DNA of 63,751 nucleotides, counting the filler, from Dimargaris cristalligena (lineage: Eukaryota): NCBI GenBank assembly GCA_003614675.1. It is 28 parts of 28 records of this genome, joined end to end, with 100 filler letters (N's around TTAATTAATTAA, not from the genome) between each part and the next. Parts side by side here need not be neighbours in the genome. Positions count along the whole stretch, not along the records: positions 6,941 to 9,149 come from ML004305.1; 27 more parts are not named here. One strand, 5' to 3'. This document shows positions 1 through 63,751 of this stretch, piece after piece (position 1 is the first letter of the stretch; every line of letters starts with the position of its first letter). The notes beneath the pieces are model-generated. The model had not been told where the DNA came from. It saw only the letters and a program-made list of their open reading frames with translations, and searched no databases. Both the position numbers and the translations under genes were made by a program.

Positions 1-393
1 AGAATGAGGCGATGAGTAAAAATGGAGCATAAGCGTTACGCAAAATATAATAAAAAGCTCAGGATAGCAGCTATAGTAGTAGTCCGTAATTTACATATAT
101 GGATAAATAATAAAAATGCAACATTATTTAAGCAAATGGGAGGGGGGTGGACAACAGATACTAGCATTAACAGCAGCCGTAATGGGTATTAAATTGGGTA
201 TACGTATGCAGTAGTAGGGGGTTTTTTAACAAAAAAAACTAAGCATGTAATATAAAATTAATCGTGGCCCAGCCGCGCACTAAGAGGGACTTAAGTACAT
301 TACCCCGCCGTTTTCCCAAGCAAGTCATAGTAACAAAACAAGGTATATTTTGAAAAAGTTTACCATCCAAAGGCTCGAATGGTTCTTTTTGGA

Positions 394-2187
394 CTACAAA
401 ACGAATCGGTTGTTAATCACATAGGCCCAGCGCTCCAGCTCGTCTGTCCGGCCCTGGAAGTAATAGATGCCCATACGATCAACCAGGCGAAGCGTTGTTC
501 GGTCAGCCATAAGCGTAGCCGGGTGGACCTTGGTATCTAACTTCAGCACGTTCATCAGGTGCTGCCCGTGGGATTCCGTCTTCGAACACTGGAGCATAAT
601 GTCATTGAAGAGGTAGAAGTAGAAGATCATGCCGATCCGATGCGCCTTAATACCCAGGGGATGTTTACGCACGTTGCGGGTCGGTGTGACTTGCGATTCC
701 AGGTACAGGACGCCCCGGCGGATGAAGCGCCGGTGAGGTTGGATTAAGTGAATTCGATTTGATCCCCGGATATGATTGGCAATTTGGATAATGCGAACAT
801 TGCGTTCTTGCTCCCGTTTCTTCTCGTTAATCTCGTCCGCACGTTCCTGGATTTCGGCCAGGGCCTTCACCAGGTCGTCATGATCGGGATGGCTAGCGGG
901 TGTATTCTGTAGCAATTGATCAAGTAGAAGTTTGTAACGGGGTACGCGTTGTACGGGAAGGAGGAGGTAACTGAGCAGATTGATTTGGTTGTGGTGGGGG
1001 TGTCGCTTAGCCAGACTCAAAAACTTGGCGAATTTCTTCCGACTCTTCTCCAGGTCCGTAAGGAGCTGGGCAGCGTGGTCAAAGTTATTAACATAGACCG
1101 AGTAAATGCGAATAAATGCGGCATTGCGTAAAAACACTTTCCCGACCCGAGCCTTTGCATCATCCCGGATAGTCTGCTCCAGTTCCGGTAGAATATGGTC
1201 GCGGTGGAACATGAGGATAGTATCGACGTTGCCGAATATCGTTTTCATTTCCACGGGGGAAAGCACCCCACGGAATTTGGTCGCGAGTTGCTCGGCCTCG
1301 TTCTGGTTGTTCGTCGTAGACTTGAAGGATTTCATAAGGGATGGTCCGCCGAAGGGGGTGGCCAAGGAGGTTGACAAAATGGGGTGGTGGTGGCCATGGG
1401 AAGGGTTAGGAGTAGTGCCGAAAACACTTCCACCCGGGGTCGGCAGTTGGCTGCTTCCACCGCTGGTACTGTCCAAGTCTTGTAGGGAATCCTGAGAAAT
1501 CTTGTGCTGGTGGGAGTGAAAGTGCGACGTCTCGGAAACACCCGAAGTATGGGTCATCGGATGAGCAGCCCGCTGGTGCGAGAAGTATGAATCAGCCGGG
1601 GGATGCATCGCGGCTTCGGGTAATGTATGCAGTTCGTAGCTGGATGAGCCACCGCCGCTAGGGTCCCGTTGGTGCATGGTCAATGAGTGCTCCACTTCAC
1701 TGCTGGATTTACCGACAGCCGGCAGTAATGATGTAGGGTGACCCCCAGTTTCAGCACTAACCTCGACCCCACAGAGTTTGGCCATTGAGGGGTCGATTGG
1801 ACACATGTAGATAGACACAAGGCTCATAAGACAATCCACATAAGTACGCTCCGTATCCAGAATCTCGGATAGGATATTGGCCCGCTTAGTAGCGCACGTA
1901 GTTGCTGGTGGGGTTACTTGTGGGGGATGCCATTCGCCGAGGTGGCTTCGATCAGAAACACTGCCGGAAGCGCCTCGGCGGACATTAGCCAAAGTGTTCA
2001 AAGGATCCGCAGAAACGCGCCGCAGGATGGCGTGTGAGTTGGGCTCTGACGTCTGCATGGTTCCATACTTAATTTTCATCTCCAACTGATGGGTTTCCGC
2101 CGTTCCGGGATCCAAATCCCACTCGTCCCGTAGTAGTCCCAAAAGTCGGTAAAGGTCGGGCATGGGTTGCGACGATCGTCGACCCAT
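394..2187 (-). CDS. Dbl-family Rho guanine nucleotide exchange factor (DH + PH); may be 5' truncated
   Basis: KRANILSEILDTERTYVDCL (DH CR1) and LLSYLLLPVQRVPRYKLLL (DH CR3); PH-like RRFIRRGVL...YFYLFNDIML; DH domain split by a S/H-rich insert. Confidence 0.9.
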   Translation of the reverse strand: MGRRSSQPMPDLYRLLGLLRDEWDLDPGTAETHQLEMKIKYGTMQTSEPNSHAILRRVSADPLNTLANVRRGASGSVSDRSHLGEWHPPQVTPPATTCATKRANILSEILDTERTYVDCLMSLVSIYMCPIDPSMAKLCGVEVSAETGGHPTSLLPAVGKSSSEVEHSLTMHQRDPSGGGSSSYELHTLPEAAMHPPADSYFSHQRAAHPMTHTSGVSETSHFHSHQHKISQDSLQDLDSTSGGSSQLPTPGGSVFGTTPNPSHGHHHPILSTSLATPFGGPSLMKSFKSTTNNQNEAEQLATKFRGVLSPVEMKTIFGNVDTILMFHRDHILPELEQTIRDDAKARVGKVFLRNAAFIRIYSVYVNNFDHAAQLLTDLEKSRKKFAKFLSLAKRHPHHNQINLLSYLLLPVQRVPRYKLLLDQLLQNTPASHPDHDDLVKALAEIQERADEINEKKREQERNVRIIQIANHIRGSNRIHLIQPHRRFIRRGVLYLESQVTPTRNVRKHPLGIKAHRIGMIFYFYLFNDIMLQCSKTESHGQHLMNVLKLDTKVHPATLMADRTTLRLVDRMGIYYFQGRTDELERWAYVINNRFVL

Positions 2188-2215
2188 GGCTTCGGGAAGA
2201 CCGGTCGAATTATTG

Positions 2216-2315
2216 NNNNNNNNNNNNNNNNNNNNNNNNNNNNNNNNNNNNNNNNNNNNTTAATTAATTAANNNNNNNNNNNNNNNNNNNNNNNNNNNNN
2301 NNNNNNNNNNNNNNN
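2216..2315. other. Artificial contig spacer (N44-TTAATTAATTAA-N44); first of 27 such spacers
   Basis: The same 100-nt N block with an all-frame stop linker recurs every ~2.3 kb. Confidence 0.98.
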
Positions 2316-2604
2316 CGACGTGTTTACCGCCCCACAACAATTTTCGGGTCTCGGGCCGGGCTTCCGGGGCGGTGGGGATCGCCAATTTGGCCGGATCGAG
2401 GCTGGCGGGGTTCTGAGGCAGCCAGCGCTTGAATCGACCGAGTCCCCCTGGTAAGGTACGTTTGGTGCGGATTGGTACCATCACGGCCGGGAACGAGGCT
2501 TGTAATAGGGTAGAGAGGGACCCGCTCAGCATAGAAGGTGCGAATCGGGTCGTCCGGCGGCCCACTATCCGCTGGGTACCCAGGCGTAATTGTAGTAAAC
2601 TCAT
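2316..2604 (-). CDS. Inverted N-terminal segment of the S9A peptidase at 3226+ (R/S/L-rich, mitochondrial-presequence-like)
   Basis: CCCACC-ATG start; MSLLQLRLGTQRIVGRR...IPTAPEARPETRKLLWGGKHV ends in the same GGTAAACACGTCG that begins the + strand ORF (GGKHVDPFAYLE). Confidence 0.75.
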
Positions 2605-3225
2605 GGTGGGGGGGGAACTGAGGCGAGCGAGGTCCAAGGCCAAATGCAAGGTCAAATAAATGAGTTGGTGCTCGATCCCAAAAGTTGCGAAGTTATGGAT
2701 GAGAGAAACGAGGGCCAATGCAGTCGGATTATGGTCTCCCGGGTAGGATTCAGAATCTAAATTGGAGTGACTGGAAGAATCTATAGCTGAATGCGGTGGG
2801 CCACTTTCTATAGGTTGCCCAAGTTCAATTTGCCCGGTTCCGGTTGGGTTGACCGTCATTTGTATCTATATTTTTTTGAATTTTTGGCTAATTAGCTATA
2901 ATTACTGCGGCTGATTAAAAAGCGGCCATACTAAGGCCAAATCACAAGTCTCTTCATGCCCCGAATATATTAGTTAGCCGAGTCTGGGGAATACCGGTAC
3001 TATTAATGGACAAGGCTTTCAATAGTGTACTTCGGGCAAACTATAATCGAGAGAAAGGTGGTGTGATAGGTTTATTGCAATTCAAATTGATTAATGGGGG
3101 CGAGAAACCTAGGCTGAATGGGTCTAGGAAAAAATGGAGCGAAGCAAAGTGCGGGGAGGGCCATATGTATAGCTGTCCGAATTCAAATCCGGATAATCCA
3201 ACTGGTTAACTTAGGTTGTGTGGGT

Positions 3226-4528
3226 GGTAAACACGTCGACCCCTTTGCCTATTTAGAGCGGGACGACGACCCGGCCACCCAAGCGTATCTAGGCCGGGAG
3301 GAAACCTTCACTACGGAAATGGGTAAACTCACCCATTCACTGTGGGAGAAACTCCTGGACGAAATGGAACGGCTCAACCAACTGGGTAGCGAAGCGCCCG
3401 TGAAGTTTACCCGGATCGGAAAATGGGACTTTTATACCCGCAACTTCAAAAACTATCTGGGCACCGGCGACCAAACCGACGCGGGCTACTACCGGATGAA
3501 ATTCCGGTCGGATGAGGAAGGGCCCCGGGTCGAAGAGAAACTCCTGGACACCCGTCTGATGCGGTGGCGGGGGTTTATCGCCGGCAAACTCGTACTGGCG
3601 CCCAACCCCAATTATTTTGCGTTTACGGTGCGGTCCAAGAACGACCCGGGAACCGAAACCGCGGAACTGTGGGTACAGCACATTAACGATAAGGGCGTGG
3701 TGGACACCATCACAATCATCCCGAACATCCTCAACTTCGTGTGGTCTGGGGATAGTAAGAGCATCTACTATACCGTACTTGACGAGCGGCTGCGTAGTTC
3801 CAAAGTCATTGTGCGTTCCGTCGAATACGAGGAGGAAAATCGCCTGTCGGGGAAACACCCCCGCCAGCGCGACCGTGTCGTGTACGACGAGATTAACCCG
3901 CATTGGTTCCTGGATATTTCGCGGTCCAAGGACGACAAATACATTATTATCCACAGCGGGTCCTTGACCTCCTCGGAAGTTCACCTTATTGATGCTACCG
4001 AACACTACAATCCCATCCAACGCCCCGATTTTTTCCCCAAGCCTGCCCTGGTCGAACCCCGGGCCCCGGGGGTGGAATATTTCGTGGACCACCACGAGGA
4101 TAAACTGTTCGTGTTGACCAATCGCCAGAGCCCCAATCAGTTCCGCATGATGATCACCTCCGTTGCTAAATCGGGGGCCACCCATTGGCGCGAATGGATC
4201 AAACTGCAGCCCGACGAAACGGTCGAGGATGTGGACGTCTTTAAAAACTACGTAGTTACATACGGTCGGCGGAGCGCCCTCCCGTTCATCCAGGTGCACC
4301 GCTTCAACTTACCCGCTGATGCTCCGGCGGATGCCCACCGTTACGAAATTCCCCTACCCGAAAAATACTGCATGGTCCGCCCCTCCATTAACCCCGAGTA
4401 CGATACCAATATTCTGAAGTTCACCTACAACTCGCCCTTCACCAGTGAACTCAATATCGAGTTTGATATGGAAAACCGCCGGTTGCTGGAAATTGACGGC
4501 CGGCAGTTACAGAACTTCGGTCCCCAAG
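3226..4528 (+). CDS. Prolyl oligopeptidase family S9A (oligopeptidase B-like), N-terminal beta-propeller, partial
   Basis: DPFAYLERDDDPATQAYL, NFVWSGDSKSIYYT, SRSKDDKYIIIHSGSLTSSEVHLI, VEYFVDHHEDKLFVLTN; runs off the contig. Confidence 0.88.
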
Positions 4529-6639
4529 NNNNNNNNNNNNNNNNNNNNNNNNNNNNNNNNNNNNNNNNNNNNTTAATTAATTAANNNNNNNNNNNNNNNN
4601 NNNNNNNNNNNNNNNNNNNNNNNNNNNNCTTACACTACCCGGCCCAATTAACTATTGTGCAGGTTAAAAAAAATCATGTCGGTGGTTTTATCTATATTAT
4701 CGCCCCCTCACAACGGGGATTTAGAAAAATAAAAAGGGGTGTGGTCTCTCGATAGATGAATGCAAAATGAATCTCTAGCTGGCCAGCTGGTTAAATTACT
4801 GAAGGATAGGGAGAATGGGTAATCTAGTTAGTTTCGTTTTGGATAGGGGTATTCGGGGGCAGACTGCTCCCAACACTTGGCTGATTGGAGGGGTGGACTT
4901 AATAACGGATAAGATATAAAGCACATATTAACTCCGACGATTCCTATATAGAAATATGGGAGATTCTAAATCCACTTTTTTCCCTATTGTTTTTCATTTT
5001 TTATATACTTCGATGTGAGTTTTCATCAATAAATGGTATTCCTGGTGAATATTAGCCAAAACATAGAAATGTAGTTATCTATCCATCTCGTTCCATGGAG
5101 ATAGGGAAAGGAAGAGTAGGGGCGGCACCCGTCCCACCCTCCGTTCTCGCGCTCTTTTACCCAGCCATCCCCCCCTGGATAATAAACGGGGTGTACGAAG
5201 CTATGTGGTACTGCGAATTCATGGTTAATAGCCAATGATATTGACCAGCCGGTACCCTATTGAAATCTTTACCTTGGCAATCGGACTATATCTTCCCATA
5301 TGGTTTTCGTCGGCCCAACATCTAGATGCCAGCATCGCCCAAAGGGAAGACGACTTGGATGGTTGCGTGACCTACCTCCTAGAGGCCAATCTGCAATCAC
5401 ATAATTCCCCCCATAGCCAGGAAACCCAATAAAGAGCGCAGCCATAGGTGTCATAAATGTCCAAAAATAGGAATGGGCGAAGTTGCTGCCGCTCTCCACA
5501 ATCCAACTAAATGGAAAATGTCCCTTACATACACCAGTCCATATCTACTTTTTTCAATGGTGATTGCACTCGGTCATATAAAATGGATGATGCTATCTGC
5601 TAAGCAATTCCAACTGGCATAGTTGTCCGCGGTTTCATGAAAGAGAGAACATGAATATGGGTATATGAATGTGGCAGGCTGGTACCTATCGACCTAGCCA
5701 TGAAAGTAAGCCCAGCTAAAAAAGCACACTGTGAACATGAAGCGGAGGGATTGTAGCATCCGTAAATGATCATTGGAGGTAGCCTGCAATTGGATAAACT
5801 GGCTTGTTGGTATACAATAGCTTTCCTTCCAAGCCATCCCCCCCAGCACCATCACCCACAATAGAGGTTGAGGCATCACCTACCCCCAAAAATATCCGCG
5901 ACAATAGCTGCACCAGACATGGAACAATATGCTGCTCCAAGCTACTCGTCGCATATTTACTGAGTGTTACTAGCATGATTACCTGCTTTATTGGTGGTTG
6001 TTTCTCTAGGGACAGGGAGGACCGGGCCCATTTAATAGGCAAGGTCAGTGCTGGGTGCCGCTGCAGGACCTATATGCTTAACAGCTATTCCATCTATACT
6101 TATTGATGACTAGTCTAGGGTTGGGGTGTGTGGATACTCGGGGGATGACGAGTTGGCGGAGTTAAACGATGCAGAATTTAGCCAGGGGCGAGTGTTGGAA
6201 TATAAAATGTGGTAACAAAACTGGAAGTAAAGGAAGAAAGCAGCTAGAGGACGGGGGGAGGGGTAAAGTTAGAAAAAGAGGCCGAATAGCAAGCCGAATC
6301 GGGCCGCAAACTGTTTAAACACTTAATTCTAAAATAGTTTCCTGAAACCTCCCCTCACCATCCCTCGGTGGTATACCAGTCCCAATTCGGGGCACTTTCC
6401 GTATCACCCTTGGGCTTAGCATTAGCAGATTCGGCTTCCCCATTCTTGCGGCCCCCTTTTCCATAAAAACTACACTTTCTGGTAGGGAGGTTTTGCAAAT
6501 TTTCTTAATGTACTCTTCTACCAATTTTATAATTTTAAATGGTAGCCCATCTGTTCGATATTAATAACAATATATATCTATAGGAAAGAAAAGCTGGATA
6601 TTCCTATTTGGCAAGTAACTCCTGTCTGATCAAAGGGAT

Positions 6640-6840
6640 TGTCGCCCGAGTTAACCACTCTTAGTCCGTCAAGAGTCTCGGGGGTAGGCTTCTAACAGTA
6701 GGCGGGGCGTTGGACACGGCCAAGCGGGCTACTAGTGTTAGGGGGGGATGACAAGACTAACCGAATAAAGCAAGCGTAGGACGTAGGCGAGGTCCGTGCA
6801 CTAGATGCACACTTACTGGTCAGTACTAGGGGGTGTGTGA
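6640..6840 (-). repeat. LTR family B, terminal fragment
   Basis: Starts TGTCGCCCGAGTTAACCACTCTTAGTCCGTCAAGAG; related to copies at 32079, 34066, 54181, 59360-59833, 61281 and 62296-62886. Confidence 0.8.
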
Positions 6841-6940
6841 NNNNNNNNNNNNNNNNNNNNNNNNNNNNNNNNNNNNNNNNNNNNTTAATTAATTAANNNN
6901 NNNNNNNNNNNNNNNNNNNNNNNNNNNNNNNNNNNNNNNN

Positions 6941-7122
6941 TCCCCGGTTGTCCTAGTTGTCCCTATCTGAAGATCAGATAAGAATTGTCCCCGCCAAAGT
7001 GCGTGTTTCCCTTAGCCAGTTAGTTTTTCCCACTAGACTGAGGCTGCTCCAGTTGGCCCTGATAAGGTTATCGGGCTATATTACCTTGTGGTATTAATTG
7101 TGACCACAACACTTGGTAGCGA
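6941..7122 (+). mobile_element. 3' part of 5' LTR (ends ...CACAACA at 7111) and primer-binding site TGGTAGCGA (7114-7122) of a Ty3/gypsy element
   Basis: CA terminus, 2-nt spacer and a TGG-initiated PBS resembling the tRNA-iMet type, 113 nt upstream of the gag ATG. Confidence 0.7.
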
Positions 7123-7234
7123 TGCTACGTTCGTTTATATTTTTCTATTAAGATTATCATTTGGTATTTTCCGCCTAGTTTTGGAACCTCGTTGTATTTT
7201 TTATTTTTATTTTTTTTTATTATCACCGCCCACC

Positions 7235-8434
7235 ATGTCCATTGACCCCGCCCGCTTAGTTGCTACGATAGAAGAACTACAGGAGGTAGTACGTCAACAA
7301 ATGGAGCAGATCCAACAGCTCCAGGCCCAGCAAGCACAAACTGCTGAACAGACCACCCGGGCATTCAATAAATTTGGGGAGCAAATGGCCACAGTTCAGG
7401 GTGTAGTTACGGAGGTCAAGGACGTAGCTGCCGAAGCCCAGGGGGCTGCATCTAAAGCCCAAGAGACTGCTGCGGGGGCACAGGCAACTGCCCAACATGC
7501 CCAGCGCACTGCCCGGGAGTCCCAGAAAGCCACCGCTAATACCCAGGCTGCCTTGGGCGGGGTACAACAGGCTATTGCCAGTGAAGGTCAAGCACGGAGT
7601 ACATTAGAGAGAACTCTTGCAAATGAGCAGGCCGTCATTGCCCAGTTACAACAAGCACCAGTGGCCAATAGATCCAGTTCCTCTGTTCGAATTAAGGACC
7701 TACCTGAGTTTTCAGGTAACCAAGATGAGGACATTAGCCAATGGCTACGTATGGGCCGGTTGATGACTGAGGGCCGAATGGCCAGTGAGTCTGATCGGGT
7801 ACGCCATGTTGCTGCATCATTCCGAGGTCGTGCTATGAATTGGTACCTTAATGCTTTAGAGCATATACCAAATATCCTGGATTGGGGAGTATTTGCTGCA
7901 ACTGCAATACACGAATTTACAGACCCTCAAGCTACCCAGCGAGTTCGCATCCAAATTGCCAGTCTAAGATTCCATAGGGATATGGACCAATTTATTGATA
8001 AGTTCTTAGAACTTGTTAGTCGTGTTCCTGGTATGACCGATGAGGAGGCCTTACATTGGTTTGTCAACAAGTTACCCCGTGAGGTTGCTGTATTTGTTCG
8101 CAATGACAATCCCACTCGCCTAACTGAGGCTGTACAAAAGGCCCAGCATATTTTTGCATCATACAACCCGATGTATCAGCCACGCCACCGGTACCACTCC
8201 AATTCTAACAATGGAAGCCCACGCTTTGGAGGATCTGGCCCTATGGATCTGGATAATGTGTCCCGCTTACCCCCTGATGAAATGAGTCGTCTACGTCATC
8301 TGAAGGCCTGTTTTCACTGCAAACGAACAGGGCATATTAGCAGGTTTTGCCCTCAATGTCAGGCTCAAGTTCAGGCTAACATAACTGAAGGACAAGATGA
8401 GCAGCTGGGAAACGAGCACCCCTGGGCAGCCTAG
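7235..8434 (+). CDS. gag: Ty3/gypsy Gag (Q/A-rich coiled coil, capsid, CCHC zinc knuckle)
   Basis: CACC-ATG at 7235; LPEFSGNQDEDISQWL capsid motif, GPMDLD, CFHCKRTGHISRFC. Confidence 0.92.
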   Translation: MSIDPARLVATIEELQEVVRQQMEQIQQLQAQQAQTAEQTTRAFNKFGEQMATVQGVVTEVKDVAAEAQGAASKAQETAAGAQATAQHAQRTARESQKATANTQAALGGVQQAIASEGQARSTLERTLANEQAVIAQLQQAPVANRSSSSVRIKDLPEFSGNQDEDISQWLRMGRLMTEGRMASESDRVRHVAASFRGRAMNWYLNALEHIPNILDWGVFAATAIHEFTDPQATQRVRIQIASLRFHRDMDQFIDKFLELVSRVPGMTDEEALHWFVNKLPREVAVFVRNDNPTRLTEAVQKAQHIFASYNPMYQPRHRYHSNSNNGSPRFGGSGPMDLDNVSRLPPDEMSRLRHLKACFHCKRTGHISRFCPQCQAQVQANITEGQDEQLGNEHPWAA

Positions 8435-8452
8435 CCGGCCCTGTCCAAGGGG
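8407..8452 (+). promoter_or_regulatory. -1 programmed ribosomal frameshift signal
   Basis: G GGA AAC heptamer in the gag frame (8407-8413), 5-nt spacer, hairpin CCCCTGGGCAG/CTGTCCAAGGGG (8419-8452). Confidence 0.8.
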
Positions 8453-9058
8453 AATTATTAGCACTGTCATTCCCGGCCCCACTTGCATACACTAAGCCCA
8501 TTGCCCTACAGTATACCAAGGATGACCCCAGTATCCCAGACCTGAAATATGCCAATGACCAAGCTGTTGGTTTTGATCTACCCTGTCTACAGGCACAGAC
8601 AATTATACCTGGACAACCCCATAAGATATCCACTGGTATTCGGTTTGTCCCACCTCCAGGCTTCTATGTCCAGTTATTTCTACGGTCCGGGGCCAGTGCC
8701 TCTGGCTTAGCCTTAGCAGGGGGTGTAATTGACCCTGACTACCGGGGTCCAGTTATTAGTGTTATCCATAACATTACTACCAAAGTTATTACAGTGCCCG
8801 CTCATTCTTGTGTTGTACAAGGGGTATTGTTACCTCACCACCGGGCCCTGCTCCAGGTTACTAGTCAGCTACCCACTACTGAGCGCCAAGAACAAGGTTT
8901 TGGATCTACTGATGCCCTAGTGGCAGAAAGTAATGCTTATCCCCTCCTCCTCCTCCCAGGGACTAGCCAAGGGCACAAGGTTACAGCTCTCTTTGATCCT
9001 GGAGCTACTAATAATTTTCTATCGGCTAAATTAGCTGAAAGGTTAGGACTGTCCCTTC
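8413..9058 (+). CDS. pol: Pol 5' part in the -1 frame: dUTPase followed by an aspartic protease (truncated by insertion at 9059)
   Basis: Manual translation gives AVGFDL (8563), LRSG (8680), GGVIDPDYRG (8719-8748), VVQGV and ERQEQGFGST (8881-8910), then KVTALFDPGATNNFLS. Confidence 0.9.
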
Positions 9059-9149
9059 TGTGGTGAACTTACCACATTTTTTACCTACTTTTATTTTTTA
9101 TCTATTTTTCGCACTTATCGGAAGTATGCCCCTGACAAGTGAATGACCG
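9059..9149 (+). repeat. Repeat family A terminus (TGTGGTGAACTTACCACA...), inserted into the gypsy protease
   Basis: Same sharp TG terminus at 15869, 20511 and 31856, and reversed at 48062 and 61807, each with different flanks. Confidence 0.85.
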
Positions 9150-9249
9150 NNNNNNNNNNNNNNNNNNNNNNNNNNNNNNNNNNNNNNNNNNNNTTAATTA
9201 ATTAANNNNNNNNNNNNNNNNNNNNNNNNNNNNNNNNNNNNNNNNNNNN

Positions 9250-11347
9250 ATTGACCAAATGGTCGATGTGGTCAAGATCCGGCAGCGGGAAGGCCAGCTC
9301 CAGCCCGAAGCGTGGGTGCGGGTCAAGCGTGGTAAATACGCCAACGATCTGGCCCGCGTCATATCCATCGAGGACTCCCAGGACACCGCCGAAATTCGCC
9401 TCATCCCCCGCCTCGACTTTGGCACCCATCGGGAGGCCATGGACGACGACAGCGCCAAAAAACGCAAGAAAGCCCCCTTCTACAACAACCCCAATGAGCC
9501 GCGACCGCCCCAGCGTCTCTTCAACCCGCAAGAGGCCAGTCGGCTCGATCGCAACAAACCCTTGGTGCCGCGTGGCCGAGGTATTTTCATGTACGGCAGT
9601 GACCTCTACCGGGACGGTTTCTTGGAGAAAATGGTCAAAATCAGCAGTCTTATCACCGAAAATGTCAACCCAACTCTAGACGAAATCGCCAGGTTCTCCA
9701 ACGTCGATGGCACGGACGAAGAAAACGCTCTATCCATCTCAGCCCTGGCCGGTTCGGCCGCCACCGAGTCCCTCTCGGCCGCTAACATCCGGCCCGGCGA
9801 CCAGGTCGAGGTAACGGAGGGGGATATGGTCCACGTATATGGTGTGGTCGTGAGCGTCGACGGAACCGAAGTGCTCGTACACCCCCAAGTAGCAGGCTTG
9901 ACCGAAACCTTGCGCTTCTCGGCCAAACAACTTCGCAAACGCTTTCAGCCGGGTAACCATGTGAAAGTGGTCAGCGGCCGCAATGCCGGTGAAGCCGGTA
10001 TGATCGTTGCCGTGTCCGAAAATGTGGTCACCCTACTGTCCGAGATTTCGTCCAAGGAGATCACCGTTTTTTCCAAGGACCTGCGGGACTCCGGCGATTC
10101 CAGTGTGCTTCTGAACCCCAACACGGCGGCCAGCCAATTCGAACTGTACGAACTTGTCACCGTCGACGAGAACGTTTCGGCCGTGGTGATCAAAATCGAG
10201 GGGGATAACCTGCAGATCATTGACCAAAATGGCACCGTGCGCATGGCCCGGGCCAGCCAAATCAGCCGTCGCAAGACGAACCAGAACGCGGCTGCGACTG
10301 ACTCGCGCGACTCTATTTTCCGAGTCGGCGATCAGGTCCGCGAGGTCCGGGGCGAAAACCGGGACGGTACCGTGCTTCACATCAACCGCGCCTTCTCGTT
10401 TGTGCGGTCCAAAGAGCAATTCGAGAATGCCGGTGTGTTCGTGGCGCCCAACCGCAACCTACTCAATGTGGGGGTTAAAGCGGGGTCGGACTCCATGACT
10501 GGGGATATTAACTCATATATGCGGGCCAATCAAATGCCTATGCGAGGCCGCGGGCGGGGCCGGGGCCGGGGTGGAACCGGATTCACGGCTATGAATCGCC
10601 GGGGACCCCGGGACAAGCTGGTATCCGCCACGGTGATGATCACGAGTGGGCCGTACAAGACATACATTGGGATCGTTAAGGAGGTGACTGACGGCAAAGC
10701 TCGCGTTGAACTGCATACTAACAGTCGTTTGATTTCCATCGAGAAGCGCCAATTAGCGGTGCAGAATAGCTCAGGGAATTTCCTCCCCTACGAGGAAGAC
10801 CAGTCCATGGGTCCTCCAGGCAGCCAACGCTACAGCGGCGGAGGTGGTGGTGGCATAGGGGGTGGTCGGGTGGAGTACTCGTCCAGTCCAAGAGGTGGAT
10901 TCGGCCGCAACCGTTTCGGCGGCGACGACAACGGCTCGCGAACTCCGGCCCATAACTACAGTGGGTCCCGGACCCCTATGCATCGTAACGACGGATCGCA
11001 GACTCCTTTCCACATGGGTGCGGACGGCTCCCGTACTCCTGCCTGGGATTCGGGCAGTCGTACCCCCAACCCGCGCGGGACCGGCCGGTCCAGCACCTGG
11101 GATAGCTACGATAATGGATCATCGACTTCGGCCTGGGACGCCGGAAGCAGGACACCCCACTGGGGCGGTGGCGGCTCCCGACAACCGTCTGATTACGATT
11201 CACACAGCGGAGGAGGAGGCGGTGGCTGGGGGGACGAAACGCCCAATTCTAGGGCCACTCCAGCGTACGAGCCGTCAGTTAATAGCTGGGGAAGTGGAGC
11301 CACGCCTCAATCGACGGTGGCTACCCCAGCCCCGGCTGATGGCTGGG
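9250..11347 (+). CDS. SPT5: Transcription elongation factor Spt5, partial (KOW domains and C-terminal repeats)
   Basis: WVRVKRGKYANDLARV, LIPRLD, RPPQRLFN, GPYKTYIGIVKE, KARVELH; GSRTP[A/M/H]x repeats. Confidence 0.95.
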
Positions 11348-11447
11348 NNNNNNNNNNNNNNNNNNNNNNNNNNNNNNNNNNNNNNNNNNNNTTAATTAAT
11401 TAANNNNNNNNNNNNNNNNNNNNNNNNNNNNNNNNNNNNNNNNNNNN

Positions 11448-12905
11448 CAATTAGCCGCGGAGAACAGCCAGAATCCCATCGCCATGTGGAACCTGGGCTG
11501 GATGCACGAAAACGGTCTGGGGGTACCTCGCGATTTCCACATGGCCCTGCGCTGCTACGAGCGGGCCGCTCTAACCTATCCCAGGGGGTCATTCCCGGTA
11601 ACCCTCTCCATCATCCAACTGGCGGTTAAGTACTACTGGGCGTGGATTCGCGGGGAGGATGTCGGAACGCGTTCGCTCTTCTTCGGCTCGGACGGAGCGG
11701 AGGATCAGGCGGGCGAAGGAGGGTATACGGGCCTACCCCCGAACCACGACATCGAAGACGATAGGGAGGTCGCCCAGGGGGGCCAGGCTCAGCAACCGCC
11801 CGCCCAGGGAGTCCCCGACCGTACACCGGGTGGTGGAGAAGCGTCCACCACGCTGGTTAACCCAGTGGGATTCCCGCCGGTGGACGACCAACCACTCGGC
11901 TGGCGTAACCCCTTCGGCTACATCGATCCCCAGCGCGGGTATTATCCCAATGATCAGGTTATTGAAGAAATGGAGGCCCACCGTCGACAGCAGCGCCAGG
12001 AGTATATCCACCGCGCCGGACTCGATGATCCCATGGGCGGTTTTGAACGCGATAATGACGAGGCCGAATTCCGAACCGGTCGACTGGGTCAGGACCATGA
12101 GCTGGAGTTGAACGAGGATACCTGGTTAGAGAATTTGGTTATTTTTGGCCTGTGTGCTCTGGTGGGTTGGATGATGTACGTACGACAAAATCGATTTGGC
12201 CATAATAATAATAATAATAATAATATGGCGGCTGACATGAATAACCGGCGGTTCAACCGACCCAACGCGAACGCCAATGCCAAGCCGGCCGCCAATGGAA
12301 ACGCCAACTCCGAAACTCCTCGTACTGCCCGACCCGGTCCCATGAACCCGGGCCAGACTGGAGATCAGCAAGCCAATGTTTTTCGCCAACGCCGCCAATT
12401 CACTACTACATTTATCGACGACGACGATGAGGAAATTCTGCTTGGCAATGGTGGTCCTAGCCGGACTGTCACCACGGCGCTGACCAGCCTCGACTCGGAC
12501 GGTTCTCTGTCGATTATCACGACCCCTTCGCTTTCCCCCGAGTCGTCGGATTTGGAGGTAGACCACGAGGAGAATGACGACAACCTGCCCTTAGCGTCGC
12601 TGATCTTACCCGGCACCGAAGGTGAGCTAGTCGGCGAAGCTCCTACCGACTCCTCAAACGAACTTAACCAAGTCGTTCCCGATCTCCAATTAGTGCCCAA
12701 GCCAGTCGGTGATGAAGAAGGGGAAGACGCTGATGCCGTGCCTACTTCGACCGGCCAACCAGCCGAATCAAATTCATTGTCGGTCACTGAATCCGAGGCA
12801 CTGCCCCTTCCCGAAGCATCCCTTGAACCTGCCCAGGCCGTGGTCGAGTCCCCGGCTCCTTCTGAGCCATCATCTAAACAGGACTCGCCAAAGGACCTCG
12901 AATGA
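11448..12905 (+). CDS. HRD3: ERAD component Hrd3/SEL1L, C-terminal part (last SEL1 repeat, TM helix, long acidic tail)
   Basis: AMWNLGWMHENGLGVPRDFHMALRCYERA followed by FPVTLSIIQL; TM LENLVIFGLCALVGWMMYVRQ. Confidence 0.82.
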   Translation, partial: QLAAENSQNPIAMWNLGWMHENGLGVPRDFHMALRCYERAALTYPRGSFPVTLSIIQLAVKYYWAWIRGEDVGTRSLFFGSDGAEDQAGEGGYTGLPPNHDIEDDREVAQGGQAQQPPAQGVPDRTPGGGEASTTLVNPVGFPPVDDQPLGWRNPFGYIDPQRGYYPNDQVIEEMEAHRRQQRQEYIHRAGLDDPMGGFERDNDEAEFRTGRLGQDHELELNEDTWLENLVIFGLCALVGWMMYVRQNRFGHNNNNNNNMAADMNNRRFNRPNANANAKPAANGNANSETPRTARPGPMNPGQTGDQQANVFRQRRQFTTTFIDDDDEEILLGNGGPSRTVTTALTSLDSDGSLSIITTPSLSPESSDLEVDHEENDDNLPLASLILPGTEGELVGEAPTDSSNELNQVVPDLQLVPKPVGDEEGEDADAVPTSTGQPAESNSLSVTESEALPLPEASLEPAQAVVESPAPSEPSSKQDSPKDLE

Positions 12906-13580
12906 ACGTTGTCATCACTTTGCACTACCCAATGACCATAAATTAGGGAGAACGGCTTCGGGCATTTGTTTGCTTACAGCAATTTCGTTCATTTCTACTG
13001 TAGTTACCGGCGATACTTTTAAGGGTATCGTTGCTTCACCCGCTTCTCCCAACTGCCACTTCCAGCGTATGATTCTTGACCCGTTTTTGGGATCAATATA
13101 CATTCGTACATTCGGGCTTTGTATCTCCAATCTCTTCGTTTTCGTTTTCGTTTTCTATTTTTATTTATTATTGTTATTACCTTATGTTTATCGCACTTCT
13201 ACTGCCATTCACCCGTTCACCCTATATTATGCCACTCGGCTTTAGATGAATTCAAAATACATAGCACGTTTCCCATTTGTAGTTTTATTGGGGGAGTTCT
13301 TTATGGACCTTGTCCATTGGCGTGGTCAATTATTCCTGTCGTCTGATGTCCTTTGTGACCTTTTACTGGTAAATGGCACGGATCAGTGTCAGGAAGATTT
13401 AACTTATCTTGGTAAAGGGCTGTGAGTCAAATGGTGCCAATTTGAGGTGAAAAATTCACTCTAACCGATTATCCCCATTATTACTACTTGGGGTTAAAGG
13501 GATATCTTATGCCGATATGTATATGGCTTATGTCTGGACCCAATAGGCCAATCTAAGGAATAGCTGGCTATTAGACCATA

Positions 13581-13653
13581 CGGGAGAAGTTCATCCAAGC
13601 TGTATAACGAAAAATCCATTAGATTCGGCCAATATTACTAGTTAAAAATACAT
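13581..13653 (+). repeat. Repeat family C terminus (TA|CGGGAGAAGTTCATCCAAGCTGTATAAC), probable DNA-transposon TIR
   Basis: Related copies near 15702, 36104, 46235, 55482 (reversed), 55901 and 56199; several are preceded by TA (Tc1/mariner-like). Confidence 0.65.
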
Positions 13654-14115
13654 NNNNNNNNNNNNNNNNNNNNNNNNNNNNNNNNNNNNNNNNNNNNTTA
13701 ATTAATTAANNNNNNNNNNNNNNNNNNNNNNNNNNNNNNNNNNNNNNNNNNNNAATGAAGATGTTTTATTCAGGTTGCGATTTGAAGGGGTATTTATACC
13801 CTGAAAATATTGGGCAGTAAATATAATAGATGATTCTATCTACGCTGGTTCTGCTATTGTATACTTCAGATAAAAGGTAAATACGCTGCACTAATGATAT
13901 ATAAAGAGATGAATGAAAACAGAAAGTGATAAACGAAATATAACTATGATATAGAAGGTGATAAATGGATATAGCTATGATATGACATTGCAATTGATAA
14001 ACTAAGCTAAATATAGTAAAACGGTAGTAATTTGATTAATGGACGTTAGGTACATCATCGGTGACATCACCAAAGCTTAAGGGTGTTCAGTACCTGTCAC
14101 AACAACACTATATAG

Positions 14116-14198
14116 GGGCAGATGGCCGAGCGGTCTAAGGCGCTGCGTTCAGGTCGCAGTCTACTTTGTAGGCGTGGGTTCGAATCCCACTCTGCTCA
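14116..14198 (+). tRNA. tRNA-Leu (CAG), intronless, long variable arm
   Basis: Acceptor GGGCAGA/TCTGCTC, D arm TGGCCGAGCGGTCTAAGGC, anticodon arm CTGCG-TTCAGGT-CGCAG, GGTTCGAATCC, downstream oligo-T terminator. Confidence 0.96.
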
Positions 14199-14468
14199 TT
14201 TTTTTTGCTCCTTTAAAGGTACGACGGGTAAGTCAGAGATGGCTTGCTCTCAATTAGGCTTTGAGAAACAGTACCATTGTGTATTATCATTAATAGATGT
14301 CATCAACGTTTGTTATTTTATTAGCGCTACTTATTATGCTGAATGGACAAGTCCACTGTTTACAATGACTGAGAGTCATCATGCACATGTGAAAAGAACA
14401 TGGCATAGATAAAATTTTGACTGGAAAAATAGAATAAACCACTAGGGTCGGCTAGTAGGAAGGAATAA

Positions 14469-14600
14469 AAGAAGGAGAAAGATATAGAAATAAATTTTTG
14501 CATGAAAATTTCTCCTTTCTACTTCAGGGAAAGTAATATTTTTATGGATTTTTTTTTTCTTTCCCCTCTATTAACATAATGAGTTTTTTAAAATGAATTT
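14469..14600 (+). repeat. Repeat family D segment; second copy at 45631-45758
   Basis: Shared AGAAGGAGAAAGAT...GGGAAAGTAATATTTTTA...TTCCCCTCTATTAACATAATGAG. Confidence 0.7.
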
Positions 14601-15868
14601 AGTATTTTTTCCCCTAATTTAGGGGCAAAATAGTGATGAAGACCATGAAATAAAATAGGTTAGGGCTATCCACTTTATGATGGGGAAAAACTTGGGATCC
14701 TCGTAACTGCAAAAGTGACACACTCAGGTCAAGGGGACAATATTGTGGCTGTAATGGATAGAAAAATACCAGTGTATACTTATTCAAAATTTGGTTTATT
14801 AAGATATAGGGAGCCCGTGATAGCATGTTTTATCCTATTTTATATACTGGATTCATTGGTGTGACTAGTTTGGTTAGTAGCTGGTCACACTACCTGCTTG
14901 GCAACTCATTCTCATTGGTGGGCTAAGTGACCACCCAGCCTCTGGGTATTTGGACCTGTCTTGTGGTGGCCAAAGGGTAGGCTTCTCTGGAATGGGTGAG
15001 GGGAAGAACCTATTATAATCACTTGTGCCCTTTTTCTTATGCTGGAGAACTGGATATTGGGTCTATATTTTAGGGTGTTTCTAAGAGGCTTGCCACAGTG
15101 CTGTAATTCAACAGAGCCTTATTTAACTATACCATGGTAAAAAGCCATGTAGGTATGTATGAAACCCAATACAGTTGTACAGGGTTTATAATGGAATGCA
15201 AAGGGCCAGTTAGGTTGTGGTGATATCTTTTTACTTATAAAGCCCAGCTCAATGACCCAGTGATTTTTCATATGGGACAACTGAGCCTATCCCATGTGGA
15301 AGTTGCAGTAAAACCACTCACTATATCTTCTAACAACCCTTGTTAAAACCAAATGAATTGGCTAAAGGGTAAGGTTTTGCAGAATAGACTTATACTTACT
15401 AAGACTATTCACCCTTTCCATCCACTGGGTAACACAAGTAAAGTTGCTTTGATCTACAGTGACCACTTACCCACAAGCTATGCCCAGCTCCTCCTCTATT
15501 ACCCTAACAACCTTGCCTAAGTTGATTACTAATGAATAACTAATAGTTCTTTGGAGACTGTAATAAATGACCTAACTTAATAATGATAAATGTACCACTT
15601 TATGTAGATTAAGGGCTGCTATACCTGCCCATTATCAGCTGGGCTATCAATAATAAAGCTATGAAAATATATATAATAAACAAAAAGTGGTTACAGAAAA
15701 ACATGGAAGTTTACCCAAGCTGTATAACAAAAAATCCATTAGATAAGGCCAATTATTGGCCCTCCTAATCTGACTTAATCTGGACTTAATAATCATCCAT
15801 CCTTATTAGGCCTTATAGTGCCATATTAACCCTCCCATAGTCACCCCTAGTACTATGGGATTGTCATC

Positions 15869-15958
15869 TGTGGTGAACTTACCACATTTTTTACCTACTT
15901 TTATTTTTTATCTATTTTTCGCACTTATCGGAAGTATGCCCCTGACGAGTGAATGAGC
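15869..15958 (+). repeat. Repeat family A terminus, nested in an LTR-B fragment (15758-15868)
   Basis: Near-identical to 9059-9149. Confidence 0.85.
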
Positions 15959-17792
15959 NNNNNNNNNNNNNNNNNNNNNNNNNNNNNNNNNNNNNNNNNN
16001 NNTTAATTAATTAANNNNNNNNNNNNNNNNNNNNNNNNNNNNNNNNNNNNNNNNNNNNTTCTAGACCCAACAATACCCGTCGGACTCTCACCAGGATGCT
16101 GCAGCTGCATGGACGGGTTTGGCGAAGGAATCAGGAGAGTCGGGACTAGTAGCAGCTTACTAAAGTATGCCGAAATCACCTCCCCGAAAGTACCAAGAAA
16201 CCGGGGAACTAAAGATAGTTCAGGTGGGATGAATCATACGCCCAAAAAACCATCTGCGGCCTAGGCGTTTTCGCTTGTTACAACACTCTTAATGGGTAAT
16301 GAAAGGCAGTCGGAGTGGTGGCTATTCATAATGGTACCGCGTAAATATAGAACCGGCCGTACATTATATTGTCCCAATTATTCCAAGCACAATTGGTGCT
16401 GCAGTACAGCGAGTGTGACGATGCGCCACTGCTGTGTTACTATAGGTTGTTTAGTACCAACCAGCTTAGTTTGCGATGTCAACTCAATGGGGACCCTTTT
16501 GAACGCCAGGTATCCAATGCGAGTAATGCTGGAATGGAGGCTGATGCGTCGTCATCTATCAATATCTGGTTTTGTCTAAGTCTGGGCGGCGGTCCAATGA
16601 AGTGCGCAATGCCCCACTAGTGCAAGGACATGTGCATTGGGCGTTAAGAAAATTACTCTAAACATGTTAGAGATGAATTGGGTGGTGGGTCATGCGGCAA
16701 TGCAGTACCTAAATAGTTTGTCCGCCGCTGAACATGTGCTAGCTTACTTGTGCTATCTCGATTGTGTAAATACTATATAGAGAAGAAAAACGACTAAGCA
16801 GCTGATTGTTTGCCTTGGCTAAACTATGGAACCCCTTAATGGGCTTACGTTCGGGTGGCGCAATCAAAGTGTATTATGGAGTTTGAGCGTCGACTTGGTC
16901 ATTATAACCAAATGTTGCTAAATTGACGACTCGCTCCATTGTTTAGTCGTTATTATTTTCATTCCAATGGTGAAAACAATCAGTCATGGTGTTTACTGGT
17001 TTTTTTTACAGTGTGCAATATTGACCCTCAATTGAGTTTCACACTACGCTTTATTTTTTGTGGTGTATCTAAATCTCTTCTGGTCCCATTGGTTTCTATT
17101 AATTCCTACCGACTATTGCTCACGGTATCTCTCCACTAAATTTGTCATTTTCTAAAGTCAGTTGGTCGGTGCATAGGTTGAAAAGAAGTGTCAGCATGTC
17201 TATTGTGGAGCTATAAATCAAAAGAATAAACTGAACGACCTATTGGCGTAAGCTAGTTGTTCTGGCTTAGAAAATAAATATAGGAAGTGTGGGTCCTAAT
17301 AAAATGCGAAAAAAAATATATCAAACGAGTTATAATAATAGGTGTATGATGGTAGCTAAAAGCTATATGAAATGCAGGTATAAAGCACCTTTCATTGTAG
17401 GGGATTGGCGAAGAGCCTTTGAAATGGGGTCAAACCTGGAAGGAAGGGTCAAGTATTCCCCTTAAACTAGTGACATCATCAGTTGCGGAGGAGTGCGCCA
17501 TTCCACCCTACTTTCAGGCATAAAGTCGCCAACAGGTTCAAAATTTCACCACCAATCTGAAGAAATATATTATTCATTGATAACCAATATAGGTGCATAT
17601 GGATATGAATATTTGTAAGAATAACGGCAGAGTCTTACGTGGACTGCCTCCGGCAAATAAATATAGAATACATATAATTGAAATGCTAGCTATACCAATG
17701 TGGGATAGTGGTACTAAAACGTATGTAATATATGTGAAATGTCCTTGGGATTATAATAAAACGGTAATAAATAGAGAAATGTAGCAGCATTA

Positions 17793-18263
17793 CTAGGCGG
17801 GTCGGTTAGTTTTGCCACTCAGATTGAGATACTTGGCTTCACCTGAAGTGGCTTCAACGGAAACCGTGGTGGTCATACGGGATAGGGGTACTACAGGATC
17901 GCTGAAAATGGGTTTCATGGTAGAGCGTTTGATCCACTTATAAATCTCACTGATACAGATAAATACCAGGACCGAAACGACCAGAATACCCCATTCCCAA
18001 GAAATGGGTTTTTGTTTGAACACCTGGGTGTTCACTACCGGAATGTACAGAGTAGGGAACACGATGAGACTGCAACCGAGGACGGAGTAGGCTAGGTAGC
18101 GGTTACCCAAAAACTGCTCGCGCCAGCCCGACGCGTCGGCCCGCCACCAGCCCCACCATATGGCAGCCCGTAGGTCACGACAATTAAAGGCGTGGAACAG
18201 GATCAGGTAAGTCAGCGTGGCGAACAAGGTGCCGCGGGCGCGGAACACGGTATCGCAACTATC
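17793..18263 (-). CDS. P-type IID (ENA-like Na+/K+) ATPase, C-terminal part
   Basis: CDTVFRARGTLFATLTYLILFHAFNCRDLR, FPTLYIPVVNTQVFKQKPISWEWG, EIYKWIKR. Confidence 0.85.
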   Translation of the reverse strand, partial: DSCDTVFRARGTLFATLTYLILFHAFNCRDLRAAIWWGWWRADASGWREQFLGNRYLAYSVLGCSLIVFPTLYIPVVNTQVFKQKPISWEWGILVVSVLVFICISEIYKWIKRSTMKPIFSDPVVPLSRMTTTVSVEATSGEAKYLNLSGKTNRPA

Positions 18264-18363
18264 NNNNNNNNNNNNNNNNNNNNNNNNNNNNNNNNNNNNN
18301 NNNNNNNTTAATTAATTAANNNNNNNNNNNNNNNNNNNNNNNNNNNNNNNNNNNNNNNNNNNN

Positions 18364-19646
18364 TTTACCTAGGGGTTCCTTTCCTTACCTCTGGCCTATC
18401 TACTAATACTCTCCTGGACTACCTTACCCCTAAGGTTATCAAGAGGCTCTCTGCTTTCTCCCACATTGGTCTTAACAAATCTGGCTTTAACCTCCACCTT
18501 AGTTCCAGGCTCTATACTTCCCTTATCAGACCAGTTATGGAGTATGGCCTAGCTATCTCTAGCTGGAATGATAGCCAACTGAAAAAGTTGGAAAGGATAT
18601 AAGGGTCCTGCCTGAGAATGCTGGTTGGGGCCTATAAATCTGCTTCCACTTCTGTCCTTAGACATATTTCACACCTTCCACCCATGGCCATTAGGGTAGA
18701 GACCCTTACTGCCAAGTATTGCCTTAGATATAATTCCTTGCCACCTGATTCCCTTTTACACCTTCTTGCCTCTGTCCTGCATACTACTAGATATGCTAGT
18801 GACCTTTCCAAATCTCCTCTTTTTTGTTCTCTGCCTCCTGACCCTTTAGCTAAGGATGTCAGGGCTGCTATCCAGACTGCTAGGGTAGCCCACTATAACT
18901 CATTGATCCCCAAACAAGTCCTCCTCAAGGCTTGCAGACCCCCTCTGGGAGTTGATCCCATACTGTACCTTCCCTCTACTAGATTAGAGAAGAGAAGAAT
19001 GCTGAGGTGGAGGTTGAACTGGCTACCTGGTACTCCCTGCCCCTGCCCCTGTGGTACTGATGAGACCAAGAGGAGACACTTCCCCTTCTGCCCTGAAATT
19101 CCCCAGACCCTCTGGCAATCCCTGCCACCCCATCCTGAGGGGGTAAACCCCCTAGACCATGCCCTTTCCTCCTTGCCTAAGTCCTCTAAGTATCCCTGTG
19201 CCTACTGGCAACCCATACTGGCTATCCTGCTCCTTATTGAGAGGCTATGCTGGCCCAACCTGGACTTCCCTGATGAAGACTCTGGATCCATCTGGACCTC
19301 CTCCCTGGCCTCTAGACTACCTACTCCTTCCCCTGCTATTTAGGCTAGTTACTTAGTTTTATTACTATCATTTTTCTACCTTGGTAGTGACCTTGTCCTG
19401 TGGCCCCCCTCCTTACTGACAAAAATAATAACCCCTGTCCAGCTAAGTGGGTTGTTTATTATAAGGGCCTGGTTTCTTCCCAGGGTCTGTTCATTATTCT
19501 ACCTCCTGTCTTTTCCCTCTACATCTGTAGCTTTTGAGGGTTTTTGAGCTATCTATCCTTTAATATGTTCCCTGTGGATAGTAAATTATGACCAAAAGGT
19601 CACCTACCTTAGATTCACTTTAAATAGAACTCTACTTTATCTGAGT
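18364..19646 (+). mobile_element. Non-LTR retrotransposon (LINE) copy 1: RT thumb/C-terminal region (one in-frame TAA at 18600; stop at 19343) plus 3' UTR
   Basis: YLGVPF, LYTSLIRPVMEYGL, RWRLNWLPGTPCPCPCG...RRHFPFC; highly similar to 30405-31690. Confidence 0.88.
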
Positions 19647-20307
19647 TATTCTTGGATATATTATGTTATAATGTTATGAAATTACTGCTGACACCTCTGA
19701 CATTACCTGGTCCTGGTTTTCAAGCCTGTCAATAATGTCAGGTCTCAATTGTACAACCAGTTAACTAATATTGATACCCATAATATCATTATTCCCTGGA
19801 CCTTGATTAAAGCTAATGGACCTCAGCCTCCTCAGGAATATATTCCTTAAACTCATTCTTATCAAATAAATGCTTAGTTATTATCCTATTTACAACTCCG
19901 GTTTTATACTTTAGCATTTATAATTATTGACATAACTATATTATATTAAGCTCAGTCTGAGAATAACATAACAGTAGCTGAACTAGGATGGTACTAATGA
20001 CCCTATCAATATAGTGATTAAACTTTCTGTAGTCCTGGACCTTCCCTCTAAAAGAGGATGAGCTCTGAGAGTTTCACCATTCCTTTAGTATTTAAATATT
20101 TATTTGCAGTATATTTTCACTATCCATCTCTTGGTCAAGATTACAAATATTATGACTACATACCTCAGGTACACAATAGTCCTCCATTAACATATTCATA
20201 TAATTGTGGTAGTAATTGTTAGCTCTTCTAATCTGACTTAATCCAGGTGTAGTGATCATCCATCCTGACTGGGCCATATAGTGCCATATGTAACTTCCCA
20301 TAGTCTC

Positions 20308-20510
20308 TGTAAAGAACTGAACTTAAATCCTTGAAAACTAAACTTTATTCGAAAAAATAGGTGATAAAAAGAGAAAGGTGATGATTGACTTGCTGTTCCA
20401 AGAGGTGGTTGCAAGTGGGAGTATTTATACTTGAAAGAGGAAGCCTAAATGAAAAGATAGATAGATAATAGAGAAAGGGAGAGAAAGTCCCAGAATATTG
20501 GATGACTAAG
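20308..20510 (-). repeat. LTR family F terminus (TGTAAAGAACTGAAC...); copies at 27432-27486 and 59041-59205
   Basis: Shared TG/CA-bounded terminus with AATAAA on the minus strand; here flanked by an LTR-B fragment and family A. Confidence 0.7.
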
Positions 20511-20562
20511 TGTGGTGAACTTACCACATTTTTTACCTACTTTTATTTTTTATCTATTTTTT
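20511..20562 (+). repeat. Repeat family A terminus
   Basis: TGTGGTGAACTTACCACATTTTTTACCTAC. Confidence 0.85.
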
Positions 20563-23227
20563 NNNNNNNNNNNNNNNNNNNNNNNNNNNNNNNNNNNNNN
20601 NNNNNNTTAATTAATTAANNNNNNNNNNNNNNNNNNNNNNNNNNNNNNNNNNNNNNNNNNNNATCTGGTAAAGGATTGGCGTCGATGTGACTTAATTCGC
20701 TATTCCATAGGTTAAACATATGAGTAGCCAATTCACCCGAATATATCCTTGCCAATTAATGAGTCGTTTTAATAGGCCAAATACGGCCCTCTCGGGTTAG
20801 ATCCTTCCAGCGAAGTAGGCCGCACTCAGATTTCGCACCGCAAAGAGTGTTCCCCGAGTTCGCTTGTCACAAGTCGACTATAATAGCTGCCAATTATGAC
20901 AAGACAGCCTCTACCCGCAGTTAGGCGAATAAGCCAAACATGAATAGCTCTCTATTTCTGATTAAACGGTAAAGATTAACATACACCATGAATTATTTAA
21001 GTAGTAAATCAATGGCTCAGCTTCTCAATCACCATTAGCGGTTCTTCCTTAAAATAGATTACTCAATGTGCAAGGAGGGGGGAGGGCGCAAGCCCAGTGG
21101 CGGATCATTGATGGATACACCTCATTTTCCAGCCCGATAGTCACTAAATATTCTTCAGAGTTACCCTTTGTAGTATATTAATTACTTTTCCCCCTTCCCC
21201 CCACTCTAAAGAGCAAGATGGCCCCTAAATGATCCCATCAGTATATGTCCAAGGGATGAGTGTGATCCTCGCTTAGGACTATGAGGCTGATTTCCAAATA
21301 ATAAAATGGACCAGTGCGTGTAATGTTAATTAAACATAAGTGCGCTAACTTAAATAGATTTCCACTATAGAATGGGGTGTGAAAAGAGGCCGGAGTGGCA
21401 TGCTTAGGATAAAGCCCCCAAGATGGCGTGGCTCTGAGACGTATATTGGGCAGCGGATGGGGCGCTTCGCAAACAGAGGTTAGAGGGTGCCCACAGGTTT
21501 GGCACAGAGCAGAAAGAGTGCAATAGAAGGGAACGCCCTCCATGAGCCGTAATATAAGCGCTTTGAATAGGGGGAGCAAATGGCGCTCTACATTGGTTAC
21601 TTCATGGGTGGGGTATATGTAATGCTGGGCGGCCCCACATGTGATGTGCCAGGCTAGGAGAGATGTGCGGTTGACGCACCGCCTATCTCAGGCTGCTTCG
21701 CCGCCTTGGCTGAGGTTCCCAACGCGAAAGGTTTCGGGATGTTCAGGGACGCGGATTAGGTGGTCTCGAAGGTAATGTAGCTCATAGTAGACGTAGGCTA
21801 TAAACGTAGGAAACAAGAAAATCGAATTGCTAAAGGGCTCAAAAATAATACTAGCGAAAATAATAGCGATTTTATTGAAAAATGTGTAATGGTATCGAGT
21901 AGAAAATTTGAGCTTCAATTGGTAGACGATTTTTTGTTTACTTCGCAGGATTCCATCGTTTTTATATGCAATTGCGAAACAATATGAACATGCTAGTTAC
22001 GTTTGCAAAAGTAGGTATAAACAAATTGGTAATATACTATGCCGGTTAAATTCGTTGGCAATACATCAACGATAAAAGAATTGCAAAATTATTAATCATA
22101 GTGGTGATATAAAAGAAATCCGTCGCTATTGATGTTGATATGATAAACTGCACCAAATATATAACTGATGAATGAGCCATGCGCGGGGTATAATATCAAC
22201 CGCTAGCAATCAGTCATGTCATTCCGGACGGCACTAGATATAGGCCACTGTTCAAATTATTAAGTTGTCCCAGATCGCTGCCATAAAATGCCATGAAGCT
22301 ACCGATATTTTCCAGCTACCCAAGAATTTTATACTGGCCATTTTTTCGCCAGAGGGGTGTATAGCTAGCTAGTCAGGTATGATACTAAGGCCCCAATTCC
22401 TTTGCAAAACAATATTCTGCGTCGTATTTCTAGTAAATATAATTATAAATTACTCATGAATATTTCGTACTTTATTAAATAGCTAGTATATTGCTAGTTC
22501 AAATGGAACTAGACGACGCTAAATATATTTAAGTCATAAATGTGATTAATAAGCATTCCTGGGTATAAGCTTTGTCAAATAACTAGGGGTACTAGCATAC
22601 CCATAAAGGCCCCATGGTTTTATTGCTGCTACTGAAGGTCAATTTGTACATCCCAGCTTTCAGAAGTAACCAAGTAGCCACTTTATAACAGCTTGTGTGT
22701 TTTATCTTGGGGCAGTGTCAGCCCTTCTAATCTACCTTAATCCAGANNNNNNNNNNNNNNNNNNNNNNNNNNNNNNNNNNNNNNNNNNNNTTAATTAATT
22801 AANNNNNNNNNNNNNNNNNNNNNNNNNNNNNNNNNNNNNNNNNNNNAGGGCGGGAGTGTGTGTGTGTGCGTCTACACCGTCGACAACGCCAAATGCGATA
22901 ATGATAGCGGCAACAAGCAGTGGCAGTGGCAGCAGTGACGGTGGCCTAGACCGTCAAGCAGCGAGATGGTATGTAGGAAAAGTAGAAAAGAGGAAAATGA
23001 AGCGTGCGTGTGTGTGCATGGCTTATTTGCCATAATGATGATGTGCGTGATTTACCTCACATGCACACCCATCGCTGGTCATTGCCTCATGAAATGAGAA
23101 TACCAAACAGGGAGAGCAAGCATGCCTTGGCTTCCTTGTTCTCCTCCTTCCCACTACTACCGCCACCACCACCGCTACTACTACCACCACCGTCTATTGC
23201 ATTCTTCTAGCGCCATACTACTTCGAC

Positions 23228-24886
23228 ATGTCCACGCCCAGCGATAATGAGGATAAGACTTCAGATACACCGCTGACCCTGCAGGAATTCCTTGTGGGTG
23301 GGTTGCGTGCTTGTATATTGTGTGCATGGCTCGTTGCTTATGTGCAGCATACTCGCTGATAGAGCTGGAACAGCGGGCGGCACTCACCGTCAACACATGC
23401 GATGCCTATGCGGCGGATAAAGCACGCTGCCGCACACTACTCGATGATCTACTCGACTTCGCCGAACAGTATGAAGGTGGCAGTGAGCATGCCGATGATG
23501 GTCGTTCTATTGCTTACTGATGTACATGTGCATGCTTACGTACGATGTAGATGAATGGTTCGACGATGAAGAGACACGCACCTATGTCGCCTATTTAATA
23601 CTGACATCCGGCGCGTTCCATGACAACACAATCCGAGCCAGTGCATGCCAGTTACTACGGGAAGCAGTCATACAGCTACATGGCATGACCACGGTTAGTA
23701 GCTATAGAAGCAAGGAGGAATGAGGCATGGCTAATCGTGCTGCGGGCAGGGACGACTGCCGGTGCGGCGCGTGTTGCTAGTGAGCGAGCTGTTGCTCGTC
23801 ATTGTTCGCTCGAAGCATGAAGTGCTTATGGTTGATCCATTGGCCGCGCCCGATTCACTAGACGCTGAATTGGGCAAGCATCGTACAGACATGATTGCTG
23901 CATGCTTGGCCCTACTCCAGTGTGGATGGCAAGGTAGCAATGGGCGAGAGGGGCAATGGGTCATATGACATGGCAGCCATCATCTAATACGTCTTTTCCT
24001 ATGGCTAGCCATACCACGGCTACTGTTAATGATCATGCACCTTCTCTACGAGTTGTGTCGATTAGATCTCATACATGAAGAGCAATTGGGTATGCAGATG
24101 GCTGCTTGTACGCGTATGATGGCGTGCTCTCATGTATGTATACATTCTATGATGATGCTAGATGGATCATTGATCAATGGCTTGCTCGATATTGTCGACT
24201 CCACCTGCTATGATCCAAATGATGAGATCACAAATGCAGCCATTCGCTTGCTGGTAAGTAGGCATTGCATATGCGTGCATGTATGTATGTAGATGCTTGA
24301 CATGGAATGTGGCAGGTTGCGCTGCACCACATGCTCATCCAGCATGATCGCACGCGTCTCGGTATCCTATCCGACAATCTGATTCTCGGCGAGTTGGCAC
24401 GTCGCCCCGAGTCGAGCCGTACATTCGGCGAGTGCTTTGTATTTCTACTGAATCGTGAAGGTGAGCCATATCCTGCCAATGTATGTAAGCATAGATTACT
24501 TATGCATCCTATTAGATAATATTGCCATCAAGTTCATGTGTGTTGAGCTGCTATGGAGCATTCTGCAATCGCCGCCGCTATCCAACTACTTTTACGACAA
24601 TGATCGCAATGTGCTCGTGGACATTCTACTGCAGAATATCGCCGATCTCGCCGATGACACGGATCAGGTGCGCGCACTATGCCTCAACACGCTGGGCGCC
24701 CTCATATGCTACACCGAGTATCGACAACGCCCGCACAAGCTGAGCCAGGTGCGTCGACTGCTGCGGGAGCTGCTCAACACGGGCAGGGTCAGTAGCGACT
24801 TTCATCTGCTTGCGCGGAAGGTGCTCGGCGATTGCACGGAAGCACTGGCCGAGGCGAGTCGGCATGATGCACCATCCCGTGCATAG
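23228..24886 (+). CDS. LDB17: Ldb17/SPIN90 (DUF2013) Arp2/3 activator; ~8 exons with short GT-AG introns
   Basis: Spliced reading includes LLYELCRL, TFGECFVFLLNRE and NYFYDNDRNVLVDILLQNIADL...RALCLNTLGALI...EYRQRPHKL. Confidence 0.78.
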
Positions 24887-26546
24887 CATCCATTGTCGTC
24901 GGCAACATAGGATGGACATCACAGCATAATAAGGCTTTATATCAATTAATGCATGCTAATTCTAGTATCGTCTATCAATGGGCACTTTAACATTACACAA
25001 CACACATACAGTAAACAGAATCATTACAGTCTTTCTAATNNNNNNNNNNNNNNNNNNNNNNNNNNNNNNNNNNNNNNNNNNNNTTAATTAATTAANNNNN
25101 NNNNNNNNNNNNNNNNNNNNNNNNNNNNNNNNNNNNNNNTTTTTTAAATAAATAAAAATTTTATAAGATATTAAATTATTTTATAAATATAAATATTATA
25201 TTATTAAATTAAAGTATTAATTTTTATAAATAATTAATTAAATAATAAATAATAATTAATATATATTTCCTATTTTTTAATTTTAAATTATAATTAAATT
25301 ATTTTTAAAGTTTTTAAAATATTAATAAAATAAATAATATAAATTATTTTTAAAAAGATTTATAAAACATTTAATAATTAATTATTATAATATAAATAAT
25401 ATAAATAATATTAATTTAATTTTAACTAAATAAATAATATTTTAAATAATTTATAATAATATTTTAAATAATTTTATTAAATATAATATAATTTTTTATA
25501 TCTTTCTATTTTAATTATTTTATATTAATATTATTAAGATAAAAAATATTATTATTTATAATATATATTATACTACTTAAAATGATTATAATATATAAAA
25601 ATATTTTAATAAATAGAACATAATTAAAAATAAAAGTTAAATATATTATATAAAGAAATTATAATAAACTATATAAATAAAATAAATAATTAATATATTT
25701 TTAATAATTTTAATGATAATATAAATAATTTAATAATATAAAAATATAATAAAATAAATAATAATTGTTTTATTTTTTTTATTAAAAATAATTATAAATC
25801 TGCTATGCAGATTCTTTTCAAATTTTTAATTTAAAATAAATAGAAAAATAATAATATAAAAATTATATAAAATATTTAATATCTTAAAAATAGTTAATAT
25901 TGATTTTAAATATACTATAATATTATTTAAAAATATAATAAAATTTAATAAATAATATAGATAAAAATAATACTTTAATTAAAAAATTATATATATTTTA
26001 AAATAGTTATTATAATTATAAAAATATAAAATAAAAAATATTATATAAATAATTTAAAAATATTTCTTATTATAAAAATTATTTATATTTTAAATTATAA
26101 TTTTACTTAAATTTAGTAAATATATATAATAGAAATAGTTATTAAAATTATTAAAATAATATAGAAATAATATAATAATTAATATAAAATATAATATTTA
26201 GAATTAATAATATTAATTAAAAAAATTATTTATCGGAAACTTCGAAGACATCGATGACTTAAATAAAAATTAGATAAAATATTAAATATTTTTTTTTTAA
26301 TTATAAAAATTTTTATAGAATTTATTAAATAGTCACCGATGTAATCGATTAATTTATAGTTTATATTATATTTTAAGGGGGGTATTAAGTATTAAAATAT
26401 AAATAAAATTTATTTGGGAAGGATATTAATTTATCCTATAATTTATGAACCGTAAACAGTATCTATAGGAAAAGTATAAATATTTACAATTAACAAGTGT
26501 TACACACTTATAAAAATAATAAAAAATATTTAAAACTTAAATAATA

Positions 26547-27329
26547 TTAATTATTTACTTTTGTTAATTTATTATTTTCAACATATGGAACTAAATTTAA
26601 AATATTTCTATTAATTGGAATTTCTCTAAAATTCAATTCATCCTTATATAATTTAATTAATAATTCATTAGTAACTTCCATACTATCATCAATATCAGCT
26701 AATTCGCCATTTAAATAATGTTGATAAAGTCCTAATAAACCTTTAAAAGATAAATTGTTATTAATATAATCAATACCCTCTACAAAACTATTTTAATCAG
26801 ATAAATCTAATTTATTTTCATTAGATTTATTATTAGAAATATTAGATAAATTATTAGAATTATTAATTAAAATATTAGTTAAAGTCATTTCTTGATGTAA
26901 TTCTTTTCTTCTTACATCTTTCCAACCTAAACTTTTAATACATTAATCCTGTAATGAATTACTAAACTTATTTAAAGAAGTTGGAGTATTACTTCTATTC
27001 AAACAATAATGAAAAAAATTAGAAAATAAGTGAGTTTCTTTAGGACTCTTCTTATTTCCTACATAAGAAAAAAAATCTTTAGAATAAATTAAATTATCAG
27101 AAGCCCAATTCAATAAAACATTTGTATGTTTAACCGTAGATGGTGATAATTATTCATTTAAACTATTAATATTTTCTCCAAATAATCTAAGATTTTCTAA
27201 AGGATTAGCTAATACCCAATTTATAAAACTTGATAATGAATAAGATAATTTACCTTTTGGTTTACCATCCATATCTAAATAAAAGAAATTAAGATCTCTT
27301 TCAGAAGGTATATTTTCAAATTTGAAATA
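26547..27329 (-). pseudogene. C-terminal part of a D5/P4-family primase-helicase-like protein with three in-frame TAA
   Basis: Manual translation: FKFENIPSERD...GKLSYSLSSFINWVLANP...NVLLNWASDNLIY...YVGNK...HLFSNFFHYC...PTSLNKFSNSLQD*CIKSLGWKDVRRK. Confidence 0.6.
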
Positions 27330-27844
27330 TTNNNNNNNNNNNNNNNNNNNNNNNNNNNNNNNNNNNNNNNNNNNNTTAATTAATTAANNNNNNNNNNNNN
27401 NNNNNNNNNNNNNNNNNNNNNNNNNNNNNNNATCTATCTTTTCAAATAAAGTTCAGTTTTCAAGGATTTGATTTCAGTTCTTTACAAAATGAAGTAAAAT
27501 AAAAAGAATAAAAGAATGTAAAATCAACTTCCAGTTGAAGTCTTCAGCTGATACTGAGTAAAAACACTGGGTGAAGTTAAGAATAGATATTTATTCTGAA
27601 AAATAAAACTTATCTCAAAAGTAACTTGCCATTTTAAGGGCTGACTGGGGTACTATATATAAAATCGGGTTATAGACTAAACTTATGTTATGACTCTCAG
27701 ATGTCATCCTTAGATGGATGGCCAACCATAAAACCACAAAGGGAAAAACTGGCTGGGTCTTCAAGTTTGAACTTTGTACCAAAATAGCTAAATAAAATGG
27801 AAAGTGGAAATACCTCAAATCCACTGAGGCATTTATGGTAACTG

Positions 27845-27891
27845 GATAAGGATAAGGATAAGGATAAAGATAAGGATAAAGATAAGGATAA
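27845..27891 (+). repeat. (GGATAA/AGATAA)n hexamer tandem repeat within a degenerate repeat region
   Basis: About 8 tandem units; the surrounding 27540-28170 resembles 62995-63620. Confidence 0.8.
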
Positions 27892-29723
27892 GCTTTAAAA
27901 CTAACCACTTTGTTCCAACATGAGAGGGTATTCCTTCCAACTCAGCTGGAATCATAAACACTAACAATGTGGAAGTAATCATTCAGTCAGCAGGACTGGA
28001 AATAGGCAGAGTTGAAAATAAGATCAACTAGATAAGTGGTTTCCAAATAAGTATTTGAAGAAGCTTCTGTTTGTTTGGTGTGTGTTGGTGTCATGTGGCA
28101 AGAGGAAATGGTTGGTTATTCCCATGGAAGGAGAAAACCGTACCTGCCCATGGCAGTACAGGTGACATCCCATATCAAGAAATTCTAATACATATTTCTG
28201 GGGATATCTGAAGCACCCCTTAATGGGAAATTTCAAACCCATGACTCCAAGAGACATTAAGTCCAGCAGATTCACCCTAGTATATCTCACCTGACTATAA
28301 AAGAAACACTATTTATACCTATTGCCATTTACAATAGATAGGCATTCAATTTCATCATGGTAAAAAGCTGTATTGGGAATTCCAATTTACTCCCAATCCC
28401 GGTAATGGTACTGAATCCTCCTAAAATGGGTTTTTTGTGAGACTCTACCCCATAGAAAAACCAGCATTGCTGTTGTATCTGGGCACTTGCTTGGAACAAA
28501 GGAGAAGGCCAAAAAAGGCAATGCAACAAGTGAGGGAACATGTGTATAGAAAAATAAAATAGTATGGAAAGGGGCATACAAGGTATTAGAAGGTCATATC
28601 AGGAATGCATGAAGTGGGATATTCTAATGTTAATTAGTGAATTTTCTTATGAGCGAACTATAACTATGGTGGGTTGAGTAATATAGATTTATTGTATGGA
28701 ATAAGGTGAATAAGTAATAATGAAGATACTGGCAATTGAGTGATTAATAAGTGAGTGGGGTTGATAGTCATCTAGGGAGCTCTGTCTTGGTGGGCTATTT
28801 CTTCCTTTTTATATTGGTGAAAATACATGGGCCAAGTAAGGATGTTGTGGCTGTAGTAATGTCAGGTTCTCCTCTAAGGGGAGTCATTCCCAGATGGATG
28901 GGGTTCCACCCTGACTATATGTGTGTCGCCTTGTTCTCCTTAGCCCATTGCTAGTGCCACAGTCAGTTTGGCATTAACACTAGCACTCTTTGTTTTTGAC
29001 TAGTTGGAGATATTGCGGGAATGGCTGTGTTATTCTTGACTGCTAATGGGGTGTGTCGCCCCTCCTAATCCAACCTAATCCATCTGCTAATGATTGCCAT
29101 CATAGCAGACCGTATAGTGCCATATTGTACCCCTGGTCCTAATGGGACCAGGCATCATATATATCCTCTCACTGGCTGGACCCCCCTGGAGTTCGCACTA
29201 CTCACTCCTAGGTGATCTTAGTATCTTCCAGTTCCCATGGAAGCCTCCGCTCGTACGAGGACCACCCAGCCCTCCCTATTGTTATCTTAGTTATGTAGTT
29301 TCCCCTTGGGACCTCCCTCGGAGTAGTCCCCCATATATATATAACCGGGCCCCCCATGGGGACCGGTGTGGCAAGGTGGAGTGTCCCCTTGATTGCCACA
29401 GCTACAAATTATTACTATTTGACTATTATACTTATATACAAGGTATGAAGCGGCTTTTTTGTCTGGTATACCCAGTTTTTTTCCCTTCCCTTTTAACCCA
29501 TTCTTTCCATACGATTTTTCCTTTAATTTTATTTATATTTCTATTGGTGGATGCATACTATCCCTATGATTGGATATGCATATTCATGCTTGATTACTAG
29601 TGGTTATTTGATTTTATTCTCTCNNNNNNNNNNNNNNNNNNNNNNNNNNNNNNNNNNNNNNNNNNNNTTAATTAATTAANNNNNNNNNNNNNNNNNNNNN
29701 NNNNNNNNNNNNNNNNNNNNNNN

Positions 29724-29950
29724 TTCTTTATACCTCTGAAGTTGTGGTTGCCAAGAAAATGGTCCTTTTGAGCTTCCAAACAGGTATTTCTATTACTTTG
29801 GTTTAAACTGGTTTTATTTTATTATAAAAAGTATTATATTTTTAAAGAATTTCATAGAGTGACTAACCAGTTCACCTGGAGAAGCCACCCTGCCCTTTTT
29901 GATATATTTTGTTGTTCATTTTAGTGGCTTGATACCACCACACTGTGACA
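29724..29950 (+). repeat. Repeat family E 3' terminus (...GTGACA); copies at ~52635-52854 and 59306-59359
   Basis: Shared GGAGAAGCCACCCTGCCC...TAGTGGC...CCACCACA...GTGACA end with differing flanks; LTR-like. Confidence 0.7.
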
Positions 29951-30404
29951 CCGGTCTGGTGATTTCCCCAGTTGTCCTGTAAGAATCCCCAACCTGCCGG
30001 TACCAAATGTTCCCATGACCTCCCCAGTAGCCAAGCCACTGAGTTTATTAGAACAAACTTGTTCAGAACTCAATCAAAACCAGCAACACCACCGACGTCC
30101 CCAATGTTCCCAGCCAACAACATCAAGTGACCCAGGACCACCAGTGGTTATTCCAACAATGGCATCAAGACCAGCTACTACTTTCCGTCACCCCCGAATA
30201 ACCTAGATGCTTGATTTATTTCCTGATATATAAATAAGGGGTAGTCACCCAACATTAATAAACCAGACTTTTGATGCCCTGTTTCTTGCCTTTAAGATAA
30301 CCGATTCTTTTGTCGATTTTTACCAGACGTTTATTACTGTTTAAACTTTTATTTCTACTATATTCCCACTGTTGCACAACAACAAGGTCACCGGGGGTCT
30401 CGCT

Positions 30405-31855
30405 CAGATGAAGTAGAGTTTTATTTAAAGTGAATCTCAGGCAGGCGACCTTTTGGTCATAATTACTATCCACAGGGAACATGATAATGGATAGGTAGCT
30501 CAAAAACCCTCAAAAGCTACAGATGTAGAGGGAAAAGACAGAAGGTAGAATAATGAATAGACCCTGGGAAGAAACCAGGTCCTTATGACAACCAACCCAC
30601 TTAGCTGGACAGGGGTTGTTATTTTTGTCAGTATGGAGGGGGGCCACAGGACAAGGTCACCACCAAGGCAGAAAAATAATAGCCATTAAACTAAGCAACT
30701 AGCCTAAATAGCAGGGGAGGGGGCAGGTAGCCTAGAGGCCAGGGAGGAGGTCCACATGGATCCAGAGTCTTCATCAGGGAAGTCCAAGTTAGGCCAGTAT
30801 AGCCTCTCAATAAGGAGTAGGATAGCCAGCATGGGTTGCCAATAGGCACAGGGATGCTTAGAGGACTTGGGCAAGGAGGAAAGGGCATGGTCTAGGGGGT
30901 TTACCCCCTCAGGATGGGGTGGCATGGATTGCCAGAGGGTCTGGGGAATTTCAGGGCAGAAGGGGAAGTGTCTCCTCTTGGTCTCATCAGTACCACAGGG
31001 GCAGGGGTGGGGAGTACCAGGTAGCCAGTTCAACCTCCACCTCAGTATTCTTCTCTTCTCTAATCTGGTAGAGGGAAGGTATAGTATGGGATCAACCCCC
31101 AGAGGGGGTCTGCAGGCCTTGAGGAGGACTTGTTTGGGGATCAATGAGGTATAGTGGGCTACCCTAGCAGTCTAGATAGCAGCCCTGACATCCTTAGCTA
31201 AAGGATCAGGAGGCAGAGAACAAAAAAGAGGAGATTTGGAAAGGTCACTAGTATATCTAGTAGTATGCAGGACAGAGACAAGAAGGTGTAAAAGGGAATT
31301 AGGTGGTAAGGTATTATATCTAAGGTAATACTTGGCAGTAAGGGTCTCTACCCTAATGGCTATGGGTGGAAGGTGTGAAATATGTCTAAGGACAGAGGTA
31401 GAACCAGACTTATAGGCCCCAACCAGTATTCTTAGGCAGGACCCTTGTATCCTTTCCAACTTTTTCAGTTGGCTATTATTCCAGGTAGAGATGGCTAGGC
31501 CATACTCCATAACTGGTCTGATAAGGGAAGCATAGAGCCTGGAACTAAGGTAGAGGTTAAAGCCAGATTTGTTAAGACTAATGTGGGAGAAAGCAGAGAG
31601 CCTCTTAATAACCTTAGGGGTAAGGTAATCTAGGGGAGTATTAGTAGAAAGGCCAGAGGTAAGGAAAGGAACTCCTAGGTAAAGGAATGAATCAACTGGG
31701 GGGAGAAGTTCACCATAGAGGGAGAAGGAGTAGTGGGAAGATGGGCAGAGTACAGCACATTTTGTAGGGCTCCACCGGTAGCCAGTGGCTAAGGAATGTT
31801 CCTCAGCCAACTTGAGCATCCTGGTAACAGCTGCCACTGAGCCATATAGGGCCAC
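30405..31855 (-). mobile_element. Non-LTR retrotransposon (LINE) copy 2, with one TAG at 31172-31174; cut at 31856 by family A
   Basis: GYRWSPTKCAVL, FLYLGVPF, IRPVMEYGL, RWRLNWLPG; 3' UTR matches copy 1. Confidence 0.9.
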
Positions 31856-31915
31856 TGTGGTGAACTTACCACATTTTTTACCTACTTTTATTTTTTATCT
31901 ATTTTTCGCACTTCT
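31856..31915 (+). repeat. Repeat family A terminus inserted in the LINE RT
   Basis: TGTGGTGAACTTACCACA... begins exactly where the LINE ORF breaks. Confidence 0.85.
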
Positions 31916-32078
31916 NNNNNNNNNNNNNNNNNNNNNNNNNNNNNNNNNNNNNNNNNNNNTTAATTAATTAANNNNNNNNNNNNNNNNNNNNNNNNNNNNN
32001 NNNNNNNNNNNNNNNTTCCTTAGAAACGTAATATATATTTATATATTTAGATAGGTGTATAAATAAGGAAGATACCAG

Positions 32079-32751
32079 TGTTACCCAGGTTAACCACTCT
32101 TTGTTTATCAAGAGTCCTAAGGATAGGCTTCTAACAGTAGGTGGGGCTTAGACTCAGCCAAGTGGGCTACTAGTATTAGGTATAGGTATGGTACTAACTA
32201 ATAAAGGCTAGGTGCAAGTGTAGGCAAGGGATATGTAGTGGGCATACTTACTAGTTAGTATGGGGGGAGTGAGGATATATAAAGTTTATTGGGGTAAACC
32301 AAGAGGTAAGAAAATAAGCTAAGGAATCTAACAGGTCCCAATGGAGCCCGGTTATATATATGTGAGGATAACCCCAGCAGGAGGTCCCAAGGTAAGGATA
32401 TTACTAAGACTATAGAATAGGTAGATAAGCCAGCCAGATGGCTGCTAATATCTGAAAGACTCTAATGATAACCAGAAGAGTCTTTGGATCAGCACTTGAG
32501 ACTAGTATAAGGAGGCAGAGTCCAGAAGGGGAAGGGTTATATAATATAGGGTGACTCCATAGTACCAGGGGTGGCCATGGGAAGGTTTAATATGGTGGTA
32601 TAAGGCCTAATAGGGATAGATACTAAGTCTTCTGGATTAAGGAGGATTAGATGGTCTGATATTAGAGATTGGTCAGAGTGGGCTACAACTTGCATGGCTA
32701 GGTATTTGGAATAATGGCTTGTCCTAATTATGTTTAATTCAATACCAGACA
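32079..32751 (-). repeat. LTR family B, near-complete diverged solo LTR (right boundary uncertain)
   Basis: Aligns by eye with 62296-62886 (reversed) and 54181-54652. Confidence 0.65.
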
Positions 32752-34065
32752 TCAATATTTTTATACAATCAGCTGTCCTAGACGCCCCTGACCCTTTGAA
32801 CAGGCGACTGATTTGTAAGGGCACAATGGTATGCACATATTTTTTACACTTCGTATATATTAATACGAAGTGTAGCACAACTAGTCGTCCATTGGGTGAC
32901 CACAGCGGCTCTTGAACTATCATCAAGAAGACTCACAATTCCAGTTTATAATCAATTTGGAAGGTAGTTCCATTTTTTCCTTACCTAGCATCAAACAGGT
33001 TATAATGAACTGGCTTTTGGGACTAATGCTTGTGTCATATTAGAATTGCATTCCAAATATCGTCCTTTTTAGGTGCCATGGACCGGTGTTGTGCTGCTCA
33101 TTTAAGAGTGGGCTCTTAAGACATCCGAATCATACAGGATGCTTCCAGGTCTGGTTGTATACAACGCCATCAACAAAATATATATATGATTGTTTCGGCC
33201 AACATGAAAGCGAGGCTAACTAAGAGGTGACCAACTGGTATTCCAAACAATCACATTTTCCAATTAACCGCAAGTCCTCTCTAAGACTGCGTAATTAGAG
33301 AGAAACATATATCACTGGTATAGATAAGAAATAGAAGAGGCCCGCTAGGGAGAGCGTAATCCCTACCAAGTGATATTTATGAGATGAAATACGACTAGTC
33401 TCTGGCAAATGGCTTCGATGTGGGCAACAGATGATCAGACACGCCTGTGATAATTTGCTCTCTAAGCAGGTAAGGTGGGGGGAGGTTTGGCAAGGCAGTT
33501 AGAAGCTATAGTCTTTCGATTATAAATTTATCCTGGTCATCCAAGCTACCCCTCCTCATTTAAGGGGACAATGCGAAGTTGGAATACTTTTCTACTAGCT
33601 TCCATGATTTAAACAATGGAAATCACTGTATTCTGGACAGAGTACATTTCTTTAACTGGTCGAACCTATAAGTGCTATAATGTAGAGACTGCCCTGAAGT
33701 TCTCTCCCTAAGTAGGATACACTTCAGATATAATATTCACTTGTGGACCGCTTTTAAGCTCTGGGATTTGTTTTATAGGATAGGATTGCTTGGCAATAAA
33801 AGATTGGTATAGCACGCCAACGACATAGGTCAAGGTCATAATCATTCATTAAAGCAACAAAATATGGATAGCTGGAGTCCACGGTCACTTAGTAAAGAAA
33901 GTGATGGTGTGGTTTAAACACTAGTTTAACAAAGCAGCACTGAAGACATAGGGAGGAGGTCCAAGCCAGTGGCAATGGATAAGGACACTACTTGTTTAGT
34001 GAATAAGAGTGCTGGTACAATATTTGTTGATATGGGAGTCCCAATTTAAAAAGCCAGAAGGAATA

Positions 34066-34206
34066 TGTCGCCCGAGTTAACCACTCTTAGTCCGTCAAGA
34101 GTCTCGGGGGTAGGCTTCTAACAGTAGGCAGGGCGTGGGACACGGCCAAGTGGGCTGCTAGTGTTAGGGATGGTGACAAGACTAACCGGATAAGGCAAGC
34201 GTAGGA
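34066..34206 (-). repeat. LTR family B terminus
   Basis: TGTCGCCCGAGTTAACCACTCTTAGTCCG... Confidence 0.8.
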
Positions 34207-34306
34207 NNNNNNNNNNNNNNNNNNNNNNNNNNNNNNNNNNNNNNNNNNNNTTAATTAATTAANNNNNNNNNNNNNNNNNNNNNNNNNNNNNNNNNNNNNN
34301 NNNNNN

Positions 34307-34689
34307 CCCTGTTTCATGTGGTAGAGTTGAGCATGTAGTTGGGTTACTTTGGTTGAGGTAGTTTTGGCATACTGGCTCTCCAAGAATATCCACATATCTG
34401 ATGCAGGACTTTCAGGATTGATGTTATTGTGGATTGACTCACAGGTTGCTTGTCTGATGAGGTAGGTGGCTCTGTAGTCAGCCAGTCTTTTCTTTTCATA
34501 GTTGAGGTCATCTGTTTGATCCTTGCCTAATTTTTCCAATTTGTTCTTGTCCTTGATGAAACCTGCTTTTATGATATACCACATGTTCTCCATGATGAGG
34601 AGGGAAACCATATCACCTACCCAGGTCTTGTAATTGGGATCATGGAGAATAGGGAGAGGGATAGTGGTATTTGAGCTAAAGCTTGCCAT
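34307..34689 (-). CDS. gag: Ty1/copia Gag N-terminus, partial
   Basis: PILHDPNYKTWVGDMVSLLIMENMWYII...ASDMWIFLESQY. Confidence 0.78.
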
Positions 34690-34792
34690 ATTGGGAGAGA
34701 TGGAAGGATGGATGGATTGACTTATCCTAGTTAAAAGAGAAAAAGAGTATAGTTAAGCTTAAATTTTAATAGAAAGTTTTTTGGATGGATAC

Positions 34793-35016
34793 AGGGCTCA
34801 TAACCTGTTGGAGATGTATTCTAGATAGAATTCGCAATCTAATAAAATATATCAAAATAATAATAAGAGAGAAAAGCCGCAAAGAGATTCAGGAGAACCT
34901 CTTCACTTGGTTTTATTGAGTAATGACTGAATAGTTGATAATAGAATGTAAATAAAGTCAGGTGAGTAAGATAATTATAAATGTGACCTCGGTTATGAGG
35001 TGTCCATTTTCTAACA
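34793..35016 (-). mobile_element. Copia 5' LTR (34806-35016) and PBS GGTTATGAGCCCT (34793-34805)
   Basis: TGTTRGA inverted termini; PBS directly abuts the LTR end, upstream of gag; related LTR-like sequence at 58042. Confidence 0.8.
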
Positions 35017-36596
35017 ATTACTAGTCAAGCTTTATGAATAAGGGATGGCACAGCTTGAATGTGGGATAATATACCAACCACAGCTGATATTTCTCGTGGT
35101 TCATTCGAGCTATTTCATAGTCAAAATATTTAGTTGATTTCAAAATGGCTACATGGTGCGGGATGATACTAGAAAGGGATAGAATTCAATTGTTAGCTCA
35201 TTATCAAGTAGGAATATCCCAAGTGATGTAGGACCTTCTTGCAATGCAGCTATACTTACAGCTCGCTACTAAAATTATTGAATAGAGGGGCAGGCGAATC
35301 ATTTCTAAATCAAATACATACATTACTTTAATCTAGCACTGTAGGTGTTTCAGACTGTTCCCATTGTCCAGCAATAAATTGGTTTTTAGTATCAGTATGA
35401 CTTCGGCGTATATTTTTCTCTAACCAGCCTCCTTATATTGTCTCAATGAACATCCCCTTTTCATTTATATTTGTATTCCAAAGACTCGTTCTACCCTCGT
35501 CTAATTGCTTATTTCCTCATGATGCCCTCTTCTTTAGTATCCCTGTGCTGCATGATGACCCTTTTACACTGCATGTTGGTCATTCAGTACCCTCCTGTCC
35601 TTTATATGACGATCGATCACTTGTTCTGGATTGGATTTTTCCACCATTTTCCCACCCCTTGTGTATTTATTTCGACCCACTACCACCAGCAAAGGTCCTT
35701 TCATCTAGTAACTTTTACAGACATGCCCTAACCCTCGTAATATGAAACACTACATCTCCCTGCTTATAGCATCCTCCGTCGATATACTTTTTATAGGCTT
35801 ATTTGTTCCCCCACTGCCTTACATATGTCCAATCCACTCCAATCACGAATAGTTGGCCAACTATTCATTTCAATGACCGTATAGGCGAGGTTCCATCCGG
35901 TTACAACACAAAAATATTGATTAAGCGGGCTTTGCTACTCAAAAGGCAGTTCACTTCCCAATTTCCCGGTTATATTAGAATCAAAAAGATAGATGGTTGT
36001 ATCGAAATTCACCCCTACGAACGTTAAAGGAGATGGTTCGGATGTTATTTGGAACAAAATACAAAGGAGCTTTAAAGAGTAGCGACTAGGTTAATTTCTA
36101 TACATGGGAAAGGTTCAACCGAGCTGTATAACAAAATATTTATTGGATAAAGCACATATTACTGGTTAAAAACAAATATCCCATATGTTCCTGCGATCCC
36201 GGTCGGAGAGGCGGAACCGGATGTCGGTGGTTCGACAGTTCGACGATCGTCCCCTTTTTCGCCGGAAGCGGGTTTCGGGGGTCCCGACTTCGCCGAGTCA
36301 CTTCGTACGATGTGTCCTTGGAACGGATTCATATTTGAATTAGAGGTAAGTGAATAAAGAGAATATTTTATTGTAAGAGACGGATGATATATATTGTAAA
36401 CGGTATGGGAGTGAGTATTCAATGATGCTCTTCTCTTTCCTAGGCAGAAAACTGACGGGTTTTTGTATCCGTCGAGTCGCCATGTTCTCCTCGTGCNNNN
36501 NNNNNNNNNNNNNNNNNNNNNNNNNNNNNNNNNNNNNNNNTTAATTAATTAANNNNNNNNNNNNNNNNNNNNNNNNNNNNNNNNNNNNNNNNNNNN

Positions 36597-38784
36597 ACCA
36601 ACTGTCGATGCTTTCACAAAAATGTTTCATGGTAAGACTAGACTTGTCAATATTCAAGAGATAGTCATGGGTTTTTGCAATGAGGTGAAAGTCGTTCACC
36701 TTCGACCCCGCTTCTCCAATTGTTGAATAATAGAAAGGATAAGATGTTCCCAAAAGCTCCACCACCGCGGGGTGCGGGTTCACCAGAATGGGCGTGGACC
36801 GAACAATGCATTCAATGACTGTATTTACTGCAGAAGCGTCGATCAATTTGAGAAACACAATATTTTCTGAAAGAAGTTTATCATATGATTCATTGTCAAG
36901 TGTATCAATAATTTCAACACTGATCCATTCGTAATGAATGCTTTGAATGAGACCAAGAGCAAATTTATTTTCAGTAAATCTATCGATAGATGGTTGTTTG
37001 CTGAAGGTATAATCATATGAATAACCGTCTTCCGAAGAAACAAATATGTTTCCCGGGTTGTCATCTTCCAATCCAGTTACAGTTAGTGTCATTTTGTCTG
37101 GTTTGAAATAATTACTCATGTTTTTACCTTTCAAAACTGCCTTTTGAATATGAAATATGTCACCAGTGTCTCTTGGAGTTAACCTGTAAATGGCATAATT
37201 ATCTCTCATCCATGCCCCAATTTGCACTACTTTTCGTATGTGGTTATTTGAAAATTTTTCTATAGAAAACAAATTATCAGAGAATTCGGTTGGATGACAA
37301 AACGATTGTACCAAAACATGCTCGAAACCGCACTGCTTGAGAAGAATTTTCAATTTGCAAGCTAGATCAAGTGACAATGTAAAAAGAGCATGACAGTTTC
37401 CTAAAGATTCAATAAATGTCGGATTGCGAAAAAGATTTGGGACATTGTAGGCAGAAAATGTTTCGTCAAATGTATGGTGAATGAATCCGCACCACGGTTT
37501 GTCAAATGGTATCACATTCATGTATCGATAAATATCATGCGCCCAATGAAAAGTTCTGTCTATGTAATTGTCAAAAATAAGTCCACTGTTTTCAGAATGA
37601 AACTGAAGGAGATTGTCGACTGCATACTGCCACCCGCTCCTATGACAACCCCTAAAGTCATCCACTCCGACAAACTTGGCGTTAAAATGTGACACTTTTG
37701 GAAGCCGTTTTAGATTGCAATCGTCAATTTCATGGTTGTGCTGTTTTTGGAAGTCTTCCCAAACCCATTGAAATTCTTCTTTCGCTCGGAATGAATCCGT
37801 CAGAATCTCCTTGGTCATGCCAAAATGATATGTTGGAAAAGGTATTTTGGTCAGTCCGAAACAAGCGAGTGCTGACAAAAAATCGGCTAATTTGTCGCGA
37901 TTGGACTTTGTCAATTTTCCGGCTATTATAGATGAAAATGTTTTTTTTCCTTCATATATTTGTTTGGCTATCTCTCCAACACATTCTTCATCTTTATTTT
38001 CCGGGATAATATTCTTTACCAAAGATTCAATTATCGATAAAATATTGGTAAACGACTTGACAGGTTTTACTATGGAACTATCCAAGGCATAATTCAGCTC
38101 TTTTTCAAAGATGTCAAAGTGAACTTTTTCGAGATATGCTTTCATTTTGTCTGTTATATTTTCTCTTTTGTTGAAAGCTTCATGAAAAGATTTTAGAAAT
38201 AGATCTGGTGAGAAATCGATTGGAAGATCATGTCCATTGAGTGGTAACGCGTACCCATGCTGTTGCAATTCTAGATCTTCAAGGAGGTTTTTGACTTTTT
38301 TTGTAGTAAAGAGAGACACAAATGGGACTTTTGAGACAATTGAAAACATGTGTGCATGGTATCTCATTGTAATATTAAAGTCCAGCTCATGTTGAAATAT
38401 GCTCCACATTTCAGATACATTAATGGATTCTGGAACAAGATGAATCAGATGTCTGTTTTTGACCTGATTGTGTACATCGCGATTAATCAACCGATCATCT
38501 TCGCATGAATTAATGTCTGAAGTGTTGAAAGCTATGAGGAAGAGCTCCACACCGTCCAATAAGTTATTTGCTGAGTCTTTTGATTCGACTAGACGATCGA
38601 ATGCCTCTGCAATGTTTTTGACAATCTTCTTGTAATGTGAATTATTTTTATAAATGTTTCGGGTCAAGAAAACACCCACGTTTTTTCTCCCAATGGTTTT
38701 TTTATGTTTTTTGATCCAAAAAAACGGAAGGTCTTTTGAAGAAGGAAATGCCAGCGGAAGGAATACAGACAAATCAGGAAAGAA
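36597..38784 (-). CDS. Polysaccharide pyruvyl transferase-like domain fused to a GT-B glycosyltransferase-like domain; open at both ends; suspected giant-virus origin
   Basis: FPDLSVF and ITMRYHAHMFSIVSKVPFVSL; C-terminal HRSGW...HPTE...DASAVNTVIECIVRSTPILVNPHPAVVELLG; intronless, AT-rich codons. Confidence 0.65.
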
Positions 38785-38884
38785 NNNNNNNNNNNNNNNN
38801 NNNNNNNNNNNNNNNNNNNNNNNNNNNNTTAATTAATTAANNNNNNNNNNNNNNNNNNNNNNNNNNNNNNNNNNNNNNNNNNNN

Positions 38885-41071
38885 ATCGGCCTCAATGTGG
38901 GACCCCATCGAGCGGACGAGAACCTGACCTACGTCAGCCTATTAGCCCGTCTGAGCGACGACGCCTTACTTCGTGCCTACGAGGTCATTGAAAACAAGAT
39001 GCGTGAAGTCGGCGACTATGTGCGTCTCTGGCTGCAGTACCAGAGCCTTTGGGATCTGGAGACCGATTATATCTACACCCGCCTGGCCGATGACCTGGTC
39101 AAGTGGCAGCAGATCCTGACCGAGATCAAGACCGCCCGCGGTACCTTTGATAACTCCGACACTGACAAGGCCTTTGGGCCTATAGTGATTGACTACGAGC
39201 AAGTTCAAAGTAAAGTGAACGCCAAGTACGATGCCTGGCAGCGTGAAATCCTAAACAAGTTTGGACTGCGACTGGGCCAGGCCATGCGTGACTTCCACGC
39301 CGCGGTAGCCAAGGCCCGGGGTGACCTGGAGCAGCACTCTGTGGATACCTCCACTACCACTGAGGCGGTAACCTTCATCACCTTTATCCAGGAACTCAAG
39401 CGTCGTGTAAGTCAATGGAAGGTGGACGTGGCCACCTATCGCCAGGGCCAAAAGGCCCTGGAGCGCCAGCGCTACCAATTCCCCGCCGACTGGCTTTACA
39501 TGGACCAGGTGGACGGTGAGTGGGGTGCCTTCAACGAAATTTTGAGCCGCAAGAACAACACCATCCAGGAGCAAATTTCGGGCCTTCAGCTCAAGATTGT
39601 GGCCGAGGACAAGGCCATTGAGCAGCGGATCCGGGACATCGTGGGCGAATGGGAGCAGAATAAGCCAGTCCAGGGCGACATTAAGCCCGATATTGCCACC
39701 AATACCCTGAACATCTATGAAGGCCGGGTGACCCGCCTCAAGGACGAGTACGACCAGGTGTGCCGTGCCAAGGAAGCCCTAGACCTTGAACTGACCACCA
39801 ACGACCGACTGGAACCGGTGCTTGAAGAATTGCGTGACCTCAAGTCGGTATGGGCCGCCTTGGCCACCGTATGGAAGTCCATCTACGAAATTAAAGATAC
39901 CCCTTGGTCAACTACGGTGCCCCGTAAGATCCGCCAGCAACTCGACGCACTGGTCCAGTCCACCAAGGAGATGCCCAACCGCATGCGTCAGTACGCCGCT
40001 TTCGAATATATCCAGGACACCCTCCGCCAGTACCTTCGAGTCAACCCGCTCCTAGCCGACCTCAAGTCCGATGCCCTACGCGAGCGCCATTGGCGCCAGC
40101 TCTTTAAGTCCCTCCGCATAGACGGCCGCTTGCTTCTGTCCGAAATGACGCTAGGCCAGCTTTGGGATTTTGACCTTCGCCGTAACGAGTCCCTGGTGCG
40201 CGAGGTGATCACGGTGGCCCAGGGCGAAATGGCCCTTGAGGAGTTCCTCAAGCAGGTCCGCGAAACCTGGACCAACTACGTTCTCGACCTGGTTAACTAC
40301 CAAAACAAGTGCCGGTTGATCAAGGGGTGGGACGATCTGTTTACCAAATGTAGTGAAAACCTGAGTGCCTTGACCGCCATGAAGGCATCCCCGTATTACA
40401 AGGTCTTCGAGGACGAAGCATCCGGCTGGGAAGATAAATTGAACCGGATCCACGTCCTGTTCGATGTGTGGATCGATGTCCAGCGCCAGTGGGTCTACCT
40501 GGAGGGTATTTTCTCGGGCAGCGCCGATATTAAGCACCTCCTACCCGTCGAAACCGCCCGTTTCCAGAACATCAACTCCGAGTTCTTGGCCGTAATGAAA
40601 AAGGTGTATAAGTCGCCCTTCGTCTTGGATGTACTGAATATCGCCAATATCCAGAAGTCCCTGGAACGTTTGGCCGATTTGCTCAGCAAAATCCAAAAGG
40701 CATTGGGTGAATACTTGGAGCGCGAACGCTCTTCGTTCCCGCGGTTCTACTTCGTCGGTGACGAGGATCTGCTGGAAATTATCGGTAACAGTAAGGAAGT
40801 GACTCGTATCCAGAAACACTTCAAGAAGATGTTTGCTGGCTTGTCCTATATTATCCTGAACGACGATAACACCATCATCGAGGGTATGACCTCCCGTGAG
40901 GGTGAGTCAGTGAGATTCAAGAACCCCATTTCGTTAGTTCAGCACCCTAAGATCAACGACTGGTTAACCCTTCTCGAGCGTGAAATGAAGGTGACCCTGG
41001 CCGAATTGTTGACCGAAGCTGTTAGCAGCCTGCAGATTGTGTTCGCTGGGGATACTCTTAACCAGACCCGC
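38885..41071 (+). CDS. DYN1: Cytoplasmic dynein heavy chain, internal fragment (tail/linker, DHC_N2)
   Basis: [71 protein letters not shown]. Confidence 0.97.
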
Positions 41072-41171
41072 NNNNNNNNNNNNNNNNNNNNNNNNNNNNN
41101 NNNNNNNNNNNNNNNTTAATTAATTAANNNNNNNNNNNNNNNNNNNNNNNNNNNNNNNNNNNNNNNNNNNN

Positions 41172-42818
41172 ATCCCCGAAGCTGACATTCGGGCCGTACT
41201 CGGCCAACCGGCCCATCCCTTGGCCAGCCAGACCCTCATGCTACTGTATGTACTCTCCTACTGCGACTACCTCGCCACCAACATTCTCAAACCGGCGGCG
41301 TTGGCGGTCAACCCGGGTCAGCGCGACCCCATGAGCTGTATCCCCTATTCCGATAACCTGGTTGACCAGCTCCCCATCCGCCGTATATTAAATTACATAA
41401 CCGATAGGGTAGCTTACGACAGCATATACCCCGAACTGGTGGCCCTATGCCATTACCAGGCCCCGGAGACCTTCGACATCAAGAGCGTGGTGATGGAGAA
41501 TTATTGTCGCCAGCAGGAAACATTAGTCTTTCCCCAACTCCACGCCCGACTATCCCGGGACGCCGTGCAGCGGGCCGTACCCACGAGTGTCGAACTGGCC
41601 GCCATCTCCACCATGCCCGAACTTGGGCCTGCGCTTTTTCAGGCTCTTCGCCACCCCCACTCGGCGTTGCCGGTCCTCAAATACCTGGCCACCGTGGACA
41701 CGGCCCAACTGGTCCCCTGGGTACCGGATATCATCGGAACTTGCCTTCCGCTGTATTTGGATGCGCGATTCTCATCGGAAACCACCTATCAGTTCCGGGT
41801 CATTTGGGAGATTATCCATTTTTCTGTACCCCGGCAGGTGGAAACGTTAACGGTCAACAGCTGGCGGCGTACCTTGGACCGCAGTCAGCCGCCGTGGACC
41901 CTTCAGGATCTTTGGCTGGACCCATTGCTGCTGTTCCGCTGCGACCCGTTGGTCCTACGCCACCCGGATTTCTTCAACCTGTTTTTGCAAATCCTGGGCG
42001 TCTTTCTCATCATGTCACGGCATAAACTGCGGGCCAAACACGCCCAGCGGGGTCCCGGTAAGGGTCGCTTCAAAGACGCCCACCTTAATGCCCTCCTCTA
42101 CCTCCAAGACACAAATGTGCTCCAAATGTTATTGACCATCTGCAGCCAGCTGGTCAGCTCCTCGGCGGGAGCCTCTGATACGGACTCTGCACGGGCCTGC
42201 CAAAACCTGATTTACGACTTTCTACACCAGGCCTTCATCGAGAATCGGTTGGTGTGTAAATTATTGCACTTCCAAACCTTCGACCCGACTCTTCTACCCT
42301 TATTGGTGGAACACATCCCCTCCATGCATATTTGCTTTGATTTCATCGCCGAACTGCTGGCTCAGGCGACGTACGACCGGCAGATTTTCGGACTCCAGTT
42401 GGCGACCAGCTTATTGGAAAAGTACCCCATGGCCCGGAACCTCAACCTTATCCGAGAGACACTAATCCCACGTACCCAAACCCTCCTGGTCAAGTTCCCC
42501 TTGGCTGAGTCCCATGTAAAAGTGCTGTATCCGGTGGTCGACGCCATCACTCGGATAGGCGAATCGTACCCGCAGCTGGCCCCGGAGTGCAAGACCCTGC
42601 TGCTCGTAGCCCAGACCGTGTCCAGCAAGGGCGTTCAGGAAGCCACGACCCACGGTGTGCTTTCGACAGCAGGATCTGGGAATGGCGTGTTCCCGACCGC
42701 TGCCACTGCGGGAGGTTCGGCTCTAAATAAATGTAACTTCACTCTGGAGGAGGCCAGCGAGTTTCGCCAGTTTGTCAACCACGCCCTTGATGTCGTAGGC
42801 AAACGAAGTCACCACTAG
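41172..42818 (+). CDS. INTS2: Integrator complex subunit 2, C-terminal half
   Basis: DQLPIRRIL, DPLLLFRCDPLVLRHP, ALLYLQDTNVLQMLLTIC, FLHQAFIENRLVCKLLHFQTF...IPSMHICFDFIAELL match recalled INTS2 motifs. Confidence 0.85.
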   Translation: MPEADIRAVLGQPAHPLASQTLMLLYVLSYCDYLATNILKPAALAVNPGQRDPMSCIPYSDNLVDQLPIRRILNYITDRVAYDSIYPELVALCHYQAPETFDIKSVVMENYCRQQETLVFPQLHARLSRDAVQRAVPTSVELAAISTMPELGPALFQALRHPHSALPVLKYLATVDTAQLVPWVPDIIGTCLPLYLDARFSSETTYQFRVIWEIIHFSVPRQVETLTVNSWRRTLDRSQPPWTLQDLWLDPLLLFRCDPLVLRHPDFFNLFLQILGVFLIMSRHKLRAKHAQRGPGKGRFKDAHLNALLYLQDTNVLQMLLTICSQLVSSSAGASDTDSARACQNLIYDFLHQAFIENRLVCKLLHFQTFDPTLLPLLVEHIPSMHICFDFIAELLAQATYDRQIFGLQLATSLLEKYPMARNLNLIRETLIPRTQTLLVKFPLAESHVKVLYPVVDAITRIGESYPQLAPECKTLLLVAQTVSSKGVQEATTHGVLSTAGSGNGVFPTAATAGGSALNKCNFTLEEASEFRQFVNHALDVVGKRSHH

Positions 42819-43346
42819 GTTTAACGCGCCGGTTTTAGAGCCCGTGGTGTGGGGCACGGAACCATCATCCCATCCCAGGAGGCTATATGCGCCTCTTTAG
42901 CCACTTACCCAACCTCGCCCTTACGATAGTTGCAATGCCTTGGTAACCAGGGTACCCCTGACCCATCTTCCCAATTATATGCGCTTTTCACGGGTTTCCC
43001 TTCACCATTTTTGGCCATAGTCTGCATTTAAACCCACCGACCCGCCCGCTCTGGCGGTGCGTCTTTATCGTTTCCATATTTTGACAATAGTATTCTAGTG
43101 AGTTTTATTCTAATTCATTAAAAGTCTGTTGCAGTGACTCCCTGGTTGTTCATCAGTCCACTCACGCGTTCACCACTCAATAAATACTTAATATCATTTG
43201 GGCTAAATCCTCTTGGCCATTAGCAGCTGGGAGTATGTCAGCAGTCNNNNNNNNNNNNNNNNNNNNNNNNNNNNNNNNNNNNNNNNNNNNTTAATTAATT
43301 AANNNNNNNNNNNNNNNNNNNNNNNNNNNNNNNNNNNNNNNNNNNN

Positions 43347-44701
43347 ATCTGCCCAAGCTCTTTACTCCACTCCAGCTGGGCGGCCTTACTCTGCGCAATC
43401 GTATCATGATAGCGCCAATGTAAGTTTTACATCACCTGGACTCCATTAAACTTCGCCTGGGGATTATATTGCTTTAGTTCGGTGCTAAATTTTGACTATT
43501 GAGGGCCACTATATTAATGGGCATTTTCGCTCTTTGAATAATATGACTATTGCTCGTCAGTTTAAATCCCATGTTCAATGATTTTAATAAGCCACCCATT
43601 ATCGAATCCATGAATTATCTTATTTATTATACCTCCAGGTGCCAGTATTCCTGCGAGGATGGCTTTGTGACTGACTGGCACCTTGTTCATCTGGGTGGCT
43701 ATGCTGTTCGTGGTCCTGGTCTAGTGATGGCCGAAGCTACTGCTGTTCTTCCCAACGGCCGCATCACCCCCTACTGTGCCGGTCTTTGGAAAGACGAGCA
43801 TATTGCCCCTTGGGAGCGCATTGTCCAGTTCGCTCACTCGCAAGGTACTCCCATGGGCATCCAGCTAGCCCACGCCGGCCGAAAGGCTTCCACTTTCCCC
43901 ATTTTCTTCTCAGATGCCCGGGACGCTGCCCATCCGCCCCAGGGGGGTTGGACCGACGGAGCCGGTAGTAGCGACGACACAGTGTGGGGACCCTCGGATG
44001 ATCCCTGGGGACCGGAGGGATACCCCCAGCCCCATACCATGGCGCTGGAACAGATCCAAAAAGTCAAGCGGGCTTTTCGGGACGCTACAGTGCGGGCTGG
44101 TAAGGCCGGTTTTGATGTGATTGAGATCCATGCCGCCCACGGGTATTTACTCAATTCGTTCCTATCCCCGCTTTCAAATCACCGCACCGACCAATACGGC
44201 GGCACTTTCGAAAACCGCATTCGACTGTTGCTGGAAACGATCGAGGAGATTCGGTCCGTGTGGCCCAATGAGAAACCCCTGTTGGTGCGGGTGTCGGCTA
44301 CCGACTGGGTAGAGGAAGGTGAGGGCTGGGACAGCAACCAAACCGTTCAACTGGCCCAACGCTTGGCCGAAATCGGTTCCGTGGACCTACTCGACGTTTC
44401 CACCGGTGGTAATTCTTCGCGCCAGCAAATCCCCGCCGCACCCCTCTTCCAGGTCCCTTTTTCGGCCCAGGTCAAAAAAGCGGTGCCCACTTCCAAACTA
44501 CTGACCGGTACCGTAGGCCTTATTACCAAGGGCCAGGAAGCGGAGGACATTTTGCAGAAGGAGGAGGCGGATTTAATCCTCCTGGCCCGTCCGTTCCTAC
44601 GGGACCCCGGCTGGGTCTTGAAGGCTGCCCAGGAATTGGGGGTGCACATTAAGTGGCCCCAGCAGTACGAACCTGCCCGCCCCAAGCTCTACCGCCCATA
44701 A
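43347..44701 (+). CDS. Old yellow enzyme (NADH:flavin oxidoreductase, YqjM-like); intron 43420-43638; start codon missing
   Basis: LFTPLQLGGLTLRNRIMIAPM^CQYS across GTAAGT...CCAG; QLAHAGRKAS, EIHAAHGYLL, RTDQYGGTFENRIR. Confidence 0.93.
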
Positions 44702-47110
44702 TTTTCTTTTTCATTAGATATGCGATTTATACCCTGCTTTTTTTTTGCACTATCCTTTCTTTCTGATGGTTAAATGATATATACGCGATATCTATCCAGC
44801 ACCTGTCCCCGTGTAAAATCATGAAATTTATAATATTCGGTAGTTACATCTACCTTTTCTCATTAAAGAACGCTGTGAAACATCACCTTTCAAATTATTT
44901 CTGCAAGTAGCTAAACTGGAATAATTTGCATATTGGGCCGAGTTCTACCCTAAGCTGCCCTGTAAACTTGATCAAGTCCCAGTTATTAAATATCAGCAAC
45001 CATTCACAGGTGCCAAATACGGAATTGAGTACAAGTGCCTAACAACATATTGCTGTTACGATTATTAAGGGAGGGAAAGTAATGTGTATCCCTTTAGACA
45101 CATGGTCTTCTGTGGGGGCGAACAACAGGGAGGTTACTGGTTCTCTTTATAAAAATACTTCATCACCAATATCGTATAGGAAGAAAGTTGCCCGAAATCA
45201 CCTTGCTGTACATCCCTGCAATAATTTCATAGTCATCCAACAAATTAACGCAATGTGCAAATAGTTACAAGAAGATTAAGCAGTGGCTGCTTATAAAAAG
45301 AATCAAAAAAATGAAACCTTGACAATTAAGCCATATGAAAGAATCGGCTGAGAGGCACCTATCCCCTTGATTTTAAGTACCCCCGAACGGTATAAGAAGG
45401 TAAACCCTCAATTCTCATCCAATGAAATAGCGATATGAAACATTTGGGTGTTTATAAATATGTTGTGCCGCCTCCCCAAGAACCACAAACTTCGGCGGCA
45501 CCTATTCCTAGGCCCAGGTCACCAGGACGTNNNNNNNNNNNNNNNNNNNNNNNNNNNNNNNNNNNNNNNNNNNNTTAATTAATTAANNNNNNNNNNNNNN
45601 NNNNNNNNNNNNNNNNNNNNNNNNNNNNNNAGAAGGAGAAAGATAGAGAAACAAATTTTCACTAGAAAATTTTTCCTTTCTACTTCGGGGAAAGTAATAT
45701 TTTTACGGAAAATTTTTTCTTTCCCCTCTATTAACATAATGAGTTTTTAAAACGAATTCTGGCGCCTATGCAGCCTGATAAGCAGGTCGGGGCTGTTTCG
45801 CAGATTCACAAGCCTAGAACATTGAAGATGGAGTCGCCCAACACTACACATGGATGAACAATATCCAACCATAATGGCGGGCTGCCTTTCCTCCCACCTA
45901 ACTGTGCAACATTAAAATCTACGTATAGTTTTACCAAGTTGGCTGGAGCTTCTCATCACCTATTGGCAGACGAGCTAAAGCTAACCAAAATGAATCAGCG
46001 GGTATAATATCTAATAAATTCTTTAATTGCACTATGGCTACCCCAACACCCAACAACTCCCTTACCAAATTCACTATACAAGTGTGGACTGGAGTAAATA
46101 CACTATATTTAGAATCCACACTCATCCATTCAGTGAAGGGCCTTTCGGGTGGTTCATACCTAAAAATAAATGACTAGGCCTTACCAGCTCCACTGGCAGG
46201 AAGCAGATAGGGGAATAATCTACCCTGGTTTATATGGAAGAAGTTCAACCAGGCTGGAGATAGAAAATCTGCTGGACGAAATAATCACCACCAGTTAAAA
46301 ATAAATACCATGTCACTTTTCCCATACACAATGTATTTAAAACCTTCTATTGCTAATCCAGATTTCGCTCATATGGAGAGCACTGCTATTAGTCAGTTCC
46401 ATTTATTATCCAAATATTGTTTTCCCCCGCTGTCACCCAACCTACTTTTTACTGCCCAACCGCCACAATGAACCCATCTCTAAGTTTACATTCTTGACTT
46501 CAGCGATTCCGGTTAAAGTAATGATTATGTTGTGATCGATTTTACGAAGGTACTGTGGTGGTGTTCGTATACCATTATGCCCAGTCTCTCCCTTTTCTCT
46601 GCCGAGGGGCTTAAGAATAACAAAGTTCAACTCGCCGTGTCTCTTCATGAGTGTGATGAGAGCTTCTGATTTCCCATATCGGTTAGTCATGCTAAAGCCG
46701 GCCATCAGCAAAAACCACGGGATGGAAATATATGTATAGTATGAATTTGGCTGGTCTGCAGTTGATCCATGGTGAAGCAGCGGCAGTTTAGGGTAATAAC
46801 CCGAAATGGATCGACGTCAGTTTTGAATAAGTAGCCAATTATAGCTGCTGGGGAAATTTGTTGAAAATTTGATATTTTGGCAAATTGTACACCTCAATGG
46901 TGAAACCAAATGACGGATGTAAATAGAGGAAAGTTTAGCCATTCCCACAACCAGGACTATTGGATTCTTCCCCGGTATATGCCCTACTTGCTATATAACC
47001 TACCTCTTCCCATTTTCCGTGTGTAACTGATGTATTTCACATAATTGATTTGATTTGTTATTATTTCACTTCATCACCCACTAGTACTCCACTAGGTATA
47101 TCCCCTCACT

Positions 47111-47725
47111 ATGAAGCTTACTATTTTCATTTTAGCCAGTGTGTTTGTTGCTCTCCAGAGTACCATTCTAGCTTTACCCACCAATGTTGACTGCCACTCC
47201 CTCCAACACCAGGATGGTACCCAGAAGTGAGGTCCCCCAGCCTCAAACACAGCCACTTCCTTGGAACCCATGACTACTACTACCAATGACATTGTTACCA
47301 ATTCCACGGTGAGTCCCAATCCATATGAGAGCACCACCACCACCAACAATATTGTTACTGACTCCATGATGGGTCCTTACACTGATGAAAGTAGCACCAT
47401 CATCACCTCTGAGGATGTGGCTACCACCACTGACCCTGCCCTTGAACCGACCACTACTTCCAATGAACCATCTACCATTGCTCCAACCGAAACTTCAACC
47501 ATCCTGATGCCCACCTTGCACTGCAATCTCGCACAGGCTACTCGGAAATACCGAATCAAAGTGTATAATCGTGATGTCTCTCAGAAGGACACCTACCATG
47601 AATCCGTGTTAGATAAACTATCTACTGGTGGGTTCTGCTATAGTATCGACTCTATTGATGCAAACAATAACTATATTTTTATTTTGAGTAATGATAGTGA
47701 GATTATACAGATGTTATTGATATAA
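47111..47725 (+). pseudogene. Secreted Thr-rich protein with an in-frame TGA at 47228
   Basis: Signal peptide MKLTIFILASVFVALQSTILALP, then QK*GPP and T-rich repeats in the same frame. Confidence 0.55.
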
Positions 47726-47913
47726 TATCCTACTGGCATTGTGATTATTCATTAATGCCCTGAAACCATTCAGTTAGCGCATTGCGGCTGTTCAAAGGAG
47801 CTGTTCGATCTATNNNNNNNNNNNNNNNNNNNNNNNNNNNNNNNNNNNNNNNNNNNNTTAATTAATTAANNNNNNNNNNNNNNNNNNNNNNNNNNNNNNN
47901 NNNNNNNNNNNNN

Positions 47914-48062
47914 GTCAAGGGTATAAAATATAATAATAGAAAAAACAATATAATAATGAAAATGGAGGAAAAATAACTATACTCATCAGGGGTATACTTC
48001 TGATAAATATGAAAAATGGATTAAAAATAAAAGTAGGAAAAAAATGTGGTAAGTTCACCACA
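47914..48062 (-). repeat. Repeat family A terminus (reversed)
   Basis: ...ATGTGGTAAGTTCACCACA; matches 61633-61807 apart from an internal deletion. Confidence 0.85.
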
Positions 48063-50194
48063 GGGGGTAATAACCCCATTACACTATTTAAAGGGAATGC
48101 AATATATGGGGGAGTATAGGTAACCTATGGGTAGTTTATTTAGGCTAGTAAGGGCCACCCCATGGTGACTCAGGGTGTACAGCCTTCTATTATGACACAG
48201 CCTCTACTTAGTTACCAACTAATATGGTATTAAATACTTCCTTTCAAAAACATAGACTTTGCACTTTACCTACCCCAAATCAAAGTATATACCACTATAA
48301 TAGCCCACCCCTATACAGATACTTCTATATATTTGCACTACCTGGGATGTCTGGTATGTTGCTGACAGCCTTTTGTTTTTACAAGAAGGTAGCAGCCTCC
48401 TTATCAGCACAGCCTAAATTTGCAGTAGCCAGCTCCCTGGTGACAGAAGATGGGAGGTTTATGGAGTTGGGTATTATTATGGTGGAATTCCAGAGGGGTG
48501 TAGGTGTGATAGAATAAATGGAGGATGGGGGTATAAGTAAGAGGTATAAAAGGTTTATTAAAGAATAATAAAAATAGTAATACTAATAAAAATCAGATCA
48601 ATAAAAAATGTTGCAGTAGGATTCAAAGGATAGGAATGAATTCATATAAAATGAGTGGGTGATGACTATTCCTCCAAAAATGAGGGAGAATTCCCTGGTT
48701 ACTTATGTAACCATTTTGTGGGCCTTAGAGGCCACTGGAAAAAAAGGATGCAGAAAATAGCCAGTAAATGGAATGAGGTGGAATAAAAAAGAACACCTGA
48801 GAAATAAGTCAGACTATTGATGTGTGGAAAAAAGGCAAACTTTTAAATGCAAATTTCAAGTGTAAGAATAAATAATGTTTTGTATTTTAGTATATGACCA
48901 TGGTATAGGTGGCAATTTAATGGGAGAACAGTGGGAATACTACCACTGTTGTATATCACGGCATTTTCTGCCCTGTCAGTGTGAACTAGCCATTCATAGT
49001 CGGGGGTTTAGTACCAACCTCTGGATGGCACTACATATTATATACTCACTTTTGATATTTAGTTAGACCAGCCAAAACGATATAAGGTGTCATCAAAACC
49101 CAGTTATGAGTAGGCATGCATGCCCAATTCAGTTGAATCTCCTCCATCTTAATAATAAAGGTAGGTTAGGAAGATTTATCCAGTGGACATACTAATAAAA
49201 GCAAAATTGGATAACTGTTTTATTTTGGTCTTATGGGATTAGCCAGTATGCGAGAAGAAATTGGAGACTGTGAATATCCATTCGGGTTACAAAATAGATA
49301 TGGTCTCAATAATTGAAAGTCGTCTCCCGATTTAAAGACATCTTAGTTTAGATGACAGGTTTATTTCTGTCAAAGGCGCCGATGTGGGTCAGGGACTGTA
49401 GAGAAGGCCAGTGTGGCTTCCAACATTGCCTGGTTTCTCAATTTGGGTTCCGTGTAATAGAAATAACAATATCCCCGGGTCTTACAGTAGTGGGCGCTCC
49501 ATCCGGATCTACCATGGTAATTGTACGGGCCGTTTCGTCTATTTCAGTGATAAGGCCTTCGAACCATGTGCCAAATCTATCGAGAAAGGTGTATTCAAAA
49601 CATACTAGCCATCCGGGATTATATTAAGGTCCGGGCCAGCGCGTAGTTTGATATTTATGTGTAAATACTTAGCAATGGTTAATATGGTATTAATACGCTC
49701 ATTTATCTCACCATGTTTAACCAGCCCGATCGAGTATAATGTGTAAATAGAAAAGGGCGGTAAAACTGACTGGGGGGAGAGGGGGGTTGTAGCTGGATAA
49801 AGTGGATATGTCTTTCGAATGTAATGGCATAATCGGTAATGTGCATAAAAAAATTGGAATTTTCTGTCTTACGGTCGATGGATGCGCGCCTCTTAGTACC
49901 GGAAACATCTTTAAGATACATGATGCTTTGTGATACGGTCACGAATAAGGTTGGTGAGCTGCTGGGTGAATGGGTGAACTATTGAACTAAACCGGAAGAT
50001 TCGGTTGAAGTGAGTCAAGAGTATTCGATTATTAAAGTGGTGAAGCGAAAGTGCAAGGTTGATAATCAACTTTGTTTTCTACGGGGCGGTGGTGNNNNNN
50101 NNNNNNNNNNNNNNNNNNNNNNNNNNNNNNNNNNNNNNTTAATTAATTAANNNNNNNNNNNNNNNNNNNNNNNNNNNNNNNNNNNNNNNNNNNN

Positions 50195-52374
50195 CACAGA
50201 GCTATGCACCAACTTCAAACCCTCATATCTCCACCAATAATGATCCAAATCCAACAAATGAATATGTTCCAGAAACCTCTTGACAAGGAGGACAGCTCAG
50301 CGAGCCTCTGGATCATGACACTCATCCTGTTGGCTCTACCCGTCACTGTTGCCTGGATCGACTTGGACCTAACACTTGGGCTCAGCTTGCATGATTCGTC
50401 TCCGGCGAGTGCACTCTCTGGCCAAAGGATGCTGGCAGGCCTGCCCTTCAACTTGTACAGGAGGGTTGCACCTACACCATTTCAGATCAGCCAAACTTAA
50501 AGGCCTGGGAGGCTTAGCGCCATTGAGAGGAAACCAGCCACTATGTAGCTTCTTGCATTGACGCTGTGGAAAGAGAACCTCTGAGGCTGTCACTTCCACG
50601 ATACCAGCCCACCAAAAGCTTGGAATTCTTGAGAAAATACTTGCATGCGCGAGAACCAATAAGAATCTGAAGAACGCAATAACCTTGGGCTCCCCCTGAT
50701 CCAAGCAAACCTAAGCGAGTCTGGATGCACACAACAAAGTTTCTCCACCACGAATATCTGAACAAAAAGAGGAAAGCCCGACCTGACCTAACCCCCAACA
50801 AAACCATGCAGGAAGGCTTCCTCTTAGAGAGATCAATGAGTACTACCCCACGGTCCTCTACAAATTGAACAAGGGCTTGCCTCTGACCATGGCCACATGA
50901 ACTTCACGATCCTACTCAAAGAAGGCGCCAAAGCAAACTTCTCCCCTCTGACCAATGACTCAGACAAAACCGGACAAATTGCAACACCAGACGGATAAGT
51001 TAATTGAAAAGGGCTGCTTTCGTAACTTGTAAAGTGCTTGGCGCTCATTTGTGTTTTCGCAAAAATGAAAGACGGCAATCTTTGGATGTGCCTCTACTAC
51101 GGTGTACTCAACAGCCTGACTAAAGGCAATCAACAGGCTCTCCTGAGCCTCAAGGGAATGCAGGACCTGGTATCAGAGGCTCAGCAATTCACTATTTTTG
51201 ACATCAAGGATGCCTAGCATCAAATCCGTATCGCAGACAAGAGCATTAAAGCAACCGCAATCCAAACACACTACAGCCACTTGCAGGATGACCTCATGCC
51301 ATTTGGCCACCTTACCACACCAGCAGCATTCAAATTAATGATGAACCACTACTTTGCCACCTCTTTAACCGATATGTCATCTCATACCTCAATGACATCA
51401 TCATATACTCGTAAACGGAGCAAGACTGCAAAATACATTTAGACAAGGCACTCCTCATTCTGGCCAAGAAATGACCCAAGCGCAAGCCTTTCAAGTGCTG
51501 CTGGGGCCAATCGCGAGTCCCATTCTGCAGACAAGATCTGGGAATCAACAACAGGTCAAGTGCTCTATTGGAAATGATGAGTCTCCGTCAATCGGCTACC
51601 AATCACAACACCACTGACATCCTGGCGTTCCTCGGATTCCCCAACTACCTCCGCGACTACTTCAACAGTTAATCCCTGATAGCGCTTCCTCTGTTGCGCC
51701 TCCAATCAGGCACCATACCATACCAATGGACGGCGGTGGAGGAACAGTTGCTCTGACCCCCAAAGGCGGCCTCTTGTACGCGGCCTGTACTAGCATTTGA
51801 CGGACCAACCAAGCCAGCATATGTCTTCCTCGAAGCATCAGACTTCGGAGGACTTCCTTTCCCTGGTCCACACCACAATAGAAGGCGTGACTTCCGTTCC
51901 TTGCCTCAGACCCATTGGCTTCTTGATCTGCAACATGAAGCCAGCTGAACTGCACTAACCTGTTGACGAGCAGGTGCTCCTTTCCCTTGTCAAGATGAAA
52001 CAAATTAGCACCAATTCATTGGCCACCGGTTTGGGGCGTTCACCCACAACAAGTCGCTAATATACGTGAACACCCAACCACAGCTAATGTTTCCACAAGT
52101 CAGATAGATTGATACCCTTCAATAGTTCTACCTCAAAACAGAGTACCTCTTGGGGCAGTAGAACAGAGTTTCAGACCTGCTCTCCTGTGCGCCACAGTAC
52201 ATATCTTATGTACCTCATGCCAGGATCGCCATGACATCATCACTCACAACCCCCTGTGGGGAATAAATGCCAGGAAGTTCATGGTCGTGCAGGTCCATCC
52301 TCTCCTGGTACCCAACAATCATGCGGCCTCCAAAGAAGCCTCAGCTACCGATGAGCGCCAAAGTATCTCAAAAC
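50195..52374 (+). pseudogene. pol: Degenerate Ty3/gypsy pol (RT-RNase H) with many stops and frameshifts
   Basis: FAKMKDGNLWMCLYY, FDIKDA*HQIRI, MPFG, YLNDIIIYS (YLDD-like), EASDF. Confidence 0.82.
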
Positions 52375-54180
52375 NNNNNNNNNNNNNNNNNNNNNNNNNN
52401 NNNNNNNNNNNNNNNNNNTTAATTAATTAANNNNNNNNNNNNNNNNNNNNNNNNNNNNNNNNNNNNNNNNNNNNTGCATGCAAGCAATCGGTAATGCATT
52501 AGTGTGCATATTTTTGCATATATAGGAAACTTTTTCCCCTCTTTTTTTCTGTGTATCAATTTGTTTAGGGTTAATTTTCTTCTACTTTTTTTCTTTACAA
52601 TAAAACTACATTTACTATTACTTTGGATTACTTGGATTTATATACCTTTAAAAGTTGTGGTTGCCAAGGAAATGGTCCTTTTGAGCTTCCAAACTGGTAT
52701 TTTTCATATTGGATTACTTTGGTTCAAAACTTTATACAGTTGGTTTTATTATTTTTCATTTGAGTGACAAACCAGTTCGCCTGGAGAAGCCACCCTGCCC
52801 TTTTGATAGTATTTTTGTTGTTTATTTTAGTGGCCTGATACCACCACAGTGACACCGCTCCCTTGACTTCAATCAATCACAAGGTTACCAAAGCCAAAAA
52901 AACACTCAGTGCCCTTCAACGAAAGAGAAGCATGAAATGTGACAACTTCTTGTCAAAGTGTCTAGCCTTATCAGCCCTTTTTAAATACAAGAGTATACCA
53001 CAAAGCATTGAAAGATCACATCTACATCATTACATGGCACTGCCAAAATTTCAATATTCTCACAAAACTGAAAGGCAAACTGACAAAGTATATAATTTAG
53101 CAATTTGTAAGTGCCTGGGCCTGATTTTTGGCAAACTCGATATAAAATCAGAGTATTGGTGATTACTAGTTGGCTATGAATGGGATCCAACTAAGTCTAC
53201 AGTTATCATGCAGATCTTTACAACTGATAACGGACACCAATGTGAGTCCCTGATTGAGAAAATGTATAAGCCAAATAAGAAGCAAGGCTTATTTTCAGTT
53301 CCAGTTTACAATTCTATTGAATCTCCCACCACTGCATTGCAGTGGCAGTGTGACCAACATGGTCTAGGACATGGTACTGTTTCATGTGTATAACAAGCCA
53401 TTTAGGAACACTGGCAAATTCACGGTTAGATCAGCCATCCAATCTCATATTTCTTCGCTTTTGTCAGTACTTTTGCCCACAATTAAAGACCTAGATAATG
53501 GGTTCATTTCTAGTACTGCCCAACAGGACAATATTTATTCCCAACTATTTCCTGCCATATCCCATCTCAGTGAAATACCAGCAGACAATTTATTTATTGA
53601 AATTTTTTCCCTGAATAGTTTACTCAAATTAGGGAATGAATTACTGATTACCTTGAACCAGTACACTATTCCCTAAAACAACTTCTATGAATTTGTATTA
53701 CCGACTGTGTATTTAAATGTCCGACCTTTCTTTCAATTTTATTTTACTAGCTTCATTTTTTTTTGGTCTGTTGGCCTCATGTTATCAACTAAAGGCCTAA
53801 GCTTGTTTGTCAGAAGTCATTAAAAATAGCCAGCAGAATTTCCACTCTTGAAGGAGCTCGATCGCCCTTCATCCATCTTTATTCACCCCATTACCAATAT
53901 ATTATATGCCGTCTTTTTTTTATTATTTTTTTCAAAATTAATACTATCACTTTATATCTTTATATTGAATTAACGTTGGGTTGGTACCTATCCATCTCTC
54001 AATGTTATGGTAACTGCATCCACCCCTGCTTCTAACCCCTACAGCATGGAGAACATAGCAGCTTCCACTGTTCGAGAGCTATCTTTCACATCATTGGACC
54101 ACACCAATATGGTGGCAATATCTTCCTCCCAAACTTCAAAATCCAACAGTAGTACATAGTCTAGAATTGAGGGAACAGGG

Positions 54181-54652
54181 TGTCACCTGGGTTACCTACT
54201 CTGAGTCTGTCAAGAGTCCCGGGGATAGGCTTCTAATGGTAAGTGGAGCTTAGGCTCAGCCAAGCAGGCTACTAGTGTTAGGATGGGGGTGTAGTACTAA
54301 CCAATAAAGGACAGATGTAGGTAAATGTCAGGGATGTACAGCAGGTACACTTACTAGTTAGTACAAGGGGGGTGAGCATATAATAAGTTTATTGGGGTAA
54401 ACTATGGGGGTAGGAAAATAAGCTAAGGAACTGAACCAGTCCCAGAGGGGCCTGGTTATTTATACATGGGGACTGCTTATAATAAGGGGTCCTTAAGAGC
54501 AATGGGATGACTAAAGAAGAGGTGAGGGGTAGGGCCTTAACTGGGGGGCTTGCATCTGGAAGACTCGACGAAGAGAGAAGGAACATTAGATCAGCCAGTG
54601 GAGTATTGTGTGAGAAGCATTGGGGCCCAGTTATAGTGGGTTATATAGCAAG
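54181..54652 (-). repeat. LTR family B copy
   Basis: TGTCACCTGGG...GTCAAGAGTC...GGCTACTAGTGTTAGG. Confidence 0.75.
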
Positions 54653-54759
54653 NNNNNNNNNNNNNNNNNNNNNNNNNNNNNNNNNNNNNNNNNNNNTTAA
54701 TTAATTAANNNNNNNNNNNNNNNNNNNNNNNNNNNNNNNNNNNNNNNNNNNNATTGATA

Positions 54760-56923
54760 GAGTATGATTAAAGGAGCTGTGCTTTACGTTGATAAATGGG
54801 TTCTAATTAGTAAAGGAATCAGGTAATTAAATATGCTTCCAGTTACCTGCACTCTGTAGCACCACACTATCAGCCCAATCATCAGATATCTGGTGGATGA
54901 GGGGAATAATTTGATGCAGACAAGAGGTCAACTTTCCCCAGACTCTGGCCCAATGCCGAGTGAATACTATATATGTTAAATTCATTAATATATATGCCAG
55001 AAAACCCAATTTTAGGTTTCGTTTGTTTCTGGTTTACATGATGCTTGACTGATGAGGTATTGTGGGATGGGGGAGATAGATGATGATCCACCACAACGCA
55101 CACGTATACCAAAATAATCAAATATAATAATCAACTCTGCTTAATAGTGGAAATATCAGAATAACTATTTGAATTTGGCCATCCCTCGCACTAATGTTTT
55201 ATTTTCTCATGTATACTCCCATGGCGTCACCAACTAAAGTAGTGTCCTTCTCCTGCATATACAACAATTACAATTGGTAGACAATTTCCAATAGATCACC
55301 CATGGCCCACACACTACCCGCCACCTATACACCCCCCTCATATATATGGGTGAAATTTGACCCAGCTATATAAGGGTTTACATTATACATGTATGGGAAA
55401 ATATATGGGAAATGTATTGTTAACTAGTAATATTGGCTGAATCTAATGGATTTTTCGTTATACAGCTTGGATGAACTTCTCCAAATTAAATATGGTGTTT
55501 GCCATTATATCACCTGTCTATTAGAATTTGCTCGTGTGTATCCTCTCTTCTTATCCCCACCCCCTCATTAATTCACCCCTCTTATCCAGCGATTATTCAA
55601 TATATACCACGATGGGTTCAGTCATGCCAAATTTAAAAATAAACATTGCCTTTGTTCCATGATCCTTCCCAAAACTTCACCATTTAATTTTGTCCGCATC
55701 ACATACCTTCGCTTTCCCAGTAGAATGATATAGTGATGGTACCATTTTAGTCTAGGTAAAGCCCTTCTGTCCCTACAGTTTCGGCAGCCTTGGGGACTTA
55801 GGCCTATGAGTAGTTAGAGCTAGCAGTTGTCAGTCGATGCCTGGGAGTATATTATTAAAATCAACCAATCAGTATATTTTTATATATCTTCTGTAGGATA
55901 TGGGAGAAGTTTATTCAGGCTGTATAACGAAAAATCCATTGGATGAGGCCAATATTACTGGTTAAAAGGTATTCTCACATATATTCACACATACATGTAT
56001 TATGTAAAGCCTTATACAGCTAGTTTGAATTTCACCCATATCTTACATGATCGAATTTCATTCACAGTCTACAACTTGTCAAAATTTAAGCAATGGATAC
56101 ACTTGTAGGGGGTATTGATAAACCAGGGAGTTAAAGTATGGATGTAATCAAGGGGTGATGCATAATCTACACCAATCCTGCAGTTTTCGGGGGGCATATG
56201 GGAGAAGTTCATCCAAGCTGTATAACGAAAAATCCATTAGATTCAGCCAATATTACTAGTTAACAATACATTTCCCATATATTTTCCCATACATGTATAA
56301 TGTAAACCCTTATATAGCTGGGTCAAATTTCACCCATATATATGAGGGGGGTGTATAGGTGGCGGGTAGTGTGTGGGCCATGGGTGATCTATTGGAAATT
56401 GTCTACCAATTGTAATTGTTGTATATGCAGGAGAAGGACACTACTTTAGTTGGTGACGCCATGGGAGTATACATGAGAAAATAAAACATTAGTGCGAGGG
56501 ATGGCCAAATTCAAATAGTTATTCTGATATTTCCACTATTAAGCAGAGTTGATTATTATATTTGATTATTTTGGTATACGTGTGCGTTGTGGTGGATCAT
56601 CATCTATCTCCCCCATCCCACAATACCTCATCAGTCAAGCATCATGTAAACCAGAAACAAACGAAACCTAAAATTGGGTTTTCTGGCATATATATTAATG
56701 AATTTAACATATATAGTATTCACTCGGCATTGGGCCAGAGTCTGGGGAAAGTTGACCTCTTGTCTGCATCAAATTATTCCCCTCATCCACCAGATATCTG
56801 ATGATTGGGCTGATAGTGTGGTGCTACAGAGTGCAGGTAACTGGAAGCATATTTAATTACCTGATTCCTTTACTAATTAGAACCCATTTATCAACGTAAA
56901 GCACAGCTCCTTTAATCATACTC
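54760..56923. repeat. 723-bp inverted repeat (54760-55482 / 56201-56923) around a 718-bp spacer; inner ends are family C termini
   Basis: Identical mirrored ORF translations on both strands; the outer portion recurs at ~63650-63751. Confidence 0.92.
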
Positions 56924-57085
56924 AACTCCCNNNNNNNNNNNNNNNNNNNNNNNNNNNNNNNNNNNNNNNNNNNNTTAATTAATTAANNNNNNNNNNNNNN
57001 NNNNNNNNNNNNNNNNNNNNNNNNNNNNNNAGGGCCAGTTTGCCTAATTAGTTGCACTACTACAAACCATCACAGAGTAGAATTC

Positions 57086-58041
57086 TGGAATACCCAACCC
57101 AACAGCCAGTGGATAGACACGGCCAAGGGTGAGGGCAAATTCGGCTCTGCCTTAGGCTCCACTAATTCCAGGGTGCACTGGAGTGCCCACTGGGCCGTAT
57201 TGTACCATCCGTCATGGAAGTAAGCCTCACCCAGTCCCTCCCAAGCCACTACTCCCGTGTTGCTCCCACCCTTGGGGGCTGAGGACTCGGTATTTTTGGA
57301 AGTACTAGACATAGTTTTCATAGCCTGTTGGAAGGCCATAATAGCCTTTGACTATTGGCCAGTCTGGTGCAAATAGTCCATTGCAATGAACCGGCAGGAC
57401 CAGGGATTTACCTGCATGACCATTTGGGTAACACAGGCTACTAGAGTCCACTGGTGCTCAGCCACATACAACTGGATCAACTACTAGGTGGTGTCACTGT
57501 TGTTCCGGGGATTGAGTTCAAAAGCCCATTGGTAGCATTTGAGGGCCCACTAGACCAGAGCCAGGGCCGGGTGATTGGAATTCGCCTGGGCTTCCCATTT
57601 GTAGAACCAACCTGACCAAAAGAAGGCCATATCTAGCTGGGGATTAAGGTAGGTGGCTTGCAACCAGGCCTTGAGGGTTAGGAGCTTGTCACTCTGGTAA
57701 GTCCTGCCCTGATCCCAATAGATGTATCCAAGCTGGAAATAATACTCTGTGGTGCGGGGCTGAAGGGTGATGGCACATTTGATCAACCCCTTGGCCTCTT
57801 CCCAGGCCTGGTTTTGGAAATGGACCTACCTGAGTTTGTCTAGGGCCAAATGATTATCTGAATTCTACTCTGTGATGGTTTGTAGTAGTGCAACTAATTA
57901 GGCAAACTGGCCCTGGGAGTTTAGGACCATGGCGAGTCCCAGTTGTGCCAGCAGGGAGTCGGAGTTTAGGGCCAGCACAACCTTGTACACCTATTGGGCC
58001 TTGGGTAAATAGCAGGCACTGAGGGCCTAGTAGGAATTGGC
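57086..58041 (-). pseudogene. SKI3: TPR protein Ski3/TTC37 fragment, hypermutated; bounded by a copia-like LTR at 58042
   Basis: YYFQLGYIYWD, ALKCYQWAFELNP, AIMAFQQAMK, AWEGLGEAYFHDGWYNTA; several TAG stops. Confidence 0.72.
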
Positions 58042-59359
58042 TGTTGGAAATATAAATTCAAAGGTAAATGCAAGTACCTTTAATTGCAACTATAAAGATT
58101 TAAAGAAGAGAGAAAGAACTACAAGTGATAAGGCTAAATGCCCGCAGTAGGTTTTATTGAGTAGGATAATAGCAGTTTTAATGATTAGGATGAAGTCCCG
58201 GGTAAAGAAGGATATGGGTAAAGTTCAATATAACTATATAATAATTTGGATGAAAGTTCCAATTAGTGTAGTGGTACTATTTTTTTATTGAAATGGAAGA
58301 TAGGTACATTGATGGGACTTTTTTTAAAAACAAGGGATGAATAATCACTAACCCTATAATAAATCTATGAATAATGACTTAGGAAAGCCCAAAAAAAAAC
58401 TATACTATGTAAATTGATGTTTGGCAACCAGACTAGGTGGTAAATTAGCTTTCTTTAACTACTTTCCACTATTTTTCAATAATTTTAAGCTACTTTTTAC
58501 TAATTTTTAAAAGATTATTCCTATCCTAAATTAAATTATAATAAACCCTAACTTTCTTTTATATATAATCTTACAGTTAGTATATAGAACTGTGTTTTAT
58601 TAATTAAACTACCCTTCCAATACTTTAAAATTTCTTACTAATCCATAAAAATACAAATAACCACCAATCCTACCAAACCTTTGAGCTTCTAAGATTACCC
58701 GTGCCCCCTTTCCTTTGGCAATTCATCACCAAACTAATAATTCTAAATAATGAATACACACAATCTACACTGGCTGCATCATAAATTAAGTAAACCCTTT
58801 TCACAGCAGAAAACTGGCCAATGAGGGGCTATGCTTAAGAAATTTTCTGAGTTATCTAGGAATCTGGTAGGGGAAGATGACCTTTTTGATCTCTTTTCTT
58901 CTTTTTTAATGAAAACCAGCTCTGGGAAGGCCCTGTTTGCTAGGTTAGTTAGGGTATCCCCTTTTTTTAATATTATTTTATCTATAGTAGACTACTTCTA
59001 ATCTGCCAAATACTATAATAAGGTAGTTTGGTCTTCCCTCTGTAAAGAACTGAACTCAAATCCTTGAAAACTGAACTTTATTTGAAAAAATAGATAATAA
59101 AAGGGAAAGGTGATAATAGACTTGCTGTTCCAAGAGGTGGCAGCAAGGGGGAGTATTTATACTCAAAAGAGGAAGCCTAAATGAAAAGATAGATGAATAA
59201 TAGAGNNNNNNNNNNNNNNNNNNNNNNNNNNNNNNNNNNNNNNNNNNNNTTAATTAATTAANNNNNNNNNNNNNNNNNNNNNNNNNNNNNNNNNNNNNNN
59301 NNNNNTTTGATATATTTTTGTTGTTCATTTTAGTGGCCTGACACCACCACACTGTGACA

Positions 59360-59833
59360 CTGGACATCATATATATCATCTTACCAGCTGGACCCCCCCC
59401 CCGGAGTTCACACTACTCACTCCTCTGGTGATCTTAGTGTCTTCCAGTTCCCATGGAAGCCTCCGCTCATACGAGGACCACCCGGCCCTCCCTATTGTTA
59501 TCTTAGTTATGTAGTTTCCACTTGGGACCTCCCTTGGAGTAGTCCCCCATGTATATATAACTGGGCCCCCATGGGGACCAGTTAATACCTTAGCTTATTC
59601 TTACCCCCCTTAGTTTACCCTCAATAAACTCTATATATGCTCACCCCCTCATACTGACTAGTAAGTGTGCATCAGTGCATGTCCCCCACATATGCATTGG
59701 ACACTCACCTTATTAGGTTAGTACAGCCCGCCCTAATGCTAGCAGCCCACTTGGCCATGTTAATGCCCCACCTACCGTTAGAAGCCTATCCCCGAGACTC
59801 TTGACGGACTAAGAGTGGTTAATTCGGGTGACA
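59360..59833 (+). repeat. LTR family B (sense orientation; TATA and AATAAA present); 5' part also at ~29055-29370
   Basis: TATATATAA, CAATAAAC, ends ...TTCGGGTGACA. Confidence 0.78.
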
Positions 59834-61280
59834 ATTTATACTTCCATTTATATTTCTACCTATTATTGATGAAGTTATAAGTTATTGAAGTCAATGGTGA
59901 TTTAAGCCCTTGATGATCAGCCATTTCATATTACCTTTTCTTTTATTATTGATGAGTGGGGCTTATGAATAACCAGCCTCTGGTGGATTCCTTCTTGGAA
60001 TTGTGCCATACAACTACATATTATGAATTATTCTTATTAGTCATATCAATATCTGACATGAAGGAGGACTGGGAAGACTGTGTCTTCCAACCTTCAAATT
60101 TCTAATCATTTTACTTCCATTTAATATTCATGACCATAGTTTAGCCAGTAGGTTAGTTTTTCTCTATCACGGGTTTTTTATGACCTACAATTGTTGCAGC
60201 TATTATCCTTAGTTATAGTTATTTAGTTTGGTTAATTTCTTATATATACTCTAGAAGCATCCCCTTGGTTGAAGGGACAAGTTAAATTCAAGCTATGTGT
60301 TTTGTGATATGTTATTTTCGATTTAAACCTCTATTACTTAGAATAAACATTTATATTAACTTCACCAAACAACCCCAACAATTACCCTTTACCCAGTTTT
60401 ATTATTTTATTATCTTTTAGTATGAAGTTTTGGTATCTCTGAATACTGAATTGATTATAACATTTTTATTTTATTTTATTTCTCTTAACAACTAATGATG
60501 TAAGATAACAATGTGCAACACAATGGATGACAGAGAACTTAGCAGTGACTTTCCCAAAGCCACCTCAGTCTTGACCCCCTCAAAACCAATCAAGCCTAAC
60601 CCACTGCACCACTCAACTAAAAAAGGTGAACTGTCCAGGGAAAGCAAATTGGAGATTCCTCCCTCCGCTAACCCTCCCAAGGATGACCCCACAGGGCCCC
60701 TCAAAAGGTTGGCATTACAACAGGTGCAATGCTATACATTTATATTGATATCAGACCCATTGATCCGATTATCTAAGGAGTTCATTCCCTAGCATTATTA
60801 CTCCAGCTAGGTGGTACATAGGAATTAATACCTGTATATATTAGCCCAGAGGGGGGGGTTACCAATGCAAAAGCTGGCATACCCACTCTAATAAAAAGGG
60901 GGCAGTACTAAGGGGGCCAGGTTCATATATATGGACTTTCCTGATATTTTGTTATAGTATTGGCTGTGCTTACTATATGACAGAAATGTATTTAGAATTA
61001 AATTGGCCATCAAAGACTAGATCATCAATGGCCACCAGATAAACATTATCAAGTGGACTAATGGACTGGTGTGGTTTAACTGGGGGGGATGGGGAGATGA
61101 TACAGGGTCTATCAATGCACATGTGTAAGGGTTATATATCCAAGAGCACTGCAGTACTGGAAGCCAGATAAACTGGCATTTTGGTGAAAGAAGGGAGAAG
61201 AAAGGGGAGAAGGGAGAATTCAGCTGCCCTTTGTTAAGGTTGATTGGCCCAAAGCTCAGAATCTATTTGATAATGGGAAT

Positions 61281-61479
61281 TGTCACCCGAGTTAACCACT
61301 CTTAGTCCGTCAAGAGTCTCGGGGGTAGGCTTCTAACAGTAGGCGGGGCATTGGACATGGCCAAGCGGGCTACTAGTGTTAGGGGGGGATGACAAGACTA
61401 ACCGAATAAAGCAAGCGTAGGACGTAGGCGAGGTCCGTGCACTAGATGCACACTTACTGGTCAGTACTAGGGGGTGAGC
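61281..61479 (-). repeat. LTR family B terminus
   Basis: Nearly identical to 6640-6840. Confidence 0.82.
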
Positions 61480-61579
61480 NNNNNNNNNNNNNNNNNNNNN
61501 NNNNNNNNNNNNNNNNNNNNNNNTTAATTAATTAANNNNNNNNNNNNNNNNNNNNNNNNNNNNNNNNNNNNNNNNNNNN

Positions 61580-61807
61580 AGGGGCAGTGTGAATGCAGGG
61601 GTATTATCCGGTCAGGGGCAGGGGTGCATCACAGTCAAGGGTATAAAATATAATAATAGAAAAAACAATATAGTAATGAAAATGGAGGAAAAATGACCAT
61701 ACTCATCAGGGGCAGGGGCTCATTCACTCGTCAGGGGCGTACTTCTGATAAGTGTGAAAAATAGATAAAAACTAAAAGTAGGTAAAAAATGTGGTAAGTT
61801 CACCACA
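61580..61807 (-). repeat. Repeat family A, longest visible piece, with internal TCAGGGG(CAGGGG) sub-repeats
   Basis: Ends ...GGTAAGTTCACCACA. Confidence 0.85.
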
Positions 61808-62295
61808 GCTGGGAGTTGAGAATGAAGCTGGTGGTATTGGTGACAGGGTTACCAATGGAAATGGGCTGGCCAGGGAAAAGTTAAGTATAGTAAGTAGCAG
61901 TAGTACACTCTGAAGGACCATACATATTGATAATATCTACTGCAGCTCCCCAGACTTGGATAGTGCTGAGGTTAAGAGTATCTCCTCTAACTACTACCCA
62001 TTTCATCTGTGGAAAATTGGCTGGGTTAAAACTACTTAGGAGTGATGGTACCATGTAGGTATTGTGCCAGTATTTTGAGGTCCCCTAATCTTGGGACTGA
62101 GGGTCAGGCTGTTACCTTTGCCTTTATTTAGGAAGCGAGGGTAGCTAGATGTTAGTTTCAAGGGGTCAGTACCTGAGGTGAACATCAGATACTCAGGGAA
62201 AGGTCCTTCCACCATTTGGAAGCTATTGGAACTGCCACTGGAGTGTATAATGGGGTAGAGTAGAAACAATTACAAGTAATTCAATTCTACACTCC

Positions 62296-62886
62296 TGTCA
62301 TTGGAGTATTGGCCCTTCTAATCTGACTTAATCTGGGTGTAGTGATCATATATCCCGACTAGGCCATATAGCACCATATGTAACTTCCCATGGTCACCCC
62401 TGGTACTATGGGATCACCCTATTTAACATAACCATCCTCCTTCTGGACTCTTAGGTTCACACCACTCACTCCAGTGCTGATCTGATGACTCTTCTGGTTA
62501 CCACTCAAGTCTTCTGGACCCCCACAACTATTTGGTTGGCTTATTTAGTATACCTTAGTCTTAGTAGTATCCCCCTCTGGGACCTTCCTCTGGAGTTATC
62601 CCTGCATATATATAACCTAGCCCTATTGGGACCAGTTAGATGGTCAGCTTATTCTACCCCTTAGTTTACCCCCAATAAACCCTATATACACTCACTCTCC
62701 CTTCAGTTTAACTAGTAAGTGTACTGCTGCATGTCCCTTACATATATCTGTGCTTATCCTTTATTAGTTAGCATTGTGCCCATACCTAATACTAGTAACC
62801 CACTTGGCCAAGTCTAAGCCTTGCTTATCATTAGAAGCCTATCCCCAGGACTCTTGACAGACTAAGAGTGGATAACTCAGGTGATA
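62296..62886 (+). repeat. LTR family B, probable full-length solo LTR (~590 bp)
   Basis: Starts TGTCA, TATA near 62607, AATAAA near 62674, ends GTGATA (GTGACA in other copies). Confidence 0.7.
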
Positions 62887-63751
62887 CAGAGTTAGGAACT
62901 GGAGAAGCCATGGTGGCTACATGCTAATAAACTGGATAAATAAAATAAAATAATAATAAAAAGATAAACTGTAAATCGGCTTCTGCTAGGAGTTGTCAGC
63001 TGATACTGGGTATAACACTGGGGGAAGTTAAGGACAGATATTTATTCAAGCGTATCTCGGAGAATAACTTGCCAGTTTTAAAAGCCGTCTGGGAGTATAT
63101 ATATATTAAATAAAAAAGGTGCACTAAATCTTCGTTATTACTGTTGGCTTCATCCTCGGATGGGCTAATAACTATAAAACCACAGAGGGTAAAACTGGCT
63201 GGGCCCATAAGATTAGACTCCACACAAAACCAACTAAAAGGGTAAATGGAATCTGGTATTTTCGAAGTGGAAGTGGCCTCGGATCCACTGAGGCATTCAT
63301 GCTACCCGAATAGGATAGGGTGAGTGGAGGTAGCAGGAGATTTCGATGCTGTCCGCCTTCCCACATCAGGTGGGAACACCTTTCCTTACTCATCGTGATG
63401 GGTAGATATAGTGGTCGTGGGGATAAATGGAAAGTAATTAGATGAAACAAATAAGAGGTACTGGGCTCGGAAGGTGGTCAGCGGTGCTTGGCGCTGGAAC
63501 AAAAGAGTCGTCCGAGGTGGTAGCCTTTGTTTAGTGATTGGTAGAGTTGCGCGTCGCTGTCGATCAATCATTTATTTCCATGAAGGAAAAAAGTATCCCT
63601 GCCTATGGCAGTACATATGGCTTGAATAAGGTAATTGAGGGTATAAGGGTGGTGCTGCAGAGTGCAGGTAACTGGAAGTATATTTAATTACCTGATTCCT
63701 TTACTAATTAGAACCCATTTATCAACGTAAAGCACAGCTCCTTGAATCATA

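Follow-up and report, generated by a model that had tools for sequence, protein, structure and literature searches.

According to the part of the survey by Novikova et al. (2010; PMC2864245) that was available, LTR elements have acquired dUTPase repeatedly. The Ty3/gypsy element PosPlaTy3-3 of Postia placenta carries the domain at the amino-terminus of Pol, and in other families of the same survey it stands after Pol or between the protease (PR) and RT; the species table of that survey, in the part shown, lists no zygomycete. In betaretroviruses, as described in the available portions of PMC4531489 and PMC2238898, a −1 frameshift from gag yields an NC-dUTPase transframe protein. The role assigned to retroviral dUTPases in the excerpted texts is that of limiting uracil in cDNA (PMC4531489, PMC2864245). 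The part of a preprint on Entomophthora muscae that was seen (10.1101/2023.09.13.557621) reports dUTPase enriched with retroviral domains (Pfam). The locus analysed here is compared with these systems.

The element and the contig that carries it

The window, a stretch of 63,751 nucleotides of Dimargaris cristalligena DNA, is composed of 28 short contigs and N linkers, and the element is confined to one contig of 2,209 bases (6941–9149). Read 5' to 3', this contig contains the 3' portion of one LTR, an octamer resembling a PBS, an intact gag, and then, in the −1 frame, a dUTPase and the start of a protease (Table 1). The locus is very probably a truncated Ty3/gypsy (Metaviridae-type) LTR retrotransposon of a Zoopagomycota fungus, with the layout LTR-PBS-gag-(−1)dUTPase-PR. 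Sequence affinities place the host among the Zoopagomycota, close to the Dimargaritales.

Table 1. Features of the element and its flank (positions in the window)
Feature	Position	Strand	Remarks
5' LTR, 3' part	6941..7111	+	contig begins within LTR; LTR ends in ...ACAACA
PBS-like octamer TGGTAGCG	7114..7121	+	read directly; two bases past LTR end
gag ORF	7235..8434	+	399 codons (399 aa) and TAG
pol 5' part, −1 frame	8401..9058	+	ATG-less, open from 8401
Slippery heptamer G GGA AAC, proposed −1 frameshift site	8407..8413	+	gag zero frame
Candidate stimulatory stem-loop	8419..8452	+	5 nt past heptamer; MFE −19.9 kcal/mol
dUTPase domain	8536..8910	+	pol residues 46–170; PF00692
dUTPase motifs I–V	8563–8580, 8683–8691, 8719–8748, 8812–8820, 8881–8910	+	all five present
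Aspartic protease (retropepsin-type), N-terminal third	8956..9058	+	Asp_protease_2
Dispersed repeat, outside element	9059..9149	+	begins TGTGGTGAACTTACCACA; cuts element copy, ends contig

Summed word depth in the LTR part exceeded the internal depth ~10- to 50-fold (about 29,000–31,000 vs 2,556 in run X1, and about 22,000–32,000 vs 622 in run X5). At 7097, 7111, and 7113, many variant contigs branch into differing sequence. A second LTR copy was not found elsewhere in the window, which holds a single partial LTR-like high-copy segment, and on the 2,209-base contig there was no 3' LTR, PPT, or target-site duplication. As in Ty3, the octamer TGGTAGCG would presumably be complementary to the 3'-terminal bases of initiator tRNA-Met. 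The sole tRNA gene of the window is that of tRNA-Leu(CAG); no known frameshift element was detected in the window with Rfam at gathering thresholds, the single match being a tRNA. A contig neighbouring that of the element carries an Spt5 fragment that matches Dispira simplex at 61% identity and Dimargaris xerosporica at 59% (next match, 46%). A protein atlas assigned this Spt5 no more narrowly than to Eukaryota, fungi or plants.

The repeat that begins at 9059 is very abundant and unrelated to the element. Its summed depth in X1 was 4.4e5–8.7e5, as against about 2.5e3 for the element, and in other contigs many differing sequences stand before the same boundary. Further starts of the repeat, mostly at contig ends, lie at 15869, 20511, and 31856, and on the opposite strand at 48062 and 61807. 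A stop at 9064–9066 was considered as the element's own and rejected, because depth and the other repeat copies assign it to the dispersed repeat. Since the repeat abuts the element at 9058/9059, the rest of pol is missing from the contig; RT, RNase H, and integrase were not seen on it, the contig breaking after 34 protease positions.

Gag, the frame junction, and the dUTPase

The N-terminal 150 amino acids of the gag product are rich in A and Q. A Pfam scan matched Ty3_capsid above cutoff (E = 1.4e-11) over residues 152–310 (7688–8164), and zf-CCHC slightly below cutoff (E = 8.5e-4; 19.7 bits vs 20.8); the CX2CX4HX4C pattern of a CCHC knuckle could be read at 8309–8350. No retroviral Gag family in Pfam matched gag at E ≤ 0.1. 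A preliminary description of this DNA had called the locus a fungal Ty3/gypsy element with betaretroviral gene order, which agrees with the capsid match and with the order given in the part of PMC4531489 that was seen. Of 8,000 candidates scored in a search for gag homologues of near lengths, one matched, with 26% identity. The result hints only weakly at an isolated gag, because relatives may have been displaced from the search by the A/Q-rich N-terminus.

With respect to gag, pol lies in the −1 frame, and the two overlap by 11 codons (8401–8434). The frame is open from 8401 and devoid of ATG, as had been described before, and it stays open to 9063 (221 codons). Throughout the 400-codon gag frame, G GGA AAC is the sole in-frame X XXY YYZ heptamer, and it falls within the overlap; the chance of a lone heptamer falling in an 11-codon overlap is roughly 3%. 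No variant contig of X1 or X5 differs at the heptamer (8407–8413). We propose −1 frameshifting at G GGA AAC, and because a canonical slippery heptamer sits in the overlap, Gag(NC) and dUTPase may plausibly be joined in a transframe product. The stem-loop that follows is a weak hint of a frameshift stimulator: its folding energy is not significant (z = −0.88), as 37 of 200 shuffles fold equally well.

We propose the following mechanism. A fraction of ribosomes would slip back one base on the heptamer, eleven codons before the gag stop, which would yield a Gag-dUTPase-PR-(RT-RH-IN) polyprotein. Made in this form, the dUTPase would be packaged into the virus-like particle, fused to Gag/NC or released by cleavage, and would hydrolyse dUTP there, so that reverse transcriptase would add less uracil to the cDNA. 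The uracil-limiting function is suggested by analogy with retroviral dUTPases.

The five trimeric dUTPase motifs reported earlier for the −1 frame were all found, and the scan with PF00692 that had been proposed as a check returned a full-length match (E = 9.3e-20, 71.2 bits, profile positions 4–128 of 129). The best sequence match in the PDB was FIV dUTPase (E = 4.4e-15), while M-PMV dUTPase matched at 5e-8. An AlphaFold model had pLDDT values of 84–94 across residues 31–160, and a Foldseek search with the model matched solved trimeric dUTPases (human, viral, and bacterial) with an E-value of 1.7e-12 and target-normalised TM of 0.83–0.94. The domain is thus predicted to adopt the beta jelly-roll dUTPase fold.

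The copy in the window keeps AxGxDL in motif I, RSG in motif II, the aspartate of motif III (VIDPDYRG), and GFGST in motif V. It deviates in motif IV, where CVVQ stands in place of the RIAQ or KIAQ of relatives and the preceding basic residue is missing, and in motif V, where relatives have RG and the element RQ. The domain as a whole is divergent, scoring 71 bits vs 92–143 for nine further dUTPases that were scanned and are linked to Ty3/gypsy elements, retroviruses, or integrases. Among the variant contigs, R95Q in motif II occurs in X1, and E161K together with R162H in motif V in X5; R95Q and R162H hit conserved arginines, and the nearest relative (P0040, see below) likewise carries H at the motif V arginine. 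The low score, the deviating motifs, and the substituted arginines would be expected if the element were as described but its dUTPase no longer hydrolysed dUTP, serving instead in structural spacing, trimerisation of Gag-Pol, or regulation, or having no role. There is a parallel in a retroviral dUTPase-related gene whose protein is inactive, yet which replication needs, according to the part of PMC4261571 that was available. The retention of the motif III aspartate and of AxGxDL, RSG, and GFGST, together with a fold predicted at high confidence, argues against such a loss, which we consider somewhat unlikely.

The dUTPase, N-terminal to PR, runs into it without a stop in one open frame (8401–9058). 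The Asp_protease_2 match (E = 1.5e-5, 26.1 bits vs a cutoff of 24.3) covers residues 186–218 and profile positions 2–34 of 90. The earlier reading of an aspartic protease directly after the dUTPase therefore stands for the first third of the protease, with the repeat taking over from 9059. The PR active-site triplet is D-P-G (8995–9003), followed by A, as compared with the retropepsin form D-S/T-G-A. Three aligned proteins (P0095, P0048, and P0086) have D-S-G or D-C-G at this position, and no variant contig differs from D-P-G.

Contiguity and state of the family

Contiguity was tested in contigs from two independent studies (runs X1 and X5) bearing the same organism label. In X5, one contig spans 7236–9058 unbroken (record 15, with 13 differences over 1,823 bases). 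In X1, the stretch is covered by contigs corresponding to 7236–8747 (record 5; 7 differences in 1,512 bases) and 8718–9082. Identity of these contigs to the copy in the window is 99.3–99.6%. Since contigs of both studies cover the stretch, with the dUTPase contiguous with gag and PR, the arrangement is not a chimera. A short contig (2.2 kb) from a highly fragmented assembly, with a repeat at its end, is where one might expect a chimeric assembly, or a dUTPase gene of the host that merely adjoins a retroelement. Yet in addition to the independent contigs, the dUTPase is ATG-less and lies with the protease in a single open frame, this frame begins 34 bases ahead of the gag stop and has the slippery heptamer in its overlap with gag, and the identical order recurs in five public sequences (listed below). 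Both explanations are contradicted by the independent contigs, the shared frame, and the recurring order, and were rejected as extremely improbable.

A residue is changed by 11 of the 19 placed differences, when these are counted in gag as far as the proposed point of slippage and in pol beyond it; the difference at 8406 was counted as gag L391P and is silent in pol. Purifying selection is therefore not clearly signalled. An X5 contig of 4,930 bases extends 3,068 bases past 9058 without the dispersed repeat. Runs X6 and X7, from a second organism, contain a few short near-identical pieces at a depth of 2–3.4, a share too small to count as presence in a second species.

These data bear on whether the family is dead or non-autonomous, i.e., a decaying truncated relic amplified together with its flanking repeat and giving no product. 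The X1 contig 8718–9082 enters the repeat at an element-like depth (2,425 vs 2,556), no other continuation is listed for this run, the D-P-G protease triplet is common to all variants, and non-synonymous changes are frequent among them, all of which would fit such a relic. However, no stop or frameshift interrupts gag (399 codons) or the 219 codons of pol that precede the break, the variants are <1% different, the 4.9-kb X5 contig passes 9058 without the repeat, and the X1 contig reaches 24 letters past the junction, while a bridge call requires 31. We find a dead family doubtful, and favour a retrotransposon truncated in this contig by the abutting repeat.

Relatives and comparison with described elements

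A search for dUTPase homologues in 1.84 billion representatives gave 12,608 matches (E ≤ 1e-3), the best of which, P0040 (RKP33507.1), is 47% identical to the dUTPase of the element. This protein and P0141 (RKP35490.1) are recorded for Dimargaris cristalligena as 'dUTPase-like protein, partial' (120 and 112 aa, respectively), and they group with the element dUTPase in the tree, with support of 100/88 and 95/83. The unusual forms VIDPDYRGP, VQG(V/L)L, and Q-x-GFGS are common to the three. The two proteins are recorded as dUTPase fragments alone, whereas the element dUTPase sits in gag-dUTPase-PR. Judging from sequence and tree, the element dUTPase belongs to the lineage of RKP33507.1 and RKP35490.1.

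A dUTPase-PR search at longer lengths produced 37 matches (best, 41% identity), with no close full-length pol among them. A metagenome scan with a 2-row alignment gave 80 loci, also with a best identity of 41%. Retroelement parts were detected by tblastn with the polyprotein P0004 in 7 of the 80, and in none of these seven did a dUTPase precede PR. A Pfam scan of three further loci revealed a dUTPase followed by PR in L020, a copia-type element in L001, and a giant-virus contig in L005. The order with the dUTPase before PR was found in five public sequences: proteins P0004, P0055, P0095, and P0086, and metagenome locus L020. The domain lies between PR and RT in P0065 and in loci L033, L072, and L074.

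P0004, a polyprotein of 1,767 aa encoded on a metagenome contig in ENA, resembles the element in having a Ty3 capsid, CCHC, dUTPase (494–621), and PR (626–743); it continues into RT, RNase H, integrase, and a chromodomain, so that the likeness covers the shared part. The gag of the element is 23% identical to the gag part of P0004 (E = 1e-13). P0004 is one fused frame with no frameshift, whereas pol of the element lies in the −1 frame. The P0004 dUTPase has 36% identity to that of the element and falls on the opposite side of a branch with 98/96 support, which parts the element dUTPase from those of three other elements with dUTPase before PR. The branch is compatible with independent capture or a domain swap. 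The independent capture suggested in the preliminary description fits this branch; the novelty of the betaretroviral position does not hold, since PosPlaTy3-3 (PMC2864245, in the part shown) and the five public sequences already have this order, precisely the kind of precedent that the description had named as fatal to novelty.

A bolder reading, which we hold only tentatively and think less than likely, is that a Kickxellomycotina-specific metavirus lineage, shared at least with D. cristalligena, captured or swapped its dUTPase independently of the other elements with dUTPase before PR, converged on the complete betaretroviral module, and may be active in its fungal host to this day. In that event, gag, −1 frameshift on a canonical slippery heptamer, dUTPase, and protease would together give a fusion of NC and dUTPase that is packaged in the proportion of Gag-Pol. 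Should the tree signal be borne out, placement of the dUTPase before the protease arose more than once, which would support the repeated-acquisition view of PMC2864245 (as far as seen). For the truncated retrotransposon itself, the significance is that the range of dUTPase-bearing Ty3/gypsy elements is widened from the Dikarya, with basidiomycetes and Tuber published, to an early-diverging fungal lineage, and that a compact, testable example of gag, −1 frameshift, dUTPase, and protease is available outside retroviruses. No new question is opened, because the layout and the likely role have already been described.

Of the described systems, PosPlaTy3-3 is likewise a fungal Ty3/gypsy LTR retrotransposon with a dUTPase upstream of PR (PMC2864245, part seen); its host is a basidiomycete and that of the element a member of the Zoopagomycota, the two being compared by description rather than by sequence or gag/pol frames. 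Tuber Tmt1, PosPlaTy3-5, and bdelloid Juno, Vesta, and TelKA share a trimeric-type dUTPase inside Pol, but in the parts of PMC2864245 and PMC5408684 that were available it follows PR, lying between PR and RT, while in the element it precedes PR. For Tmt1, this is the position that the preliminary description had given. Like the betaretroviral gag-pro dUTPases (MMTV p30, M-PMV), the element dUTPase opens the frame that encodes PR (PMC4531489, in part). The gag of the element, in contrast, has a Ty3-type capsid and is not a retroviral Gag, and FIV dUTPase outscores that of M-PMV as a match. On these sequence features the element is a betaretrovirus-like module by order, but no member of the Retroviridae. 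The layout is thus already described in fungal retrotransposons and betaretroviruses, and the element is real and fairly ordinary; what is new is its host lineage, an early-diverging fungus, and not the position of its dUTPase.

Layout and Contiguity of the Element

The stretch of interest lies wholly on one contig (6941-9149), and the preliminary description had proposed that it encodes gag, then a dUTPase in the −1 frame, then an aspartic protease, an order that profile searches confirmed. Gag contains a Ty3 capsid domain in residues 152-310 (Pfam, E 1.4e-11) and a CCHC knuckle scoring just below the Pfam cutoff (19.7 vs. 20.8 bits). An unusual A/Q-rich N-terminal extension of 150 residues (7235-7684; 32 A and 27 Q), with the look of a coiled coil, precedes the capsid; no Pfam family scored above threshold in it. 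The −1 frame relative to gag is open over 8401-9063 and lacks an ATG. It carries two domains: a dUTPase (Pfam, E 9.3e-20, profile positions 4-128/129) and, 15 residues after it, the start of an aspartic protease (Asp_protease_2, 26.1 bits vs. a cutoff of 24.3), which covers only the first 34 of 90 profile positions. The five dUTPase motifs quoted at the outset were all located. A sequence search of solved structures returned 56 dUTPase chains at E <= 1e-3, with FIV dUTPase at the top (4.4e-15). An AlphaFold model of the dUTPase, built from a 7-row alignment, had pLDDT values of 84-94 across residues 31-160, and its best Foldseek matches were trimeric dUTPases (target-normalised TM 0.83-0.94).

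Features of the element and of the abutting repeat (positions along the window)
Feature	Positions	Strand	Remarks
gag	ATG 7235, TAG 8432-8434	+	399 codons
gag CX2CX4HX4C pattern	8309-8350		
gag/pol overlap	8401-8434	+	11 codons
Slippery heptamer G GGA AAC	8407-8413	+	canonical X XXY YYZ, gag zero frame
dUTPase motifs I-V	8563-8580, 8683-8691, 8719-8748, 8812-8820, 8881-8910		
Dispersed repeat	9059-9149; 15869-15956, 20511-20561, 31856-31913	+	shared 51-91 bases
Dispersed repeat	47986-48062, 61720-61807	−	shared 51-91 bases

An assembly chimera of gag, dUTPase and protease, named as a concern beforehand, was ruled out: contigs of two studies sharing one organism label run from gag through the overlap and the dUTPase into the start of the protease, as a single piece or as overlapping pieces, at 99.3-99.6% identity to the window. 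Two runs labelled as a second organism (X6 and X7) also contained short stretches, at 7474-7821 and 8292-8505, that match the element exactly or almost so, at a depth of 2-3.4; carry-over, a mixed culture or an element common to both could explain them, the amount being too small to decide.

Ends of the Element and Its Host

At the 5′ side, segment 6941-7111 is high-copy, with a summed word depth exceeding that of the element's interior ~10-50-fold, and many variant contigs part from it at 7097, 7111 and 7113, continuing in unlike sequence. The segment terminates in CA, and two bases downstream lies the octamer TGGTAGCG, which would match the 3′ end of initiator tRNA-Met, as in Ty3. We read the segment and octamer as the end of a 5′ LTR and a putative PBS.

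At the 3′ side, depth rises at 9059 from ~2.5e3 to 4e5-9e5; dozens of contigs whose upstream sequences are unlike meet at 9058/9059. The sequence from this point on is a dispersed repeat, which begins with TGTGGTGAACTTACCACA, a small inverted repeat, followed by GCCCCT-rich units, which terminates many contigs, and whose summed depth exceeds that of the retroelement by more than 100-fold. Its five other copies in the window all begin at the equivalent of 9059, mostly at contig ends. The depth jump, the converging contigs and the repeat copies thus show that the stop at 9064-9066 belongs to this unrelated repeat and not to the element. The repeat abuts or interrupts the element copy within the protease; that the contig simply ends inside the element was excluded, the repeat occupying it from 9059 on. 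A 4,930-base contig from run X5 spans 7236-9058 and extends 3,068 bases further in sequence unlike the repeat; these bases, we infer, carry the remaining pol. A contig from X1, the run of the other study, enters the repeat by 24 bases at the element's own depth, with no alternative continuation listed.

The window itself (63,751 bases) consists of 28 contigs of 2,075-2,215 bases, ordered roughly by falling size and joined by N44-TTAATTAATTAA-N44 linkers, so neighbourhood across linkers is meaningless. Other contigs encode ordinary eukaryotic proteins (RhoGEF, Spt5, dynein heavy chain, Integrator subunit 2). The Spt5 fragment is closest to Dispira simplex (61% identity) and Dimargaris xerosporica (59%), followed by Basidiobolus (46%); the host is therefore a Zoopagomycota fungus near Dimargaritales, and "fungal" had been the correct label. 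Integrator complex subunit 2 matches at length without introns at 41172-42815 (+; 3.5e-74), and the Spt5 (699 aa) and dynein (729 aa) stretches are likewise unbroken, which suggests an intron-poor genome. A copia-type gag fragment (Retrotran_gag_2, 2.4e-6) on a separate contig, at 34309-34752 (−), shows a second LTR-retrotransposon superfamily in this fungus. Contig 25140-27331 has a G+C content of 11.8%, against 37-60% in all others; a mitochondrial origin is possible, as is a simple AT-rich repeat.

The Gag/Pol Overlap and the State of the dUTPase

G GGA AAC is the sole in-frame X XXY YYZ heptamer among 400 gag codons, and the chance of a single such heptamer falling in the 11-codon overlap is therefore ~3%. 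A hairpin starting 5 bases past it (−19.9 kcal/mol) counts for little, since 37 of 200 shuffled sequences folded equally well. A −1 frameshift at the heptamer would yield a Gag(NC)-dUTPase-PR-... product.

Whether present copies could supply an active enzyme is less certain. The element's dUTPase scores 71 bits, compared to 92-143 bits in nine other Ty3/gypsy-, retrovirus- or integrase-linked dUTPases scanned. In its motif IV the customary basic residue and alanine are missing, and motif V reads RQ instead of the RG of its relatives. Near-identical copies differ from the window at 8684, 8881 and 8885, giving R95Q (motif II) in X1 and E161K plus R162H (motif V) in X5; arginines 95 and 162 are conserved, and in a Dimargaris relative, P0040, the motif V arginine position is likewise occupied by H. 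Taking the translated frame to be gag as far as the slip site and pol from there on, 11 of 19 placeable differences alter a residue. The protease triplet at 8995-9003 is D-P-G, compared to D-S-G or D-C-G in aligned relatives, and neither X1 nor X5 lists a difference at that place. Because of the low score, the motif deviations, the variants and D-P-G, an inactive dUTPase domain or a decaying family stays a serious alternative for the copies present now. The element itself is genuine, a truncated Ty3/gypsy copy in which gag, a predicted −1 frameshift, dUTPase and protease follow one another.

dUTPase Relatives and Domain Order

Searched exhaustively with HMMER, 1.84 billion representatives yielded 12,608 matches at E <= 1e-3 and 787 at <= 1e-10; none reached <= 1e-30. 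The top match, P0040, shares 47% identity and comes from D. cristalligena, where it is named "dUTPase-like protein, partial". Three of the public proteins matched (P0041, P0042, P0078) have three tandem dUTPase domains per chain (Pfam), which looks like a covalently fused "trimer". Metagenome locus L005, retrieved through its dUTPase, resembles a contig of a giant virus: beside the dUTPase lie an NCLDV major capsid protein and a family B DNA polymerase.

An IQ-TREE phylogeny was built from 67 domains (the query, 37 grouped rows, the 7 others nearest the query in a first tree and 22 random ones; 134 columns), with 4 rows excluded for long branches or odd composition and bootstrap not fully settled. 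The query groups with P0040 (100/88) and next with P0141, likewise from D. cristalligena (95/83).

The query contained a piece of PR, making the following sample of domain orders non-random. The dUTPase precedes PR in P0004, P0055, P0095, P0086 and L020, lies between PR and RT in P0065, L033, L072 and L074, between RT/RNase H and IN in P0022, P0027, P0029, L047 and L053, and after IN in P0017, P0067 and P0333. L032 and L057 begin at the dUTPase, with RT next; in P0012 (caecilian), PR precedes it. Many further matches are copia-type. P0004, P0055 and P0095 have the dUTPase before PR like the element; a 98/96 branch separates their dUTPases from the query's 26-row set. With its few columns (134), the tree is no more than suggestive, but it fits repeated acquisition or domain swapping.

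Novikova et al. 2010 (PMC2864245) report three dUTPase positions in Postia placenta: the amino-terminus of Pol (PosPlaTy3-3), its carboxyl-terminus (PosPlaTy3-4) and the space between PR and RT (PosPlaTy3-5); the elements seem, by their account, to have gained the domain independently. Rodriguez et al. 2017 (PMC5408684) place the dUTPase of bdelloid elements between PR and RT. Passages of an Entomophthora muscae preprint (10.1101/2023.09.13.557621) report dUTPase enrichment alongside retroviral domains. No Dimargaritales or Kickxellomycotina elements were found in a literature search that covered few subscription journals and few Repbase or GyDB entries.

The position of the dUTPase, initially implied to be novel, is thus not new, given the PosPlaTy3-3 precedent in PMC2864245. 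What is new is the host lineage, which lies outside Dikarya, the source of previously described elements of this kind; the frameshift detail is possibly new as well. PosPlaTy3-3 has the same domain order as the element. Betaretroviral dUTPase was likened to that of fungal chromoviruses in part of Llorens et al. 2009 (PMC2774666), and the betaretroviral Gag-Pro precursor, as an excerpt of PMC4531489 describes it, has a matching Gag(NC)-dUTPase-PR arrangement. By analogy, the element would work like the betaretroviral module, through gag, a predicted −1 frameshift, dUTPase and protease.
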